Positions 1-64,000 of a stretch of 64,000 bases of DNA are shown here, in pieces. The notes beneath the pieces were generated by a model. That model searched no databases, was not told the DNA's origin, and saw only the letters and a program-made list of their open reading frames with translations. The position numbers were made by a program, and so were the translations under genes. Position 1 is the stretch's first letter; each line of letters opens with the position of its first letter. Source of the stretch: a virus (taxonomy: Duplodnaviria > Heunggongvirae > Uroviricota > Caudoviricetes); IMG/VR virus record IMGVR_UViG_3300031992_000008, positions 64,001 to 128,000 of that record, one strand, 5' to 3'.

Positions 1-166
1 CGAAGATCACATCATTCATCTCATAATTTTTTCCTTCGAACTTTTTGGCCAAAGCCACAAAGATACGAAGATTATAGTGAACAGGATTTTCCTGCAAGTA
101 TGCCCAAATGTCAGCTTCGAGGGTCTTTTGTTGTTCTGTCATTTGTCCTTTCGTTTCGTCGGTCAT
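1..166 (-). CDS. Hypothetical protein, 5' part only (runs off the window edge)
   Basis: Translated by hand: ATG at 166 after AAAAGGAAAACAC; MTDETKGQMTEQQKTLEADIWAYLQENPVHYNLRIFVALAKKFEGKNYEMNDVIF..., open to position 1. Not in the ORF track. Confidence 0.7.
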   Translation of the reverse strand, partial: MTDETKGQMTEQQKTLEADIWAYLQENPVHYNLRIFVALAKKFEGKNYEMNDVIF

Positions 167-342
167 GTGTTTTCCTTTTGCGCAAGATGATTTCTTTTTA
201 TTGATTCTTTTTTGTTTTTAAGATAGATAAATGAATCATCTCTACGAGGATATAACAGATCATGAAGAGGCGAATGTGACGATATTTTAAGACGATATAC
301 TGCAAGCGAGATGACTAGTCTACGAATTAATATGCTATTAAA

Positions 343-371
343 ATAACCCTTATCAAAAGATAAGGGTATTA
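343..371 (-). terminator. Intrinsic terminator
   Basis: ACCCTTATC-aaaa-GATAAGGGT stem just past the stop of 374-1267, with a T-rich tail on the minus strand. Confidence 0.65.
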
Positions 372-373
372 AT

Positions 374-1267
374 TTATTCTTCAGGTTCTTTGAGGTTCAA
401 GACAGCCTTAACGATCTGTTCACCAGTGGCTAATCTATCCATTGTGATAGTATTGGACACAGACACAGAATCTCTCAAGTCTTTGAATAGACAAAGCAAT
501 CTTGTAATCTTCTTAGCCCTGCTTTCAATCTCGGCACTTTCAGATTGAGCCTTCTTGACATCAAAGTTGTCAACATCGATCTTGAGCTTATTGATAGCTC
601 CTTCAATGTTTTCTCTAAGCCTTTTAGTGAAGGTTTCAATCTGCTGATGCTGATCTTGCAGAACGTTGAGGTTGTTGATACCGAATCCTTCAAGATATTC
701 GCTAATCATCTTGGGCGGGATTTCAACAGTCTTAAATTCATCATCAGGAAGCTTTCCGGATCTGGACACAGAAGCCATCAGAATGTCCTTCCAGTTCCCG
801 TCAAAGGTCTTAGCATCGACCTGATTAGTAATCACGGCAAGCTTCGGAATGAAGTATTGTCTGATCAGATCGTTTATAGCCATTTTGTGAGCATCAGTCT
901 TTGCCTTAAGGTCAAGTACATAAGGCTTAACGCTGATGTTGAAACTCGTGGTAGGAGTATAACCATCAAGCTCCTTGTTGTGATCCTTTGACATCTTAGC
1001 ATTGCTGTTAAGCTTTTCTTTGTAAGACTTAAGGAATTCATCAAACATCTGATTATAGTTATCAGACAGAGACTTGTAATCAGATTCAGTTCTCTTAACG
1101 ATATCACGGAGCTTTTCCATGTATCTGTCATGGATTTCTTTCTTGACATCGGTCTCACCATTGCCGATTAGAATCGTAGGAACGTTCAGCTTGCTGTCCT
1201 CTTGAGCAGAAATCAAGAGCGAAGTAATGAACTGCAATTCTTTGAACTTTTTCGTTAGACCGATCAT
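374..1267 (-). CDS. Hypothetical helical protein (297 aa)
   Basis: Long ORF with SD (AAGGAG) and an upstream AACT-type promoter motif; no recognisable motif. Confidence 0.8.
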   Translation of the reverse strand: MIGLTKKFKELQFITSLLISAQEDSKLNVPTILIGNGETDVKKEIHDRYMEKLRDIVKRTESDYKSLSDNYNQMFDEFLKSYKEKLNSNAKMSKDHNKELDGYTPTTSFNISVKPYVLDLKAKTDAHKMAINDLIRQYFIPKLAVITNQVDAKTFDGNWKDILMASVSRSGKLPDDEFKTVEIPPKMISEYLEGFGINNLNVLQDQHQQIETFTKRLRENIEGAINKLKIDVDNFDVKKAQSESAEIESRAKKITRLLCLFKDLRDSVSVSNTITMDRLATGEQIVKAVLNLKEPEE

Positions 1268-1286
1268 CGTAGACTCCTTATATGTT

Positions 1287-1298
1287 CATTATATAGTT
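1287..1298 (-). promoter_or_regulatory. Putative non-virion-RNAP (middle/late) promoter AACT-N6-TG
   Basis: AACTATATAATG upstream of 374-1267; back-to-back with the + copy at 1324. Confidence 0.65.
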
Positions 1299-1323
1299 CC
1301 ATATCTAATTACCATATCAGCCG

Positions 1324-1335
1324 AACTCTTTACTG
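1324..1335 (+). promoter_or_regulatory. Putative non-virion-RNAP promoter AACT-N6-TG
   Basis: AACTCTTTACTG upstream of the SD of 1351. Confidence 0.65.
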
Positions 1336-1350
1336 AACCAAAGGAGTATT

Positions 1351-1932
1351 ATGTCTATGTTTAATATTGTCATAGACCTTTCTTTTTTCGTGCCATTTTT
1401 CAAGTACAATAGCTTGCTGTTCGAAATGCTAAGTATGATAGCTAAGGTAAAACCCTGTTTGGTACTTTCTCCTGTTGAAGCTATCGGAAAGTTTGACCTA
1501 TCAAGACCAACTATCACGATGGATTCTACATTTGATTACTTCAAGCCTGAAGAGATGACTGAGAACTATGACAGGTTTAATTGGCTCAATGCAGTGGATG
1601 GTGCGAAAATCTGGATTCATCCTTTTACAATAAGTGCCGAGAACAAGAGACTGTACTTTGACAAGGAAATAAATAGGGTCTGTACTGTATACGGAGAAGT
1701 TTTTCCGTCAGTTTCTATGCTCCAACGCTCCAAAGTCTTTATAGAGATGAATAAGTATTTCGTGAAGAATTGTCCTGAGTATGTTGAATCATTCATGGAG
1801 AATCATGGTTTGATTGATCCTACATGGATCCATAAGCATGGTTCTACTATCGACTACAGTTCGTGGTACAGCATTATTAAATCTTCCAGAACTTCTAATA
1901 CGATGAACTTTAGAGAGGTCTTAACCATATGA
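1351..1932 (+). CDS. Hypothetical protein (193 aa), coupled to sbcC
   Basis: SD AAGGAG; ATGA overlap with the sbcC start. Confidence 0.8.
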   Translation: MSMFNIVIDLSFFVPFFKYNSLLFEMLSMIAKVKPCLVLSPVEAIGKFDLSRPTITMDSTFDYFKPEEMTENYDRFNWLNAVDGAKIWIHPFTISAENKRLYFDKEINRVCTVYGEVFPSVSMLQRSKVFIEMNKYFVKNCPEYVESFMENHGLIDPTWIHKHGSTIDYSSWYSIIKSSRTSNTMNFREVLTI

Positions 1933-4712
1933 GAATATTGAAAGCCAAATTCGTAAACTTTGCGGGGTTCTATACAGGTCTTGGTCTTAAGACCTTTGAG
2001 ATAGACTTCTCGAAGTCGGCTGATGAACCAATCACAATGCTGTTCGGTAAGAACCGTTCTGGCAAGACAACACTGATTTCTGTATTGCATCCGTTCCCTT
2101 CATCTTTAGATAATAGAAAGACTATCATCAATGAAGGCGAAGATGGATCCAAGGAAATCATCTTCGAAAGAGAAGATGGGGCTGTATTTAAGACCGTCAT
2201 CAACTATCTCTGGAATGACGATGATAAGAGACATGAGACAAAGTGTTTCTTGTATAAGCTCGAAGATAAGAAATGGAACAATCTTAACTCTTCCGGAAAA
2301 ATCCGTTCATACGCTGATTGTGTAAATGATAATCTCGGGGTAACTGAAGATTACTTCACTGTCGGTCGTATCGGTGGTATCGCAAACTTTGTTGATCTGT
2401 CCAAGAGTGACCGAAAGAGATTTATTGGACAATTTCTTCCAGCCATTGACCCATACTTGAATTTCCATAAGAAAGCTTCTGAACAGTTCACTGCTCTTCG
2501 CAGACAGATGGCTACATTCAAGGATGAACTTACGAAACTAGCTCCCAAGGAACTTTGTAAGGTCTCTATTGAGAACCTTGAAACGAACATCAAGGACAAA
2601 GATGACTTGCTTGCTGGATACAATAAGGAGTATGGATCTTGTAAGGGTGCTATCGATAGTATCCTTGCAGAGACAGATGAAACTCTTCCGGAGCTGAGAA
2701 TCTTTGCAAGGACTGGTAAAGACCCTGTCGAAGACAAGATTGCTGACCTTGAAAAGATTTATAACATTCAAGCTGCTGAGATCCCTGAAGGCTTCTCCTT
2801 GGCTTCTGCTGATGAGGAAATCGATGAGCTTCTTCCTCAGCTCGATAAGGCTAAAGAAGATCGTACAACCCATTCTGTTATGATGAATAACGCTAAGACA
2901 GGGTTGAATGAAGCCGAGGACATCAGGGATAAGGCAGAAGCAAAGCTGAAATCTCTTGAAGATGCTAAATCATCTGTTGATCGTCTTAATGATATGATTG
3001 CTGAACTGGCGGAGAAAGCCGAAGTTCAGGGTCAGGAGATGAAGGAAAAGTATGCTGACATCAAGTTCAAGAAGTTCAATACTTATGGAGCTGGTGAGCT
3101 TGCTATCCTGAAGCGTGATGCTATCGACGCTAATACTCTCATCTCAGGTATTCGAGATCAGTTAATGAGCTATGACTTGATTGACATTGACTTGACCGAT
3201 AGAGGTGTCGTTACTAAGACTTTGTTCGATACTAAGAAAGCATTGAAGGATCTTGAAGACAAGCGTACTAAGATGATCACCATTGCTGCTGATATCAAGT
3301 ATGCAGAATCTCAGGCAAAGCTTGAAGAGGTTTTGAAGAAGAGACCTGCGTCATGTAAGAATGATTCTTGTCCGTTCATTGCAGCAGCTCTTGAAGCCAA
3401 AGGTGCTACCGTTCGCCTTGCAGCATTAAAGAAGGAACAAGAAAACTTTGCAATGTTTGACAGAGATTCTCTTGAAACTGAAGTGACATTCTTGAATAAC
3501 AAGATTACTTTCTTAAGTTCCTGCGGTGATATATTTGAGAACTTCAGAAAGGAACTAAACAAGAAGCTCTCACTAAGGTTGATTTCTAAGATCCAGATGC
3601 TGAATGATCCCTCGATTTATCTGAAGTACTTGAAGTGTTCTGAAGATGAACTGTTTGCATTGTTCGATGTGTCTGACATTGAGGAATATGTCAACGCAAG
3701 GATTGAGTATGATAATGTCAGGTCTAGCCTAGCCAATGCGAGATTGGAACTAAAGTCTGTCAGTAATGAAGCTGAAGCTATAACTTCGGCTAAGGAGGCA
3801 TATGACAGGGCTAATGATAAGGTATCGACCCTTACGGAAACTTACAATACTGAAAAGGAAAGTTTCACAGCTTCTGACGAAGCCGTTACTAACCTTGATA
3901 CGCAGATCACCAAGATCAAGAATACGAAGAAGGCATTCGTAATCTTGGAAGAGAAGCGAAAAGAAATTGACGATCTGAAGGCAAAGTCTGAAAAGATGAA
4001 AAAATATCTCGATGACATTGCTACGAACCGTGCACAAATGGTGGAATTAACCGCCAAGATCAATCATGAAAAGCAAGAAAAGGAGAACTTGGAAGGTCAG
4101 CTTAATGATTTCCGGTTCCAGCAGCAGAAACGTGTCGAATTGGAGTCTAGTATAGCTAAGATCCAAGACGAGCACAATGCCGTAGAAGCCGTAAAGACTG
4201 CTTGTGACCAGACTAAGGGTATCCCGCTTTACTTGATCGATACTTACTTGGAAGAAATCCGTGAAAAGGCAAACCACTTGCTCGAAATTACCTTTAACGG
4301 TGATCTTCTGATTGGCGATTTTGTAATTACTGAAAAGGACTTCTCCATACCAATCGTAAAGAGTAATGGAACCGTTTTGGAAGATTGCAAGCTCGGCAGT
4401 GGTGCGGAACAATCGTTCGTCAAGCAAGCCTTATCTCTAGCAATCCTTGATAAAGCCATCAACAATTCCTACAATATAGTATATCTGGATGAAGTGGATG
4501 GTGTACTAGATGAAACAAACCGTACAGGATTTGTCAAGATGCTGAGAAGGCAAATCTTAGACTTGAAGATTAAACAGTGCTTCGTTATCAGTCATAACCG
4601 AGAATTTTTGTCAGAGCCTTGTAACCTGATCTTATTGAAGAATCACGGTATCGAGACTAACAATGAATCTATTATGTCTAACAAGACTGTCATCTACAAC
4701 TATGAAGTCTAA
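1929..4712 (+). CDS. sbcC: SbcC/Rad50/gp46-like SMC-family ATPase
   Basis: Walker A GKNRSGKT, long coiled coil with central CKNDSC hook, signature-like GSGAEQ, Walker B/D-loop IVYLDEVDGVLD, H-loop ISH. Confidence 0.92.
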   Translation: MRILKAKFVNFAGFYTGLGLKTFEIDFSKSADEPITMLFGKNRSGKTTLISVLHPFPSSLDNRKTIINEGEDGSKEIIFEREDGAVFKTVINYLWNDDDKRHETKCFLYKLEDKKWNNLNSSGKIRSYADCVNDNLGVTEDYFTVGRIGGIANFVDLSKSDRKRFIGQFLPAIDPYLNFHKKASEQFTALRRQMATFKDELTKLAPKELCKVSIENLETNIKDKDDLLAGYNKEYGSCKGAIDSILAETDETLPELRIFARTGKDPVEDKIADLEKIYNIQAAEIPEGFSLASADEEIDELLPQLDKAKEDRTTHSVMMNNAKTGLNEAEDIRDKAEAKLKSLEDAKSSVDRLNDMIAELAEKAEVQGQEMKEKYADIKFKKFNTYGAGELAILKRDAIDANTLISGIRDQLMSYDLIDIDLTDRGVVTKTLFDTKKALKDLEDKRTKMITIAADIKYAESQAKLEEVLKKRPASCKNDSCPFIAAALEAKGATVRLAALKKEQENFAMFDRDSLETEVTFLNNKITFLSSCGDIFENFRKELNKKLSLRLISKIQMLNDPSIYLKYLKCSEDELFALFDVSDIEEYVNARIEYDNVRSSLANARLELKSVSNEAEAITSAKEAYDRANDKVSTLTETYNTEKESFTASDEAVTNLDTQITKIKNTKKAFVILEEKRKEIDDLKAKSEKMKKYLDDIATNRAQMVELTAKINHEKQEKENLEGQLNDFRFQQQKRVELESSIAKIQDEHNAVEAVKTACDQTKGIPLYLIDTYLEEIREKANHLLEITFNGDLLIGDFVITEKDFSIPIVKSNGTVLEDCKLGSGAEQSFVKQALSLAILDKAINNSYNIVYLDEVDGVLDETNRTGFVKMLRRQILDLKIKQCFVISHNREFLSEPCNLILLKNHGIETNNESIMSNKTVIYNYEV

Positions 4713-4717
4713 AGAAT

Positions 4718-4748
4718 TTTCCCATAGAGAAATCTATGGGAAATTTTT
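4718..4748 (+). terminator. Intrinsic terminator (GAAA loop)
   Basis: TTTCCCATAGA-gaaa-TCTATGGGAAA followed by TTTTT after the sbcC stop. Confidence 0.75.
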
Positions 4749-4781
4749 GTATATTAAATGAAGCACTCAAGGAGAAATATC

Positions 4782-5165
4782 ATGAAGGCACACGAAAACA
4801 GAAATAAAGAGAGGACATATGGAAATTTTACGAGCATACAAGAAGTTATTGCTCTCATAAAAGAGGTAGAAGAATTTAAAGACAATCTGGCATCATACAT
4901 CTGTAGAAAAAGACATTTGGATGCTAAACTCTATGCAAACATGCATGCAGAAATAAAGACTCTTGATAACGGAGATTTTGTCGTGTCTCTATGGAGGCGT
5001 TATAGAGAAGATCCGTTACCATACGATAGATATAATAGCGAATTGAGAATGAGAGTACCTGTCCGAGATTTATTCGTATGGGAGTTCTCTATGCTTGTCG
5101 AACAAACAGAGCTGGCAGAATTCTTTGCAGATGCCGGAGTCAAATATAAAAGAATCTTTAAATGA
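4782..5165 (+). CDS. Hypothetical protein
   Basis: Start moved from 4758 to the ATG at 4782 behind SD GGAG; TATATTA motif at 4750-4756. Confidence 0.75.
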   Translation: MKAHENRNKERTYGNFTSIQEVIALIKEVEEFKDNLASYICRKRHLDAKLYANMHAEIKTLDNGDFVVSLWRRYREDPLPYDRYNSELRMRVPVRDLFVWEFSMLVEQTELAEFFADAGVKYKRIFK

Positions 5166-5184
5166 CATATTAAAGAATGTGATT

Positions 5185-5196
5185 AACTAAAAATTA
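5185..5196 (+). promoter_or_regulatory. Putative non-virion-RNAP promoter AACT-N6-TA
   Basis: AACTAAAAATTA upstream of 5214; CATATTA at 5166-5172 precedes it. Confidence 0.55.
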
Positions 5197-5213
5197 ACCA
5201 CAATGGAGAGAAT

Positions 5214-7037
5214 ATGATTGATGAAATCACTACTCTGTCTAGTGGAAACATAGAAGAGGTCTACAGTTCTATTCTGGACTTCCTCTACCACGGAGAGGGT
5301 ACTATTGCAGAAAGAAAGAATACACCGATTAAGTTGATCGGCAAAGACACGACTATTGGTAAGGCTGCGATTTCAGTTACAGCATTGAGGGCTATCGTAG
5401 ATAGCTCTATGGAAATTGAATTTGACGAGTCTGACTTGTTTGACGGAAGTTCTGCAAAAGATGTTGATCAGTACATTAGGGATGTGGCGAAGATGGCTGC
5501 ATCAGCTGGTATTAATGAGGGAATCAAGGAAAAGATTTTTGAAGTGATTCAGGATCTATTGGTGCTTTCTACAAGAGTGAACGAGATTAATGGTATTACT
5601 GTTGACCTCTATAGCCTTGCAAAGATGTATAAGACCAATCCTGAAGCTAAGGCATTGATTGATTATCAGCTCGATGAAACCAAGACTCTAGATGAAATGT
5701 CCGAAGATATGTCGAAGCTCACTGAAGAAGTGGAAAGAGTATTCTCCGCTCCGGGTTCTCCGTATAGAGAATTGATCAAGGGCGGCGCAGTGAATAAAAA
5801 GCAGCTGACTCAGATGGTCGCTTGTGTTGGACTTAAGCCTGACTTGGATGACAATATCTGTGAACATCCGGTGAACACATCGTTCATTAGGGGTCTTCGC
5901 AGTATTGAAGATTTCTGGGTATCAGCAACAGGTGCAAGAAAAGCTCTGGTTATCTCTCACCATCAGGTTAGGAAATCAGGCTATCTTGCAAGAAAGCTGT
6001 TGTTGTTAACTTCGGATCTTGTATTGTCCGATGAAGAAGCTTGTGATACCAAGCATCCGTTGGAATTGGATGTTCCTGATATGGCTACATTCAGACGCCT
6101 CAAGGGTAGAAATACTGTTGATGGCGTAATGCTGGATGGCTCTGAAGAACAATTCAAGAAGTACAATGGGAAGATCAAAGTTTACAGTCCGCTGACTTGT
6201 GCGTGTAAGACTGGATTCTGTAAGCGCTGTTATGGAAACCTTTACGGAATGGTACGTGCAGGAAATTATCGTGTAGGTTCTGTTGGTGTGTTGCTGTTGA
6301 CGGCTTGTCTGACACAGAGATTGTTGTCTGCAAAGCACTTGTTGATGGCGAAGGCGAAGCCTATTGAATGGCCCAAGGGATTCAGTAACTATTTCGAAGA
6401 GTCCAAGAATGCATTGTTAGCCGGAAAAGACCTTAAGAGAATTGCCCTGAGCAGGGATGACTTCAGAGAAGATGACGAAGGAACTTTGGTTGTTAATCGT
6501 ATTACGATAAAGAACCGAAAGGAAGAAATCGTTTTCGATCTACCTGTAGACTTGTATCCGACTGGAACTGTGAAGGAAGAACTCGAAGACTACAAACACG
6601 AGTATAACATTAGTGTTGATGATGGTGAAGAATTATTTACGATCCATCGTCAGAGCGTTGAGCTCAATGAGTCTTTGATGAATCTGATTAGCCTGATTCA
6701 GACTGATAACCATAATGGTATCGGTAATGACTATGTGGCTATTGCAAACAGATTCCTGAAGCATATTGTCGAAGGTGAAATCCCGATTGTAGCAGTTCAT
6801 GCTGAAACAATTCTCTCGGCTCTGCTGAGGAATGAAAATGGCGTGAGACCTGACTTCTCTTTGGATGATCCGGGCGTAATCAATGTCTTGAGACTAAGTG
6901 AAGGTATCAATACTAAGAACTTGTCTACTATTCTGTCATTCGAAAACCTCCGTAAGAAGCTTCAAGAAATTGATACTTACGAACGGAATGTCGATGGCGT
7001 ATATGACGAGTTCTTCTTGAAGGGAATTGAAGAATGA
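5214..7037 (+). CDS. Multisubunit RNA polymerase beta' C-terminal subunit (non-virion type, AR9 gp154-like)
   Basis: Bridge-helix-like SFIRGL...GARKAL...KSGYLARKL, Zn-site Cys (CDT, CACKTGFCKRCYG), trigger-loop-like LTQRLLSAKH. The non-virion assignment is inferred from size and architecture. Confidence 0.88.
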   Translation: MIDEITTLSSGNIEEVYSSILDFLYHGEGTIAERKNTPIKLIGKDTTIGKAAISVTALRAIVDSSMEIEFDESDLFDGSSAKDVDQYIRDVAKMAASAGINEGIKEKIFEVIQDLLVLSTRVNEINGITVDLYSLAKMYKTNPEAKALIDYQLDETKTLDEMSEDMSKLTEEVERVFSAPGSPYRELIKGGAVNKKQLTQMVACVGLKPDLDDNICEHPVNTSFIRGLRSIEDFWVSATGARKALVISHHQVRKSGYLARKLLLLTSDLVLSDEEACDTKHPLELDVPDMATFRRLKGRNTVDGVMLDGSEEQFKKYNGKIKVYSPLTCACKTGFCKRCYGNLYGMVRAGNYRVGSVGVLLLTACLTQRLLSAKHLLMAKAKPIEWPKGFSNYFEESKNALLAGKDLKRIALSRDDFREDDEGTLVVNRITIKNRKEEIVFDLPVDLYPTGTVKEELEDYKHEYNISVDDGEELFTIHRQSVELNESLMNLISLIQTDNHNGIGNDYVAIANRFLKHIVEGEIPIVAVHAETILSALLRNENGVRPDFSLDDPGVINVLRLSEGINTKNLSTILSFENLRKKLQEIDTYERNVDGVYDEFFLKGIEE

Positions 7038-7219
7038 TTACAGACAAAGTCAAGAAGGTCTTTGGAAAGCTCGACGAATCTGTCGATCGCATTTCCAAAG
7101 CCGTAGAGACAAAACTAGAGGGTAAGCTTGAGGCTGCTACCATCTTTGCTATGGACAAGATTAGCAAGGGTACGGATGCACTCATCAATATCCTCGACAA
7201 AGACAAGAAAGAAAAATAA
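7034..7219 (+). CDS. Small hypothetical protein (61 aa)
   Basis: ATGA overlap with the RNAP gene; typical codon usage; terminator follows. Confidence 0.7.
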   Translation: MITDKVKKVFGKLDESVDRISKAVETKLEGKLEAATIFAMDKISKGTDALINILDKDKKEK

Positions 7220-7253
7220 AAATAGAGAGATCGAAAGATCTCTCTTTATTTTT
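7218..7253. terminator. Bidirectional terminator
   Basis: AGAGAGATC-gaaa-GATCTCTCT flanked by A and T tracts between convergent genes. Confidence 0.8.
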
Positions 7254-8181
7254 ACTTGATGATGTTGTTGACTTCGGTCAACACATCTTCTCCGTCTTTA
7301 TCAATAACGGAATTATAAGCGAAGGAAACGTTGATACCACTATCCCAAATAGCGAACATCACGTTAATCAAAAGCATCGGAGCAAATTCAGGAATCATGA
7401 AAGACGTAGCTCCGTAGGACTTAACAACTTCGGCAATCACAGAACGGATCGAAAGCTTACTAAGGTTATTGAATGCTTCCGACATACTGTCAAACAGCTT
7501 ATCAAGCTGCTGATAGTTCTCAACCGGAATCAATCTGTCAATGTCAAGAACAGCCTGTCTAGAAGAAGTCTTGACAGACTTCAGTGCAATCAAAGAAGCT
7601 GCCGACTCATTTTTGCCGATACAAGCAACAACGAAAAACTTTGCAAAGATATAGCGAATCTGATCCAAGACCAGTTCATTGTAGCTAACACCATAAAGCT
7701 TGTCAAGAACCTTAGTCATGATTCTGGAGTAGATTCTGCTAAGCGCAGTAACCAACTTCGTGTTACGGAAGAATAGATCTGAGTTTACAGTGATTTCCTT
7801 GAAGATCAAAGCAGCAGCGCAAAGATTGTAGAATTGCTTGGGGTTGGGAGCAATCTCGCCCTTCTTGTCAACCTTAAATCTGTTTGTGAGGTTGGCTACA
7901 CCAGCAATCGTAGAGCCATTTCTGGCTGCCCATACAGGAAGGAATACCATGCCAGTACCATAGGTAGCAAGCGAGAATACAGGAATAACTGTTCCGTTCT
8001 CGATTTCACTGATAAGTCTGGATTTCAGAGGACGCTTTTCTCTAGCTTGCATTTGCTGGATCATTTCGGTAACAAAAGCCTTCGGAGCGGTATCCAGCTT
8101 AGGATTCAATAATGTAATCTTCTTAGCGATGTTGGCTTTGGTTTCCTCAGTAATGATCGAGAGTTCAGATAGCTTTTTCAT
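7252..8181 (-). CDS. Hypothetical protein (309 aa), possibly structural
   Basis: SD GAGG. Its upstream 16-mer ATAAACTTATCATTAG is identical to the one upstream of the tail tube gene. Confidence 0.75.
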   Translation of the reverse strand: MKKLSELSIITEETKANIAKKITLLNPKLDTAPKAFVTEMIQQMQAREKRPLKSRLISEIENGTVIPVFSLATYGTGMVFLPVWAARNGSTIAGVANLTNRFKVDKKGEIAPNPKQFYNLCAAALIFKEITVNSDLFFRNTKLVTALSRIYSRIMTKVLDKLYGVSYNELVLDQIRYIFAKFFVVACIGKNESAASLIALKSVKTSSRQAVLDIDRLIPVENYQQLDKLFDSMSEAFNNLSKLSIRSVIAEVVKSYGATSFMIPEFAPMLLINVMFAIWDSGINVSFAYNSVIDKDGEDVLTEVNNIIK

Positions 8182-8205
8182 AAAATCCTCAAATAGTATA
8201 TTAAC

Positions 8206-8217
8206 TAATGATAAGTT
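8206..8217 (-). promoter_or_regulatory. Putative non-virion-RNAP promoter AACT-N6-TA
   Basis: AACTTATCATTA; divergent partner at 8227. Confidence 0.7.
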
Positions 8218-8226
8218 TATGGTCGT

Positions 8227-8238
8227 AACTTTTCATTG
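8227..8238 (+). promoter_or_regulatory. Putative non-virion-RNAP promoter AACT-N6-TG
   Basis: AACTTTTCATTG upstream of sbcD. Confidence 0.65.
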
Positions 8239-8256
8239 CTACAAAAGGAGTAGACG

Positions 8257-9462
8257 ATGAATACAATAAAGAGCCTTTACGCTCCGAAGCATTCTGACAG
8301 TATCAAGGTTATCGTTGATGCTGGTGATTTCCATTTCGGAGCCAAAGATGATGAACACTTGGCGAAAGAGTATGACGACCATTTCAATTCTTTCATTGAA
8401 GAGAACAAAGACGAAATTGACCTAGTTGTAATCAGTGGTGACTTGTTCCATAAGGAATTGAAGATGTCATCGGAATCAATGCGACTGCTTCTGGGATGCT
8501 TCACTAAGACTCTGAAGATTTGCGAAAGAAATAACATTCAAGTAAGACTTCTTCAGGGAACGATGTCTCATGATAGAGGACAAGTCGAGACTCTTGGGAT
8601 TGCATTAAACCATTATGAGAATTTCAAAGTCATTACGACTTGTTGTGTCGAAGAGTTCCACAAAGATCTCAAGATCCTCTACATTCCAGAGGAGTATCCT
8701 AAGGATATGAAGGAATTCTACAAGGAAGCTATCTTTGAAGCTGAAGATGATGCATATGATTTCGTGTTCTTCCATGGTACTATGGATTTCCAGTCGTTCG
8801 CTTCTCAGGTTTATGAAAGCGAATTGCCTATGGAGTCCGCACCAGTATTCAAGGCTGATGACTTAATCAGAATCTGTAAGGGTGCAGTATCTGGCGGACA
8901 CATTCATACAGCATGTGACTATAAACAAAAAGTGTTCTACCATGGCAGTTTCTCTAGAACTTGCCAAGGTGAACCTAAGTCTAAAGGATTCATGTTCTAT
9001 GTATATGACTCGGAAAAGAAGTCATTTGACCATGAATTCGTAGAAAATACGGATGCTCCGATTTTCAAATCTGTGTCTATTGATGAGCTATTTGAAGGCT
9101 CTGCCGAAAATCTTGAAGTATTTATGAAGACTATGGAAGCCGCTTCTAGTGACAAGTCTATTGCCTATCGATTTGTCATGTCAGATAAATTGGCTAAAGA
9201 CCACCCCGAAATTAAAAAAGTTGTTTCTGATTTTGTGGTGGATTCGAAAAATTTGAATTTCCAAATCAAACACGCAAAAGATGCGGTTGTGACTGACGAA
9301 ACTCAACAAATGGAAGACGAGGAAGAAGAGCAAAATGAGCTTGCGTTCCTTGCCAATCCAGCTCTCGACTACAGTGAGAAGATTCAGCTCTTTATGGAGA
9401 AGAAATTCTGTACTAAGGTCGAGCTTGACAAGATAAGGTTAATTATCAGTGGAGAAAACTAA
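8257..9462 (+). CDS. sbcD: SbcD/Mre11/gp47-like metallophosphoesterase nuclease
   Basis: Phosphoesterase motifs DAGDFHFG, SGDLFH, GTMSHD, FHGT, GGHIH. Confidence 0.9.
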   Translation: MNTIKSLYAPKHSDSIKVIVDAGDFHFGAKDDEHLAKEYDDHFNSFIEENKDEIDLVVISGDLFHKELKMSSESMRLLLGCFTKTLKICERNNIQVRLLQGTMSHDRGQVETLGIALNHYENFKVITTCCVEEFHKDLKILYIPEEYPKDMKEFYKEAIFEAEDDAYDFVFFHGTMDFQSFASQVYESELPMESAPVFKADDLIRICKGAVSGGHIHTACDYKQKVFYHGSFSRTCQGEPKSKGFMFYVYDSEKKSFDHEFVENTDAPIFKSVSIDELFEGSAENLEVFMKTMEAASSDKSIAYRFVMSDKLAKDHPEIKKVVSDFVVDSKNLNFQIKHAKDAVVTDETQQMEDEEEEQNELAFLANPALDYSEKIQLFMEKKFCTKVELDKIRLIISGEN

Positions 9463-11042
9463 TGCGTAAACGCAAATCGTCGACAGTTGTTCTACCAATC
9501 AGCAATGAACTCCTAGAAAGATCCATACAACTGTTGTTATTCACAAGTAAATTCACTGTTTGGGATGCCCAGAGCATTCGTGATATCCTCTTGAAGTCTA
9601 ATATCGTTAATGAACAGAGCGATAATGACTATCGTAATGGATTAATCAAGATTGCTTTGAACGTCTTTAACAAAGTTGTCGAAGTCCGTTCTATTGACGG
9701 AAAGTTGTTGAGGGATGCCGTCGTTGAATCATGCGAGAATGCTACCGAGATCCTTGAGACCCTGAAGGGCGAGCTGACGGGTGGTTTAATTCTCAATGAA
9801 GATACAGCCGATTATGTGATAAGATCGTTCTCTGATCTATCTGAATCTCAGGCTTTGTATGGCTACAAAGACCCTATTAAGAAATTCGCAGAAGAACTAG
9901 AAGGACTTGATGTTCACAATGCCAAGTCTCTTCCGCAAAGGTTCAAGGAACTAGTTCTTCCAATCATATCTCAGATGTCACAAGCTGAGATTGAGAAAGA
10001 CGATTCTGACGAAATGTTGTTTGGCGAAGAGTCGTACTTTAGAGGACAAAAGAGATCCATCGATGAAGCTAAGAGTCCTAAGTCTGTAGTTCGCACAGGC
10101 TGTAGAGAACTGAACAGAATGCTTGGTGGTGGATTTAGGGCAGGTCGTGTTTATATCTTCTTGGGTGCTCCGGGAACTGGTAAGAGCCTTGTATTGGAGA
10201 ATGTCCTGTATTGGGCATGTTCGATGAACTCTTACGATCCGAGTCTTCTCAAAGAAGGAATGAAGCCTATTGTCCTTTATGTGACACAAGAAAACTCTCT
10301 CGAAGAGAGCTTGGAAAGACAGTACTCAGTCGGGTTGCCTGAAGCAATCTCAGAAGCCAAGGATTACACTGAAAGAGATGCTGAAGAACTGTACAAGTTG
10401 TATAGAGAAAACGGCTGGAATATTCCGTTCTACAGAATGTACAAAGACAATATGTCCATCAGCACGGCTGATATCGAAAGTAAGATAGAAAAGCTTGAAC
10501 TGAAAGGATATCAGGTTGTATGTGTGGTGCATGATTACCTTAAGAGAATCAGAGCCATCAACCATATTGATGATCCAACGTTCGACCTTGGTTCCGCCGT
10601 TAACGATCTTAAGATTCTTGCAAAGAGAAAGAAACTCCCAGTGATTGATGCTTCTCAGGTTCAGAGAGAAGCTGTTAGAAAGGCTAGCGAACTTGCTCAA
10701 AAGGGTGCATCCTTTGAAGGAAAGTTCAGTGGTGCAGATATGGGTAACTCTATTGCAGCATTTGAAAATGCCGATGCAACATTTATGCTCGGTAACTTGA
10801 AAGACCCAGAAGGCGTTCATTACATGATGATGTGTCTGTTGAAGCGTCGTTATAAGGCAAAGAAGTGCCCTTACTCTATGGTAGCAATACCGTTTGAAGG
10901 TGACACTGCAAGACTTGTCTGTAACTTCGGTCTCAACGACTCTTGCGGAGTAAAGACTTCGTGGGGAGATCGTCTTGAAGAATCAGCCCCTGCCGGAGCT
11001 CGTGGAAATCGCTTTAAGCGAATATCTACGGAAGAAGCTTAA
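9462..11042 (+). CDS. dnaB: DnaB-like replicative helicase (SF4)
   Basis: GCRELNRMLGGGF, Walker A GAPGTGKS, YVTQEN, VVHDYL, ASQVQR, ENAD, LKRR. Confidence 0.9.
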   Translation: MRKRKSSTVVLPISNELLERSIQLLLFTSKFTVWDAQSIRDILLKSNIVNEQSDNDYRNGLIKIALNVFNKVVEVRSIDGKLLRDAVVESCENATEILETLKGELTGGLILNEDTADYVIRSFSDLSESQALYGYKDPIKKFAEELEGLDVHNAKSLPQRFKELVLPIISQMSQAEIEKDDSDEMLFGEESYFRGQKRSIDEAKSPKSVVRTGCRELNRMLGGGFRAGRVYIFLGAPGTGKSLVLENVLYWACSMNSYDPSLLKEGMKPIVLYVTQENSLEESLERQYSVGLPEAISEAKDYTERDAEELYKLYRENGWNIPFYRMYKDNMSISTADIESKIEKLELKGYQVVCVVHDYLKRIRAINHIDDPTFDLGSAVNDLKILAKRKKLPVIDASQVQREAVRKASELAQKGASFEGKFSGADMGNSIAAFENADATFMLGNLKDPEGVHYMMMCLLKRRYKAKKCPYSMVAIPFEGDTARLVCNFGLNDSCGVKTSWGDRLEESAPAGARGNRFKRISTEEA

Positions 11043-11046
11043 AAAT

Positions 11047-11079
11047 AGTGCGTATCATAAGATACGCATTTTATTTTTT
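11047..11079 (+). terminator. Intrinsic terminator
   Basis: TGCGTATC-ataa-GATACGCA followed by TTTTATTTTTT. Confidence 0.8.
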
Positions 11080-11084
11080 GCCAA

Positions 11085-11096
11085 AACTCATGAATG
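11085..11096 (+). promoter_or_regulatory. Putative non-virion-RNAP promoter AACT-N6-TG
   Basis: AACTCATGAATG upstream of 11114. Confidence 0.65.
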
Positions 11097-11113
11097 AAAT
11101 TAAGAGGTAAACA

Positions 11114-12364
11114 ATGGCTAGAATAGTTGCTAATGACAAGAACTTCCGAGAGACGCAACGAGCGCATCTTAAGGCATCGTTAGATACTTACAAAGTATTC
11201 TTTAATGACCTTCCGCTTCTCGTTAACTATTACAGCAAGAGCCATGCCGAAAGTACTCATGACGTGAATCTTGGAACTGTACAAGAGATTGTCGGCGATG
11301 ATTCTCCGGTTGTCTTTAATCTCATCAAGGACTTTCCGTTGCATAAAGCCAGCAACCTTGATGTAAGCCCTGAAGACTCCGATGATGCTGGTACAGAAGC
11401 TCAAGTAGAAGGAACTGCTATTGTTTCTCCGTCTGCTGTAATGCCTAGAGAAGATGACTGCTTTACTATTCCTTGGTACGGTCATAAGAAGGCTATCTTT
11501 AGAGTACAGAATGTTAAGAGATCCAACATCAAAGGTCAATCTTTCTATGAGATCACCTACTATCTATATCAGGTGTACTCTGGCACTGGTGACATCGATA
11601 AGCAGGTAGCAAGAATCTTCAGAGTTATTGCTTCATCGCATTCTGTTAATAAGACAGCAATCGTTGAAGAATCTAAGGCTGATATTTGTGCTGCTATTGA
11701 GCATAAGCTGGATGTGCTTGTTGATGAAGTAGAAATGTTCTATGACCTTAGAACTGATGCATACATGTTCCCGGTTATGAATGGTACTTACCTTCTCTGG
11801 GATGAAGCCCTACATTACTTTGCATCTAAGGCTAATGTTTTTTATAGAAACTTCAGCTTTAGACAGGATAGAGTTCCTTTAAAGATCGACGTCAGAGACT
11901 ATGATGAGCTGTATAGATTCTATACACATAGTCTGTGGTGGGCACTGGAGCATCATAACTACTGGCATATGGGGCCATATCTCGGAATCTATATGATTAC
12001 TCCTTACCGAGAGGAAGTTCCCGGTAGACATTTGAGAGATGTCTATGTCAGAGGTGCAAAGTATTGTGCATCAGAGACAGTCAATCCTTGTATGTTTGGG
12101 TATCAGAGAGTGTTTGGTAATCTCTGGGAATACCTTAGAGATGAAACAGATACTATCAAGTTTGATGTTCTCGATGCATACGGATATGGAGAGCTATTGA
12201 AGTTCTGGTTCCAAGAGAAACGGGACATAGATAAAATCCCCGAAATAATCAAAAAGATTATTCCGGCTGGCCTCATTACGGACTACTATTATCTTCCGGC
12301 AGCTATCTTCATGCTGAAGGATCTTAGAGAGTCTATAATGGAGACATTCGATTACAAGAGTTAA
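11114..12364 (+). CDS. Putative virion structural protein (neck/head-completion-like)
   Basis: N-terminal YY...ST.D...GDDSP..F..I.DFP pattern and P...D.F.I....FRV resemble conserved jumbo-phage neck-type proteins, from recall only. Confidence 0.5.
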   Translation: MARIVANDKNFRETQRAHLKASLDTYKVFFNDLPLLVNYYSKSHAESTHDVNLGTVQEIVGDDSPVVFNLIKDFPLHKASNLDVSPEDSDDAGTEAQVEGTAIVSPSAVMPREDDCFTIPWYGHKKAIFRVQNVKRSNIKGQSFYEITYYLYQVYSGTGDIDKQVARIFRVIASSHSVNKTAIVEESKADICAAIEHKLDVLVDEVEMFYDLRTDAYMFPVMNGTYLLWDEALHYFASKANVFYRNFSFRQDRVPLKIDVRDYDELYRFYTHSLWWALEHHNYWHMGPYLGIYMITPYREEVPGRHLRDVYVRGAKYCASETVNPCMFGYQRVFGNLWEYLRDETDTIKFDVLDAYGYGELLKFWFQEKRDIDKIPEIIKKIIPAGLITDYYYLPAAIFMLKDLRESIMETFDYKS

Positions 12365-12369
12365 AATAA

Positions 12370-12414
12370 AAGTTGAAATTTCCTTGAGAATAGCAGGGAA
12401 ATTTCAACTTATTT
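12370..12414 (+). terminator. Intrinsic terminator, long stem
   Basis: AAGTTGAAATTTCC ... GGAAATTTCAACTT 14-bp inverted repeat. Confidence 0.7.
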
Positions 12415-12426
12415 GAGCTTCCAAGT

Positions 12427-12438
12427 AACTTTCTAATG
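12427..12438 (+). promoter_or_regulatory. Putative non-virion-RNAP promoter AACT-N6-TG
   Basis: AACTTTCTAATG upstream of 12464. Confidence 0.65.
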
Positions 12439-12463
12439 AAATTCTTTAACAAGGAGTATATCC

Positions 12464-13168
12464 ATGCGTACAATCGATGAAATTTTCGCTTCCGAGTCGT
12501 CTAACGATGACGATCTCGACCTCATGCGTCTCTTCAACAACGAAGAAGAAAAGGACAAGGACGACGACGAAAAGAATGATGCTGAAGAATGCGGCAAGCG
12601 CTGCTGTCAGGATCTTGCTTTCGAAGGCTTCCAGTTCGACGAAGCTTCTTTCCTTGCCGATGCTGATGATGACATCGAAGATGATGCCAAGAACACCAGC
12701 AAGAAAGACCTTGAAGACCTTGACAAAACCGAAAAAGAAAAGGATGATGACAAGGACGACGACAAGGACGACAAGAAAGATGATGATGACGACAAGAAGG
12801 ACGACGACGATAAGAAGGATGATGACAAGGATGACGACAAGAAGGACGACGACAACGCTTCCAAGAATGCTGACGACGCCGAAGAATGCTTCAAGATCGA
12901 CGAAGTTGACCATGATTTCTTGAGCAACGAAGAATACTTCGATCTCATGAACGATGATGACGATACCATTTTCGGCACCAAGAACGTGAACGATCCTGAA
13001 GACGACCTCGATCATCCCGAAGAAAATGACGATGACGACGACGATGACAAGGACGACAAGAAGGATGATGGTGAAAAGCCCGCTAAGGACGAAGCCGTGG
13101 GTGTTGATGGTGGCGACAGCGACCTCGACAGCAGCCTGTTTGCCTTCTTTGACGACGAACTGCTTTAA
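12464..13168 (+). CDS. Extremely acidic low-complexity protein (candidate scaffold or internal head protein)
   Basis: SD AAGGAG; D/K-rich tracts such as KKDDDD; two AEEC motifs. Confidence 0.7.
   Translation: MRTIDEIFASESSNDDDLDLMRLFNNEEEKDKDDDEKNDAEECGKRCCQDLAFEGFQFDEASFLADADDDIEDDAKNTSKKDLEDLDKTEKEKDDDKDDDKDDKKDDDDDKKDDDDKKDDDKDDDKKDDDNASKNADDAEECFKIDEVDHDFLSNEEYFDLMNDDDDTIFGTKNVNDPEDDLDHPEENDDDDDDDKDDKKDDGEKPAKDEAVGVDGGDSDLDSSLFAFFDDELL
12730..12860 (+). repeat. Coding low-complexity (GAY)n/(AAG)n repeat
   Basis: Imperfect aagaaggacgacgacgat units encoding KKDDDD. Confidence 0.75.
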
Positions 13169-13191
13169 TCTGTAACCAAAGGAGTAACAAA

Positions 13192-13674
13192 ATGAAAATC
13201 GTTTCTACAAACTATACAGGAGTGATCCCCGGTATTGGTAAAGGCCCTTTTACCAATAAGCAGATCAGCGACCAACTGTATAATTCCATCAGAAACTTGG
13301 GTTATCCTGTGACAATCACAAGTGTCAAGGCCAAGCCTAAGGTTGTGGTTCAGAACATCTCTCAAAAGGTCGAGAAGAAGCCTGTCACTAAGGTTGACGA
13401 GGCTGTCAAGACTGCTGAGAAGATTGCTACTGAAACTGCAAAGCCTGTGGAAGAAAAACCCGTACAAGAAGTGGCAGCTCCTGTTCCGGAACCAGAAACT
13501 GAAGCTTCTGCTCCTGCTGAAATCAAAGAAGGTGAACTTCAGCCTTACACCAAGGAATACCTTGAAGGCCTCGAAGTTGCTGAACTCGACAAGATTCTGT
13601 CTGCCGATATTAAGCGACCGATCCGTTACGGTAAGCCTTGGCTGATTAAGCAGATCCTTGCAAACCAAGCTTAA
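13192..13674 (+). CDS. Hypothetical protein: small N-domain, P/E/K/A linker, short helical C-domain
   Basis: SD AAAGGAG; C-terminal YTKEYLEGLEVAELDKIL resembles helix-extension-helix (Rho-N/SAP-like) modules. Confidence 0.7.
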   Translation: MKIVSTNYTGVIPGIGKGPFTNKQISDQLYNSIRNLGYPVTITSVKAKPKVVVQNISQKVEKKPVTKVDEAVKTAEKIATETAKPVEEKPVQEVAAPVPEPETEASAPAEIKEGELQPYTKEYLEGLEVAELDKILSADIKRPIRYGKPWLIKQILANQA

Positions 13675-13676
13675 AG

Positions 13677-13709
13677 AATAATCTCTCCGATGAGGAGAGA
13701 TTATTTTTA
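13677..13709 (+). terminator. Intrinsic terminator
   Basis: AATAATCTCTCC-gatga-GGAGAGATTATT followed by TTT. Confidence 0.75.
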
Positions 13710-13727
13710 TTATTCCGTGATATTCCT

Positions 13728-13739
13728 AACTAAAAAATG
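13728..13739 (+). promoter_or_regulatory. Putative non-virion-RNAP promoter AACT-N6-TG
   Basis: AACTAAAAAATG upstream of the SD of 13753. Confidence 0.6.
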
Positions 13740-13752
13740 AAAGGAGTACACT

Positions 13753-14412
13753 ATGTTTTACAAAAAGAAACTTCAGATAATTGATATTGATGATACACTT
13801 GTTATGACCAGTGCCAAGTGGATTCTGGAAGCTGTCAAGCATCCGGGGCTAGCTAGGAGAATTGGTAAGCTCAATGTAGCACTTGAAGCAGTAACTGATA
13901 TGAAGCTCTATCTTGCTGATGTGTATTGCAGATTGCAGTATAGGCTTGAAGACTACCTTGAAGTTAGAGATATTGCTCGCAGTCTCTTCTATAAGGCTTA
14001 TACGGAGAATGGTAATTTCTATGACGACCTTGGTTTATCTTCCTTTGGAGCATCTCTGCTTACTGGTGGTGTTGGACAAAAAATTATTTTCCTGACCCAC
14101 ACTCTTGATGGAGCTTGCAACATCTCTAAGTCTAAATGGATCAAAAAGAATTTCGGTGCACTGGACTATGAGTATGTAGAAATACCTATTACACAATCTA
14201 AGGGCGAGTATATCCAAGAGCACTATCCGGACTTCGATACATTCGTGGACGACAGTCCGACTTGTCTGCTCGATGTTATAAACAGATTTAGAAAAGAGCC
14301 AAAGTATGTGGCATTTCCTGAATATGGTTATAACCTCGTTATAAATGAATTTGCCCAGACTCTCGGTGAAGGTGATAAGATCACCATTAGGAGCTTCATC
14401 CAGAAGTGGTGA
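13753..14412 (+). CDS. HAD-superfamily phosphatase (5'(3')-deoxyribonucleotidase-like)
   Basis: Motif I IIDIDDTLV, motif II FLTH, Lys motif SKG, motif IV FVDD, PEYGYN. Confidence 0.8.
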   Translation: MFYKKKLQIIDIDDTLVMTSAKWILEAVKHPGLARRIGKLNVALEAVTDMKLYLADVYCRLQYRLEDYLEVRDIARSLFYKAYTENGNFYDDLGLSSFGASLLTGGVGQKIIFLTHTLDGACNISKSKWIKKNFGALDYEYVEIPITQSKGEYIQEHYPDFDTFVDDSPTCLLDVINRFRKEPKYVAFPEYGYNLVINEFAQTLGEGDKITIRSFIQKW

Positions 14413-14423
14413 ACTCCTTAATA
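14412..14423 (+). promoter_or_regulatory. Putative non-virion-RNAP promoter AACT-N6-TA
   Basis: AACTCCTTAATA upstream of the SD GAGG of 14438. Confidence 0.6.
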
Positions 14424-14437
14424 GATCCGAGGTCATT

Positions 14438-15919
14438 ATGAAAATAGAATTAGCCAATATTGATACCATCATCGAGAAGAATAAACTGCCTGAAGTATCT
14501 AATCCTGTATACATCAACGCAGATAAGACTCCTACAGAAGATGGTATCTTCTCCTATACAATCTATGGGAGACCAGGCTCTAAAAGACGCAAACTTCAGT
14601 TTGCGTATATTGATTTGGGTAAGCCTTTCATGCATCCATTGGCTTACAAGGAATTTAGTAGAATCTGCTCGGCAGCTTCTGCTATTCTGACTGGTACAAA
14701 GACTTTCTCCGTCTCTGCCAGAGGCGAGATTGTAGAAGATCCGAAGGGCGGTACTGGAATTAGTTGGCTCTATGCTAACTGGGATAAGATCAAATTTGAC
14801 GATAGAAACAACCGTTCCAGATCAAACCGTATCGAGCTTTTGAAGATCTATGATAAGAAGCATATCTTCTGTACAAAGTGGATTACTATCCCGGCATTCT
14901 ATTACGACATCAACTTCACTAAGGAACTTTCCAGAATCTCTATTGACGAGATTGGTGACATGTATGTAGGCTTGATTTCCAAGTGCCAGAGCCTTAAGAA
15001 CGAAGGTGGATTCTTTACTACCTATGCTCTTGAAGCTAAGATTCAGGAACAACTAGTTCTCATCATGGACTACTTCATTGGCAAGATTGCTAAGAAGAAT
15101 GGTCTTGTTCATAGTACCATGCTTGGTAAAAACGTTGACTATACTACTCGTGGTGTGATTTCCGCTGAACACATTGCTGATGCAGATACCTATGATCAGG
15201 CTACGGTGCTGTTCGAAGATGTTGGTGTTCCTCTGCATCAGGCTGCTGCTCTAGCTCTGCCGTTCGTCTCGTATGAATTCAAGGCAATGCTCAGGGAAGT
15301 TAACGAAGACTCCTTCTTGGTTGAAGAGTCTCACGGAAAGTACACACAGGTTAGCTTCGAGTCCATGTCTACTGACGTAGCAGAGAGGTTCGTAGCAAAC
15401 TTCGCCAGAACCAGAGAGTTCCGTACAGAGCCGTTCTTTATCCTTAAGAGTGACGGTAAGCCTCTAGACTTCTCTTCACTAGGCTATTTCGGTGAGCTCA
15501 AGAGACCGTTGAATAACACTGACGTATTGTTCTATCTTACGAAAGAAGCTATGAAAGATAAACATATCATCGTCGTAAGATACCCGATCGAAGACTATCG
15601 TAACATCAGCTGTCACAGACCTGTGATTCTTACAACCGAAGCTACTACCGAAGTAGGAGGTATTAAGAACTATCCTGACTTCAGTGTAACTCCGATTAAG
15701 TGGAATGAAACCATTCAGCTTCACCCTGCTGTACTTAAAGCTATGGGTGCTGACTTTGACGGTGACACTGTGACACTTAAGTTGGTCTTCACTAAGGAAG
15801 CCAACGCAGAGCTTGAGAAGTATATCTACTCGGCAAAAAATGTTACAGACCTTACTGGAGACGTCTCTAGAAAATTTGGTGCAGAGCCTATCCAAGCACT
15901 CTACACTATGACACTGTAA
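14438..15919 (+). CDS. Multisubunit RNA polymerase beta' N-terminal/catalytic subunit (virion type)
   Basis: Start moved to ATG 14438. DGIFS..IYG, AYIDLG..FMHP, GKNVDY..RGVI, VRYP, catalytic GADFDGD; lacks the N-terminal Zn ribbon. The virion assignment is inference. Confidence 0.88.
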   Translation: MKIELANIDTIIEKNKLPEVSNPVYINADKTPTEDGIFSYTIYGRPGSKRRKLQFAYIDLGKPFMHPLAYKEFSRICSAASAILTGTKTFSVSARGEIVEDPKGGTGISWLYANWDKIKFDDRNNRSRSNRIELLKIYDKKHIFCTKWITIPAFYYDINFTKELSRISIDEIGDMYVGLISKCQSLKNEGGFFTTYALEAKIQEQLVLIMDYFIGKIAKKNGLVHSTMLGKNVDYTTRGVISAEHIADADTYDQATVLFEDVGVPLHQAAALALPFVSYEFKAMLREVNEDSFLVEESHGKYTQVSFESMSTDVAERFVANFARTREFRTEPFFILKSDGKPLDFSSLGYFGELKRPLNNTDVLFYLTKEAMKDKHIIVVRYPIEDYRNISCHRPVILTTEATTEVGGIKNYPDFSVTPIKWNETIQLHPAVLKAMGADFDGDTVTLKLVFTKEANAELEKYIYSAKNVTDLTGDVSRKFGAEPIQALYTMTL

Positions 15920-15964
15920 AAAATAAAAACGATCATGGATTAAATCCATGATCGTTCTTTTTTT
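15920..15964. terminator. Bidirectional terminator
   Basis: AACGATCATGGAT-taa-ATCCATGATCGTT between convergent genes. Confidence 0.8.
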
Positions 15965-15981
15965 GACGACTAGGCTAAGAC

Positions 15982-16665
15982 CTAGAACGGCATATCTTCG
16001 TCATCGCCAGACGGAGAGTAGTCGTCGTTGGGCTTGCTATTCTGCTGCGTCGGAGCATTCGGCTTCTTGAAGCGATTGCCGGAAGCGGACGTTCTAGCAT
16101 TGGCCCCATTATTAGTCGGCTGTCCACCCTTCAATGCCGGAGCATGAGGGCGGTACATTTCATGGCGGATTTCGGTCAGCCATTCTACCAAGATTTCAAG
16201 GTTCTGACAGAACGGAACTGCACTGAACGTGTCGTCAGGCATATCCATACTGATTGGTGCATTTTCAAAGAGGAAGTTGTCCGTCACCTTGGTGTCAGTG
16301 TTAGTCACTGCCAAGAGATAGGCATCAGAGATCGGCTTTTCAAGGTATTCACCCTTGCCGATTTCCACTTCAAATACACCAAGCTTCATCTTACCATGCT
16401 TGCATCCACTGAGAACCAGCTTGATCATCTGTTCAAAGCGAATGTTCTGAGGCACGGAGAGAGCCAGGAACACAGAATTTTCGTGGTCATAAACCTTGTC
16501 ACCGGGCTTCGGCTGTTCAGGAGCATCCTTGAGACGACGTGCCACTTTGATGTAGCACTTAGTCTTTCCGAATTCGCTCACAGCGAGTCCGAGTGTGAGG
16601 TTAGAGTCATACGAGAAAAGATCGAGAACTGGATTATATTTCCAGTAAGTTTTGTTGTTAGCCAT
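15982..16665 (-). CDS. Putative single-stranded DNA-binding protein
   Basis: Follows the DNA polymerase in the same operon; beta-rich N-domain, N/Q/P/G linker and acidic tail ending DDEDMPF. Confidence 0.55.
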   Translation of the reverse strand: MANNKTYWKYNPVLDLFSYDSNLTLGLAVSEFGKTKCYIKVARRLKDAPEQPKPGDKVYDHENSVFLALSVPQNIRFEQMIKLVLSGCKHGKMKLGVFEVEIGKGEYLEKPISDAYLLAVTNTDTKVTDNFLFENAPISMDMPDDTFSAVPFCQNLEILVEWLTEIRHEMYRPHAPALKGGQPTNNGANARTSASGNRFKKPNAPTQQNSKPNDDYSPSGDDEDMPF

Positions 16666-16676
16666 GTTGTGTCGTC

Positions 16677-18635
16677 CTATAGGTCGATAAACGAGGAGAA
16701 GTGTTTCGTATTGCCAACAGGTAATAGGACAAATCCTATACTTTCCATGATGGTATACGCACTCTTCAAGTTAGCCTCCACAATCTTGTCAGTATCAATC
16801 AACGGCAGGAGGTATTCCGGGATTGATTTCGTCTTCTTTGGAAGTGCAATCGCTTTTACACCCGAAGAACGGAACATATCGGCATGAGTTTCAAAGATGC
16901 TTATCGCATTTTTGTACAACTCTTCGTCAATGTCTTTCAGATACAAGAAACTCTCGGCTGTCTTGGCTTCCTTAATAGGAACAATGTTTACACGAGAGTA
17001 GTCCTGAATCTTGTTCTGCGGACACATGGTATTCCACATCGTAACTGCTCGCACGGTCGAATTTTTGTTCGGTTCCTTGTAAGCATTTAACGAGGTGAAT
17101 TTACCCGGCGTTAGATACACAGTTGCACGACGTTCTTTCAAAGAAGTATACACTTCTCTTTCGAATGCCATGTAAGAATGTAGAACGCCTCTGGGCGAGA
17201 CTTCCTTCGGCTCAAGAATCTGTTCACGCAACAGAGTCGAGAAATAATTCCTCGCAATTCTGTTTGTAGAAGATTTCTTAATCGGAAGACCCTTGATATC
17301 GAATTCAGGTGGTGTTAACACCTTTCCTTCTTGTACAAGAGTGATCGAAGAATAGTTCTTCTTGTTTCGAGTCAATGCAAGTCTCTTCATGAGGAATTCA
17401 CTCTTCATGTTGATTCTAGGCATCAAGCTCTTACTTACGGACAAACCACCAGTTACAGCATCAAGGATCGACTGAAGTTGCTGTCCAAGAATATTGTTGG
17501 CAACCATTGCGATCGAGATACGTACTTCATCAGTCTGTTCGGAAGCATTGTGAAACAGTTTCTCATAAAATAATATGAAGTTATAAAGCAAGCAAAATAC
17601 GGAGTCAGTATCCGTTACGAGAATACTCTTACGTCTAAGGTTCTTCACAATCTCAGCACGGTTCCAGTGGATGTATGGATGTGCTACGAATGCACGGATA
17701 CGATCATTGATAGCCTTCATCTGAGGCTTAATACTATCAGGCGGAGTATTGGGATCGCGGAATTCAGGAGAATACACCTGAGCTAGAAGATTCTTCTGCG
17801 GTTTCTGGGAGAGGAACTTGTACAGATTGTTCGTGTAGTAAACACGGTTAAGCATTTCTGTATCAAGGTTCTTCAAGATATCTTCGAGAACATTCTTTGC
17901 AAATGGAGTCTCTTCATCAATGTGCTTTTCAAGTTCTGCAAAGACAACCCTCCAATCGTGAATGGGTTCATCAATGTAAGAGATAATAGACTCTGGATAT
18001 TCCTCAAGATGATCCCTTACTTCTTCGATATAACGGATAGCGTCATCAGTTCCGAAGAACCAGAAGTTGTTCTCCATCATAGATTCTACAAAGTAAATCG
18101 TAGAAGTAATAATTGCAAAGCCATTGTAAGTTGTACCAGGGCCAGTATTGGGCGATCCAAGAATGTAGTTACGTTCACCTGCACCACCGTACTCAGAGTT
18201 ACCAACGAGCTTGAACAGAAGTTGCATCTTGTCATGGATAAGCATGATGAACTTATCAACATCGTTGATATGCTCAAACTTCAGCTTCTTTTCAGCCTTA
18301 CGCATATCTTGCAAGAAGATCAGGAACTTAGAAAGTGGCGATGGATTACGTTCGTAAGAGTCAATAAGCACACCATATGCACTCATGGTATAATCGCCAG
18401 AATACACCATGTCCAAGATTTCTTCAGTCTGATATTCATCGACTTCGTGTTTCTCAGGGTTATGAATGATAAGCTCATTTCTATCCCTAGATTCAGCTAC
18501 CTTGGTCTCATACATTTCAGCAACAGTCTGTCTGAATTCGTCGTCTGGATCTCTTCCAGTCAGAGTATTGAACAATTTACAGACAGTATCAATGTAGTGC
18601 TGCTCAAAGATACCTTGTTGAAACTTTGGTTTCAT
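16677..18635 (-). CDS. Family B DNA polymerase, C-terminal (fingers/palm/thumb) part of a split enzyme
   Basis: Motif B KLVGNSEYG, motif C VTDTDS, KKNY, KGLPIKKS. No exonuclease domain or DxxSLYP motif A in this ORF. Confidence 0.88.
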   Translation of the reverse strand: MKPKFQQGIFEQHYIDTVCKLFNTLTGRDPDDEFRQTVAEMYETKVAESRDRNELIIHNPEKHEVDEYQTEEILDMVYSGDYTMSAYGVLIDSYERNPSPLSKFLIFLQDMRKAEKKLKFEHINDVDKFIMLIHDKMQLLFKLVGNSEYGGAGERNYILGSPNTGPGTTYNGFAIITSTIYFVESMMENNFWFFGTDDAIRYIEEVRDHLEEYPESIISYIDEPIHDWRVVFAELEKHIDEETPFAKNVLEDILKNLDTEMLNRVYYTNNLYKFLSQKPQKNLLAQVYSPEFRDPNTPPDSIKPQMKAINDRIRAFVAHPYIHWNRAEIVKNLRRKSILVTDTDSVFCLLYNFILFYEKLFHNASEQTDEVRISIAMVANNILGQQLQSILDAVTGGLSVSKSLMPRINMKSEFLMKRLALTRNKKNYSSITLVQEGKVLTPPEFDIKGLPIKKSSTNRIARNYFSTLLREQILEPKEVSPRGVLHSYMAFEREVYTSLKERRATVYLTPGKFTSLNAYKEPNKNSTVRAVTMWNTMCPQNKIQDYSRVNIVPIKEAKTAESFLYLKDIDEELYKNAISIFETHADMFRSSGVKAIALPKKTKSIPEYLLPLIDTDKIVEANLKSAYTIMESIGFVLLPVGNTKHFSSFIDL

Positions 18636-18892
18636 TAGAAAACCCTCACAGTGTAAGCAGAAACTTTTGCACGAGCGAGAATATTCTGTGCATACTTGAG
18701 AATGTCATCGTTCGTGCAAATATCTTCACGGTCAACGATAGTCTTTCCGAATTCTTCCAATTCAGAATTCTTCAATTCCCATACGATGACCTGAGAGTAG
18801 ATTCCCAAGTGCTCAGCATGGACAAAGAACTTCCTATCCTTGAGGAAGTTTTCGTTAATGTCCTTGAACAGTTCTTTGAGTGCCTTGAACAT
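18635..18892 (-). CDS. Small hypothetical protein
   Basis: Start moved to ATG 18892 behind AAAGGAG; its stop overlaps the polymerase start. Confidence 0.7.
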   Translation of the reverse strand: MFKALKELFKDINENFLKDRKFFVHAEHLGIYSQVIVWELKNSELEEFGKTIVDREDICTNDDILKYAQNILARAKVSAYTVRVF

Positions 18893-18931
18893 AGTCTCTC
18901 CTTTGTGCAAATTGCTAAGAGTCCTTCTTAG

Positions 18932-18943
18932 CAATCATAAGTT
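18932..18943 (-). promoter_or_regulatory. Putative non-virion-RNAP promoter AACT-N6-TG
   Basis: AACTTATGATTG upstream of the polymerase operon; divergent partner at 18952. Confidence 0.65.
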
Positions 18944-18951
18944 AGGAGGAT

Positions 18952-18963
18952 AACTCTATAATG
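18952..18963 (+). promoter_or_regulatory. Putative non-virion-RNAP promoter AACT-N6-TG
   Basis: AACTCTATAATG upstream of 18978. Confidence 0.65.
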
Positions 18964-18977
18964 AACAGAGGTTTGCT

Positions 18978-19355
18978 ATGTCTTGTGGATGCAAAAATTC
19001 TTTAAGTGCTAGCGCTTCTACGGCTACTGCCGATATTGCAACACGCATTGAATCGTCCTATTGGGAGCGTCGAAAGAGACAGATCATCGGATCCTTTCCG
19101 TATAGAGGTGTCATTCGACTTTCTGAATCTGACTTGAACTGTTATGGTGCATTTCTTCTTCGGCGAAAGGGCTGTAAGGCTCTTTCATTTCCCAAACATT
19201 TTAATTATGCCAGAATCCCCTATACTGCCGGAAAGTTTCATGACTCGATCGACATTGCAGGATTGATTTATTTCGTTACCAATGACGGTAAGTGCTGTAA
19301 AGTTTTTAAAGACATTTCTCGTGGCCCAGGTGAACAGACCTCATGTGAATGTTAA
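18978..19355 (+). CDS. Hypothetical Cys-rich basic protein
   Basis: SD GAGG; first gene of a + operon. Confidence 0.65.
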   Translation: MSCGCKNSLSASASTATADIATRIESSYWERRKRQIIGSFPYRGVIRLSESDLNCYGAFLLRRKGCKALSFPKHFNYARIPYTAGKFHDSIDIAGLIYFVTNDGKCCKVFKDISRGPGEQTSCEC

Positions 19356-20068
19356 CATTAAAGGAGATATCTCTAATGAGTAGAATTCTGAAACCTCTTG
19401 GAGCTTCTGTTGACGACTTTAAACAGTATTTGCAAACTGGCGAAGGCAAGCTTGCAGATATTATTAGAGACGCTTCGCAGTTGGCTTCGGAGAATAAAGG
19501 TCTCTCTGTGACTCTTGATTCCTCTGACTCTGCCAATGCAGTTCAAGCTCTTGAAGAAATGCAAGAACAGGTCAATAAGCTTTGGGCTGCAGTTCCCGCA
19601 CAGGAAGCTATGGATGCTAAGGCTAATGGAGTCATCGATAAGTACCTCTACAGTGACCGTACCAAGATGGCTAACTGGTATCTGCAGCAAGTTAAAGCTG
19701 CTACTACCCAGAACCGTATTGATAAACTTGTGGATGACATTGCTGATGACATTGACAAAATGGAAGACTTCGTTGATGGTGAAATCACCTTCTCGTCCTT
19801 TATTCGTTTCCTTGTCTCTTGGAAGGCATTTTGGATTGCAGCTGGCATTTCCATTATGTGTCCTCCGGCAGCTCTTATCTTAATTGCTACGCAGTACCAC
19901 AAGGTTGAAAAGATCCGTGAAAAGACTCAACGCCTAATGCCTATCATGTATGACGTCTTCAGACAAGCTAAGAAGAAGCAGAAAGACATGATGTATGGCA
20001 AGGTCAAAGATTCGTCTCAGTACAGAGGCGATGATGATGACGACAACGGCGACGATGACGATGAATAA
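19349..20068 (+). CDS. Hypothetical protein with hydrophobic hairpin, paralogue of 20081-20701 (start may be ATG 19376)
   Basis: Shares DKYL.SDRTKM, IDKMEDF.D and IREKT..L.P.M with the next gene; one hydrophobic stretch. Confidence 0.75.
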   Translation: MLTLKEISLMSRILKPLGASVDDFKQYLQTGEGKLADIIRDASQLASENKGLSVTLDSSDSANAVQALEEMQEQVNKLWAAVPAQEAMDAKANGVIDKYLYSDRTKMANWYLQQVKAATTQNRIDKLVDDIADDIDKMEDFVDGEITFSSFIRFLVSWKAFWIAAGISIMCPPAALILIATQYHKVEKIREKTQRLMPIMYDVFRQAKKKQKDMMYGKVKDSSQYRGDDDDDNGDDDDE

Positions 20069-20080
20069 GGAGAGAATACA

Positions 20081-20701
20081 ATGAAGAAACTTAGACCCAT
20101 TTGTGCTTCTAAATCCGATTTCAGTTCTTTCCTTGCTGGTCAGGAAAGTGTCGTTGCTGATGCTTTCGAACGCCAAGAAAAGTTTGCCAGTGCTACCTAC
20201 AGCGAAAAGAATTTCGAACTTGATTCTATCGATGTAAGTACTGCAATCGAATCTATCCAAGAATTCCAAGATCGTGCTGAAAAGCTTCTCGACATGCTTC
20301 CTGCTTCGGAAGCTGCAAGAGCTAATGACGTGATCGATAAGTACCTCAACTCTGACCGTACCAAGATGGTTGATCACTACCGTGATCTTATCAAGGAAGC
20401 TACCACTGCTGGTGAAGTCAATGGTCTCATCTCTGAGATTCAGGCTAACATCGACAAAATGGAAGACTTCATTGATAACAAATGTACTGTTGAAGCCTTC
20501 GTTCGTTGGCTTGTGACTTTCTTGTTCATCTTTGGTATGACAATCGGCTTCGGTTTGCTCGGTCTGACTGGTTCTACTCTCGTTGGTATGGAAAGATACC
20601 AGAACGTTGACAGAATCCGTGAAAAGACTAAGCAGCTTCTTCCGTACATGAAAAAGTGTCTGGCTGAAGCCCAAGCCAAGTACAAGAAACTTGCAAAATA
20701 A
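20081..20701 (+). CDS. Hypothetical protein with hydrophobic hairpin, paralogue of 19349-20068
   Basis: Same shared blocks; hydrophobic segment WLVTFLFIFGMTIGFGLLGLTG. Confidence 0.78.
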   Translation: MKKLRPICASKSDFSSFLAGQESVVADAFERQEKFASATYSEKNFELDSIDVSTAIESIQEFQDRAEKLLDMLPASEAARANDVIDKYLNSDRTKMVDHYRDLIKEATTAGEVNGLISEIQANIDKMEDFIDNKCTVEAFVRWLVTFLFIFGMTIGFGLLGLTGSTLVGMERYQNVDRIREKTKQLLPYMKKCLAEAQAKYKKLAK

Positions 20702-20713
20702 AGGAGTCTCCCT

Positions 20714-21274
20714 ATGTATACACCTGAAAAAGTGTATGCTTATGGAGATACGGAAAAAGCTGGTGCAATCTTCGCAAAAGCTTTGTCCAAGTGGTTTGAC
20801 CTTGGTGAGCGTTTGGCTGTAGCTTCTCAGGATATGATTATCCTTAAGAAGATTGCCGAACGTGCCAAGATCATTCAATCTGGTCTCGAAGACAGAAGCC
20901 TTATGTCCATCGCTAATATCCTTGGACAAGAAGGTTTCTTCTTTGAAGACATCAGAGAAATGGATCACAAGCTGTTGTCTAGAGCGATATCCAGAGAAAT
21001 GTACGTCAAGAAGGCAAAGTACCTTCAACAGTACTTAGCCGAAAAACTTAACCGAACCAAAGATATCAAACTGAGTGAAAAACCAAATGAAACCGAATTG
21101 TGGACAGTGTTTAACTACTTGACTAAGCTTGTAGAAGACAAATCCTTGTACAAGCGTATCTATGGTCGGGAGCTCTCCTTCATATCAAGGTTAGCTTCAA
21201 AGTTTAATCTTGACTCGGAAAAATTCTCCGTGTCTTCAAAAGCTGCCATTGCCTTGTGCATAACAAGATCTTAA
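20714..21274 (+). CDS. Hypothetical protein (186 aa)
   Basis: SD AAGGAG; last gene of the operon before a terminator. Confidence 0.75.
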   Translation: MYTPEKVYAYGDTEKAGAIFAKALSKWFDLGERLAVASQDMIILKKIAERAKIIQSGLEDRSLMSIANILGQEGFFFEDIREMDHKLLSRAISREMYVKKAKYLQQYLAEKLNRTKDIKLSEKPNETELWTVFNYLTKLVEDKSLYKRIYGRELSFISRLASKFNLDSEKFSVSSKAAIALCITRS

Positions 21275-21310
21275 AAATAATAGAGTATCTTTCGATACTC
21301 TATTTTTATT
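21273..21310. terminator. Bidirectional terminator
   Basis: AATAGAGTATC-tttc-GATACTCTATT between convergent genes. Confidence 0.8.
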
Positions 21311-22575
21311 TACTTTTTAGTCTTTGTTTCCGGTTCTGGCTTGAAAGACGTACCCATTTCGGCAGCAATCTTCTTAGCCTCTTCTTCAGAGACCGTAGAA
21401 TCGATCGTCTTAACCGGGCAACGATACATCTTACCAGACATGATTTCGATAACCTTAGCCTCAATCGCTTCACCAAGAGCAGGATTTTTCGCAACAACGT
21501 CACGAACAGTCTTCTTAGTGAACTTGATTTCAGGGCAAGAGTTCAACACGCTGTACGGGCCAGCAGCTTTAATATCACCTGTTTCATACAAGAACTGTAC
21601 GTTAGACAGGAGATTATCGTAGACACCACCGTGTGTGCTATCAAACACCAACGGGTATTTACGACCAGCCACGTTCGAACGTGATTTCAAAATCTGAATC
21701 TGGTTGATAAAACCGTCGAAACCATAGTCTTTGTCAGCATGGAGAATTGTTCCTTTAAAGATCTTGGCACTGAAGTCCGCATAGAAGACAGACCCAGAAC
21801 CACCTTTGATGTTTTCATCAGGAGGTAAGAACGGAATCTTGGAAACCTGAGGTGTTCCCATCGCAGGTTTCGTATTCAAATGCGAAACAAAGCCAATCAT
21901 GATGTTAGCAGCATAGAGCATGTTAAGCGATTTTGCAATGAAGTCATTGTTTTCAATAGCTTGACGTGCACCAGCAGTATTCGCAGAAAGCTCGCCCTTA
22001 TCTTCGGCAGAAGCGGAAGAAGCCTTAGAGAAAGTAGAAGCCAGAGAGTCTACCACGATGATAGTAGGAGCCAGAACCTTGTGCTTCTTACCGTCGTAAC
22101 CAGTGATTTCTTCAGTAAGCTCTTCAAGGTGATCCATCTTGAAATCGTGTGTAGTCTTGACAAATTCAATAAGATCGTCGAGATAAGTATCTTCGCTTTC
22201 AATTCTGACTTGGTCGTAGAATTTCTGCAAGAGCTCAGGACTCTTATCGTGACCACAATACAACTGAATAGAACGAGACTTACTGTTCATAGCCTTTTCA
22301 GCATCGAACCAGTACATATCGCCATTTTCAAACTGCTGGATCATCGGGAAAGACAGCTGAGCAATGATAGTAGATTTACCGGATCCGGAGAATCCACAGA
22401 TTGCAAAAATACGACCAGTACGAAGACCTGCTTCATAGCAGCCATTTTCTTGGTCGATACAACCGTTTGCCATGTCGATCAGCGTAAAGCCAGTCGGAAT
22501 AGCGTGATCTTTAAAGTACTCACCAGTACGCTGAGCACCCATAGTTTTTTCGCGGAATTTGGACATTAGTGACAT
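21310..22575 (-). CDS. RecA/UvsX-like recombinase
   Basis: PTGFTLID, Walker A GFSGSGKS, WFDAE, Walker B IVVDSLA, VSH, GGSG..FYAD, KSR. Confidence 0.9.
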   Translation of the reverse strand: MSLMSKFREKTMGAQRTGEYFKDHAIPTGFTLIDMANGCIDQENGCYEAGLRTGRIFAICGFSGSGKSTIIAQLSFPMIQQFENGDMYWFDAEKAMNSKSRSIQLYCGHDKSPELLQKFYDQVRIESEDTYLDDLIEFVKTTHDFKMDHLEELTEEITGYDGKKHKVLAPTIIVVDSLASTFSKASSASAEDKGELSANTAGARQAIENNDFIAKSLNMLYAANIMIGFVSHLNTKPAMGTPQVSKIPFLPPDENIKGGSGSVFYADFSAKIFKGTILHADKDYGFDGFINQIQILKSRSNVAGRKYPLVFDSTHGGVYDNLLSNVQFLYETGDIKAAGPYSVLNSCPEIKFTKKTVRDVVAKNPALGEAIEAKVIEIMSGKMYRCPVKTIDSTVSEEEAKKIAAEMGTSFKPEPETKTKK

Positions 22576-22647
22576 AATGAACCTTGTTTGTTGTTTGTTA
22601 AGTGAACTGTAGCTGTCCGCAATACGTCAAAGACGCAGTACTTCGGC

Positions 22648-22659
22648 CAATTTCTAGTT
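22648..22659 (-). promoter_or_regulatory. Putative non-virion-RNAP promoter AACT-N6-TG
   Basis: AACTAGAAATTG about 70 nt upstream of the recombinase. Confidence 0.55.
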
Positions 22660-22674
22660 CGGTTCATTATGAAA

Positions 22675-22690
22675 TGTATATTATTTTATG
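22675..22690 (+). promoter_or_regulatory. Putative early promoter (TATATTA class)
   Basis: TGTATATTATTTTATG; an identical 16-mer lies at 60519-60534 on the minus strand. Confidence 0.6.
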
Positions 22691-22710
22691 TCTTAACCTA
22701 AGGAGTTATT

Positions 22711-23136
22711 ATGCAATTTATGTCTTTAGAAGAAGCTTGGGAGCTTATTATACGAAATGAAGAGCTAGAGTACTATAGAAGAGGTTTATCCTTCGATATC
22801 GAGGAAGTGGTAGACTACTACAAGGACAAAAATGGTTTCTACTTCTATGGTGACCCTAATAAATGTATTCTGGCTTTTAGAGAGCTTGATGCCCATACGT
22901 GCCTCGTTACAGAATTATATGTCAATCCTGCAGAACGCATGAAGGGTCTCTCTTTCGAATTATTCGATAAGGTATTTAAAATGTTCGATGATCATGACTT
23001 TCTGGTCAATGTTAACGATACTAATCTTACCGGTATACGTGCATACTATAAAAATGGATTCAGATATGTTAAAATCATAGAAGAAAGACCCGACTTTAAA
23101 ATCCTCCAGTACAAAAAAGAAAGGAGCAGGACTTAG
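22711..23136 (+). CDS. GNAT-family acetyltransferase
   Basis: ELYVNPAERMKGLS (R/QxxGx-like acetyl-CoA loop), LVNV..TN..GIRAYYKNGF. Confidence 0.75.
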   Translation: MQFMSLEEAWELIIRNEELEYYRRGLSFDIEEVVDYYKDKNGFYFYGDPNKCILAFRELDAHTCLVTELYVNPAERMKGLSFELFDKVFKMFDDHDFLVNVNDTNLTGIRAYYKNGFRYVKIIEERPDFKILQYKKERSRT

Positions 23137-23155
23137 TCCTGCTCTTTTTATTTTT
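23114..23155. terminator. Bidirectional terminator
   Basis: GAGCAGGAC-tta-GTCCTGCTC with flanking A and T tracts. Confidence 0.75.
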
Positions 23156-23639
23156 CGGATTCTCGTACTTTGAAACAATACGAGAATTCATAGGTATAGT
23201 CGCCAGAAGCGAGCTCTATTTTCTTAGATGTATGCATCTGCAGTTCTTCAGCAAAGGCTTTCATAAGACGATTTCTGGCATTTATCGCTTCAAAGTAGTA
23301 TCCATTTAAATAGCAATACAATTTCGATTTTACTAGTATTTTGAAGTAATAATCATTGCCAGTTTTAATAGTACGTAAATCTAGCGTAGTATTATCTACC
23401 ACGTGTTCTGGTTTAGTACCGATAACCACATTAAAGTATACGTTATTACTTAGAACGAATGTGTCCGGGTTATCCCTTAAGAACTTCTCAATTTCCGGGA
23501 ATACCTTCGGAAATGCACTAGTAATGTCTTTAACGAGTTCGTCTATTTTGCTATGTCTTTTAGAATGCTTCTTATTATACGATGACATACAAATGTCTTC
23601 TAGCATATCTCTCCTTATATTGCAAGCTTCATAAGCCAT
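23148..23639 (-). CDS. Hypothetical protein (163 aa)
   Basis: Directly downstream of the ABC-type ATPase on the same strand. Confidence 0.7.
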   Translation of the reverse strand: MAYEACNIRRDMLEDICMSSYNKKHSKRHSKIDELVKDITSAFPKVFPEIEKFLRDNPDTFVLSNNVYFNVVIGTKPEHVVDNTTLDLRTIKTGNDYYFKILVKSKLYCYLNGYYFEAINARNRLMKAFAEELQMHTSKKIELASGDYTYEFSYCFKVRESEK

Positions 23640-23652
23640 ATTTCATTTCCTT

Positions 23653-24519
23653 TTACTTTTTGGGATTTGACAAACACCAAAGATCTACATGATGTTCCTT
23701 GTTAGACTCCATACCCCTATCAGGCATCATTTCCGGATGATGCGTTGTATAGATTATTTGAGCCTTGTCAGCAAATTTAGGTATAGAGTCGGCTAAAACT
23801 TCCTGCGAGCATAGATGAAGACCAACACCAAACCCGTCTATAAGAAGGATTTTGATTTCATCTGATGCAATCAGTAAAGCTAAAGACAGGCACATCATTT
23901 CTTTTTCGCCATGTGAGAATGGTTCCAGCCAACTATCTAGGGCATTATACCATAGCTTATCCGATTTATATTCTCCACGTTTAGGCAATGGGCTAAAATA
24001 TTTTGGATATGCTCCTATGTCCAAGAAGGCTCTACAAGCTTGATCTATCATCTTTGTAGGATAATTAAAATTATTCCTACATAGAAGATCTCCTAAGACC
24101 TCTCCATAGTAATGATAACGTTCGTCATCAAGAAATGGAATGATAGGCTTGTATTCTCCACTCATCTTATCTGGGAGCATAGATTTTTTACCATTGATAC
24201 TGATCTCGAACTTGCCGTTTTTCGGATCGATAGCCCTGACTTCGATATTCCTTTGGTCATCGGTAGTCACTATAACAGTATCAAAGATATAGCTCCATTC
24301 AGTGTATTTGTAAAATTCTCCTTCTCTCTCAACTTTTAAGAGTTTGATTAAAGGATCGAAAGAACCAGTCCACAGTACTTCTGTCAAGGCACAGATAACT
24401 TTCAGTATCAAAGTTTTTCCAAACCCATTTGGGCCTGTTATACAAAGATAGTCCTCGACTGGTATGTCATAATGCCAGCCCATAAGCTTAAATTCGTATT
24501 GAATTCTCGTAAGTTTCAT
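23653..24519 (-). CDS. ABC-type (AAA_21-like) ATPase with degenerate Walker B
   Basis: Walker A GPNGFGKT, signature FSHGEKE, LLIDGFGVGLH (normally IDEPE..LH), YTTHHP. Confidence 0.8.
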   Translation of the reverse strand: MKLTRIQYEFKLMGWHYDIPVEDYLCITGPNGFGKTLILKVICALTEVLWTGSFDPLIKLLKVEREGEFYKYTEWSYIFDTVIVTTDDQRNIEVRAIDPKNGKFEISINGKKSMLPDKMSGEYKPIIPFLDDERYHYYGEVLGDLLCRNNFNYPTKMIDQACRAFLDIGAYPKYFSPLPKRGEYKSDKLWYNALDSWLEPFSHGEKEMMCLSLALLIASDEIKILLIDGFGVGLHLCSQEVLADSIPKFADKAQIIYTTHHPEMMPDRGMESNKEHHVDLWCLSNPKK

Positions 24520-24575
24520 TTTAATTCCTCTGGTTAGTCATTCTTTAATATAACACTAAAGAAATACCTATATAG

Positions 24576-24611
24576 AGAAAAATAATCTGCTTCCGAAGAA
24601 GCAGATTTATT
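24576..24611 (-). terminator. Intrinsic terminator (UUCG loop)
   Basis: AATCTGCTTC-TTCG-GAAGCAGATT on the minus strand, with a T-rich tail, after the tail tube gene. Confidence 0.8.
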
Positions 24612-24621
24612 GTTTTGCAAA

Positions 24622-25410
24622 TTATTCCGTTGCAAAGGTGCCTTCGTTTTCGGTATGCAAGCAGTTAATGCTTGCGAACGACTCGATAACGCTAGCAGCA
24701 TATTCGAGCACACCACCGCCGAACCAACGGTCACCAGTGAAGTTGATATCAACGTTCACACCTTCCTGAGAACCCTGAGTGAAGTTCCAGTGAGATCTGG
24801 AGATCTTCAAGGGCATCACGTTGGTGTAGTAGGTGGCAGTTTCAATATCCTTGTAAACTGCACGACCCTTTTCACCAGCACGGGCAACAGAAGGTTTCAA
24901 AACGACATAGAGCAGTTCGCCAGTATGGTTACGAGCAGCGTAGTCAACACCAGCAAGGCCAGGATAGGTAGCAATGCCAGAGTGCGGGTCACGAACAGAC
25001 GAGACCCAGAAGTCGTAACATTCAGAAACCGGAGAATCAGAATATTCGATGTGAGACATCGTAAAGCCTGTTCCCTTGCTTCCGATAGCACCAGCAAACT
25101 GAGATTCGTTGCCAGTGAAACCGAGAGATGCAGAAACAGTGCTAATTTCGACATCATCGTTACCGTTAAAGGACTTAAGGTTCTTTTCGGTAAGAGAGGC
25201 GAAATGCGGGTACTTTTCTTTGAACCACGTCGGAAGCTTGATCCACTTAATAAAAGAGTAACCAGTAACCAACGGATCCATAGGCTGTGTACGGGTGTTG
25301 AACGCACCTGTATAGAAAGTATCCTTAGTAATGTTATCGATGTTATCACTAGAGAAACTTACGTTAGCAGTTTTGCGCTCCAAACCATACGGATTACCTT
25401 TATAGGCCAT
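24622..25410 (-). CDS. Tail tube protein (T4 gp19-like fold)
   Basis: Start moved to ATG 25410 behind GGAGG. DPLVTGYSFIKW..LP, EYSDSPV..YDFWV..VRDP.SG, HTGELLYV, YYTNVMP match my recollection of jumbo-phage tube proteins. Confidence 0.7.
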   Translation of the reverse strand: MAYKGNPYGLERKTANVSFSSDNIDNITKDTFYTGAFNTRTQPMDPLVTGYSFIKWIKLPTWFKEKYPHFASLTEKNLKSFNGNDDVEISTVSASLGFTGNESQFAGAIGSKGTGFTMSHIEYSDSPVSECYDFWVSSVRDPHSGIATYPGLAGVDYAARNHTGELLYVVLKPSVARAGEKGRAVYKDIETATYYTNVMPLKISRSHWNFTQGSQEGVNVDINFTGDRWFGGGVLEYAASVIESFASINCLHTENEGTFATE

Positions 25411-25471
25411 AATATCCTCCGAAAGCAGAGCTTTCATGTTAGTTTTTCTTCGAAGAAAGAACTAGTCTTCC

Positions 25472-25483
25472 TAATGATAAGTT
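25472..25483 (-). promoter_or_regulatory. Putative non-virion-RNAP promoter AACT-N6-TA
   Basis: AACTTATCATTA upstream of the tail tube gene. Confidence 0.7.
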
Positions 25484-25510
25484 TATCTAGAATTTTTTCT
25501 GTATATTTAA

Positions 25511-25544
25511 AAACAAAAAAAAAAGAAAAGCTCCGAAGAGCTTT
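25511..25544 (-). terminator. Intrinsic terminator (UUCG loop)
   Basis: AAAGCTC-TTCG-GAGCTTT followed by a long T tract on the minus strand. Confidence 0.8.
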
Positions 25545-26751
25545 ATTTAATGTATATCATTTTTCCCGGTTGAACTGGAACACAATTTTCAAAACCATTA
25601 GCATTGATAACCCATAGAGCTTGGAAACCTCTTGGAAGAGGTATAGTTACCTGCTCTGCAATGCCATCTGTCATGATAACGATGTTCTTGAATCCTTTAG
25701 ACAAGGCATGTTCAAAGATCGGGGTAAATGACGTACCTCCACCGCCATCTAGCTTCACTGGTCTCATGAAATCAGATTTAGTCAATACTCTATATCTATC
25801 AGGCAATTCAACATAAGCGTCAAACGTCCAAAGATATACAGGACAAAGATCTGTCAAACGCAGCAGCTCACCAAGGCATTTTTCCTTCTGTTCTCTGCTC
25901 ATAGAGCCGGAAACGTCCAGATAACAGGCTATAGGAGCAACTGTCTTCTTTTCATATCCGGGGAAGGGTTTATGGTGGTACTTGTGATATCTCCTTCGTG
26001 TCGGTACATTCTCCCATATAACGAGATGCCCAATTTCCATTCTGAGAATCCTATGCCACGGAACCTGTCTGGATTGTGCCGCTTTAATTGCATCAATAGC
26101 ACGAATCGACATTTTTCCAAACATTTGGTTTCGTTCATTTCGCTCAAACATGTTTTTCAGGTTTGATTCAGCAGTCGGATCTTCCGAAAACTTGGTATGT
26201 TCGTCTATAATAGTCTCGCCATACAAAAGCTCAGAGAGCATCTTTAAAATCTCAGTTACTCCCTTATTATCGAAGAACTGGATGAGAAGTTCTCTATACT
26301 GTTCATATGATAAGTACTTTTCAAAGCCGAACGTTTCGGGAAGAACAACCTGAATACCACCAAGCGAACCGTCTTCTTTTATCTCTCTAGGATAGTCTAG
26401 AAGGATTCTATCATTAGGATCGACCGGAATCAGACAATTCACAGCCATATCCATAGCGATATTATCCAATAGCTGCTCTCTAGGGTCTTCAGAGCCTCTG
26501 TAGCCGCTGCAATGATGCAACAGCAGATGAAGACACTCATGACACAGGATAAAGCTTCTGGCAGGAGTCTTATACTTAAGTAGGAATTCCGGATTGTACT
26601 CCAGATAATAATTACCATGCTCGGTAAAGACTCTCGCAGACTGAATATCAGGATTCTTTTTCGTGAAAGTTCTGATGAGCATATCAAAGGCGTAAGGAGA
26701 TGACATCGTAAGGATGTTGATATTTTTATTCAACAATTCCTCAATAGTCAT
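25543..26751 (-). CDS. Metallopeptidase-like + vWA domain protein (MoxR partner, DUF2201-like)
   Basis: HECLH (HEXXH) and DMAVN; MIDAS motifs LDVSGSM, GGGGTSF, IMTDG. Confidence 0.88.
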   Translation of the reverse strand: MTIEELLNKNINILTMSSPYAFDMLIRTFTKKNPDIQSARVFTEHGNYYLEYNPEFLLKYKTPARSFILCHECLHLLLHHCSGYRGSEDPREQLLDNIAMDMAVNCLIPVDPNDRILLDYPREIKEDGSLGGIQVVLPETFGFEKYLSYEQYRELLIQFFDNKGVTEILKMLSELLYGETIIDEHTKFSEDPTAESNLKNMFERNERNQMFGKMSIRAIDAIKAAQSRQVPWHRILRMEIGHLVIWENVPTRRRYHKYHHKPFPGYEKKTVAPIACYLDVSGSMSREQKEKCLGELLRLTDLCPVYLWTFDAYVELPDRYRVLTKSDFMRPVKLDGGGGTSFTPIFEHALSKGFKNIVIMTDGIAEQVTIPLPRGFQALWVINANGFENCVPVQPGKMIYIK

Positions 26752-26753
26752 TC

Positions 26754-28040
26754 TTAACCTCCAATGGGTGCATCAGACTCGATGTTAATACCACGAGCGA
26801 TTGCCGAATCACGCCACTTCTTATAACCGCCAAGGGTCTTATAAATGACGTTCATACGAGCACCGGAATAAGACATCCAAGATATAGCTTCAGATTCGTT
26901 GTTGTGTTTCCAGTCGGAGTAGAATGCTGCGACACCTTCGTTGGGCAAACACTGAAGCAATGCCAGAAGATTTGCGCCATACTGAGGCTTCTTCAAGCCC
27001 TTCTTGGACACAAGTCTGGAAGCATTATAAGCAATCACAGGAATGGACAGCTTCTTTGCATCTTCAAGTTTCTTGAGTTCTTGTTCAGCAGCTCTGACTT
27101 CTGCGGCAGTACCCTTATTATAGATGACGAGTTCGATGTCAATACTAAGACCCTTACGGTCATTGCAGAATGTTACAAACGGAGCGCCATGAACACCAAG
27201 GATAGCATTAGCAATAGCACTGAGCTCTGCATTGATCTCAGCACTCTTTTCGGACTCTTCAACGTAGTCAAAACCGTTGTTAGCTGCTCGCATCAGCTTC
27301 TTACCGAGCTTTTCCCATGCTCTAGGAGATGCAGTCTTCTGACCCTTAATTGCACAATCCCTAATAGTTTCAGTAGGGATAATGATGTGCTCTTTGTAGG
27401 TCATGAGATATTCAAGAACAACCGGATGCATAATACCAGCATCAACCTTCTTCTTAAAGATGTCGAGGATCTCGTCATCAGTAGGATCATAGGCGTAATT
27501 TTCGACTCTGTCCATCTGGGCAGGGTCAATGTTGGCATTACCATTGTAAATATCGGTGTTCTCGTTATCCGCAACAGCTACGTAGCACTTGTCATGCAGA
27601 GGCACACCAAAAATGGTGTGGTCGAGAGTGAGTTCCATCAATGCGTTATGGATAAGAGGATTTCCTCTCTTCCATTCATCGATGAACAAAATGTAATAGT
27701 CGTCATAAATTGTCAGAGGCTGATAACCATCTTCTCCAAGCAGTTTCAGCATCTGATCGTCATATTCCTTCCCAGTCGGAATCCAGCTAGGAGGACAGCT
27801 GTGAGTTCTTCCCTTAAAGCTCTTGACCTCACCAATCATATCTGCAGGGTCAATCTGGGAAGCACAACGTGTGATCACGTGCACACGTTCAATCGGAACT
27901 TTGTTCTGTTCCGCGATGCATCGTCTCATATTAATTTTCACGAAACTGGACTTGCCAATTCCGTGATTTCCTTCAAACCCGATAGTATCTTCGGGCGACA
28001 GAGAAAGCTTAATGTTTCTCTCTAGACTAGATATGCTCAT
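26754..28040 (-). CDS. MoxR-like AAA+ ATPase
   Basis: Start moved to ATG 28040 (ATGA overlap). GNHGIGKS, DPADMIG, LFIDEWKRG, DPAQMDR, SPRAWE. Confidence 0.88.
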   Translation of the reverse strand: MSISSLERNIKLSLSPEDTIGFEGNHGIGKSSFVKINMRRCIAEQNKVPIERVHVITRCASQIDPADMIGEVKSFKGRTHSCPPSWIPTGKEYDDQMLKLLGEDGYQPLTIYDDYYILFIDEWKRGNPLIHNALMELTLDHTIFGVPLHDKCYVAVADNENTDIYNGNANIDPAQMDRVENYAYDPTDDEILDIFKKKVDAGIMHPVVLEYLMTYKEHIIIPTETIRDCAIKGQKTASPRAWEKLGKKLMRAANNGFDYVEESEKSAEINAELSAIANAILGVHGAPFVTFCNDRKGLSIDIELVIYNKGTAAEVRAAEQELKKLEDAKKLSIPVIAYNASRLVSKKGLKKPQYGANLLALLQCLPNEGVAAFYSDWKHNNESEAISWMSYSGARMNVIYKTLGGYKKWRDSAIARGINIESDAPIGG

Positions 28041-28300
28041 GTTTTGTCCTTCAAAAGTTCGGCAACTTTCTTGCCGTAAGGGTGGTACCACGGTACTTCG
28101 AACCCGTAAGAAGCAGGCCTGCCATTGTCAGGATCGAAGACTATAGACGGTTTTAGTAACCTATAGATAACCTTTGGAAGTTCCCAGTTCGTTACAAAGA
28201 TATACATCTTACGTTTCTCGTCATTTTCCCAATGACCGAAGAAGCGATGGTCGTCAATCTCAATACGAGACTTGAAGAATCTTATTGAAAGGATATCCAT
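28037..28300 (-). CDS. Hypothetical protein (87 aa), first gene of the MoxR operon
   Basis: SD GGAG; translationally coupled to the ATPase. Confidence 0.7.
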   Translation of the reverse strand: MDILSIRFFKSRIEIDDHRFFGHWENDEKRKMYIFVTNWELPKVIYRLLKPSIVFDPDNGRPASYGFEVPWYHPYGKKVAELLKDKT

Positions 28301-28334
28301 AGTATTACTCCATGTTTATATATGGTTACGTTTC

Positions 28335-28346
28335 CAACATTAAGTT
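28335..28346 (-). promoter_or_regulatory. Putative non-virion-RNAP promoter AACT-N6-TG
   Basis: AACTTAATGTTG upstream of 28300. Confidence 0.55.
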
Positions 28347-28399
28347 CATTGCATTTTTAGATAAAAAAAGAATGCTCTGCCGGAACAGAGCACAATATT

Positions 28400-28840
28400 C
28401 TAGTGAAGAACAATACAAATATGATTATTAGAATCTTGACTAATAGGTTCTGTCTCTTGTCCATTAGCGGCCAAGTCTTCCTTGATGAAAGCTGCCAATT
28501 TCGTCAGGCAACTATAGTATGCTCGTTCTTTTTCCATAGCACGATTAACTTCTTCATTTGCATGGAAGTATACAAGCACCGTGTCCATAGCGGAAAATGC
28601 GCACTTTTGGTTGCCTCTGGTTGTCGTCGTTATACAAGGTTTGACCATCAGCTGTTTATCCGTATTTATAGATTTAGCATGTTCTACGAAGCATGCCCGG
28701 ATTTTAGCTGAGATTCCTTTTGAAGCTTCTTTAGCATCATCAAGCCAATCGTTAATCATTGAATTTCGTCTCATGGACTCATCGCTTTCTCTTTTCTCTA
28801 TGAGTTTCTTTTCATGTTTAATGTCGTCTAATATGTTCAT
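28400..28840 (-). CDS. Hypothetical protein, distant paralogue of 59058-59495
   Basis: SD GAGG; N-terminal M.I.(D/E)(D/E)IK..K...DWL.D shared with 59058-59495. Confidence 0.72.
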   Translation of the reverse strand: MNILDDIKHEKKLIEKRESDESMRRNSMINDWLDDAKEASKGISAKIRACFVEHAKSINTDKQLMVKPCITTTTRGNQKCAFSAMDTVLVYFHANEEVNRAMEKERAYYSCLTKLAAFIKEDLAANGQETEPISQDSNNHICIVLH

Positions 28841-28880
28841 TATATCCTCTACGCAAAGGTTCGTTATTTTATATGCTGTT

Positions 28881-28920
28881 AAAAAAGAAAAAAGAGAGCC
28901 GCTGTCACTGGCTCTCTTCT
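28881..28920 (-). terminator. Intrinsic terminator with GTGACAGC core
   Basis: GAGAGCC-AGTGACAGC-GGCTCTC followed by TTTTTTCTTTTTT; same core as 59034 and 59654. Confidence 0.8.
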
Positions 28921-28924
28921 TCCT

Positions 28925-29308
28925 CTAGAAGTGGTACTTATCGAGGATTGGAAGCATCTTAGCTTCGTATTCCTTGTGGTACGCTTCTAGAGTTTCTCTT
29001 GCGTCGAGCAATCCATCTGGTTTTGTGTAGCCAGAGGACTGCCAGTCGCACGCCGCTTCACGGAAGTCAAGTTCCGTTTTCGGTTGGTGGTGAGGCACTT
29101 GGGAATGGATCTTCTTGACAAGATCATACGGGATTCCTAATGTGATCATCACTGGTTTATGCAGATCGTGAATCAAGAATCTCGGGTGCCAGCACAAGTG
29201 CCTGATGCCGATTAGGTTCACCATGCTGGCATGGGCGAACCAGTAGACCCAGCACAGGAGTCTGTGAGATTTCCATTTGCCGGGGATCGGGAATATATTG
29301 CGTACCAT
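28925..29308 (-). CDS. HD-like metal-binding protein (DUF5662-like)
   Basis: Start moved to ATG 29308 behind AAAGGAG; IHDLHK, PHH, E..CDW motifs. Confidence 0.55.
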   Translation of the reverse strand: MVRNIFPIPGKWKSHRLLCWVYWFAHASMVNLIGIRHLCWHPRFLIHDLHKPVMITLGIPYDLVKKIHSQVPHHQPKTELDFREAACDWQSSGYTKPDGLLDARETLEAYHKEYEAKMLPILDKYHF

Positions 29309-29340
29309 TTTAGCTCCTTTTGTTAGATTGATACTGTAAT

Positions 29341-29378
29341 TAATATAATGCTGCATACAAAAATTTTACGGATCATAG
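29341..29378 (-). promoter_or_regulatory. Extended early promoter CTATGATCCGTAAAATTTTTGT-N11-TATATTA
   Basis: Same upstream box and identical spacing as 36091, 59611 and 60205, but without the structured leader. Confidence 0.7.
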
Positions 29379-29413
29379 AAAAATTAATAACACCATATAA
29401 ATAACCTGACCAG

Positions 29414-29425
29414 AACTATTTATTA
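29414..29425 (+). promoter_or_regulatory. Putative non-virion-RNAP promoter AACT-N6-TA
   Basis: AACTATTTATTA upstream of 29445. Confidence 0.6.
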
Positions 29426-29444
29426 CTAACTAAAAGGAAATCAA

Positions 29445-30824
29445 ATGCGGTTAGAAATAGTAAACATTGACGAGGCGTTCGATCCTACAAGGGTGATCAC
29501 ATCCAGTGAAGCTCTTGAAAAGGATGGGACATTTGCAAATGACTCTATTTACAGTCCTGGTTTGTTTGGTACTATGGACGGAACGGAAAAGACCTTCTCG
29601 TGCAACTGCGGAGCACTCCGTGGAAGAACTAATGATGGTTTGATCTGTGAAGAATGCCATACAGAATGTAAAGAAAACGGTAATAAGATTGAAAATCTTG
29701 GATGGATTGATATCAGTAATGAATTCAAGCTCATCCACCCGGCTATCTATCCGTTTATCGAAAAGTACATTGGTGCCAAAAGACTAAAGGCGATGTTGTA
29801 CGCCCAGATTCCGATCGATATAGACGGAAATGTTTGTGAAAGCAAAGAACCGAAAACAGCATCTAATCCATATCCAGAATTGATTGGCTTGGGTCTTCCC
29901 GACTTTGAAGCTAACTTTGATGGGATAATGGAACTGTTCAAACCTGCCGCCGGAAAGGATCCGGATAAAATGAAGCTCTATAACTTCATTAGGAAGAACA
30001 GGGATAAGGTGTTTATCAGTAAATTCCCGGTTATTTCTTCGAAGCTTAGACCGTGTTTAGTTAAAGGCAAACAAGTGATTCAGGATGAGCTGAATACAAA
30101 GTATTTGCAGTTGACAAGACTGGTCTCTTGCTATAGAACACTCGGATTCGATAATGAGCCGCTGTCTGTGTTCCCGCTGTTTGCGAAGATGCAACAGTTG
30201 GTGAATGAGCTCTATGACGCTATCATCGAATCCCTGAACGGAAAGACTGGAATTATTAGAAACCTGATGCTGGCTGGAAGATTGAATTTCTCTTCTAGGT
30301 GTGTGATCGTTCCTACTCCGCTCGAAGAAAAGCCTGATGCCGTATACATCCCGTACATTGCAGGATTAGAGCTTATGAAGCTTCAAGTGATGGGTAGACT
30401 TCACAGAGACTATCATCTGGCTTTGGAAGAAGCTAGAGTGCGAATTGAAAACGCACAGAGAGAATTCGATGAAACAGTATATAATCTAGCGGTTGAAGAG
30501 CTTGGTGAGAATGGTTTCCCTGCAATTCTGAACAGAAACCCGAGTATTGCACTTGGTTCGTTACAGAAGGTCAGGGTAACTAAGATTAAGAGAGATCCTA
30601 CTGATTACACGATGAACATCAGCGTGATGATCTTTACTCCTCTTAATGCCGACCTTGATGGTGACGTGTTGAATCTGTTCTTGCTGCCTAATAATGGTAA
30701 AGCGGCGTTCAACAATATCCGACCGTTCGATCTCATCTTTGATTTCAACTCAGGCGAAGTTTCTAACGATTTTCTGCCAAGAAAAGACTATCGAGTAGGA
30801 CTTGATTTCTTAGTATCAACATAG
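29445..30824 (+). CDS. Multisubunit RNA polymerase beta' N-terminal/catalytic subunit (non-virion type, AR9 gp270-like)
   Basis: Zn ribbon CNCG...CEEC, LGWIDI, PVISSKLRP, GKTG.IR, GRLNFSSRCVI, LNRNPS, catalytic NADLDGD. Confidence 0.92.
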   Translation: MRLEIVNIDEAFDPTRVITSSEALEKDGTFANDSIYSPGLFGTMDGTEKTFSCNCGALRGRTNDGLICEECHTECKENGNKIENLGWIDISNEFKLIHPAIYPFIEKYIGAKRLKAMLYAQIPIDIDGNVCESKEPKTASNPYPELIGLGLPDFEANFDGIMELFKPAAGKDPDKMKLYNFIRKNRDKVFISKFPVISSKLRPCLVKGKQVIQDELNTKYLQLTRLVSCYRTLGFDNEPLSVFPLFAKMQQLVNELYDAIIESLNGKTGIIRNLMLAGRLNFSSRCVIVPTPLEEKPDAVYIPYIAGLELMKLQVMGRLHRDYHLALEEARVRIENAQREFDETVYNLAVEELGENGFPAILNRNPSIALGSLQKVRVTKIKRDPTDYTMNISVMIFTPLNADLDGDVLNLFLLPNNGKAAFNNIRPFDLIFDFNSGEVSNDFLPRKDYRVGLDFLVST

Positions 30825-30833
30825 GAAACATGA

Positions 30834-31052
30834 ATGGCTAAAGAAGAAGGCATAACCGTAGACGGAAAATGTGTAGAGTGTCTCGGTGAAGGACGCTACA
30901 AAATCGCACTTGAAAATGGGTGCGAAGTAATTTGTACTTTGAAAGGCAACCTCAGAAGGCATTTTATTCGAGTACTGCCAGACGACAAGGTGCAGATTGA
31001 AATTTCCCCCTATGACTTGACTAGGGGATTCATCAAATATCGATACAAGTAA
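30834..31052 (+). CDS. infA: Translation initiation factor IF-1
   Basis: 72 aa; MAKEEGI, LENG, RRHFIRVLPDDKVQIEISPYDLTRG.I.YRYK. Confidence 0.93.
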   Translation: MAKEEGITVDGKCVECLGEGRYKIALENGCEVICTLKGNLRRHFIRVLPDDKVQIEISPYDLTRGFIKYRYK

Positions 31053-31085
31053 AAAAGGACGGCGAACGCCGTTCTTTTTATTTTG
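31052..31085 (+). terminator. Intrinsic terminator
   Basis: GACGGC-gaac-GCCGTT followed by CTTTTTATTTT. Confidence 0.7.
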
Positions 31086-31119
31086 TATACTAGTGCTATC
31101 TCACAATAAAAGGAAATCT

Positions 31120-31329
31120 ATGAACCCTTTACTCGTAAAAGCAGCTGTTGATTTAGGACAAAAAGCCTTGTGCGCAGCTGGTTTAGCAGCATTGAAGATT
31201 CTTTCCGATAAGCTGCAGGAGAAACAAGCGAAGATGAAGATGGCAGCAGCTGAAAAGGCTGAAGTCTCTTCTGTTATCACTGTTGTTCCTGACGAGCCAA
31301 AAATGAAAGAGGAAAATAGCACTAACTAG
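31120..31329 (+). CDS. Small hypothetical protein
   Basis: Start moved to ATG 31120 behind AAAGGA. Confidence 0.6.
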   Translation: MNPLLVKAAVDLGQKALCAAGLAALKILSDKLQEKQAKMKMAAAEKAEVSSVITVVPDEPKMKEENSTN

Positions 31330-31373
31330 CTTCATCAATCCTCCTAACTTTAAATAAAGTAGCGAGGATTTTT

Positions 31374-31898
31374 ATGAAGGCACTTCTAATATGTGGCCCA
31401 TCTGGGTCAGGAAAATCGACGTTTGTACGTCAACTCATTAGACAATATCCGGACAGGTACATCAAGGCTGTTCAATACACAACTCGGCCAAGACGAGATG
31501 GTGAGGCAGAAAACGAGTACATGTTTGTAACACCGGATGAGTTTAAGAAGGTTCACAGTTCTCTGGTTGGCATTACTCATGTCAATGGAAATGTGTACGG
31601 AAGCAAGATCAGCTTTGATGAGGAGAAGATTCAGATCTTCATTCTCAATAAGGAAGGAATCTCTGATTTTCAGTACATGGCTATGAGCTTCAAAGATGCT
31701 GAAGTAAAGACTCTGGGTGTCTACAGAGATCTTGAAAAGTGTTGCGAAGCCAGAGCTAGCCGTGACCGAGAATTCATCAAAGAGGAATTCAAGACCTTGT
31801 CTTTGGCGAATGCAATATTCCAAAATGTGACAGAGGAAATCACACCAGAGACTATTTCTGACTTAAATGAGGTCATAAAGAAATTGTTCGGGGAATGA
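31374..31898 (+). CDS. gmk: Guanylate kinase-like nucleotide kinase
   Basis: P-loop GPSGSGKST, YTTRPRRDGE..EYMFV, GNVYG. Confidence 0.88.
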   Translation: MKALLICGPSGSGKSTFVRQLIRQYPDRYIKAVQYTTRPRRDGEAENEYMFVTPDEFKKVHSSLVGITHVNGNVYGSKISFDEEKIQIFILNKEGISDFQYMAMSFKDAEVKTLGVYRDLEKCCEARASRDREFIKEEFKTLSLANAIFQNVTEEITPETISDLNEVIKKLFGE

Positions 31899-32728
31899 TT
31901 ATGATGAGTGAAAAACTCGCCATGAAAGCTTCATATACGGATCCAACCGTAGAAATCCTATACGGAATGTCACCTAATCTTATTCGTGAATACGATATGA
32001 GTAGTGCTGGCCTGTCCGTCATCAAGGATCGGAAGCTATTACCCGATGAAGACATAAAAAGACTATCGGCTATGCCGAAGTACGAACGTAATGTAGTCAT
32101 CGGTAAGATCCGAGCTATTGACAAAGATTTTTCGAAGAAGCTATCATCCGGCGTTCGCGAATCTGTCAAAACATTCCTAAATGAAAATGGCTATGAGGAC
32201 GACAACCTTTTAGCCATCAACAATGACTCTGTGACAGTTCTTGAGCATAGATTGAATAATCCTAAATTAGACTTTGGCGAAGTCCATTTCAGACGAGCCG
32301 AGGAATATGTAGGATATCTTAGACTTAACAGGTTTACAATCTTTGCGAACAGAGACTTACGGAGTTTAAAGATCAAAGGAGTAGGGGAAACTGCCAGACG
32401 TGCCTTTCAGGAGGGTCTGGGTAAAGTATTCCTCTCTTGGTTCAAGAGATTAGATCGAGGAGAACAATCTATCAATCTCTTGCCCGACCTAAGAGACCTA
32501 AAGCGTGAAATCGTGGAATTGAGAGCACCAACAGCGTACTATATAAGCTTAAAGAATGGGTTCATACCCATGAATATGAAGCTTCAGTCAGCTGGTACAG
32601 TGTATCATTTCTATGCGGATTTTCCAGACGAGTTCCGGGAGGAGATCGACTTGAACCCGGTTTTGGAAGAAACCATATTACCGCTTTGTAGAATACTTAA
32701 AAATGGAAAGAGTGCGTTCAACTCGTAA
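31895..32728 (+). CDS. Hypothetical protein with polymerase-palm-like acidic motifs
   Basis: IREYDMSSAG (motif-A-like) and AINNDSV (motif-C-like); lies between gmk and the ligase. Confidence 0.5.
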   Translation: MIMMSEKLAMKASYTDPTVEILYGMSPNLIREYDMSSAGLSVIKDRKLLPDEDIKRLSAMPKYERNVVIGKIRAIDKDFSKKLSSGVRESVKTFLNENGYEDDNLLAINNDSVTVLEHRLNNPKLDFGEVHFRRAEEYVGYLRLNRFTIFANRDLRSLKIKGVGETARRAFQEGLGKVFLSWFKRLDRGEQSINLLPDLRDLKREIVELRAPTAYYISLKNGFIPMNMKLQSAGTVYHFYADFPDEFREEIDLNPVLEETILPLCRILKNGKSAFNS

Positions 32729-32801
32729 TTGACCATGCTTCATGAGAAGATGGTTGAGGTGGATGGTTCCCCACCTGTTTACTCCTTTGGTTAGGTTAGA
32801 G

Positions 32802-32833
32802 GCGGTAGCTCTTCGGAGCTACCGTTTCTTTTT
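32802..32833 (+). terminator. Intrinsic terminator (UUCG loop)
   Basis: GCGGTAGCTC-TTCG-GAGCTACCGT followed by TTCTTTTT. Confidence 0.8.
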
Positions 32834-32836
32834 GGA

Positions 32837-34174
32837 ATGATTATGATAACAGAAATTCTTGACAAAATTAAGAGTACACCAGGATCGGCTAAAAAGACTA
32901 TCTTAAGAGATAATCTTAATGCTGTTAAACCCATTCTAGACGATTGTTATACTTCAGATGTTTATGGAGTATTGAACTATCCGCTTCTTGCTTCTGGTGA
33001 AAAGACTATTGACCAGAATTACGGAGAGTTCCACGATCTTCTTCAAAAGCTCGCAAAACGAGAGCTTACTGGCGGAGCCGCTGTAACGGCTGTGTCAGAT
33101 CTCATTGGGCAATTTAAGAAAGAAGATCAGCTGTATCTTGATTGTGTGCTTCAGCATAATATGAAGATTGGCATTACGGAGAAATCTTACAAACAGATTT
33201 CTTGTCCGTCTGAAATTCGCTATGAAGTTGCACTTGCAAAGAACATTAAAGATGTCAAGGGAGTAAATCCTCTTGATGGTACGTATTTTGCTAGCCGAAA
33301 GCTAGATGGCGTACGCTGTACGTGCCAATTTACCGTCGTGAATCATGAGACTTCTGATATTATCTTTAAATCCAGAACGAACCATGAATTTACTACATTA
33401 GACAATCTCAAGCCATTCGTGAAAGAGATTGGAAGCGTCATCGATACGGACGATACTTATGTGTTCGACGGTGAATGTTGTAAGATAGACGAGAATGGCA
33501 ACGAGGACTTTAAGTCCATTATGAAGGAAGTAACGAAGAAGGATTACACCATTGAAAAACCTTCTTACAGAGTTTTTGACTTTCTTACATTGAAAGAATT
33601 TAACATGGTCGAAATGAGTCCTACATTTAGCGACCGTTATGCGACTATGACAGCATTGCACCAAGAAGCTATGGAACACTCGGCAGATCCCAGAAGCCTC
33701 TTCTTTGCAATTCAAGTACTGCACCAAGAGCGAATCAAATCTAAAGAAGATTACGATAGATGGCGTGAGTACGTTGCCACTGGCAACTGGGAAGGCTTTA
33801 TGCTTCGCAAAGACTGTCCGTATGAAAATGGACGTACTAAGAACTTGCTGAAGGTAAAAGAATTCTTTGATGCCGAGTTTGTTGTAAACAGCATTGAGAT
33901 AGGTGATAAGACCTACTCTGTAGCTGGAAAGGGTAATGTTGAATTTAAGGACTGTTGTACAGGTCTCAACATCACCTATAAAGGAAATACTGTCACTGTC
34001 GGAAGTGGGTTGACGAAGCAACAGTCTCTAGATTGGGCTAAAGATCCTTCCAAGATTATTGGAAAGACAATTACCGTCCAATACTTTGAAGAGACTACCG
34101 ATGACAAGACAGGTTTACCGAGTTTGAGATTCCCAACACTTAAGTATGTTTATGAATCTGGGAGATCGGTGTAA
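32837..34174 (+). CDS. ATP-dependent DNA ligase
   Basis: Motif I SRKLDGVRC, VFDGE, YRVFDFL, WEGFMLR, LLKVK, VGSG, SLRFP. Confidence 0.95.
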   Translation: MIMITEILDKIKSTPGSAKKTILRDNLNAVKPILDDCYTSDVYGVLNYPLLASGEKTIDQNYGEFHDLLQKLAKRELTGGAAVTAVSDLIGQFKKEDQLYLDCVLQHNMKIGITEKSYKQISCPSEIRYEVALAKNIKDVKGVNPLDGTYFASRKLDGVRCTCQFTVVNHETSDIIFKSRTNHEFTTLDNLKPFVKEIGSVIDTDDTYVFDGECCKIDENGNEDFKSIMKEVTKKDYTIEKPSYRVFDFLTLKEFNMVEMSPTFSDRYATMTALHQEAMEHSADPRSLFFAIQVLHQERIKSKEDYDRWREYVATGNWEGFMLRKDCPYENGRTKNLLKVKEFFDAEFVVNSIEIGDKTYSVAGKGNVEFKDCCTGLNITYKGNTVTVGSGLTKQQSLDWAKDPSKIIGKTITVQYFEETTDDKTGLPSLRFPTLKYVYESGRSV

Positions 34175-34201
34175 CCCCCGAACTTCTAATCGAGGTTACT
34201 T

Positions 34202-34396
34202 ATGAACAAGATCACTAGGCATAATGAAGTGCTTGAGGAAATTAAGACATCCTTAGCCAAAAAGAAAGAGCTTGAGACAGCTTACAAAGCAGAGTCCAAG
34301 CATCTTGACGACCTTTTGAAAGAAGAAAAGGATCTCTTTCAGCAGATTCAGAAAGAGTCCTTATTCAGTTCCGTAGACAAGGATGACACAATATGA
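34202..34396 (+). CDS. Small coiled-coil protein
   Basis: SD GAGG; ATGA overlap with the helicase. Confidence 0.7.
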   Translation: MNKITRHNEVLEEIKTSLAKKKELETAYKAESKHLDDLLKEEKDLFQQIQKESLFSSVDKDDTI

Positions 34397-35733
34397 CTTA
34401 TGAGGAACGGACTAGAGCCGAAGTTGAAGCATTGCTCAATAAGGCTACAAAGAAGAGCAAGGAAGAGCATGAAGAGATTGTCCTTGACCCTTCGCAGAAG
34501 TCCGCCATAGGCAAAATTAAAGAGTGGTTCACTAAGAACGACTCTTTAATTTTTGTACTGTCTGGCAGGGCTGGTACAGGAAAATCTACCATTATAAACA
34601 AGGTTATTGAGGAATTAAGGCTTCGCGAAGACGAAGTCCGCTATTTAGCTCCTACTGGAAAGGCTGTATCTGTCCTTAGAAGTAAGGGTATTAGAAAGGC
34701 TATGACTATCCATAGTTTCATCTACAGATTTGATGGATCTTCCTATAAAAATCAGAAGGTTTTGAAGGAAAAATCTATGATCCTGAAGATGTGTGATGAG
34801 GGAAACTATGAAGAAGCTGTATCTGTTCTGGATAACATTGAAGAATCAAAACGTGGCAAAAAGAAACCTAAGCTTTATTTTTCCTCTAGGAAGGTTCGAG
34901 GATTAAATAATCTTAAGCTGATTGTTGTTGATGAGTCATCTATGATTAATGATGACGAAGTTGAAGATATCACTAACCTTGGTATCAAGACCATCTTTGT
35001 AGGAGACAATGCGCAGCTTCCGCCAGTAGAAGGTGTTAATTCTATCATGGACGAGCCTGACGCAGAGATCCTAAAGATCCATAGACAGACAGAAGGAAGC
35101 GGAATTATCAAATTGGCTAATCTGATTATGGATTACCCGGACATGAAATTCCTTGAGGATACTTCCTTTGGTCACGATGTGGAGGCTATCACTAGACAAG
35201 AACTTAGCTATAGACTTTATGAGTTAATCAGTAGCAGACAGTGGCAATTCTTGACCGTTACTAACAGAGAGAAGGATAGCATCAATAATTCTTCTAGGCA
35301 TGTTCTTGGATACAGTGATTCTAAGTTTCCAAAGGTAGGCGAACTATTGCTTGCTAAGGGTGGTCATAAAGATACTGGAATAGTTAACGGTATTCAAGGC
35401 AAGGTTATTGAGGACTTTACTGAATCTGAGATAGAGCATGATTCTATTAGATATTGGGTTATTGTAGGCAGAATACAGCTCATGGATGGCACTGGAGCCA
35501 AGGTTCCGGTAATCATGAGACGCAACAATTTCCTATCTGGCTCCCTTTATGAATTCGAAGACGGAGAAAGCCTATGGGAGTATGGTTACGCTATGACTGT
35601 CCATAAGTCTCAGGGTTCTCAATGGCCTAATGTCGTCTATATTTTTGATGACTGTTTGAATCACCTGAATAAGCTAAATTATACGGCGGTGACTAGAGCA
35701 TCAAAGAGATTGATATTCGTGACAAAGGCGTAA
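34393..35733 (+). CDS. Dda/RecD-like SF1B DNA helicase
   Basis: GRAGTGKST, APTGKA, TIHS, VDESSMI, GDNAQLPPV, IHRQ, YAMTVHKSQGSQW, YTAVTRA. Confidence 0.93.
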   Translation: MTYEERTRAEVEALLNKATKKSKEEHEEIVLDPSQKSAIGKIKEWFTKNDSLIFVLSGRAGTGKSTIINKVIEELRLREDEVRYLAPTGKAVSVLRSKGIRKAMTIHSFIYRFDGSSYKNQKVLKEKSMILKMCDEGNYEEAVSVLDNIEESKRGKKKPKLYFSSRKVRGLNNLKLIVVDESSMINDDEVEDITNLGIKTIFVGDNAQLPPVEGVNSIMDEPDAEILKIHRQTEGSGIIKLANLIMDYPDMKFLEDTSFGHDVEAITRQELSYRLYELISSRQWQFLTVTNREKDSINNSSRHVLGYSDSKFPKVGELLLAKGGHKDTGIVNGIQGKVIEDFTESEIEHDSIRYWVIVGRIQLMDGTGAKVPVIMRRNNFLSGSLYEFEDGESLWEYGYAMTVHKSQGSQWPNVVYIFDDCLNHLNKLNYTAVTRASKRLIFVTKA

Positions 35734-35793
35734 TTTTAAATATGACGATCTCATATTAAAATTTGCCATTAACTAAACAATCATGGAGGTTTT

Positions 35794-36036
35794 ATGTTGG
35801 CATACTTCTTTATCGTTACTCTCTTCGCAGCATTTCTCCGTAAGGAACGCCATTGTTACGGCTGGTGCTTGATCACTTCGATCCTATGTTTCTTCGAATG
35901 GTCTTTGATGACCTTTGATGCAGCATGGGTGGCATCGGCAATCGTCTGGGCCATAGCCTGTAGTCGTTGGGTGTACGTCTTTATGACAATCTCCCAAGAT
36001 GAAGACAAGGCGAGAGAAGAGTTCCTTCTGTCCTAG
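35794..36036 (+). CDS. Small multi-TM membrane protein
   Basis: SD GGAGG; three hydrophobic stretches; CATATTA at 35752. Confidence 0.7.
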   Translation: MLAYFFIVTLFAAFLRKERHCYGWCLITSILCFFEWSLMTFDAAWVASAIVWAIACSRWVYVFMTISQDEDKAREEFLLS

Positions 36037-36061
36037 CCTACTAGGGCGACCAATCAGAAAG

Positions 36062-36090
36062 GGTGGAGACTTCGGTCTCCATTCTTTTTT
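36062..36090 (+). terminator. Intrinsic terminator (UUCG loop)
   Basis: TGGAGAC-TTCG-GTCTCCA followed by TTCTTTTTT. Confidence 0.8.
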
Positions 36091-36206
36091 CTAAGATCCG
36101 TAAAATTTTTATCTATGATCCCATATTACTTTATGCTGAATAGTACCTGAATGATGCGAGTGCACGTTCTTGATCCTGCTATGAAGCAAACCTAAAGAGG
36201 TATATT
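36091..36206 (+). promoter_or_regulatory. Extended early promoter plus structured 5' leader, copy 1 (hairpin 36134-36188)
   Basis: ~115-nt element highly similar to 59496-59611 and 60091-60205 (both minus), with compensatory stem changes. Confidence 0.8.
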
Positions 36207-36497
36207 ATGTTGAACGAACTCATTGGTGTCATCATCGCCGCATTCCTGATTGGATGTCTCGTTACATCACTCACGAAGAATAAGTCCAATATCTTTTGTG
36301 CGTGGGTGACGGTAATCTGGTTCGCAGTTGCTTCTGTAAGAACATTCTTCGTTCAGGACTACGATCCTGATTTGAAGTATGACTACGAACTCTGGACTGC
36401 GACTAGGGCAACTCTCTTCATACTCACGGCTCTCTTTGTATGGAGACTGTCGTGGTTGAGGACTCACAGAGCTGCATCTAAGAAGGAGGGGAACTAG
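36207..36497 (+). CDS. Small multi-TM membrane protein
   Basis: SD AAGAGG right after the leader; three hydrophobic helices. Confidence 0.75.
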   Translation: MLNELIGVIIAAFLIGCLVTSLTKNKSNIFCAWVTVIWFAVASVRTFFVQDYDPDLKYDYELWTATRATLFILTALFVWRLSWLRTHRAASKKEGN

Positions 36498-36532
36498 TTT
36501 CCCTTTCTTTTTTTGTACCTTTTATATGGATG

Positions 36533-36544
36533 AACTTCATATTG
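36533..36544 (+). promoter_or_regulatory. Putative non-virion-RNAP promoter AACT-N6-TG
   Basis: AACTTCATATTG upstream of the structural operon. Confidence 0.65.
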
Positions 36545-36565
36545 AAAAATTTTAAAGGAGGCTAT

Positions 36566-37894
36566 ATGGCTAAAGCACAAAAGATGCAACTCAAGGCATC
36601 TCAGATTGCTTCATCCTCCGTTCTTTCTGCTGTAACTGGCGAAATCAGAAGATTGTTTATTGACTTGTTTCCGGTTGATTTTTTCAATAATATTCGTATC
36701 CTCAATGCCGCCGTTTCTGTACAGGATAACGAAGGCGCAAAGGATCGTCTCAAACAGTATAGAAAGAACAACCCCGTATTAGCCATTAGGACTAACATTA
36801 GTTACCAGAAAGATACTGTTGGAACCTATCTTTCTAACCCTGTGCCTTTCTTTTTTGATAACATGGGGCCTGACGATCACAGAATGTCTATTTGGAATGT
36901 TCCTGAGAAATTCCAAGAGCTCAAGTGTGATTTAGCCTACTTCAAGGTAAATGCTGAAGTAGGAATTCGTGTCGAGAGTTTTGTTCAGGCAGCTGACATC
37001 ATTGGCTATCTGAATTATAAGATCTACCCCGGTAACTACTTTAGAATTCCTAAAGCTCCGTTACTTGTAGAGATTCCGATGTCTATCTTAGTATACTCTG
37101 CTAAGAACCTCGGATTCAACCTTAAGAAGAAAGATGAGCTTAGGCAGTATATTGCAAAGCTCAAAGAGGCTTCTATTCTTCCTTTGGATATCAAGTGGAA
37201 GAAAGACAGTGGTAAGGCTATTCTCTGCTTTATGATGTATGCCAACATCCTTTGTAAAGTAGATGAACTCCCTGACCCTGAAGTAAACAAGGTTGGCAGA
37301 GTTCAGGATAATACTGCTATCAGATTCTCTATGACTGCTCAGGTAGCCTTCCCTAGATCGTTTACCCTCTATTACGAGAATGCGCTTACCGATGAAGAGA
37401 CCAGAGAAGACAATGGTAAGATCGATATTGATAACACTCTTGCCAATTCTGCTTTCACTGGTAGACCTGAGATTATGCTCAACTATGCTTTGACTACCAA
37501 TCCTCCGCCGTATTATTCTTCCGATTCTTCTGCAAGACTAATTTGGCTTAGATCCTTCGTTACCGATAGAGACGAAGAATTTGATGAGCTAGAGCTTAAG
37601 GAAATTATCCCTGATTATGTTTGTCTTTTCATTGATGACTTGCTCACTCGTCACGAACCGGGCGAACTGAAGAAGCAGATAATGTTTAGACTCTGGAGAG
37701 ATGAAGTAGAAGTAGACGACCAACAGTTCTATTTCGATTTCAGAAAGAAGAAGTTCATCATTGAGCGTCCCTTCAGAAACCAAATCTATCGATTAGGGTT
37801 GTATGTTGAAGCTGAGAAATTGCAACCTTACTTTGCAAAGCTTCACGGAACCGACAACATGAACGAATACTTCGATAAGGATTTACTAGGTTAA
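36566..37894 (+). CDS. Putative virion structural protein (tail-completion-like)
   Basis: Start moved to ATG 36566 behind AAAGGAGG; heads the tail/fibre operon. Family similarity is from recall only. Confidence 0.5.
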   Translation: MAKAQKMQLKASQIASSSVLSAVTGEIRRLFIDLFPVDFFNNIRILNAAVSVQDNEGAKDRLKQYRKNNPVLAIRTNISYQKDTVGTYLSNPVPFFFDNMGPDDHRMSIWNVPEKFQELKCDLAYFKVNAEVGIRVESFVQAADIIGYLNYKIYPGNYFRIPKAPLLVEIPMSILVYSAKNLGFNLKKKDELRQYIAKLKEASILPLDIKWKKDSGKAILCFMMYANILCKVDELPDPEVNKVGRVQDNTAIRFSMTAQVAFPRSFTLYYENALTDEETREDNGKIDIDNTLANSAFTGRPEIMLNYALTTNPPPYYSSDSSARLIWLRSFVTDRDEEFDELELKEIIPDYVCLFIDDLLTRHEPGELKKQIMFRLWRDEVEVDDQQFYFDFRKKKFIIERPFRNQIYRLGLYVEAEKLQPYFAKLHGTDNMNEYFDKDLLG

Positions 37895-37898
37895 AACC

Positions 37899-40379
37899 AT
37901 GGCTAACAATTACTATGCTCATAGACAGTTCTATATCAATGGAATGTCGGACTTAGGTGATGACACTATTCGTCAAGAAACCCTTGAAAACAATGAAACT
38001 GGAATTACTGCCGCCCTGAGAAATATCTCTCCTATCCTGAAGTATAATGGTATCAAGCCCATTTGGATATACTCGCAGAATGGCGAGGATATTGACGATG
38101 GTACTCCGCACATGCTGGCCTTTAGAAACGGCGACAAGGTCGCTAGTATGGCTGCCGAGTACTTCGATGCAAAGATTCAAGATCCCGCTGATCCTAGTAG
38201 GAAGATTACACGGAATCCGATGTGGAGACAAAAGAATGCCGCTGTTATCTGTATCACCGATTGGGGATACAGACCCATTGATTTTAGTAACGAATATGAA
38301 GCATTGGTATTCAGCAAAAATGGTTTCCTTTTAAACAATTCATTCAATTCGTTCTTTGTTTCTATCTCTGGTGTTTTGTATGGTGTGCTGACCAATTCTT
38401 GTCTTTGGACTGGCATGAGGAAAAAGGAAGGAGATCATTGGATTCCCGTTACTGATTCCGCAGAATATGAAAGATGTGATGAAGTGAATGTTGTTGTTAT
38501 CCGCAAGAATAACAACTTGCCGTATGCTGCATTACCGTATAATGGTAAAACTACAGGTTATGACAATCATGCTTGTACTACTGAAGATACACAGGACGTT
38601 ATTCCTTCATTCTTCATCAGTTGTACTCCTAACAGCGCATGGTCTTGGTATAGCCAGGACAACTATGGCGTGTTCATCACTCTTGGAAGTGATGAGACTG
38701 AAATTGACGGTCTCTTGGATAATCTCGATTTTAAGCCGGATCAAGCCTTGTATTCCGAAGAAATCAAGAGCACTCTTAGATCTATGCTTGTCGGCAAGAT
38801 GTGCTTCGAAATACCTAATGACAATAATGAGAAATATACTGTCTATGACCTTAGTGGGCGTTCTTCCAGTAGTGGTTTTGATAGAAGAGTAAAGTTCCAT
38901 GTTAATACGGTTGAAGAATTGGGTATCACCATTCATGTTCCGTATAGCGACAATGAAGGTGCAGACGTAGGTGACTACTTCTTTACGATTAAAACTTTGC
39001 CTAAGGGATCTCAGTTCTGGGTATCTACCAGAGCTCTTCAGTTCAGCGATGAAATCTCTATCATTGCTCACAAGATTGATCCTAAAGAAGAAGAAACTAG
39101 AGAAAATACTAGATACTATTGTACTAGTAGGGCTTATCCCAATGGCCTTGGTCGTCCTTTCTTTGATGAGAATTATGGTCTTGCTTATATTCCTCTTGGA
39201 AAATGCTACGGCAACGTCGAAGACTATAACCAAAATGAATTTGACGATAGCAATGAAGAGATTATGGGGCAGATCTACAACAGCCCTAAGGATTACTCGA
39301 AGATTGGTGGCAGCAATGATGGTGTTCATATCTTCCCGTTGCTTACCCCAAAAGCCGAAGACGTGTTCGTATTTGTTGGTAACAAATACGGCATGGTGAA
39401 GTTGACACCTTATGTGGATTACACCATTGAAAAACCGGGAGAGGTTATTTCTGGAAACCTTCCTGTGATTCTGCTCAGAGGAAGAACCGAGTTTGAAGGT
39501 CTTACCTTTAATGGTCACTATGAAGAGCTAAATGCTGTTCAAAGAACATTCCCTCTTCCGACGTGTTCTCCTATTGAAGATGATGGTTCTAACTATAACC
39601 AGAATGATCCGAATAATGCTGTCTTCATCAGAGTATTCTATGGTTATCCCAAGAATAGAATTTCTACATACTGGGGGCCGAATGCTGACATGACACAGAA
39701 GAGAGAGGATCACATTGTTGCACCGGAGTCTGATCCAGTTGCCGAGATCAACTGTTCTCCTGCGAACTTTGCTATTAATGGCTATAGCATCGAGAATACT
39801 GTTTTCGAAGCAAATATTGACGATGATAACCGTTTTAGAGATGACAACGACAAGCTATTGTCCACTGCAACGATGGTGCCTGAAGAAATCGACAACCGAG
39901 GTAATCGTTCATATGAGTCTATTCCTTGGAGCGTTCTGCCGAGGGACTCCTTCTTGGAGTTTAATGCAGGAAAATACACGCCTATGGAAACGCCATATCT
40001 CAGTAGGATTGTACTCGATAGAACCTTCAATCTTGAGACAGATGGTAAATACAGAGACGTTGAGCTTCATGCCCTCGTCGATGAAAAGTATGGCATTGCA
40101 GAAGTCTTTAGGGATCATTTAGCTTCTGGCGATCCATCTTACTTCGATGAAATTCTCAATACTATCGGTGTTTCTGCTGATGATGAAGATGGGAGCAAGA
40201 ATAAATGGGTAAATAAAAATAAAAGAATCGCTAAACAGAGTGATGAAAACAATGATCCTGCTTTCTTCTATCTACTTAATAATGGTAACCAGATCCATGA
40301 ATCGATCAATATCGAGTCTTGGTTGACTTGGTTCACCAACATCAATGATGCTACAGACGAGGTGTTTACAAATGAGTGA
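37899..40379 (+). CDS. Large putative structural protein (826 aa, acidic, beta-rich)
   Basis: Lies in the late operon before the fibre genes; no recognised motif. Confidence 0.6.
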   Translation: MANNYYAHRQFYINGMSDLGDDTIRQETLENNETGITAALRNISPILKYNGIKPIWIYSQNGEDIDDGTPHMLAFRNGDKVASMAAEYFDAKIQDPADPSRKITRNPMWRQKNAAVICITDWGYRPIDFSNEYEALVFSKNGFLLNNSFNSFFVSISGVLYGVLTNSCLWTGMRKKEGDHWIPVTDSAEYERCDEVNVVVIRKNNNLPYAALPYNGKTTGYDNHACTTEDTQDVIPSFFISCTPNSAWSWYSQDNYGVFITLGSDETEIDGLLDNLDFKPDQALYSEEIKSTLRSMLVGKMCFEIPNDNNEKYTVYDLSGRSSSSGFDRRVKFHVNTVEELGITIHVPYSDNEGADVGDYFFTIKTLPKGSQFWVSTRALQFSDEISIIAHKIDPKEEETRENTRYYCTSRAYPNGLGRPFFDENYGLAYIPLGKCYGNVEDYNQNEFDDSNEEIMGQIYNSPKDYSKIGGSNDGVHIFPLLTPKAEDVFVFVGNKYGMVKLTPYVDYTIEKPGEVISGNLPVILLRGRTEFEGLTFNGHYEELNAVQRTFPLPTCSPIEDDGSNYNQNDPNNAVFIRVFYGYPKNRISTYWGPNADMTQKREDHIVAPESDPVAEINCSPANFAINGYSIENTVFEANIDDDNRFRDDNDKLLSTATMVPEEIDNRGNRSYESIPWSVLPRDSFLEFNAGKYTPMETPYLSRIVLDRTFNLETDGKYRDVELHALVDEKYGIAEVFRDHLASGDPSYFDEILNTIGVSADDEDGSKNKWVNKNKRIAKQSDENNDPAFFYLLNNGNQIHESINIESWLTWFTNINDATDEVFTNE

Positions 40380-40755
40380 CGTTTATAAACAACGAGTCCG
40401 TGTGCCGTTAGTCAACTTGCCGTTGGATGCCAATATTGACCTAAAGAATTTTGGCATCAATGGTAATGTGATTATCCAAGGTACAGACATCAAAGATAGC
40501 GATAAGACGACGCTTGAATTGGCTTCCGATATCAATAAGGAAGCCAGCACTCTCAAGCGCAATACGCAAACCAGATTTAATCCCCCCAGAGATTTGTCTA
40601 GGGTCGCTTTTGTTTTTGAAGAAGCTACGACTTTTATAGAGGATGGTGTTGAGAAACCCGCGGGTGGTTACATTATGCACTCCGAAGCTGCGTCTGGGGA
40701 TTATGATTTTGTACCTGAAGAAGTCACCGCAGCGACTTTCGAAGGAAATCTTTAA
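40372..40755 (+). CDS. Hypothetical protein
   Basis: Start moved to ATG 40372 behind GAGG, overlapping the upstream stop. Confidence 0.65.
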   Translation: MSDVYKQRVRVPLVNLPLDANIDLKNFGINGNVIIQGTDIKDSDKTTLELASDINKEASTLKRNTQTRFNPPRDLSRVAFVFEEATTFIEDGVEKPAGGYIMHSEAASGDYDFVPEEVTAATFEGNL

Positions 40756-40767
40756 ATGGAGTTTTTT

Positions 40768-43700
40768 ATGGCTGAAGAACGTGGATACCTAGAGTTTAGC
40801 AAATTACCTTTTGCCTGTGAACAGGGACAAACCATAAGTGGTGACGTGCTCTTTCCCGTTATCGTTAAAGATAACGGTAGCCTTGCTAATATGCTCGTGC
40901 ATTACTCTTCGCTCGGTATTAACGGTGTTGAAACAGACCTTACTGCTATCAGAAATCGTCTGTCCACTGCAGAGGGGAAGATCACAATAGCTGAAGGTGA
41001 CATCGATACCCTTGAAGGCGTAGTAGGCAATGCCCAGACCGAAGGAACACTTGTATACGATGTGAATGATCTAAAAGATCGTGTAGGCACTGCAGAGGGA
41101 AAAATTACAACTGCTGAAAGTGATATCGACACTCTCGAAGGCAAAATGGATACTGCCGAAGACAATATCAGTGCTCTCAAAGGTAAAATGACTACTGCTG
41201 AGAACAAGATCAGTGCTCTCGAAAGTAAAATGGATACCGCCGAGAACGACATCGATGCTCTCGAAGGCAAGATGACTACTGCTGAGAGCAAAATCGGTAC
41301 TCTTGAAGGCAAAATGACTACTGCCGAGAGTGATATCGATGCTCTCGAAGGTAGAATGAACACTGCCGAGGACGATATTAATGCGCTTGATGGAAGAACC
41401 AATTCTCTCGAAGGTAGAATGACTACCGCTGAAAGCGATATTGATGCCGTTGAAGGTAGAATGAACACTGCTGAAAGTAGCATCAATGCTCTCAAAAGTG
41501 TAGTGGGCAATGCTCAGACCGAAGGAACACTTGTTTATGATGTGAATGATCTAAAAGGTCGTGTAGACGACATAGAAACAGACATCGCTGCTATTAACAC
41601 TGATATTACGAGCCTAGATACTAGGGTTACTGGTCTTGCTTCTAGGGTAAGCACAAATGAGAATAATATAGCTTCTAACACGGAAGCTATAGGTGATTTA
41701 ACTGATGCCGTAAATGAACATGAAAGCCGTATTAATGAGATCGAAGACGTACTACCAGAATTCGTAAGATTCACTGACATTGGTGATGGCCTATTGGTAG
41801 AAGAGGAAGAAGATGGTAGTGATGACGGAAGCGGAGATGAACCTACTACTAGAAAGGTAGTAAAAGCTGCTGTTGATGGACGAACGATTATTTTAAATGA
41901 GCTAGGACAGATAGCTGCTGGCAATATCGTTCCTAATATTTTCATTAGTTCTCCAAATGAGACCATTAACATCAATACTGTAGATGACCCAGTATCCAAT
42001 ACAAGAACATTCGAACTGGATGTTGATGCCGTAGCATCTACAGCATTGGAATTCGCAGTAGACCATAGTGAAAATGTAACATGGACTGCTAGTGAAAATG
42101 TTACTAATGCTACAATTACTCTAGCTGATGACGCACATAGAGAGATAAGTCTTAACAGCAATAACAATGGCTGGGGCCTCAAAGCTGGTCATCTCTATCA
42201 GGTGAACTGGAATTGCCAGATTATGTCCTCTGGAACCAGAGCTTCGTATCTGCCGTTTACTGTTTCTTTGTCTGGAGCACACACTGAAGCATGGAAGTAT
42301 GATCTTGATGATTCATACTCGCACGTCGAATCTATCTCCGGCTCTACAATCGTGAACTGTGTCTCTGGAGCCACGAACCTTGTGTTTGCTATCCAGATTG
42401 CGGAAGCACTGTCGTCTAATATTCCGGCTGTTGCATTTACAAAGGTCTCTATTGTAGACCTTCAAAAGGTCGAACAGTCTGGTGGTGGCGGAGCTGACTA
42501 TGAAGCTGGTGACGGTATTACCATTGAGGATGATACCATTTCTACTAAGCTTGCCGAAGATGGTGGTCTTGGATACAATGATAATGGCGAGCTAGTTGTT
42601 AAGTTATCCGAAGATATCTCTGTAGAAGATATTGTCGATGTCGTCGATAATGTTCAAACTATGGAAAATGACCTTGATACGAAGCTTAATGTCACATTTG
42701 ACTTGGCTAACATCAATGGCATCGTTGGTGACTTCGATTCTAAGCTCCCGGCAGGATCTGCCTATAAGACTACGAATGGGTTGATTATCTGTCAGGGCTT
42801 CTTTGTGCCTATTAATACAAAGATCAGAACGATCACTGAAGACCCGGATCTTCCGACTCTGCTCGGCGTATACATGAGGCAGAACTACTCGTCCAAGGTT
42901 ATCCTAGCACTATACCAGTATAGTTTCCCGACTGACCTAGAGCCTAATGGCGATACTGTATATGTTGGTGATACTGGCCCGGTTGATCTATATGCTGGAA
43001 AGATGGAATACCCTCTAAAGCACAGAAATCTGGACATTGAAGAGCTCTCTTCATCCTGTTTGTATTATGCTTCGATAGTATTCCCTGTTCAGTGGAATGG
43101 AAATCTGCCGATGGCTTGTACATATAACCATGAGAATACTGAAACGTTTAATACCATTCCCAGATTCTCTATTGCCTGTAAGCTCTTTGGTAATCTTGAC
43201 TTCACTGATCCTACGACCACTCTTATGGATGAAAACCATAAAAAGGGTGCATACGGGCCTTGGGATGAAGGCTATTCCGAAGCTATTAATCTACCTAGGT
43301 TCTTTATGCAGATTAGAAATGGTGAATATTACGCTCCGGAACCGCCAGATCCGTCTCAGTGGTCTGTTACCGCAGTCACGTTGAATAATGATCTTGGTGC
43401 TGACAATAGTTTCTTGTTGTCATGTGTAGAACAAGGTGCTGTTTTCATGGTCATCGAACTTGCTGAAGCTACCCAGCTTTCGTCCTTCGCAATTCTTGAT
43501 AACCAGGCACAAGTCAACACTAGCTTGGAACGTCTTGACATGCTAATGCTTCAGAATGGTACGACGTATGGGCAAGTGAGTGACTATGTCAATGATCAAC
43601 AGAAGACTATTGCAACAGAAAGTGTCACCATAGACGGAAGAGGCTGGAGGAAACATACCGTAACTTTGTCTTCTCCAATAACATTAGCAGCCGGAACATA

Positions 43701-43911
43701 TGCTTTCCCCGTCGCTTATCGTTTGCCCGATCCTACACAGTCTGTAGAACAAGCAGTAGTTCTTGCACAATGCGGCGGAACTGGCGTAGAAACTAGAGAT
43801 GTTATTATTGCTAGCAAGAGATGGTACTTTAATGTCTCTGAAACAAATAATAACTTTGTAGCAGAAGGCGTTAATTCCATTTACCTAGAAATCAATGGCA
43901 CTGTTGTTTAA
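40768..43911 (+). CDS. Tail fibre/spike protein with long trimeric coiled coil
   Basis: Start probably ATG 40768 (SD GGAG). 14-aa repeats (K/R)M.TAE.DI.ALEG; YEAGDGITIEDDTIS fibre motif; beta-rich C-terminal domains. Confidence 0.8.
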   Translation: MAEERGYLEFSKLPFACEQGQTISGDVLFPVIVKDNGSLANMLVHYSSLGINGVETDLTAIRNRLSTAEGKITIAEGDIDTLEGVVGNAQTEGTLVYDVNDLKDRVGTAEGKITTAESDIDTLEGKMDTAEDNISALKGKMTTAENKISALESKMDTAENDIDALEGKMTTAESKIGTLEGKMTTAESDIDALEGRMNTAEDDINALDGRTNSLEGRMTTAESDIDAVEGRMNTAESSINALKSVVGNAQTEGTLVYDVNDLKGRVDDIETDIAAINTDITSLDTRVTGLASRVSTNENNIASNTEAIGDLTDAVNEHESRINEIEDVLPEFVRFTDIGDGLLVEEEEDGSDDGSGDEPTTRKVVKAAVDGRTIILNELGQIAAGNIVPNIFISSPNETININTVDDPVSNTRTFELDVDAVASTALEFAVDHSENVTWTASENVTNATITLADDAHREISLNSNNNGWGLKAGHLYQVNWNCQIMSSGTRASYLPFTVSLSGAHTEAWKYDLDDSYSHVESISGSTIVNCVSGATNLVFAIQIAEALSSNIPAVAFTKVSIVDLQKVEQSGGGGADYEAGDGITIEDDTISTKLAEDGGLGYNDNGELVVKLSEDISVEDIVDVVDNVQTMENDLDTKLNVTFDLANINGIVGDFDSKLPAGSAYKTTNGLIICQGFFVPINTKIRTITEDPDLPTLLGVYMRQNYSSKVILALYQYSFPTDLEPNGDTVYVGDTGPVDLYAGKMEYPLKHRNLDIEELSSSCLYYASIVFPVQWNGNLPMACTYNHENTETFNTIPRFSIACKLFGNLDFTDPTTTLMDENHKKGAYGPWDEGYSEAINLPRFFMQIRNGEYYAPEPPDPSQWSVTAVTLNNDLGADNSFLLSCVEQGAVFMVIELAEATQLSSFAILDNQAQVNTSLERLDMLMLQNGTTYGQVSDYVNDQQKTIATESVTIDGRGWRKHTVTLSSPITLAAGTYAFPVAYRLPDPTQSVEQAVVLAQCGGTGVETRDVIIASKRWYFNVSETNNNFVAEGVNSIYLEINGTVV
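41020..41566 (+). repeat. 67-bp direct repeat pair (41020-41086 and 41500-41566)
   Basis: Both encode VVGNAQTEGTLVYDVNDLK(D/G)RV, 480 nt apart, bracketing the 42-nt array. Confidence 0.85.
41110..41500 (+). repeat. Coding tandem repeat, 42-nt period (14 aa), about nine units
   Basis: Units such as actgc(t/c)gag..gatatcgatgctctcgaagg(c/t)a(a/g)aatga; one unit carries an extra 21 nt. Confidence 0.9.
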
Positions 43912-43920
43912 GGAGTTTAT

Positions 43921-44250
43921 ATGTACTATTCTAAAGAAGTCTTACATAAAGCTAAGGCTAATCCTAGAGCCCAAAAGATCTACTTTGATGGCGAAATGCT
44001 CAAACAACGAGCATGGAACCGTTATGTAGCTGGGTTCATTATCGATGATTTCCTTTCTGCAATGAGTGAAGAGGACGCTCTTGAATTCATGCAATACATG
44101 AACGTCCTTACCGCCATTCAGGTGGGTATGTTCGATACTGCTAGCCGATTCCTTCTTAGCATTATTCCATCTGTTGAGTCTGAGGAATTGAAAAAGAAAG
44201 CTCAGTGGTTAGCCGATATGTTGGCTAACTCTGATGAAGTAAAGGGGTAA
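43921..44250 (+). CDS. Hypothetical protein (possible fibre assembly chaperone)
   Basis: SD AAGGAG; position directly after the fibre gene. Confidence 0.6.
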   Translation: MYYSKEVLHKAKANPRAQKIYFDGEMLKQRAWNRYVAGFIIDDFLSAMSEEDALEFMQYMNVLTAIQVGMFDTASRFLLSIIPSVESEELKKKAQWLADMLANSDEVKG

Positions 44251-44252
44251 CT

Positions 44253-45713
44253 ATGACAGCATCTAATAAGATTCTTGTAAATCAAGCTCAAGATCTTTCT
44301 GATCCTGAGAAAGCACAAGCCAAGAGAAATATCGAGGCTTCTGGTATAATCTATAACATTGCAAGAGTAGGAGCTATCAAGGCAAAAGTTGCTACCATAG
44401 ATTATCATTATCCACAGAATAATCGTAAGCTATCCATAACTGGAAGACTCAATGATGGCACGGAAGAGACTACTACTCAGCTAGGTATACTTACTCCAGA
44501 TCCTGAAAATAACACCCGTGTAAATGATAACGCTAATTACTACCATATACTTGGTGTTACCGATGGTCAGATGCATGTTGACTGGATGAAGTCTCCCTTC
44601 GCCAATATTGAATCCTATGAGATGCCTACTACAATAAATGACGAGCCAGCACCTTCGATTGATATGAATAATTCATTGTTCATAGCATTCGAAACTAGTA
44701 TGGTTAAAGCTAGGGCATTCATAGTGAGCGTTTCATATAGATACGCTCAAGGCTCTATGAACGAACCAAATAACCTTGAGTTCCTTCTTGACACTTATCC
44801 GTATTATGACGATGAAGAAGGATCGACAATTATTAGGCTTAGACCCAGATTCTTAGCTGGTAATAGTGAGCGCATTGGCGAAGAATATTCGTTTTCCGGT
44901 GTAAAGGTATGGGAATATATAGACAGAACAGACGAAGATAATCCTAAGGCTTTAGTTGTCCTAGAAATAGGAAAATCAACTACTGGCTATACTGGAACTT
45001 ACGCAGATGTATCTATTCTAAACTTGAACTCTAACAGAAAGATTCAGCTCAAAACTTATCTTGGTAGCCCTGAAATACCTGACGAAGAGGAAGAACCTGA
45101 TTCAAGTATTCCGAGCTGGGTATCTGGGCGTACTCTATTTGCACAGATATCTAAGTCCGTTGATTGGGATGATATTACCAATAAACCGGAAATGTTCCCT
45201 CAATGTACTGGGGGTAGGAAATATCTCTCTAACGAAGGCAAGGTAATAACTGCCGAAGAAATTTCGCAGGGATACTTCTATGTTCAACTAGGAGACTTTC
45301 CTGTACCTAGAAGCGCAGACATGCTATCCTTTATTGGCGATTTGCTTGGATTTAGATATGTCAGATCTAATGCAGGATATAGCATCACAAGTTCCCATGC
45401 CTCTTCAATAGATATCTTCCTTACTAATGAAAACGGGATACCTATGAAACGAGGCGGCTATAACCTTTTAACGCCTATTAGACGGATAAATGCTTCTGAA
45501 TTTGATTTATCAGACCATAATGGAGGCGATGGCGAAACTGGGTCGTCAATTTCTCGTTTTCACTTCCAGCATATTGGATGCTCTGGCACAAACCTTCAGC
45601 CGCACAATACTCTGGCCTATGGATTGACCTTAAGAGTGAATCTTCCGTCTGGCACTTCGTTCCAAGCAAATGACAGATTCCAGTATGCTTACAGGCTAGT
45701 CCAGCTTTACTAG
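44253..45713 (+). CDS. Putative tail fibre/accessory structural protein
   Basis: N-terminal LSDPEKAQAKRNI and VDWDDITNKP motifs typical of phage fibres. Confidence 0.6.
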   Translation: MTASNKILVNQAQDLSDPEKAQAKRNIEASGIIYNIARVGAIKAKVATIDYHYPQNNRKLSITGRLNDGTEETTTQLGILTPDPENNTRVNDNANYYHILGVTDGQMHVDWMKSPFANIESYEMPTTINDEPAPSIDMNNSLFIAFETSMVKARAFIVSVSYRYAQGSMNEPNNLEFLLDTYPYYDDEEGSTIIRLRPRFLAGNSERIGEEYSFSGVKVWEYIDRTDEDNPKALVVLEIGKSTTGYTGTYADVSILNLNSNRKIQLKTYLGSPEIPDEEEEPDSSIPSWVSGRTLFAQISKSVDWDDITNKPEMFPQCTGGRKYLSNEGKVITAEEISQGYFYVQLGDFPVPRSADMLSFIGDLLGFRYVRSNAGYSITSSHASSIDIFLTNENGIPMKRGGYNLLTPIRRINASEFDLSDHNGGDGETGSSISRFHFQHIGCSGTNLQPHNTLAYGLTLRVNLPSGTSFQANDRFQYAYRLVQLY

Positions 45714-45719
45714 AAATCT

Positions 45720-45754
45720 TCCTAGAACCCATAGAGGGTTCTAGGATTTTTCTT
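45720..45754 (+). terminator. Intrinsic terminator
   Basis: TCCTAGAACCC-ataga-GGGTTCTAGGA followed by TTTTT. Confidence 0.8.
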
Positions 45755-45755
45755 C

Positions 45756-45767
45756 AACTCGACATTA
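45756..45767 (+). promoter_or_regulatory. Putative non-virion-RNAP promoter AACT-N6-TA
   Basis: AACTCGACATTA upstream of 45803. Confidence 0.65.
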
Positions 45768-45802
45768 GAAAGTGTTTTATTTTACATCAAGAGGTTCTAT
45801 TT

Positions 45803-46966
45803 ATGGCACAAATGAGTTCTTACAAGAATGCTAACGATGCCTTAGCCCCATCGAAAGCAAAAGCCTACGTCGAAGGAGCTAGGATTCTAGCTACTGGCCC
45901 TGACGGTGATGGCAATGAGATTAACCTGAACATTCCCATTGATGATCTTCGTGGCAACAAAACCACCAACTGGAATGACATCGAAGGTAAGCCTGAATTT
46001 GCTAATGTAGCAACTACTGGCAGCTACAATGATCTTTCGGATAAACCGGAACAACCTGTTCTGGCTGAAGTAGCTACTTCTGGTTCTTATAATGATCTTA
46101 AAGATAAGCCTAATATTCCTGCTGCGCAGGTTCAGGCAGACTGGGATCAGGAAAGTTCGTCTGCGCCGGATTTCATTAAGAATAAGCCGAATATGGACGA
46201 ATATGTCAAGGGTGAAGACCTGTCTACAGTGGCCTCTACTGGTGACTATGATGATCTTATCAATGCTCCTAAAGGTGTTAAGATTAATGGCGCTAACAAG
46301 CAGTTCAATTCTGAAACTGGCTATGCAGATCTTGGAACGGTTCTCACGGAGCATCAGGATGTCTCTGGCAAGGCTGAAAAGTCTGAAATGGCTGTGGCAA
46401 ATGTATCTGGTGATGCTACCAAGAAGAAAGTAACGCTTAAGCAGGGTCTCTCTGTTGATGTTGTTACAGCGCATCAGGACATCTCTGGAAAGGCTAATGA
46501 TGCAGACCTTGCAAGAGTGGCTAAGTCTGGCAACTATAATGATCTTCAGAATACACCCACTATTCCTAATCCTCAAATTCAATCTGACTGGGATCAGTCC
46601 GATGAAACCGCCAAGGACTTTATCAAGAATAAGCCTTCGATTCCTCCTGCACAGGTTCAGGCAGACTGGAATGCCTCTTCCGGCATGGCTGTAATTCTTA
46701 ATAAGCCTTCTATTCCGGCCGAGCAGATTCAAGCCGACTGGAATCAATCTGACAGTACTGCCAAGGACTTTATCAAGAATAAGCCTTCGATTCCTCCAGC
46801 ACAGGTTCAGGCTGACTGGAACCAGTCTGTTGAGACCGCCAAGGATTTCATTAGGAATAAGCCCGCTAACTTAGGTGCTGGTATTAAAGCTGGCGAGAAA
46901 ATCAAGTTTACGACCGATAGTGATGGCTTTACTGTGATCAACTACGACCCTGGCTCCGGCTCGTAA
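45803..46966 (+). CDS. Repeat-built fibre-shaft-like protein
   Basis: Four VA.(S/T)G.Y.DL..P units, five Q.Q(A/S)DW...NKP units and two HQD.SGKA units. Confidence 0.72.
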   Translation: MAQMSSYKNANDALAPSKAKAYVEGARILATGPDGDGNEINLNIPIDDLRGNKTTNWNDIEGKPEFANVATTGSYNDLSDKPEQPVLAEVATSGSYNDLKDKPNIPAAQVQADWDQESSSAPDFIKNKPNMDEYVKGEDLSTVASTGDYDDLINAPKGVKINGANKQFNSETGYADLGTVLTEHQDVSGKAEKSEMAVANVSGDATKKKVTLKQGLSVDVVTAHQDISGKANDADLARVAKSGNYNDLQNTPTIPNPQIQSDWDQSDETAKDFIKNKPSIPPAQVQADWNASSGMAVILNKPSIPAEQIQADWNQSDSTAKDFIKNKPSIPPAQVQADWNQSVETAKDFIRNKPANLGAGIKAGEKIKFTTDSDGFTVINYDPGSGS

Positions 46967-46979
46967 TTTTTACAAAGCG

Positions 46980-46991
46980 AACTCCAAATTA
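46980..46991 (+). promoter_or_regulatory. Putative non-virion-RNAP promoter AACT-N6-TA
   Basis: AACTCCAAATTA upstream of the glycan operon. Confidence 0.65.
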
Positions 46992-47011
46992 GAAATAATT
47001 TGGAGTTTGTT

Positions 47012-48610
47012 ATGTCCCAATTCAAATATTCTATCGTTACATTCATTTTTGGCGAGTACGACAAATGTCGTACTCCATTATTTATTGACAAAGACATAGA
47101 GTATATTTTAGTAAGTGATCATCACTTTGAACATCCTGTATGGAAAGTTGTAGTAGACGAAGAGTTATCCGGAAAGAGTCCGCTATATCAGTCCTATTAT
47201 GTCCGTTACCATCCTTTCAAGTATGTTCATAGCGATACAGTAGTAGTTATAGACGGATCTATAAAGATCATGGACGACTTGTCTGAAATCGTAGATCCGT
47301 TTATAAATTCCGATCGCGATATGCTACTGATGTGTATGAATTATCCATATTCTTCAGAGCAGAAGATTCAACATTGGAAAAAGGTTCGCCATCTGGATGA
47401 TGAATCTATAGAAAATATCAGGAAGCTTCAGGCAGAATTTAGCATCGAAGATATGCTTGGATCTATCGGAAATGCCTTTAGAATTCTTAAAAACAACGGA
47501 ATCAATAGGGACTTCAACCGAGCTGTATGGGCCTACTCACTACAATGTGGTATCAATGGAGATCCAAACCGTCTTGATGAGATCGTTGAACAAATTGTTC
47601 TTAAGACATTCTTTATGAATCTCAAGCTGACGTTGGCAAGCCAGCAAATTATACACTCTAAATTCCTGAGACATTATTGGCATAAATCTAGTGTTGAATC
47701 TAGGCTATTGCCAGACTATGACGACTTCTATTTCTTGTGCGATCTTCCTATATCTCCTAAGCGTTATGGAGATGAGCGTAGATATCCGTCTAAATACAGG
47801 TTTAATACCGAAGCTATCCTTATCACTAAGTATCTAAAAGAAGCAGATATGGATGAGTGGATAGATTGGCATCTGAATCATTGCGGATTTGAGCATATAC
47901 AGATCTTTATCAATGACCCATCGTTTGATATTAGGAAATATTCTTCAAAGTTGGACGATAATCGTGTGACTATCAAGGAAGTATATGGTGATATTCGTCA
48001 ATATAAGATATACAACGAGTATATCGCTAATATATCTGAGGCAAAGTGGGTTATGCCTATTGATGATGACGAGTATCTATGGATAGCTCCAGAATTCAAA
48101 TCCATATATGAAGCTATACAATATTATAACCGAAAGATGGCTCATTTGAATATGCTGGCTGTACGATGGAAGCATCTATTTCCTAAGAAATTCCACGAAA
48201 GTCGGAATGGCAAAGTCTTAGATTATTGTACGGAGGAAAATCCAAGGTTAGCGGCATCCTTCACTCCCGGAGGAGACCGTACTATAAAGACTATTGTTAG
48301 AAGGTATGGTTCTATTCATTATGAAGAAGCTACTGAAAATCCATACGGCGGTCATGTACCTGTTCATGAGCTTGCGTCATCAGCGATACTATTTGATGGC
48401 AGTAGAGTAAAGTCTACATCTATTAAGGATTTTCCGGAGGATACCTCTGATGAGAAGATTAGGCTTCTGCATTGTAGATACAGCGATCCGGATCTTTGGA
48501 ATGCCAAGTATAACAATACAGATCCTACAAAGAACTGTATGCGAATCAGTGATAGTAAGAAGCATCCCAAAGCCTTCCTGTTTAACAAAATTCTGCCTTT
48601 TCTGGAATAA
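47012..48610 (+). CDS. Two-domain glycosyltransferase (DUF616-like GT-A + GT2/GT92-like)
   Basis: Start moved to ATG 47012. N-half IVTFIFGEYD, YILVSD, VIDGSI; C-half EWIDWH...GFEHI, WVMPIDDDEYL, KTIVR. Confidence 0.72.
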   Translation: MSQFKYSIVTFIFGEYDKCRTPLFIDKDIEYILVSDHHFEHPVWKVVVDEELSGKSPLYQSYYVRYHPFKYVHSDTVVVIDGSIKIMDDLSEIVDPFINSDRDMLLMCMNYPYSSEQKIQHWKKVRHLDDESIENIRKLQAEFSIEDMLGSIGNAFRILKNNGINRDFNRAVWAYSLQCGINGDPNRLDEIVEQIVLKTFFMNLKLTLASQQIIHSKFLRHYWHKSSVESRLLPDYDDFYFLCDLPISPKRYGDERRYPSKYRFNTEAILITKYLKEADMDEWIDWHLNHCGFEHIQIFINDPSFDIRKYSSKLDDNRVTIKEVYGDIRQYKIYNEYIANISEAKWVMPIDDDEYLWIAPEFKSIYEAIQYYNRKMAHLNMLAVRWKHLFPKKFHESRNGKVLDYCTEENPRLAASFTPGGDRTIKTIVRRYGSIHYEEATENPYGGHVPVHELASSAILFDGSRVKSTSIKDFPEDTSDEKIRLLHCRYSDPDLWNAKYNNTDPTKNCMRISDSKKHPKAFLFNKILPFLE

Positions 48611-48612
48611 TT

Positions 48613-49518
48613 ATGCACCCCATTGATCTAGTCATTCCTTATGTAAACTGCGATGATCCTAACTGGCAAGCTCTATATAGGCAGACCCTTCATAGAGACT
48701 TCTGTAGCCAACGATTCAGAGATTACGGCACGCTCCTATACCAATTTAGGGGTATAGAACGCCATATGCCTTGGATAAGAAGGGTATATCTGATTGTCCA
48801 ATCTCAATCTCAGATTCCGCAGTGGCTAAATACAAAGCATGAGAAACTAAAGGTTGTATTCCATCAGGATATCATTCCACAGGAGTATCTGCCAGTCTTT
48901 AAGAGTACCATCATAGAACTACACGCCGATCGCATAGACGGGCTATCGGAGAATTTTATTCTGGGTAATGATGACTTTATTCCTATCAAGGACTTGTCTC
49001 CAGAAGAATACTTTGTCGATGACCGTCCGGTTCAAAAGCGAGAGGATAATCCAGGAATGCCTGTCAGTAGTTCTGATAATATTATGCAATTTGTTGTGTA
49101 TCGGATGGCAGTCTTAGAAAGATGCTACCTGCAAGATCTGAGTTTCTGTGGGTTAAAGCATTGCCATCTGTATATTCCTTACAACAAGACCTTCTGGAGA
49201 CAAATCTTAGAAAGGTTTAAGTACAGCTTTGGAGCCTCATTTTCAGAATCTAAATACAGAGGATCTTTAGATCTGAATCATTGGTTGATTTCAGACCTTC
49301 AGATCTTAAATGGATTATCGGTGATTAACGATAGCCTAAATACAAATGGCTATATAGAGCTGAAAGATGATACTGACGAGTCCTCTATATCTCCAATTAT
49401 AGAACAGAGCAAGGTAATATGCATGAACGATCGTGTAGAATACAATTTTGAGAAGCTTAATCTAGCTAAGAAGTATCTGAATGAGCTATTACCAGATAAA
49501 TCTTCCTTTGAACGGTAG
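48613..49518 (+). CDS. Stealth-family (CpsY-like) hexose-1-phosphate phosphotransferase
   Basis: CR1 IDLVIPYVNCDDPNW; CR2 RFRDYGTLLYQFRGIERHMPWI...HQDIIP..LP.F.S..IE...LSENFILGNDD; CR4 CMND. Confidence 0.88.
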   Translation: MHPIDLVIPYVNCDDPNWQALYRQTLHRDFCSQRFRDYGTLLYQFRGIERHMPWIRRVYLIVQSQSQIPQWLNTKHEKLKVVFHQDIIPQEYLPVFKSTIIELHADRIDGLSENFILGNDDFIPIKDLSPEEYFVDDRPVQKREDNPGMPVSSSDNIMQFVVYRMAVLERCYLQDLSFCGLKHCHLYIPYNKTFWRQILERFKYSFGASFSESKYRGSLDLNHWLISDLQILNGLSVINDSLNTNGYIELKDDTDESSISPIIEQSKVICMNDRVEYNFEKLNLAKKYLNELLPDKSSFER

Positions 49519-49521
49519 CAT

Positions 49522-50151
49522 ATGAAAGATTTTGTATGCATTTCTAACAATTGTTCTTCCAGTTTTCTTTATCGATCTCTAGGAAAAGAATTTAATTGTC
49601 CGCTTACATGGAGTAAGATCACAGAGGCCGATATTCTAAAGGCTATACAGAATTGGAAGGCTATTGATTGGAATAATGTCATTTTCCAAATGTCAGACGA
49701 GTCTAATTATACTATTGCTGATATAGATGGTATCATACGAGCGAAGTATATCCATTACAAATACAGTGAGACGGATGATTTAACTCCAAGGGTATCTTCT
49801 GGTGGATCGCTGTATGCTTCTAATGTGTTTTACAAGGATATCCTTAGATACACCAAGGACAAGTACGAAGCCAGATTGAGTCGGATGCCGAATCTCAAGC
49901 CTTCTCTATTGCTAATGCATTGGGGTGATATCTGGGAATGCTCAGACCAGTGCTTATACGATATTGTAGACGAGAGCGAACGACAAAATTTGAAGCTGTT
50001 TATCTTGACATTTAACCAGAAGCTGTCGATCTCCGAGTCTGAAAATGTCAAATGGATAAATCTAAATCACGGGATAGACACTTCTAGATCTAGGCAGATT
50101 ATAGAATTCTATTCTAAACCTATAACCACCCACTTTACTTCAAATCAATGA
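49522..50151 (+). CDS. DUF1919-like polysaccharide-locus protein
   Basis: ISNNC...LY..LG.EFNCP...; DIDG.I...YIHY. Confidence 0.65.
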   Translation: MKDFVCISNNCSSSFLYRSLGKEFNCPLTWSKITEADILKAIQNWKAIDWNNVIFQMSDESNYTIADIDGIIRAKYIHYKYSETDDLTPRVSSGGSLYASNVFYKDILRYTKDKYEARLSRMPNLKPSLLLMHWGDIWECSDQCLYDIVDESERQNLKLFILTFNQKLSISESENVKWINLNHGIDTSRSRQIIEFYSKPITTHFTSNQ

Positions 50152-51779
50152 GCGGATTTTACATTACCAATTCAAAGCTGCTTCAAGGAAAGGCTGAATT
50201 TCTTAAGCCTAGAGGCAATAAAATAGACACTAAGATCTGTCTTAGTGTATCAATAGTTGGATCCTCCTACAAATCTTCGTCTATCACTCAATCTGAAAAC
50301 GGGGATATGTATATAGCAGCTGATAACCAGCTGTACAATACTGATTCTTTAGAAGTGCTATATCGGCGTTATGGAACTGAATGCCTGAAGTATTTGAATG
50401 GCGGATTCTCTTTCGTGATCTATGATTCTGCAAAGAACATTCTGTTCGGAGCTAGAGACAGATTAGGCGAAAAGCCGTTCTTCTATTATTACGATGGCAA
50501 AAATATAGAATGCTCTTCATCTTTAAAAGCCATCTGCTATGGTAAATCTTCTTTGGAAATTAATGAAACTGCCAAGAAGATGTATATAAAGTATGGCTTT
50601 TTGTATGACACTGCATGTATATTCAAGGAAGTAAAGAAGCTTCCAGCTGGTCATTACTTCATGTATGACTTAACGACAAATAAAATGAGTATTCACAAGT
50701 ATTGGGATCTTGATCCGAAGTACTTTGAAAATTATCCGTCTATTCGGAATACCGCAGAAGCTGTAGAGTATATAGACAATCTGCTATATGATTCCATCCG
50801 CATTAGGGTGCCGTCTCATGAGAAGATTGGAATGGGTATTTCTTCCGGAACAGATTCTTTTACTATCTATAACTATCTGCGAAGTATGGAAAAAGATCCT
50901 CCGCTATTTAGCGTAGTTTCTTGGGATAGGAACTCTCCATACAATGAGTATCCTTATGCCGTAGAAAACGTTAGATCCGTATTTCCAGATAAGAGCATAG
51001 ATGCTTTCTTCCTTGATGATAACGAGTATATAGATGGAGTTAATGATTACTTTGAATATTACGAGGAGCCTAATTCTGATTTCTCCTGCCCGATAACGAA
51101 TCTGTTATTTAACAAGATGAAGAATTGCTATAACACTGACATAGCTTTCTCCGGTATAGGAGCTGATGACATTTTCTTCGGAAAGCCTGTTTATACAAAT
51201 TTCTTTGGTAACATCAAGGCTTACAATGTATCCTATACTCCGGGCTTAGAAGCTATGTGTGATCAAAGAATTGAGATAGACGATTTTAGCGAAGTCCTAG
51301 ATCCATCGAACGTCTTATCTATGCAGAATTATGACATAAAGACCTATCTTCCTAATCTGCTTGTAAAAGAAGATATTGCTTCAACCCATTATGGAATAGA
51401 AGTTAGAAGTCCATTCTGTGATCATCGTCTGGTAGAGTTTTTAAGCACACTTAGCAGAGAAGTCATCTTTCCAGACGGTCGAGTGAAGTATCTGATGAAG
51501 CTCTTGATTCAAAAGAAATTTAAGATAGATTTCTTCAACAGACGAAAGATAGGATTCTTTCCTAATCTTAAGAATATTGCAAGCATTAAAAGTATAAGAG
51601 AAGACTTGTTTGAAACCTTAAACGCCGATAGAATAAAGACGTATTTTCCGGAAATGTCTATCGATAAGATAAAGTACAAGATGGACAATTATCTGATAAA
51701 TGATAGTGAGCGTAATCTGCTAAATCTCTATTTCTACATAAAGATGATGCTTAATTATCGTGAAAAAATCTTCTGCTAA
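50148..51779 (+). CDS. Asparagine-synthetase-like (AsnB) amidotransferase lacking the N-terminal Cys
   Basis: N-terminus MSGF; LNGGFSFVIYD, GARDRLGEKPFFY, KKLPAGH, PP-loop SSGTDS, SGIGADDIF, EVRSPFCD. Confidence 0.88.
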   Translation: MSGFYITNSKLLQGKAEFLKPRGNKIDTKICLSVSIVGSSYKSSSITQSENGDMYIAADNQLYNTDSLEVLYRRYGTECLKYLNGGFSFVIYDSAKNILFGARDRLGEKPFFYYYDGKNIECSSSLKAICYGKSSLEINETAKKMYIKYGFLYDTACIFKEVKKLPAGHYFMYDLTTNKMSIHKYWDLDPKYFENYPSIRNTAEAVEYIDNLLYDSIRIRVPSHEKIGMGISSGTDSFTIYNYLRSMEKDPPLFSVVSWDRNSPYNEYPYAVENVRSVFPDKSIDAFFLDDNEYIDGVNDYFEYYEEPNSDFSCPITNLLFNKMKNCYNTDIAFSGIGADDIFFGKPVYTNFFGNIKAYNVSYTPGLEAMCDQRIEIDDFSEVLDPSNVLSMQNYDIKTYLPNLLVKEDIASTHYGIEVRSPFCDHRLVEFLSTLSREVIFPDGRVKYLMKLLIQKKFKIDFFNRRKIGFFPNLKNIASIKSIREDLFETLNADRIKTYFPEMSIDKIKYKMDNYLINDSERNLLNLYFYIKMMLNYREKIFC

Positions 51780-51788
51780 AAGACTAAT

Positions 51789-51828
51789 ACAAAAAAAAAG
51801 ATAAGCCAATAGGCTTATCTTTAAATTT
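51789..51828. terminator. Bidirectional terminator
   Basis: AAAGATAAGCC-aata-GGCTTATCTTT between convergent genes. Confidence 0.75.
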
Positions 51829-52100
51829 TAGGTTTCGTTGTAATAGAGTACTTGATAGGTATATCTTTCCCCATTTTCAAAGAATACTTCGACCATGGCA
51901 TCCGTGTTAATGTCCTTAGCGGAAACCTTTTCTATGAGCTTATCGCAGCATCTGATCTTACAACTGCAATCTGTAGCATCCTTGTCGGATTCAATACACT
52001 CATTTATCCAAATAGCTGCGGCAACTTCGTCTCTTGCTACGGTAGCCGCTTCTACAATTGCTCCATCATTAGTCCTCATTGATGTCACTATGTATTTCAT
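51828..52100 (-). CDS. Small hypothetical protein
   Basis: SD GAGG; ends at a terminator. Confidence 0.7.
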   Translation of the reverse strand: MKYIVTSMRTNDGAIVEAATVARDEVAAAIWINECIESDKDATDCSCKIRCCDKLIEKVSAKDINTDAMVEVFFENGERYTYQVLYYNET

Positions 52101-52995
52101 CGTCTTCCTCTATGTCAGAAAATTGTTCAAGAATTTTGTTTCTAATATAAATTGTCGGATGAGGGGCTAAATACCAATCACCCGGTTCACCATTATGGCT
52201 CTCATCTTCTCTAGCATCTTCTTTAAAGAATTTAAGATAGAACATTGGATTCCGATCTATTTCTTCTTTTGCCACAGTAAGCATCATAGGTATAGTAAGC
52301 TTCTTAAGGAAAGACAGCTTTCCTGATACGAATGAATAACGTACCGCAGAGATTAGATCAGAATATAAGAATGTCCTGCTCTTAAAATAGAATAACAGAA
52401 GTACTTCCATTGAGGAACCATATCTAGGATTTCCAAGTTTATCCCTTCTGGCCTCAAAGAAGTCCTTTATAACCTTACTTGTGAATAAATCAAATTTGCT
52501 TCTTTTTGGAAAACTGTATTTTCCCCTGCTAGAATCTATATTCACTAGGAATCTATATAGGCTCTTTACTGACTTCTGAATTCTGCCAAGATATAGCTTT
52601 CCGCTATCAAACATCGCAATAGTACTAGTTGAGATACCGCCATTGGATGAAACACTACCCGGCATAGCCAATATGGTATTATACTTGTAATTGTACTCTA
52701 TTTCGTAATCAATAGATTCCAGTAAGCATGAAAAGTATTCTGTTCTAAGGCTCATAACATACAAGGCCATTACAAGCCTGTACATGGTTGGTCTTCTGGT
52801 AAACAACGGGTTTAAGAAATTCGGGTACACGAAATCAAACATAGCTGTATTTAATTCCCTTAGGAATCTACTAATCTTATCTATACACAACTTATTTTCG
52901 CTATCGACAATTCTCATCAAATCACGTACTAACTTGAAAGTTTCATATTTCACATTTTCTTGAATATTTAGTCTATATTTGTCTTTGTCTCTCAT
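52069..52995 (-). CDS. Hypothetical protein (308 aa)
   Basis: Long ORF, SD-like GGAG; overlaps the next gene by 32 nt. Confidence 0.7.
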   Translation of the reverse strand: MRDKDKYRLNIQENVKYETFKLVRDLMRIVDSENKLCIDKISRFLRELNTAMFDFVYPNFLNPLFTRRPTMYRLVMALYVMSLRTEYFSCLLESIDYEIEYNYKYNTILAMPGSVSSNGGISTSTIAMFDSGKLYLGRIQKSVKSLYRFLVNIDSSRGKYSFPKRSKFDLFTSKVIKDFFEARRDKLGNPRYGSSMEVLLLFYFKSRTFLYSDLISAVRYSFVSGKLSFLKKLTIPMMLTVAKEEIDRNPMFYLKFFKEDAREDESHNGEPGDWYLAPHPTIYIRNKILEQFSDIEEDDEIHSDINED

Positions 52996-52997
52996 TG

Positions 52998-53381
52998 TTA
53001 GAGCTCCTTAAGCTTCTTTCTCCAATACTCTGCGACTTTAAACCAGAAGGATATATCACCTGTAGATCCGGCAGTTAATGCACCGCTTTTCGATCTTCTT
53101 TCAGACAACAGCATTTCGTTATGAGCATTTGAAGCTCTTACCATACAGACAACCTTCTTTAGCTGTCTAGTCCTTTCTGCATAATCTATGCCTAGCCCAT
53201 TAACCATGCTGGCATTACGTCTGACCATTGTCTTGTATCTATGTACAAGCTCTTCTATAACCTTTTTTACATCATCGAGATCTGCTACTTCTGCAGGAAG
53301 TGCGTCGGTAGGTTCTCCATTTTCATCGGACTCTACAGCTGTGTAAGTCCTAATTTTCTTCATGTATTCTTCAGTTTCCAT
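52998..53381 (-). CDS. Hypothetical protein
   Basis: Start moved to ATG 53381 (METEEY) behind GGAG. Confidence 0.65.
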   Translation of the reverse strand: METEEYMKKIRTYTAVESDENGEPTDALPAEVADLDDVKKVIEELVHRYKTMVRRNASMVNGLGIDYAERTRQLKKVVCMVRASNAHNEMLLSERRSKSGALTAGSTGDISFWFKVAEYWRKKLKEL

Positions 53382-53446
53382 TTTTCGACTCCAATTAACA
53401 TTATAATGATAACTACTGACCGCCAAAGACTTCTAAGGAGGTTAGA

Positions 53447-53917
53447 ATGATTCAAGTACTTGACTTCGTTTCAACAACGAGTAAATTTATATTAAGGGAT
53501 CCAAGATACGAGCTAGAGAATTCGGTTGACATCAATCTCAGACTTAAGCACAATAACATAATCTTTACTAGGACTATTATGTTACAAAAGGGCTTTCAGA
53601 CCAACGGTTATGCCATACCAAGAGCTCTATCGTTTCTGGCTCCTAAAATTTCAATATCAAAAGATTCAAGATATGATGCGGAGTATAATTCACCAATTTT
53701 AGTCTATCAGGCTTTGTGTGATATGGGAAAAGATTCCGGATTTACACAAGCCGAGGCTAGAGACATCTTTGCTGGAATGGTAAATATAAGCTTTGCTTCT
53801 AGGTTAAGGCTATACATAGCTAAGGCTTATACTTTGATATTCCAAGATATGAATGGCTCTTTAGGATGGGATATTGATTTCTTGGATAATTCAGGCTTTA
53901 TAGAAATCATTAAATAA
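53447..53917 (+). CDS. DUF1353-like protein, degenerate
   Basis: KGFQTNGYAIPR and Y...ILVYQALC...EARDIF..M parallel the DUF1353 pattern GF.TDGASIPR and Y..AA.VHD.LY...EAD.IF..M. Confidence 0.55.
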   Translation: MIQVLDFVSTTSKFILRDPRYELENSVDINLRLKHNNIIFTRTIMLQKGFQTNGYAIPRALSFLAPKISISKDSRYDAEYNSPILVYQALCDMGKDSGFTQAEARDIFAGMVNISFASRLRLYIAKAYTLIFQDMNGSLGWDIDFLDNSGFIEIIK

Positions 53918-53948
53918 ATTGTAGACCTTTATTGGTCTACAATTTTTA
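53912..53948. terminator. Bidirectional terminator
   Basis: AAATTGTAGACC-tttatt-GGTCTACAATTT. Confidence 0.75.
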
Positions 53949-54068
53949 TAAAATTTCTATGATCCCATAGAGGAAAACACCAGTGAAAAATCCATACATT
54001 AATGCTCCGACTATTCTTCCAAGTTTCTTCATTTTTACTCTAAATGGTTTAGGTTTTCTTTTAGACAT
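53946..54068 (-). CDS. Unannotated 40-aa membrane peptide
   Basis: MSKRKPKPFRVKMKKLGRIVGALMYGFFTGVFLYGIIEIL; SD GGAG, TATATTA at 54091-54097, terminator after the stop. Confidence 0.7.
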   Translation of the reverse strand: MSKRKPKPFRVKMKKLGRIVGALMYGFFTGVFLYGIIEIL

Positions 54069-54186
54069 AATTTCTCCATGATACAATTGTTAATATACCA
54101 CAGAATTTTTTTCTTTAGTATTTATTATAAAAAATAAAAATATAAGTAACAATATATAAAAAGGTGTATTCATTAATGGAGAACCT

Positions 54187-54657
54187 ATGTCAATCATACC
54201 TCAGACTTCAGACAAGCGTATTACCGATCTACTTAGGGAATACGAGAAATTGAGTGATGAAGGAATTATCAAAATCCTTGTTGATGCTGTTGGCAATATA
54301 TACTTTAAAACTACATGGGATCAAGAAGATAGTTTCTTTACTTGGATAAGCAAAAAGAAAGAATATCATCCTCTCATAGCAAAATATTTTATAACCTACG
54401 AAGATGTCTGGTTTATACGTGTAGAGCCAAGACACAGAAACATAAGAGTCTGGCTTGCAAATGCAAGTATACCAAGTAAATCATTGGTATCATTTGGTGT
54501 TGGCGAGGAATATTATTATGACATCTATAACGACAAGAAGAATTTTAAGTATAATGATCCTCTAGCTATTATTCTTAGCAGAGGTTTAAACCAAATCTTA
54601 GAACTTAAAGCAGCATTCTACGAGGAATACTGCAAGGAGAAAGGTGTTGAAATATGA
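54187..54657 (+). CDS. Paralogue-array member 1
   Basis: WFIRV..I.VW...G..LN.ILELKA.FYEE pattern shared with its neighbours. Confidence 0.75.
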   Translation: MSIIPQTSDKRITDLLREYEKLSDEGIIKILVDAVGNIYFKTTWDQEDSFFTWISKKKEYHPLIAKYFITYEDVWFIRVEPRHRNIRVWLANASIPSKSLVSFGVGEEYYYDIYNDKKNFKYNDPLAIILSRGLNQILELKAAFYEEYCKEKGVEI

Positions 54658-55145
54658 GACCAGTATGGTTTGACAAACTTTATAAAAGCGAGAAGATCAA
54701 GGATCTTATTGATACTTTATTCAAACTTGGCGAAGATAAAGTTATCTCGTTATGTAATGATGGCAATGAAATTCTGTTCAAGACATCTTATGATCGAGGA
54801 GACAGTGAAGACAGATTCTTGGAACATATCTTCAAGCATCATCATGACGTATACTCTAAAATGTTCAAACGAGAATTGAGACATGTTTGGTTTGTGAGGG
54901 TATGTATGACCTCTCCTGTCCTTGACATATGGGTAAACGACGACAATAAAGGAGATGCTATCTCATTAGGATATGGTTCTAATCTTACCTATGAGTATGA
55001 CGAAATTGGTGCCAACGAAAAGAGAATCACCGCATTACTTATTGATGTAATAAATAAACTTCTGGAATTGAAGTCGATGTTCTATGAAGAATTCTTATCA
55101 CAGCTGCCAAATAAGGCAATAACAAGGAGCCATGATGCATACTGA
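54654..55145 (+). CDS. Paralogue-array member 2
   Basis: VWFVRV..LDIW...INKLLELKSMFYEE; ATGA overlap. Confidence 0.75.
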   Translation: MRPVWFDKLYKSEKIKDLIDTLFKLGEDKVISLCNDGNEILFKTSYDRGDSEDRFLEHIFKHHHDVYSKMFKRELRHVWFVRVCMTSPVLDIWVNDDNKGDAISLGYGSNLTYEYDEIGANEKRITALLIDVINKLLELKSMFYEEFLSQLPNKAITRSHDAY

Positions 55146-55614
55146 CATAAGTGATGTAGCTTATTATAAGACTATAAGAAAATGCTTTAGTCCAGAGGTC
55201 GCAGACATCATTGACAGCTATGTTAAGTTGGCTGAAGACAAGGATGACATGATTTACTTTAGAGTAAATGATGGAGAAAGTAGCGAATGCGGACTGGAGT
55301 TTAGAGTAAGTGAGTATCAAAAATCTCCTCTGTACTACGCCTATGAGCACATTCCTGAATCACACGCTTTCATAGATAAACCTGTGGGAATATGGTTTTT
55401 CTTTGTTACGCTAGGAAGAAATGATGGAGGTTCTCTCTTTACAAAGAATGTATCGCTATGGACATCTGGAGCTAATCGCAGAATTAAATTTGGCGCTGGA
55501 TGCCACTATGGTAGAGAGAACTTTGATGCGGACATTATCTCTCGTCTCAACGAAGGTCTTAATTCTCTTTTGACTATTAAGGCTATGGTGTATGCACACA
55601 TCCATCACCATTAG
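55132..55614 (+). CDS. Paralogue-array member 3
   Basis: IWFFFV..VSLW...LNSLLTIKAMVY. Confidence 0.7.
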   Translation: MMHTDISDVAYYKTIRKCFSPEVADIIDSYVKLAEDKDDMIYFRVNDGESSECGLEFRVSEYQKSPLYYAYEHIPESHAFIDKPVGIWFFFVTLGRNDGGSLFTKNVSLWTSGANRRIKFGAGCHYGRENFDADIISRLNEGLNSLLTIKAMVYAHIHHH

Positions 55615-55658
55615 ACTTTTAATAACATATAAATCTTTAGACTTAACCAAACGGAGTT

Positions 55659-56072
55659 TTGAAAATGGCAACTTTGACTATTGACGACAAAATTGACGAT
55701 CTTATGCAACAGATAGAGGCCACCGCAGTTCGACACAAGATTGTCGAAATCATGACAAACGGTGCAAGTAAGGTCGTGTTCACTGGCCTTAGCGCTTTCG
55801 AATATCTGCGTGACAATGGCTGGGTGGAAGATTCTGAAAAGGAACGCCCGAAGCAGTTTTATCTGTGTTCCATCTGCACTGACCACTCTTGTGGGTGTCT
55901 TAGGGATGAAAAAGCCTTTAAGAATAAGCACTTTGGTGCTGCGTTTCAAGAAGGTGGTTCTGCATTCTTTAATAAGGAAGAGATCCTTCATGCTCTGGAG
56001 GTCGCAGTGGATTTTATTAACAATGTCCTCATAGATATGTTCGACAAGGGATATATTAAGGATGATGAGTAG
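55659..56072 (+). CDS. Hypothetical protein inserted in the array (not obviously a paralogue)
   Basis: SD GGAG; different pattern (FYLCSICTDHSCGC). Confidence 0.7.
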   Translation: MKMATLTIDDKIDDLMQQIEATAVRHKIVEIMTNGASKVVFTGLSAFEYLRDNGWVEDSEKERPKQFYLCSICTDHSCGCLRDEKAFKNKHFGAAFQEGGSAFFNKEEILHALEVAVDFINNVLIDMFDKGYIKDDE

Positions 56073-56577
56073 AGAATCCAAAAACTTCTGGCACTATCTT
56101 CATGCTTTCTTTGACGAAATGAGAAAGCTTGAAGAACGCCATATAGTCATACTAGGAATTGGCGAAATACATTCTAACCGAGTTGAATACAATATAAGAC
56201 TTACCAAAGAATTTTCATGTTTCATAACGAAGGCATTAGAGATATCTGACTTGCGCATACCTTCACCCTTCTTTGTCATGGAGATGGATTTCTCAAGGAT
56301 TCCAGAAAGCTGTGTCGCTGGACGGCTAGATATATGGAGTGATTCGAATAGGAACTTTACTTTCAATTCTACCCCATCATGTAGCGTTAAGCAGATATTC
56401 GTGCAGAAAGATGCCATGGAAGCTATGGATCGTGCTTATGACATGATTCTCAAGGCTGCCTTAACATTTGAGTATGCTCAAGGATTGACACGAGCTGACA
56501 GTCCAGATGATTACAAAACAAGGTTCAAGCATATCACTGGCAAGGAAGCCAAATTCTTTAACACTATGAATATCTAG
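56062..56577 (+). CDS. Possible diverged array member
   Basis: Similar size and layout (FFVMEM..LDIW..C-terminal helix); weak similarity. Confidence 0.6.
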   Translation: MMSRESKNFWHYLHAFFDEMRKLEERHIVILGIGEIHSNRVEYNIRLTKEFSCFITKALEISDLRIPSPFFVMEMDFSRIPESCVAGRLDIWSDSNRNFTFNSTPSCSVKQIFVQKDAMEAMDRAYDMILKAALTFEYAQGLTRADSPDDYKTRFKHITGKEAKFFNTMNI

Positions 56578-56586
56578 GATAGCACT

Positions 56587-57090
56587 ATGGAAATTCCTCG
56601 AATTCTGAAAGATATCAAGAATACATATTACAGAAAAGCTCTTGAAGAGCTTTTTATTTTTATGGTCGAAAGCAAGATGTTTAAGGTCTATATTCTTAGC
56701 GACTGTGTTAAATTCGTATATACGTATTCTTGCGAAATGTATAGGCTCTTTACAAGCACAAATGGCGAAGAAATCGCTAGGCTGACGAATTATCGCATTT
56801 CGTCAAGTGGTGCTTGCAGAATAGCCTTCATTAAAATAATGTCTGATCAGATACTTTTATACGTAGCCTATGAATCGCCTAACGCTCTGGAACAGAAAAA
56901 ATTTCCGGACATTAGCTTTCAGCCAGCTGGCTATTGGTATCCAATATTCTTGGATGATAATGACAAGAATTTCTTAAGAAAGCAATTTGACCATTACCAA
57001 TCGTACTTATTTAATCTTATAGCCAACCTAAAGGTTATACAATATAACCTTGATGGTGAGGCTTCTGGAGACGCTAATGTTGATGCATGA
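56587..57090 (+). CDS. Possible diverged array member
   Basis: LEELF..MVE.KMFK, IAFIKI..ILLYV, C-terminal helix; weak similarity. Confidence 0.6.
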   Translation: MEIPRILKDIKNTYYRKALEELFIFMVESKMFKVYILSDCVKFVYTYSCEMYRLFTSTNGEEIARLTNYRISSSGACRIAFIKIMSDQILLYVAYESPNALEQKKFPDISFQPAGYWYPIFLDDNDKNFLRKQFDHYQSYLFNLIANLKVIQYNLDGEASGDANVDA

Positions 57091-57526
57091 ATTAATAGAA
57101 AACAATCTCAAAGGTGATCTAAAAGACTTATTTAGGGATTTATATAGACTAGTTGATGAGAATTTTATTAAGATGTGTCAGTATCCTAACAGTCTTAAGT
57201 TCATTTTGCCTGACACCTGTGAGCTTCGTTCCAAGTTCAATATACAGAAGATCAAGGATAGCGGAATAAAAGAATTAAAGATATTTGACTCAGAACATTC
57301 AGTTGGGTACGTATGGTTTATTCAAGTAAAACCAGGATGCATAGACTTATGGGTTAAAATCTTTGGTTCAAATAGTCCTTCGAAATACAAGATCTCGCTG
57401 AATGGAGAAGGCTTTGTGAAGTCATTTTACTGGGATAACAGAACCGAGATGAAACATCTCAAATCTATTCTTGAAGAATTCCTAAACAGACTGCAGTTTC
57501 TTAAAGCAGTGCTACTAACCGATTAA
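57077..57526 (+). CDS. Paralogue-array member
   Basis: Start moved to ATG 57077. LKDLFRDLYRLVDENFIK, VWFIQV..IDLWV, LNRLQFLKAVL. Confidence 0.7.
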   Translation: MLMHELIENNLKGDLKDLFRDLYRLVDENFIKMCQYPNSLKFILPDTCELRSKFNIQKIKDSGIKELKIFDSEHSVGYVWFIQVKPGCIDLWVKIFGSNSPSKYKISLNGEGFVKSFYWDNRTEMKHLKSILEEFLNRLQFLKAVLLTD

Positions 57527-57536
57527 TGGAGAAATT

Positions 57537-58019
57537 ATGATTAAAGACCCTGTAGAATTCGCCGCTCATACTCCGGAGATAGTGCATTATTGTAGCATCA
57601 TTGATTCTCCGAAGTATAAGAAGGCAAGAGAAAAATTGACTAAAGTCTTGATCAACTTTCTCGTATATCTGGAGCGCTTCGAAATCATCGAAGAATCCTA
57701 CGATGGCGAGACTATTGGATACAGGTTTAACAGACGAAAGATAGAACAGCAAAGTTTCAAGAAAGTCATTACGAAACTGGCAGGTTGCAGACAAATCGAA
57801 AACGAAGGCTATATGTTCATGGAGTCTCGCCATGATAGAGAGACGGGAGAGACACACATCTATTTATGGAAAGATACCAATCGAGAATTGTCAGGTAAGA
57901 GACTGTTTAGACTTGGAAGTGGTAGCTGGGTTTATGCTACAGTCAATGAAATCATGTCGCTATATAACGCTCTCGTGGAATTAAGGATAGAGCTATACGA
58001 GATGGGAATGTTCAGATGA
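57537..58019 (+). CDS. Possible diverged array member
   Basis: SD GGAG; YMFMES..IYLW..LGSG..LYNALVELRIELY. Confidence 0.65.
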   Translation: MIKDPVEFAAHTPEIVHYCSIIDSPKYKKAREKLTKVLINFLVYLERFEIIEESYDGETIGYRFNRRKIEQQSFKKVITKLAGCRQIENEGYMFMESRHDRETGETHIYLWKDTNRELSGKRLFRLGSGSWVYATVNEIMSLYNALVELRIELYEMGMFR

Positions 58020-58026
58020 GGTATTT

Positions 58027-58623
58027 ATGAGTGACATTCGAAAAGTTGTCGACAACATAAATATCTTTAAGAAGCATTATAGTCTAGGCCGTATTCGAGC
58101 GATTAGCGAGGTTTCTCCGGATTGGAGTACTGACTACGTAGAAGGTCTAATGGTATGCTTGTCAGAGGAGCTTCTTAAAATCGCTATGAAGCTAGTTAGT
58201 GCCGGAGTTCTGGGCAAAGCCACAAACTCTGTGCACCATCTAGCCTTCTACTTTGACTTAGAGTTTCTTAAGATGCATAGAGAATTCGTGAGGAAATACT
58301 TTGATATCGAAGATATAAACTATATTATCCATAATAAGCATAAATTTCCGTTCATATACTTCAGATTTGAACGAAGGAAACTTATGGCTTATGTAAGATC
58401 GCATTGTCCATTTGTTTCGTATTCCGACTCATTTATCACCCTAGATCCTTTGGGCAGACGAGGAAATACTATTGCTGAGAGAATAATTACTATCGACAAA
58501 TTCTCATCTCTCAGGAATTTTCTTAATGAGTGCTTATGCAATCTAGACACATTTCTTGTAAGAAATAGAGAACCATTAGACTATAAAGGAGATGTATATG
58601 AGCTCTTCGATAGCACAGGCTAA
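58027..58623 (+). CDS. Hypothetical protein (198 aa), possibly array-related
   Basis: SD GAGG; same operon. Confidence 0.65.
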   Translation: MSDIRKVVDNINIFKKHYSLGRIRAISEVSPDWSTDYVEGLMVCLSEELLKIAMKLVSAGVLGKATNSVHHLAFYFDLEFLKMHREFVRKYFDIEDINYIIHNKHKFPFIYFRFERRKLMAYVRSHCPFVSYSDSFITLDPLGRRGNTIAERIITIDKFSSLRNFLNECLCNLDTFLVRNREPLDYKGDVYELFDSTG

Positions 58624-58999
58624 AGCCTTGCTCTATGCGACATTTGGTCATATATCCGGACAGATTGACCAATACATGAGCGAATCACACGATTTCGACG
58701 ATTATGATTTGAAAATGGATTCCTTCATCCAAGAACTTTTAGATCGAGACAATCTCAAGTATACTATGTCAAATTTTGTATTCGGAGATGTCGAATTCAT
58801 AAATGTTCTGTTAGACTATTGCAAGGAAAAGAATGAACAGATGACCCTTAGTCAGTTTGATATTGATAATGTAGAACAAGTCACAGATATCGTAATGAAA
58901 CAGATTGAGAAGTCACCTTTGGCATATACTGACCTTGGATTAAATTCTAGAGGTGTCAGGCAGTATGCTGAAGCTATTCTTTCGAAGGAAGACGAATAA
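58592..58999 (+). CDS. Hypothetical protein
   Basis: Last gene of the operon; AAGACGA/TCGTCTT hairpin plus T tract at 58989-59013. Confidence 0.7.
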   Translation: MYMSSSIAQAKALLYATFGHISGQIDQYMSESHDFDDYDLKMDSFIQELLDRDNLKYTMSNFVFGDVEFINVLLDYCKEKNEQMTLSQFDIDNVEQVTDIVMKQIEKSPLAYTDLGLNSRGVRQYAEAILSKEDE

Positions 59000-59013
59000 T
59001 CGTCTTTCTTTTT

Positions 59014-59058
59014 CGGAACATAGAAAAAAGAAAGGCTGCTGTCACCAGCCAATCTTTT
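59014..59058 (-). terminator. Intrinsic terminator, duplicated at 59632-59678
   Basis: GGCTG-GTGACAG-CAGCC followed by TTTCTTTTTT and CTATGTTCCG; ~45 nt nearly identical between the two copies. Confidence 0.85.
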
Positions 59059-59495
59059 TATCCAACGATGATGAGATCTCCACAGTTGTAATCCACCGTG
59101 TTTCCTGCGTTAAGCAAACGGGACTTGATACTGTCAAGCAGGTATTTCTTAGAATACTCTGCATCGGCGTCGCAGTCAAACCCATCTGTCATGATGCTGA
59201 TGGTGATCTTCCCAGTGGAAAGGTTGTAGTACACATTATCGTCATCGCATTTCACAGTGACGAATTCTATAGTTACCTCGATACCGTTGTCGAGATCAAG
59301 GTTATCATAGTGCTCAAGAGCAACTTCCTTGATCTTCTCCTCGATACCTGCGATGCCATGTTCATCACGACCAATAACGGTCGTGACCGTGTCTTCCAAC
59401 CAGTCATGGAGATCATTACGCACCTTTTCACGACGAGCTTTTTCTGCGGCAGTTGCGGCTTCTTTCTTGTTCTTGATTTCTTCGAAAATAGTCAT
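59058..59495 (-). CDS. Hypothetical early protein (cassette gene)
   Basis: Own promoter/leader and terminator; N-terminal coiled coil. Confidence 0.8.
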   Translation of the reverse strand: MTIFEEIKNKKEAATAAEKARREKVRNDLHDWLEDTVTTVIGRDEHGIAGIEEKIKEVALEHYDNLDLDNGIEVTIEFVTVKCDDDNVYYNLSTGKITISIMTDGFDCDADAEYSKKYLLDSIKSRLLNAGNTVDYNCGDLIIVG

Positions 59496-59611
59496 AGTAA
59501 ACCTCTTTGGGCTTGCCTCTTAATCATATCAAGAATGTGCACTCGCATCATTCAGGTATTAATCGGCATAAGTTAATATGGGATCATAGACAAAAATTTT
59601 ACGGATCTTAG
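59496..59611 (-). promoter_or_regulatory. Extended early promoter plus structured 5' leader, copy 2 (hairpin 59514-59568)
   Basis: Alignment with copies 1 and 3. Confidence 0.8.
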
Positions 59612-59631
59612 AAAAGAAAAGGCGAACTTCA

Positions 59632-59678
59632 CGGAACATAGAAAAAAAAGAAAGGCTGCTGTCACCAGCCGATCTTTT
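59632..59678 (-). terminator. Intrinsic terminator, duplicate of 59014-59058
   Basis: Same GGCTG-GTGACAG-CAGCC hairpin and tail. Confidence 0.85.
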
Positions 59679-60090
59679 AGATGCACAGAGAATACGTGAA
59701 GTATTCTTCGGAGTCTCGTTCATATCCGTTAACGGTGATGTTCCTGATATCCAGAGGGATGCCAAAGAACTTTGCCAGCGCAGTGCGCATGATCTGCACA
59801 TGGCGCATTTCGGAGAACGGCTTTTCGCCAACAGACATGAAGAGGGTCACGGAATCCCTACCAACGACGGAGTGGGGAATCTGCAGCCTGTGACCCTGAC
59901 GGATCTTTACGATGAGCTTCTTGAAGTCGTTTTCATAGGCCTTGCGCACAGCATCAGCGATATTATCGCTGCAGAGCTCAAGACGCGCAGTGTAAGTCTT
60001 GTTCAGTTCGAGACGACGTTCGGCTTCCTGCTTTTCTTTGAGTTCCTTAGCAGCGATGACTTCAGCTTTGATCTTTTCAATATTCAACAT
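59677..60090 (-). CDS. Hypothetical early protein (cassette gene)
   Basis: Own promoter/leader and terminator; N-terminal coiled coil. Confidence 0.8.
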   Translation of the reverse strand: MLNIEKIKAEVIAAKELKEKQEAERRLELNKTYTARLELCSDNIADAVRKAYENDFKKLIVKIRQGHRLQIPHSVVGRDSVTLFMSVGEKPFSEMRHVQIMRTALAKFFGIPLDIRNITVNGYERDSEEYFTYSLCI

Positions 60091-60205
60091 AATATACCTC
60101 TTAAGGTTTGCTTCATAGTAGAATCAAGATTGTACACTCGTATCAATCAGGACTATTCGGCATTAGTTAATATGGAATCATAGACAAAAATTTTACGGAT
60201 CTTAG
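60091..60205 (-). promoter_or_regulatory. Extended early promoter plus structured 5' leader, copy 3 (hairpin 60109-60162)
   Basis: Alignment with copies 1 and 2. Confidence 0.8.
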
Positions 60206-60235
60206 AAAAAGAAAAGCGGCACTAGGCCGCTATTA

Positions 60236-60493
60236 CTAGATATCCCTGCTTTCATTAAGCGTCGGAATTTCCTCCGCCTCATGAAAGCCTCCAACGATTC
60301 CGTTAGAGGAGGAAAACCGGATTTCTCCGATTTCCCCAGAAACATCATTTTTGTATTTTACAATCATTCCGTAATGACCGTCGCTTTCAATATCCGTTAC
60401 CTGACCAGAAACACCATCAGCCATGTAGACGACCGGGCGCTTCTCGACGAAAGCACGAATAAGGTTTCCGAAGGTTCTGATATCTTCAGCCAT
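60236..60493 (-). CDS. Small hypothetical protein
   Basis: Start moved to ATG 60493 behind AAAGGAG; terminator AGCGGC/GCCGCT at 60215-60231. Confidence 0.72.
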   Translation of the reverse strand: MAEDIRTFGNLIRAFVEKRPVVYMADGVSGQVTDIESDGHYGMIVKYKNDVSGEIGEIRFSSSNGIVGGFHEAEEIPTLNESRDI

Positions 60494-60518
60494 TTTTACT
60501 CCTTTGTTAATGTTTAGC

Positions 60519-60534
60519 CATAAAATAATATACA
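60519..60534 (-). promoter_or_regulatory. Putative early promoter (TATATTA class)
   Basis: TGTATATTATTTTATG, identical to 22675-22690. Confidence 0.6.
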
Positions 60535-60574
60535 AAAAAGATTCAGATATGTACAGAACATATCTGAATATAAA

Positions 60575-61012
60575 TTATCTGACTTTTTGCATAGTCCTAT
60601 CTTCAAGAGTAGTGGTAATACCAATCTCTTTTTCCGATCTTTCGATGATCTCAAATAGATCTTTTAGGTATGCAGGTTTGAGGATCTTAATACTTGGAAG
60701 ATTAAACTCCTCATGCTTTGTAAGCTTGCACATGTATAAGACTAGCCACCATAGGTCGGTGGTACCATAGTAGTCCTTAGCTACTAGTTCTGGTCTGTAC
60801 TTGTACTTTTCGTCAAGCTCTATACGCATGGTATAGCCTTCAAGAAGATCGTAGAACTTCATGAAGCAAGGAATAGGGGAATCTAGTGTAATCTCTCCAA
60901 ACTTGTAATCTTGACTAAGCCTTGATAGAATAACTGAATTTCCGGCGGCAGATGCCAACGAGTCAGCAATGTTCATTTTTGCGCCGGAGTCAATATTTGC
61001 ACTAATACTCAT
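60575..61012 (-). CDS. Baseplate wedge protein with LysM-like domain (T4 gp53/tail-X-like)
   Basis: YKYRPELVAKDYYGTTDLWWLVL. Confidence 0.8.
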   Translation of the reverse strand: MSISANIDSGAKMNIADSLASAAGNSVILSRLSQDYKFGEITLDSPIPCFMKFYDLLEGYTMRIELDEKYKYRPELVAKDYYGTTDLWWLVLYMCKLTKHEEFNLPSIKILKPAYLKDLFEIIERSEKEIGITTTLEDRTMQKVR

Positions 61013-61020
61013 AAACTCTC

Positions 61021-61638
61021 CTAGTATTTCTTATAGTACGGAAGCATTCTTAGGAAGAATGTGTTATTCCAAAAATTACTCTTTCTGAGTTCGTATTTAC
61101 TCTTTCCGGCAGTAGCGATCTTCTCATAAGCATCCCAGTTGACTACTTCATCAAAGAAGTGGATGTAACTTCTGTTTCTTCCGGTTCTTCTAAGCCAACC
61201 GGAGAATAAGGTATTCCAAAGCTTTCTCATCATTCTTTCATCTGGAACGTCTTCATAAAAGCAATCGCCAATAGCGATGACTTTACAGTTCACCAGTTGC
61301 TGAGGAAACCAGCCTTCAGCTACGCCATCTTTAAGATACCATGATCTATTTACTTCTGCCAAACCAACATGAATATCCCATTCCTTAACCACTTTTTCGA
61401 TATAGTAGTGGAATGGAACATCGCCTACACCCGGCATTACTTCTGCCCTGAAGTAGTCATCGACCATACTGTAGGTGTATTCATTGTTTCTTTTAAGCAT
61501 TGCCTGATACTTAAACTGCGGGGTCTTGCGAACCATGTTATGCAATGGTATTAATACCCAACCGACATCGATCTGGTCAGCAGTGATCAGATCGACATAG
61601 TTAAATATCTTTCTAGGGGTTTTGGTATACTCTTGCAT
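61021..61638 (-). CDS. Hypothetical protein (205 aa)
   Basis: SD AAGGA; lies within the baseplate operon. Confidence 0.7.
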   Translation of the reverse strand: MQEYTKTPRKIFNYVDLITADQIDVGWVLIPLHNMVRKTPQFKYQAMLKRNNEYTYSMVDDYFRAEVMPGVGDVPFHYYIEKVVKEWDIHVGLAEVNRSWYLKDGVAEGWFPQQLVNCKVIAIGDCFYEDVPDERMMRKLWNTLFSGWLRRTGRNRSYIHFFDEVVNWDAYEKIATAGKSKYELRKSNFWNNTFFLRMLPYYKKY

Positions 61639-61647
61639 AATATTCCT

Positions 61648-62169
61648 TTACGTAATTGCGTTGTATGTAACTGTGCCTACAAACACATCCATTGTAGCAG
61701 CTGCAGGTAGGATTACAAAGTTGCTTTTAATCTGGCTGACGATGTTTCCACAGTATTCCTTCATGTATTTCAATACATCACCTTCTTGTGCATCAAACGA
61801 AGGAGGAAAAAGGAAAGTAAACATACCGGGAGCAAAAGCCGCTGGGGTTGCTATCAGCATATTTGTAGGATCTGAATAGGTAATGATACCACCAGATACA
61901 GCTAAGGCCAGATTAGTATGAAAGGTTATATTATCTGGAGCAGGAAGGAAGATGAACGTAGGATAGTTAACCTTTCCAGTAGCAGGACAAGTCTTAGTCG
62001 CTCCGGAAGCAGGATTAGTTCCAGTAAACGTGGCTTGTACCTCAAGATTCTCTTCAAGGTAAGCCTTGATTGTTCTTTGGTACTTTCCAGCAATATCTCC
62101 ATCTTCGTTAGGGTCGGCTCCAGATATCGTATCGAAAATCTTTTTAGCCAGATCATCACCATTCAACAT
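61648..62169 (-). CDS. Putative baseplate/spike-associated structural protein
   Basis: Start moved to ATG 62169 behind GAGG; context only. Confidence 0.5.
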   Translation of the reverse strand: MLNGDDLAKKIFDTISGADPNEDGDIAGKYQRTIKAYLEENLEVQATFTGTNPASGATKTCPATGKVNYPTFIFLPAPDNITFHTNLALAVSGGIITYSDPTNMLIATPAAFAPGMFTFLFPPSFDAQEGDVLKYMKEYCGNIVSQIKSNFVILPAAATMDVFVGTVTYNAIT

Positions 62170-62178
62170 ATATAACCT

Positions 62179-62190
62179 CATTTTTAAGTT
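62179..62190 (-). promoter_or_regulatory. Putative non-virion-RNAP promoter AACT-N6-TG
   Basis: AACTTAAAAATG; divergent partner at 62197. Confidence 0.65.
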
Positions 62191-62196
62191 AGGCAT

Positions 62197-62208
62197 AACT
62201 TTTTAATG
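62197..62208 (+). promoter_or_regulatory. Putative non-virion-RNAP promoter AACT-N6-TG
   Basis: AACTTTTTAATG upstream of 62225. Confidence 0.65.
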
Positions 62209-62224
62209 AATTTCGAGGTGCCAA

Positions 62225-62635
62225 ATGAGAGAATTTACTTTTAACGTGAACAACCGTGGTGAGGCCATGGTGATCGACGATCTTAGAGCCTATGCTATCC
62301 AGCTATCATCTCTGATAATCAATTCCTCTAGAGGTCTGCCTTGTAATATCGACAGTTTCCCTGCTCTTAGATCTTTCTATCAGGAATACAATAATGCTGC
62401 TGTTATAGAACAGATCCATGATGAGATATCGAGAGCTATTAGACAGTCAATGCCTGATGTAAGCGCATCTATTGCAATAGACACCGTAGAACCTAGCGCA
62501 AAGACTGGCTTCAGACCTTATATGTCTGTCACTATCAAGTTGTCTAATAACCTAGGTGATGCCGGAACGATTGTTATGGGTGTCAATAGCAACCAGAATG
62601 GCGTGGAATTGAAAGACATTAAACTATTCAGGTAA
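62225..62635 (+). CDS. Putative baseplate wedge protein (gp25-like fold)
   Basis: Size, helix-helix-beta layout (I..EI.RAI...MP.V...I.I) and baseplate context. Confidence 0.5.
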   Translation: MREFTFNVNNRGEAMVIDDLRAYAIQLSSLIINSSRGLPCNIDSFPALRSFYQEYNNAAVIEQIHDEISRAIRQSMPDVSASIAIDTVEPSAKTGFRPYMSVTIKLSNNLGDAGTIVMGVNSNQNGVELKDIKLFR

Positions 62636-62639
62636 CTCT

Positions 62640-62810
62640 ATGCAGTATCTCAAAGATTTCCTATTGTCGATTATTGTCATCTTTGTGACATTTCTACTTC
62701 CATGGTGGTTCTTCAAAGCTGTTGGAACTAAAGAAGAATTTGCCATTTTAGGTGCCTTGATTATCTATGGTTGTATTCAAGCCATACTGATGAATGGCGG
62801 TGAAGAATAA
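62640..62810 (+). CDS. Unannotated 56-aa two-TM membrane protein
   Basis: MQYLKDFLLSIIVIFVTFLLPWWFFKAVGTKEEFAILGALIIYGCIQAILMNGGEE, translated by hand. Confidence 0.7.
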   Translation: MQYLKDFLLSIIVIFVTFLLPWWFFKAVGTKEEFAILGALIIYGCIQAILMNGGEE

Positions 62811-62844
62811 AAAGTGTATTCAAAAGAATACACTTTTATTTTTT
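62806..62844. terminator. Bidirectional terminator
   Basis: AAAAGTGTATTC-aaaa-GAATACACTTTT; abuts the stop of the frameshift ORF. Confidence 0.8.
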
Positions 62845-63111
62845 AATGTTTTTGGCAGCTGCTTCTTGGGCTTCCTTAAGTTCAGCCTTGTGTTTATACT
62901 TGGCTTCGTTAAATCGTGCCTTAGCATCAGCTAGTCCAAATAGACGATTCTGGTCTAGAGACAAGATCTCCGTCAGAGAAACTTTACCTTCAAACAACTC
63001 TAGAAGGTTGATGATGGTATCGTTCTCTGTAGCGAAGTTCTGAGCTCTTTCTTGAGCTAGGGTCTTATTCTCCTGTTTCGTCGTCTTGTCTTCCGTTTCG
63101 GAGCGCCCGAA
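62836..63111 (-). CDS. Start-less ORF: putative +1 frameshift extension (GT-like product) of the tail assembly chaperone
   Basis: Frame open from 63123 to TAA 62836 with no ATG/GTG. Reads FGRSETEDKTTKQENKTLAQERAQNFATENDTIINLLELFEGKVSLTEILSLDQNRLFGLADAKARFNEAKYKHKAELKEAQEAAAKNIKK. Confidence 0.7.
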   Translation of the reverse strand, partial: FGRSETEDKTTKQENKTLAQERAQNFATENDTIINLLELFEGKVSLTEILSLDQNRLFGLADAKARFNEAKYKHKAELKEAQEAAAKNIKK

Positions 63112-64000
63112 ACAAGAGCTTTTCTAGATCAACAGTAACGGCATCAATGTGCTGGTCGCACTGCTCGCCTGTGAACTTACCTTCCTCGTCCTTTAAAGCA
63201 CCATGACATACAGTTTCAGGAATTTCAAACTTGACGTTATACTTGTCATTAAGATTGTTGAGCATATCATCAAGCTTCTCACCAGTAGCAGAATCCAAGT
63301 TAGAAATGATTTCTGCAAGCTGTCTACGATTCTTCACCTTGACAAAGCGAACCTTTCCGTTACGCTTATAGAAAGCAATATCCGGAATAAGGGCATAGTC
63401 AATGTACATCGTCTTTTCATAGGTGATTTCGTACTTTTCATACAGAGACGGATCTGCAGAGACATCAGAGATAACTTCAAGGAAGTCTGCGATAGACGGT
63501 TCCTTAACATAGAGAAGAATCTTCTGAGCCTTGACAGGAAGCTTTTCACGCTTTGCAAGAGCCGACAGACGAATGATATCTGCTCCATTCGGAGTGTTGT
63601 TGATAACATCATGCACCTGTTTGTAAGCTTCATCGCTGTACACAGACACAAGGTTTTCAGGGTTAGCCAACACTTCAAGAGTGCTACCACATTTCGGGCA
63701 AGTGATATTGAACTTCTGGTCAGTCGGGAACGTTGCAGCATAAACACCAAAGAGGAGAGAATCAGTGTCAAGGAACGAAGTCATCTGGCACCACTTATCA
63801 AAGCTGGGCTTAGCATTGAAGCCGGAGATAGATTCAATCTGTTCCCAGATGGTCTTGTAGAACCTACGGCGTTCATTGTACATGTTTTCCGGAGCATTGA
63901 GCAATCTGGACTTTGCAAGATAGCGGAGACCAGTGAAGTTGACCTTGAGTCCAGAGTGGAGAAGCACTACGCTGTAATAGTATGCAACGGAGCTAATCAC
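63065..64000 (-). CDS. Tail/baseplate-hub assembly chaperone-like protein (T4 gp26-like), 5' end outside the window
   Basis: D.DSLLFGVYAATF...ITCPKCG, KEPSIADF, C-terminal Cys/His cluster; the frame is open at the window edge. Confidence 0.6.
   Translation of the reverse strand: MISSVAYYYSVVLLHSGLKVNFTGLRYLAKSRLLNAPENMYNERRRFYKTIWEQIESISGFNAKPSFDKWCQMTSFLDTDSLLFGVYAATFPTDQKFNITCPKCGSTLEVLANPENLVSVYSDEAYKQVHDVINNTPNGADIIRLSALAKREKLPVKAQKILLYVKEPSIADFLEVISDVSADPSLYEKYEITYEKTMYIDYALIPDIAFYKRNGKVRFVKVKNRRQLAEIISNLDSATGEKLDDMLNNLNDKYNVKFEIPETVCHGALKDEEGKFTGEQCDQHIDAVTVDLEKLLFRALRNGRQDDETGE

Follow-up and report, generated by a model that had tools for sequence, protein, structure and literature searches.

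What is the structured element that stands in front of several unrelated genes of this virus, and what could it do for the messages that begin with it? The question was raised by an earlier note on the window, which here means the whole stretch of 64,000 nucleotides that was analysed (bases 64001-128000 of a 235.3-kb IMG/VR virus record). Judged from its sequence, the source phage is an uncultured AR9/PBS1-like rumen jumbo phage: its relatedness to AR9 shows in split RNA polymerase subunit genes and in protein matches, two window genes (14345-15919 and 29445-30824) carry RNA polymerase Rpb1 domain 2, and the 454-aa protein adjoining copy 1 of the element has its phage relatives only in jumbo phages of the AR9/PBS1, phiR1-37 and Staphylococcus SA1 types. 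Other genes of the window encode a divergent DnaB, a family-B polymerase and a baseplate wedge protein. Runs and metagenomes that contain the phage come from sheep and cattle gut, and megablast found no match to the region among the phage records of GenBank. In jumbo phages of the AR9/phiKZ type, the early genes are transcribed by the phage's own polymerase, which is injected; to our knowledge, almost nothing is known about how these early messages are stabilised or translated.

A repeated cassette in front of unrelated genes

All three copies described in the earlier note are present in the window, at 36091 (+), 59611 (-) and 60205 (-), where a 38-nt block matches three times with 0 mismatches and 0 matches expected by chance. 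A copy number of three is right for the window and too low for the genome, which holds five copies in 235 kb. The fourth, near-identical copy (c4) lies outside the window at genome 59189-59307 (-); the fifth (c5), also outside, is strongly diverged and was recovered at genome 192902-193014 (-) by the covariance-model search of the genome that the note had proposed, with a model built from four copies.

The copies have the form of a cassette whose order is terminator-like hairpin with T-run, promoter, hairpin of ~55 nt, small SD hairpin and start codon, and in c1, c2 and c3 a GC hairpin with T-run lies directly 5' of the promoter block. At copy 1, on the plus strand, an intrinsic-terminator-like hairpin (TGGAGAC-TTCG-GTCTCCA plus T-run, 36064-36090) ends the upstream 80-aa gene and directly precedes the promoter block (36091-36128), which is identical in the three window copies and contains the upstream element (TT)CTAAGATCCGTAAAATTT and the -10-like CATATTA (36122-36128). 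The predicted transcription start, placed by analogy with AR9, is the conserved G at 36135, 6 nt past the -10-like 7-mer. The leader hairpin (36134-36188) is followed by the small SD hairpin ACCU/AGGU (36190-36209) with its SD AAGAGG at 36195-36200 and the start codon at 36207-36209, from which a gene (36207-36497) runs that encodes a 96-aa hydrophobic, probably membrane protein without known family.

The other two window copies are neighbours on the minus strand. Copy 3 consists of a terminator-like hairpin (GCGGC-CTAGT-GCCGC plus T-run, 60206-60230), the promoter block (60168-60205, predicted +1 G at 60161), the leader hairpin (60109-60162) and the SD (60097-60102) of a gene for a 137-aa orphan protein (59677-60090). 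After this gene, and upstream of copy 2, the sequence contains a further terminator-like hairpin with T-run (59642-59670), followed by the promoter block of copy 2 (59574-59611, predicted +1 G at 59567), its leader hairpin (59514-59568), an SD at 59502-59507 and a gene for a 145-aa protein without family (59058-59495). Between the terminator of the copy-3 gene and the intact promoter of copy 2, comparison with the upstream elements of relatives revealed a decayed duplicate of the promoter upstream half, TTCTATGTTCCGTGAAGTT (59625-59643, -), which resembles a scar of cassette duplication or recombination.

The earlier note had observed that the downstream proteins differ. This can be extended to the whole genome, in which the five are unrelated orphans, one of them hydrophobic and none with a family; comparison with Pfam, PHROGs, a homologue search and the atlas returned nothing informative. 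The promoter spacer is identical only among the hairpin-bearing c1-c4 and the metagenome homologues L146 and L172, and therefore promoter and leader move together as a single duplicated cassette. Copies within one phage are more alike than copies from different phages. Among the few loci that were compared, the cassette is absent at the c1-equivalent position of the 242-kb relative G002, and the phage's own gene at genome 176378 has no hairpin where its apparent orthologues in L148 and L152 (similar in their N-termini only) have one. Thus the element is dispensable for any given gene. At the c1-equivalent position of G002 (L115:3600-3905, +) a different small membrane-protein gene directly follows the helicase gene; it is preceded by a GAC-UCAGGAG-GUC SD hairpin alone, the terminator-promoter-hairpin cassette being absent.

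The promoter class

The note had treated each ~115-nt element as a single leader. This has to be corrected: its first 38 nt are a promoter, which is also found in front of leaders without the hairpin. The promoter motif is GTAAAATTT-N13-yATATTA/TTTAATA-N6-G, with a fuller upstream half (TTCTAWGNN)CCGTAAAATTT and the -10-like 7-mer (yATATTA or TTTAATA) 13 nt downstream. It occurs at 12 sites in the phage's own genome, 7 of them with quite different leaders, and at 10 sites in relatives. One of these sites is a fourth same-class promoter in the window (29334-29383, -), which has no hairpin and a short leader whose 5' end GUAUC pairs with GGUAC just past the start codon. A scan with the sigma-70 consensus found no site on the cassette strand and a single match on the opposite strand, and the 21 matches of the promoter pattern in IMG/VR all came without the upstream element or an SD.

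In AR9 the experimentally mapped early promoter, used by the virion RNA polymerase, reads AAATATATATTAT-(6N)-G+1, that is ...ATTAT-N6-G+1, and the early promoters of phiKZ and phiR1-37 have the same layout (PMC5312081). The same arrangement of a conserved AT-rich element, a 6-nt spacer and a G at +1 is present here, the G lying exactly 6 nt past the 7-mer in 21 of the 22 sites, whether the hairpin is present or not. By this analogy the phage-specific cassette promoter is probably one of the early virion-RNAP type, its timing and its polymerase being predicted.

Two promoters of the class outside the window, at genome 8242 (+) and 233532 (+), have the same -10 region and the same initial ~24 nt of leader (aatagaGaatcttaaccatcaacaa); one of them lies 1.8 kb from the end of the record, and the common sequence may have arisen by duplication or belong to a terminal repeat. 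The promoter of c5 is overlapped by a perfect 27-bp palindrome, CACCCTAATTA-TTTAA-TAATTAGGGTG (L125:1576-1602, -, corresponding to genome 192977-193003), which spans the -10-like element and the predicted start and recurs in metagenome contig L133; the palindrome may serve a DNA-binding repressor as its operator.

The fold of the leader hairpin

The secondary structure proposed in the note could be reproduced as written, since the MFE folds of the three copies show its helices P1-P4, the bulged A and the GAGU loop. Copy 1 is built of P1 (U)GCU/AGC(A), the GA/GA step, P2 AUAGU/GCUAU, an internal loop of ACCU opposite UUGAUCCU, P3 GAAUG/CGUUC, a bulged A between P3 and P4, P4 UGC/GCA and the apical GAGU. 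The corresponding helices of copy 2 are (U)GCC/GGC(A), UUAAU/AUUAA, GAAUG/CAUUC and UGC/GCA; those of copy 3, which lacks the A before CCUGA, are AUAGU/ACUAU, GAUUG/CAAUC and UAC/GUA for P2-P4, with one C-A mismatch in P1.

The stem changes, which the note had called mostly compensatory or G-U, are indeed of this kind. In the alignment of four copies 98.5% of the cells are paired, five pairs are double-compensatory, two are G-U and the C-A mismatch of copy 3 is the single one. The claim of a selected fold likewise withstood the larger alignment of 14 sequences, in which 97.0% of the pair cells are standard pairs, 12 of the 17 pairs are changed on both sides and 0 of 500 shuffles were as good, and in which sliding the partner columns by 1-3 positions lowered pairing to 25-48%. 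This alignment was fitted to the covariance model; the test was repeated with an independent MAFFT alignment and RNAalifold, which recovered P2, P3 and P4 with 8 of 13 pairs compensatory. G-U pairs occur at three positions, and the sense strand folds more stably than the antisense strand (on average -14.4 versus -11.9 kcal/mol; -15.8 versus -9.5 for c1 and -18.4 versus -9.3 for c5). This argues that the selected structure is one of RNA and not a DNA palindrome.

The unpaired positions follow a different rule. The note had listed CCUGA, GAGU and UCUUGAU as invariant; CCUGA, CGAGUG and UCUUGA are so in all 14 sequences, and the final U is replaced by A in two and by G in one. The bulged nucleotide is A in 12 of the 14 and U in the remaining two. 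The two GA steps, also said to be invariant, are constant only in the c1-c4 type of this genome and are replaced in 7 of the 14 family members, where other lineages have A/AU, Watson-Crick pairs plus a bulged C, or a 6x2 junction. Altogether, invariance extends to about 16 nucleotides of the loops, the bulge flanks and the closing positions, and it includes the very diverged c5 with its metagenome twin. In 235 kb, the apical module of 5 bp, a bulge, 3 bp and GAGU is found only at the five copies, with 0.7 occurrences expected from shuffles. All known members come from a single narrow phage group, so part of the loop invariance could stem from shared ancestry or from gene conversion between copies.

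Two leaders deviate from the common architecture. In a leader of the same promoter class in G002 (L120:1501-1579, +, corresponding to G002:76112-76190) the apical module stands alone, with a bulged A and UAC-GAGU-GUA, on a continuous 12-bp helix without the CCUGA/UCUUGA loop. The family member L160 has a poorly paired P2 and looks recombinant and perhaps decaying (1671-1748, +): P2 combines a 5' strand of the c2 type with a 3' strand of the c1 type.

Several other features were considered for the hairpin and rejected. A mini-ORF AUG-N12-UGA across P1 and P2 (MLNST* and similar) has the AU of its start codon 5' of the predicted +1 and no SD; relatives have AGG or GUG in place of its AUG, and copy 3 has a different frame. 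The upstream AUG of the 3' strand (CUAUGAAGCA) is missing from the copies of phage-B type. The hammerhead-like CUGAnGA comes with no GAAA, no stem III and no Rfam match, and neither the 11-nt GNRA receptor nor the sarcin-ricin loop fits the hairpin.

Family and range

The note could not assign the fold to a known family, and none was found when the whole window was compared with Rfam 15 at gathering thresholds. With the cutoff relaxed to E<=10, copy 1 and its flanks matched only terminator tails of sRNA models, all on the upstream terminator: the terminator-like hairpin of c1 aligns with the terminator ends of the sbrA and PhrS models. A search pattern made of the invariant loop letters only found homologues in rumen metagenome contigs and in G002, and the covariance model confirmed nine additional distinct sequences with scores of 29-103 bits; the remaining 37 pattern matches scored no better than chance. 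The family thus comprises 14 distinct sequences, namely the five genome copies and these nine from related rumen phage contigs.

Beyond this group the element was not encountered in the collections that were searched. In IMG/VR the loop-only DNA pattern gave 88 matches, all attributable to chance (single, mostly in coding DNA and with at most 6 of 8 stem pairs), and a tighter pattern matched only the relative G002. The tighter pattern gave 15 chance matches in prokaryote DNA with one genome per species, with covariance-model scores of at most 22.7 bits, and no counterpart of the hairpin was found in the 25 AR9 early leaders that were inspected. On comparative grounds, the hairpin is a solid candidate for a new cis-acting leader RNA family of narrow range.

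The predicted 5' end and the ribosome-binding region

In the predicted transcripts the hairpin starts at the conserved G that is the predicted +1, and nucleotide 1 is paired in 13 of the 14 MFE folds. This includes the diverged c5, which still pairs the predicted 5' end by a P1 (GUGAU/GUCAC) of quite different sequence. If the AR9 rule is taken strictly, +1 lies one nucleotide further downstream than the predicted G. Pairing of the 5' end is also common in same-class leaders without the element: four of ten pair it at P>=0.98, which is equalled by at most 5% of shuffles. An element-less leader of one relative carries an unrelated hairpin at +1 with P(paired) of at least 0.98, and in the long leader at genome 16816 a hairpin begins at +3. 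Since a basal helix sits at the predicted +1 and sister leaders independently pair their 5' ends, sequestration of the 5' end is indicated. In AR9 the early 5' ends were poorly enriched by TEX and the authors suggested dephosphorylation (PMC5312081); as early 5' ends are possibly dephosphorylated there, a paired 5' end would be useful.

In the other three of the four leaders with P(paired) of at least 0.98 (29334-29383, -, in the window; genome 8242, +, and 51023, -) the first 5-7 nt pair with codons directly past the start codon, by GAAUCUU/AAGAUUC, GUCAU/AUGAC and GUAUC/GGUAC, and the whole ribosome-binding region is closed into a loop.

The 3' end of the hairpin lies ~8-10 nt before the SD, and the hairpin itself therefore does not occlude the ribosome site. 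The SD is enclosed by the separate small hairpin, whose stems vary with pairing kept (ACCU/AGGU, UAGUC/GACUA, AUUGAC/GUCAAU, UACC/GGUA). The same kind of SD hairpin precedes the cassette-less gene of G002, which argues that it is a general trait of these phages and not a part of the element.

Contigs from gut RNA libraries

A weak hint of transcription comes from RNA contigs of sheep gut, which match the phage at 100% identity and contain the genes of c2 and c3 together with the 3' two-thirds of their hairpins: the c3 gene is covered with its leader to 60140/60147, the c2 gene with its leader to 59553/59550. A 93%-identical relative was found in a bovine run. Contig depths, such as 1026 for the c3 homologue in a bovine run, were left out of any ranking of expression. 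These data are assembled contigs, which cannot show a 5' end and in which uncovered parts carry no evidential weight; this applies to the upstream gene (60181-60607) and the promoter blocks, which the sheep RNA contigs leave uncovered. The c2 contig stops inside a 35-nt stretch common to c4, which would break an assembly at k=31. Since the contigs join the loop and the 3' strand of the hairpins to the coding regions, transcription is unlikely to begin 3' of the hairpin.

In one sheep RNA run the c3 contig ends at C60140 (-), just 5' of the GAGU loop, and continues straight into the Illumina adapter, so that a recurrent fragment end is indicated at this position; contigs of two other runs end at 60143 and 60147. 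The fragment end could be an RNA 5' end produced by cleavage or a low-depth artefact.

What the element might do

We propose that the element is a portable cassette in which an intrinsic terminator, a phage-specific promoter, a four-helix hairpin of ~55 nt at the first transcribed nucleotide, an SD hairpin and the start codon would act as a unit. The basal helix would sequester the mRNA 5' end and thereby shield the message from 5'-end-dependent decay. A trans-acting factor, most likely a phage or host protein, would dock sequence-specifically on the invariant CCUGA/UCUUGA internal loop and on the apical module with its single bulged nucleotide, three pairs and C-GAGU-G, and would co-regulate the stability or the translation of the five unrelated element-bearing genes. 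That a specific trans-acting partner reads the invariant nucleotides and co-regulates the gene set is, in our estimate, an evenly balanced proposition; it is favoured because protection alone would leave ~16 invariant nucleotides unexplained amid rewritten stems. More narrowly, and only tentatively, the invariant loop and the bulge-GAGU module may be the operator of a dedicated RNA-binding factor, which could be a family-less phage protein or the phage RNA polymerase itself.

The strongest competitor is a plain 5' stabiliser or insulator hairpin, carried on a recombination cassette like those called PeSL, in which only pairing and 5' position would matter and the loops, without a specific partner, would owe their invariance to recent common ancestry and gene conversion among copies. 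We regard this as possible and rather doubtful. It would account for a unit of terminator, promoter, hairpin and SD that recurs in front of unrelated small genes, is found at some orthologous positions and missing at others, has a decayed promoter half next to copy 2 and is more alike within one phage than across phages. Other same-class leaders also pair their 5' ends with unrelated sequences, and the 5' stem-loop of aprE offers a precedent (reference 109 of PMC3997798). However, a simple protective stem does not need an asymmetric internal loop and a bulge, and about 16 nucleotides are invariant even in the diverged c5 although 12 of 17 pairs have been changed on both sides.

The note had suggested that the internal loop could form a kink-turn-like motif. 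Sheared GA pairs from CUGA and UUGA would then lie next to a U-U pair, and a protein of the L7Ae/YbxF type, probably from the host, would repress or organise the leader. CUGA and UUGA, and thus GA on both strands, are invariant in 14 of 14 sequences; the position after GA on the 3' strand, opposite the invariant U20, is U, A or G and never C; and the pairs that would have to open (G-C and A-U; G21-C41 and A22-U40) never covary and so lend no support to Watson-Crick pairing, although the same 5' GA can also pair with UC in that way. The adjacent C-stem pair does covary. The geometry fits less well, for the bulge is 4 nt (UCUU, unpaired in 14 of 14) versus the canonical 3, and N47 and C19, which face each other at the next NC-stem position, never pair. 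Moreover, MFE and alifold both prefer the Watson-Crick version, no Rfam family containing a K-turn matched, and a PF01248 search of the phage genome found no gene of the L7Ae family, whereas control genomes gave matches. Thus the kink-turn is unlikely.

A regulatory switch, whether riboswitch-like or dependent on a protein, appears quite improbable. Here CCU(GA) of the internal loop would be an anti-SD that pairs with the SD (AGG, or UCAGG in relatives), and a ligand or factor would select the state. CCUGA is exactly complementary to UCAGG in the SD-hairpin loop of six relatives, and ACCU is complementary to the SD AGGU in the phage's own copies, but all members share no more than the three nucleotides CCU/AGG, of which AGG is conserved in any case as SD. 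The flanking positions do not covary cleanly (about 8 of 14, by eye), P3 already engages the G and A of CCUGA in pairs, and functionally unrelated orphan genes suit a metabolite sensor poorly.

The least credible reading, and in our view very hard to sustain, is an RNA that acts on the polymerase (a put-like processive antiterminator) or an RNase III-type processing site as in T7 and SP82 early RNA: the hairpin does lie directly after an early-type promoter and its ~20 stacked pairs with an internal loop have the size of phage RNase III sites, but the c3 and c2 units are single genes with their own terminators, so that read-through would have no target, no RNase III gene is present in the phage, and in the RNA contigs the coding region is still joined to the 3' half of the hairpin, a weak indication that the 3' strand is not cleaved.

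Returning to the proposal of a paired 5' end with a docking site, the element is a well-supported RNA family candidate at a predicted 5' end, in front of five unrelated genes, and the conservation of its loops goes far beyond the needs of a protective hairpin. The leader RNA is therefore a concrete bait for an RNA-binding factor of these phages, and the cassette is a compact promoter-leader module for testing 5'-end protection. Searches of the phage for RegA, RNase III and S1 found none of them. If the dedicated-factor reading is true, some of the early genes of AR9-like jumbo phages would form a post-transcriptional regulon, and 5'-end sequestration would then be a general design rule of virion-RNAP transcripts. 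The surprise is limited by the narrow range, which is one rumen phage group, and by the fact that cassettes of promoter and leader hairpin are already known as a kind.

Comparison with known systems

With the kink-turn and box C/D RNAs the hairpin has in common the CUGA and UGAU boxes, a possible tandem G-A and a U-U pair; it differs in its 4-nt bulge, in the lack of pairing beyond U-U and in the absence of an L7Ae gene from the phage. The operators of the MS2 and PP7 coat proteins and of T4 gp43 resemble it as short helices in an mRNA leader, with one bulged purine a few pairs below a specific small loop. These operators overlap the SD or the AUG and regulate one gene, whereas the rumen element ends upstream of the SD and precedes five genes. 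It therefore does not look like a classical translational operator: the hairpin lies 8-10 nt 5' of the SD, and neither RegA nor any other of the RNA-binding families searched was found.

The promoter is similar to the early promoters of AR9, phiKZ and phiR1-37 in its long conserved AT-rich element ending in ...ATATTA(T), its 6-nt spacer and its G start (PMC5312081). The upstream half of the rumen phage promoter, TTCTAWGNNCCGTAAAATTT, has no counterpart in the AR9 early promoters.

In Firmicutes, a 5' stem-loop and a strong SD are the recipe for a long-lived mRNA, as in the aprE leader (reference 109 in PMC3997798). The stabilisers of B. subtilis aprE and ermC and of E. coli ompA likewise have a stem-loop at or near the 5' end, which here is a predicted one, and then a strong SD. 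Those, as cited in PMC3997798, are simple single-gene hairpins without a conserved loop, in contrast to the rumen element, which is a multi-copy family with invariant loops.

The PeSL cassettes of T4-type phages are small terminator/promoter units repeated between genes, in front of small, variable and mostly orphan early genes, and, like this cassette at the few loci compared, they are present or absent between close relatives and carry traces of recombination (PMC2839356, PMC4122927). A composite of terminator and early promoter before small variable genes is what we find at c1, c2 and c3. However, the PeSL promoter is of the host sigma-70 type and its stem-loop is the terminator (PMC2839356, PMC4122927), whereas the rumen cassette has a phage-specific bipartite promoter. 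Unlike PeSL, the cassette of the rumen phage places an extra 55-nt multi-helix RNA with sequence-invariant loops inside the transcript.
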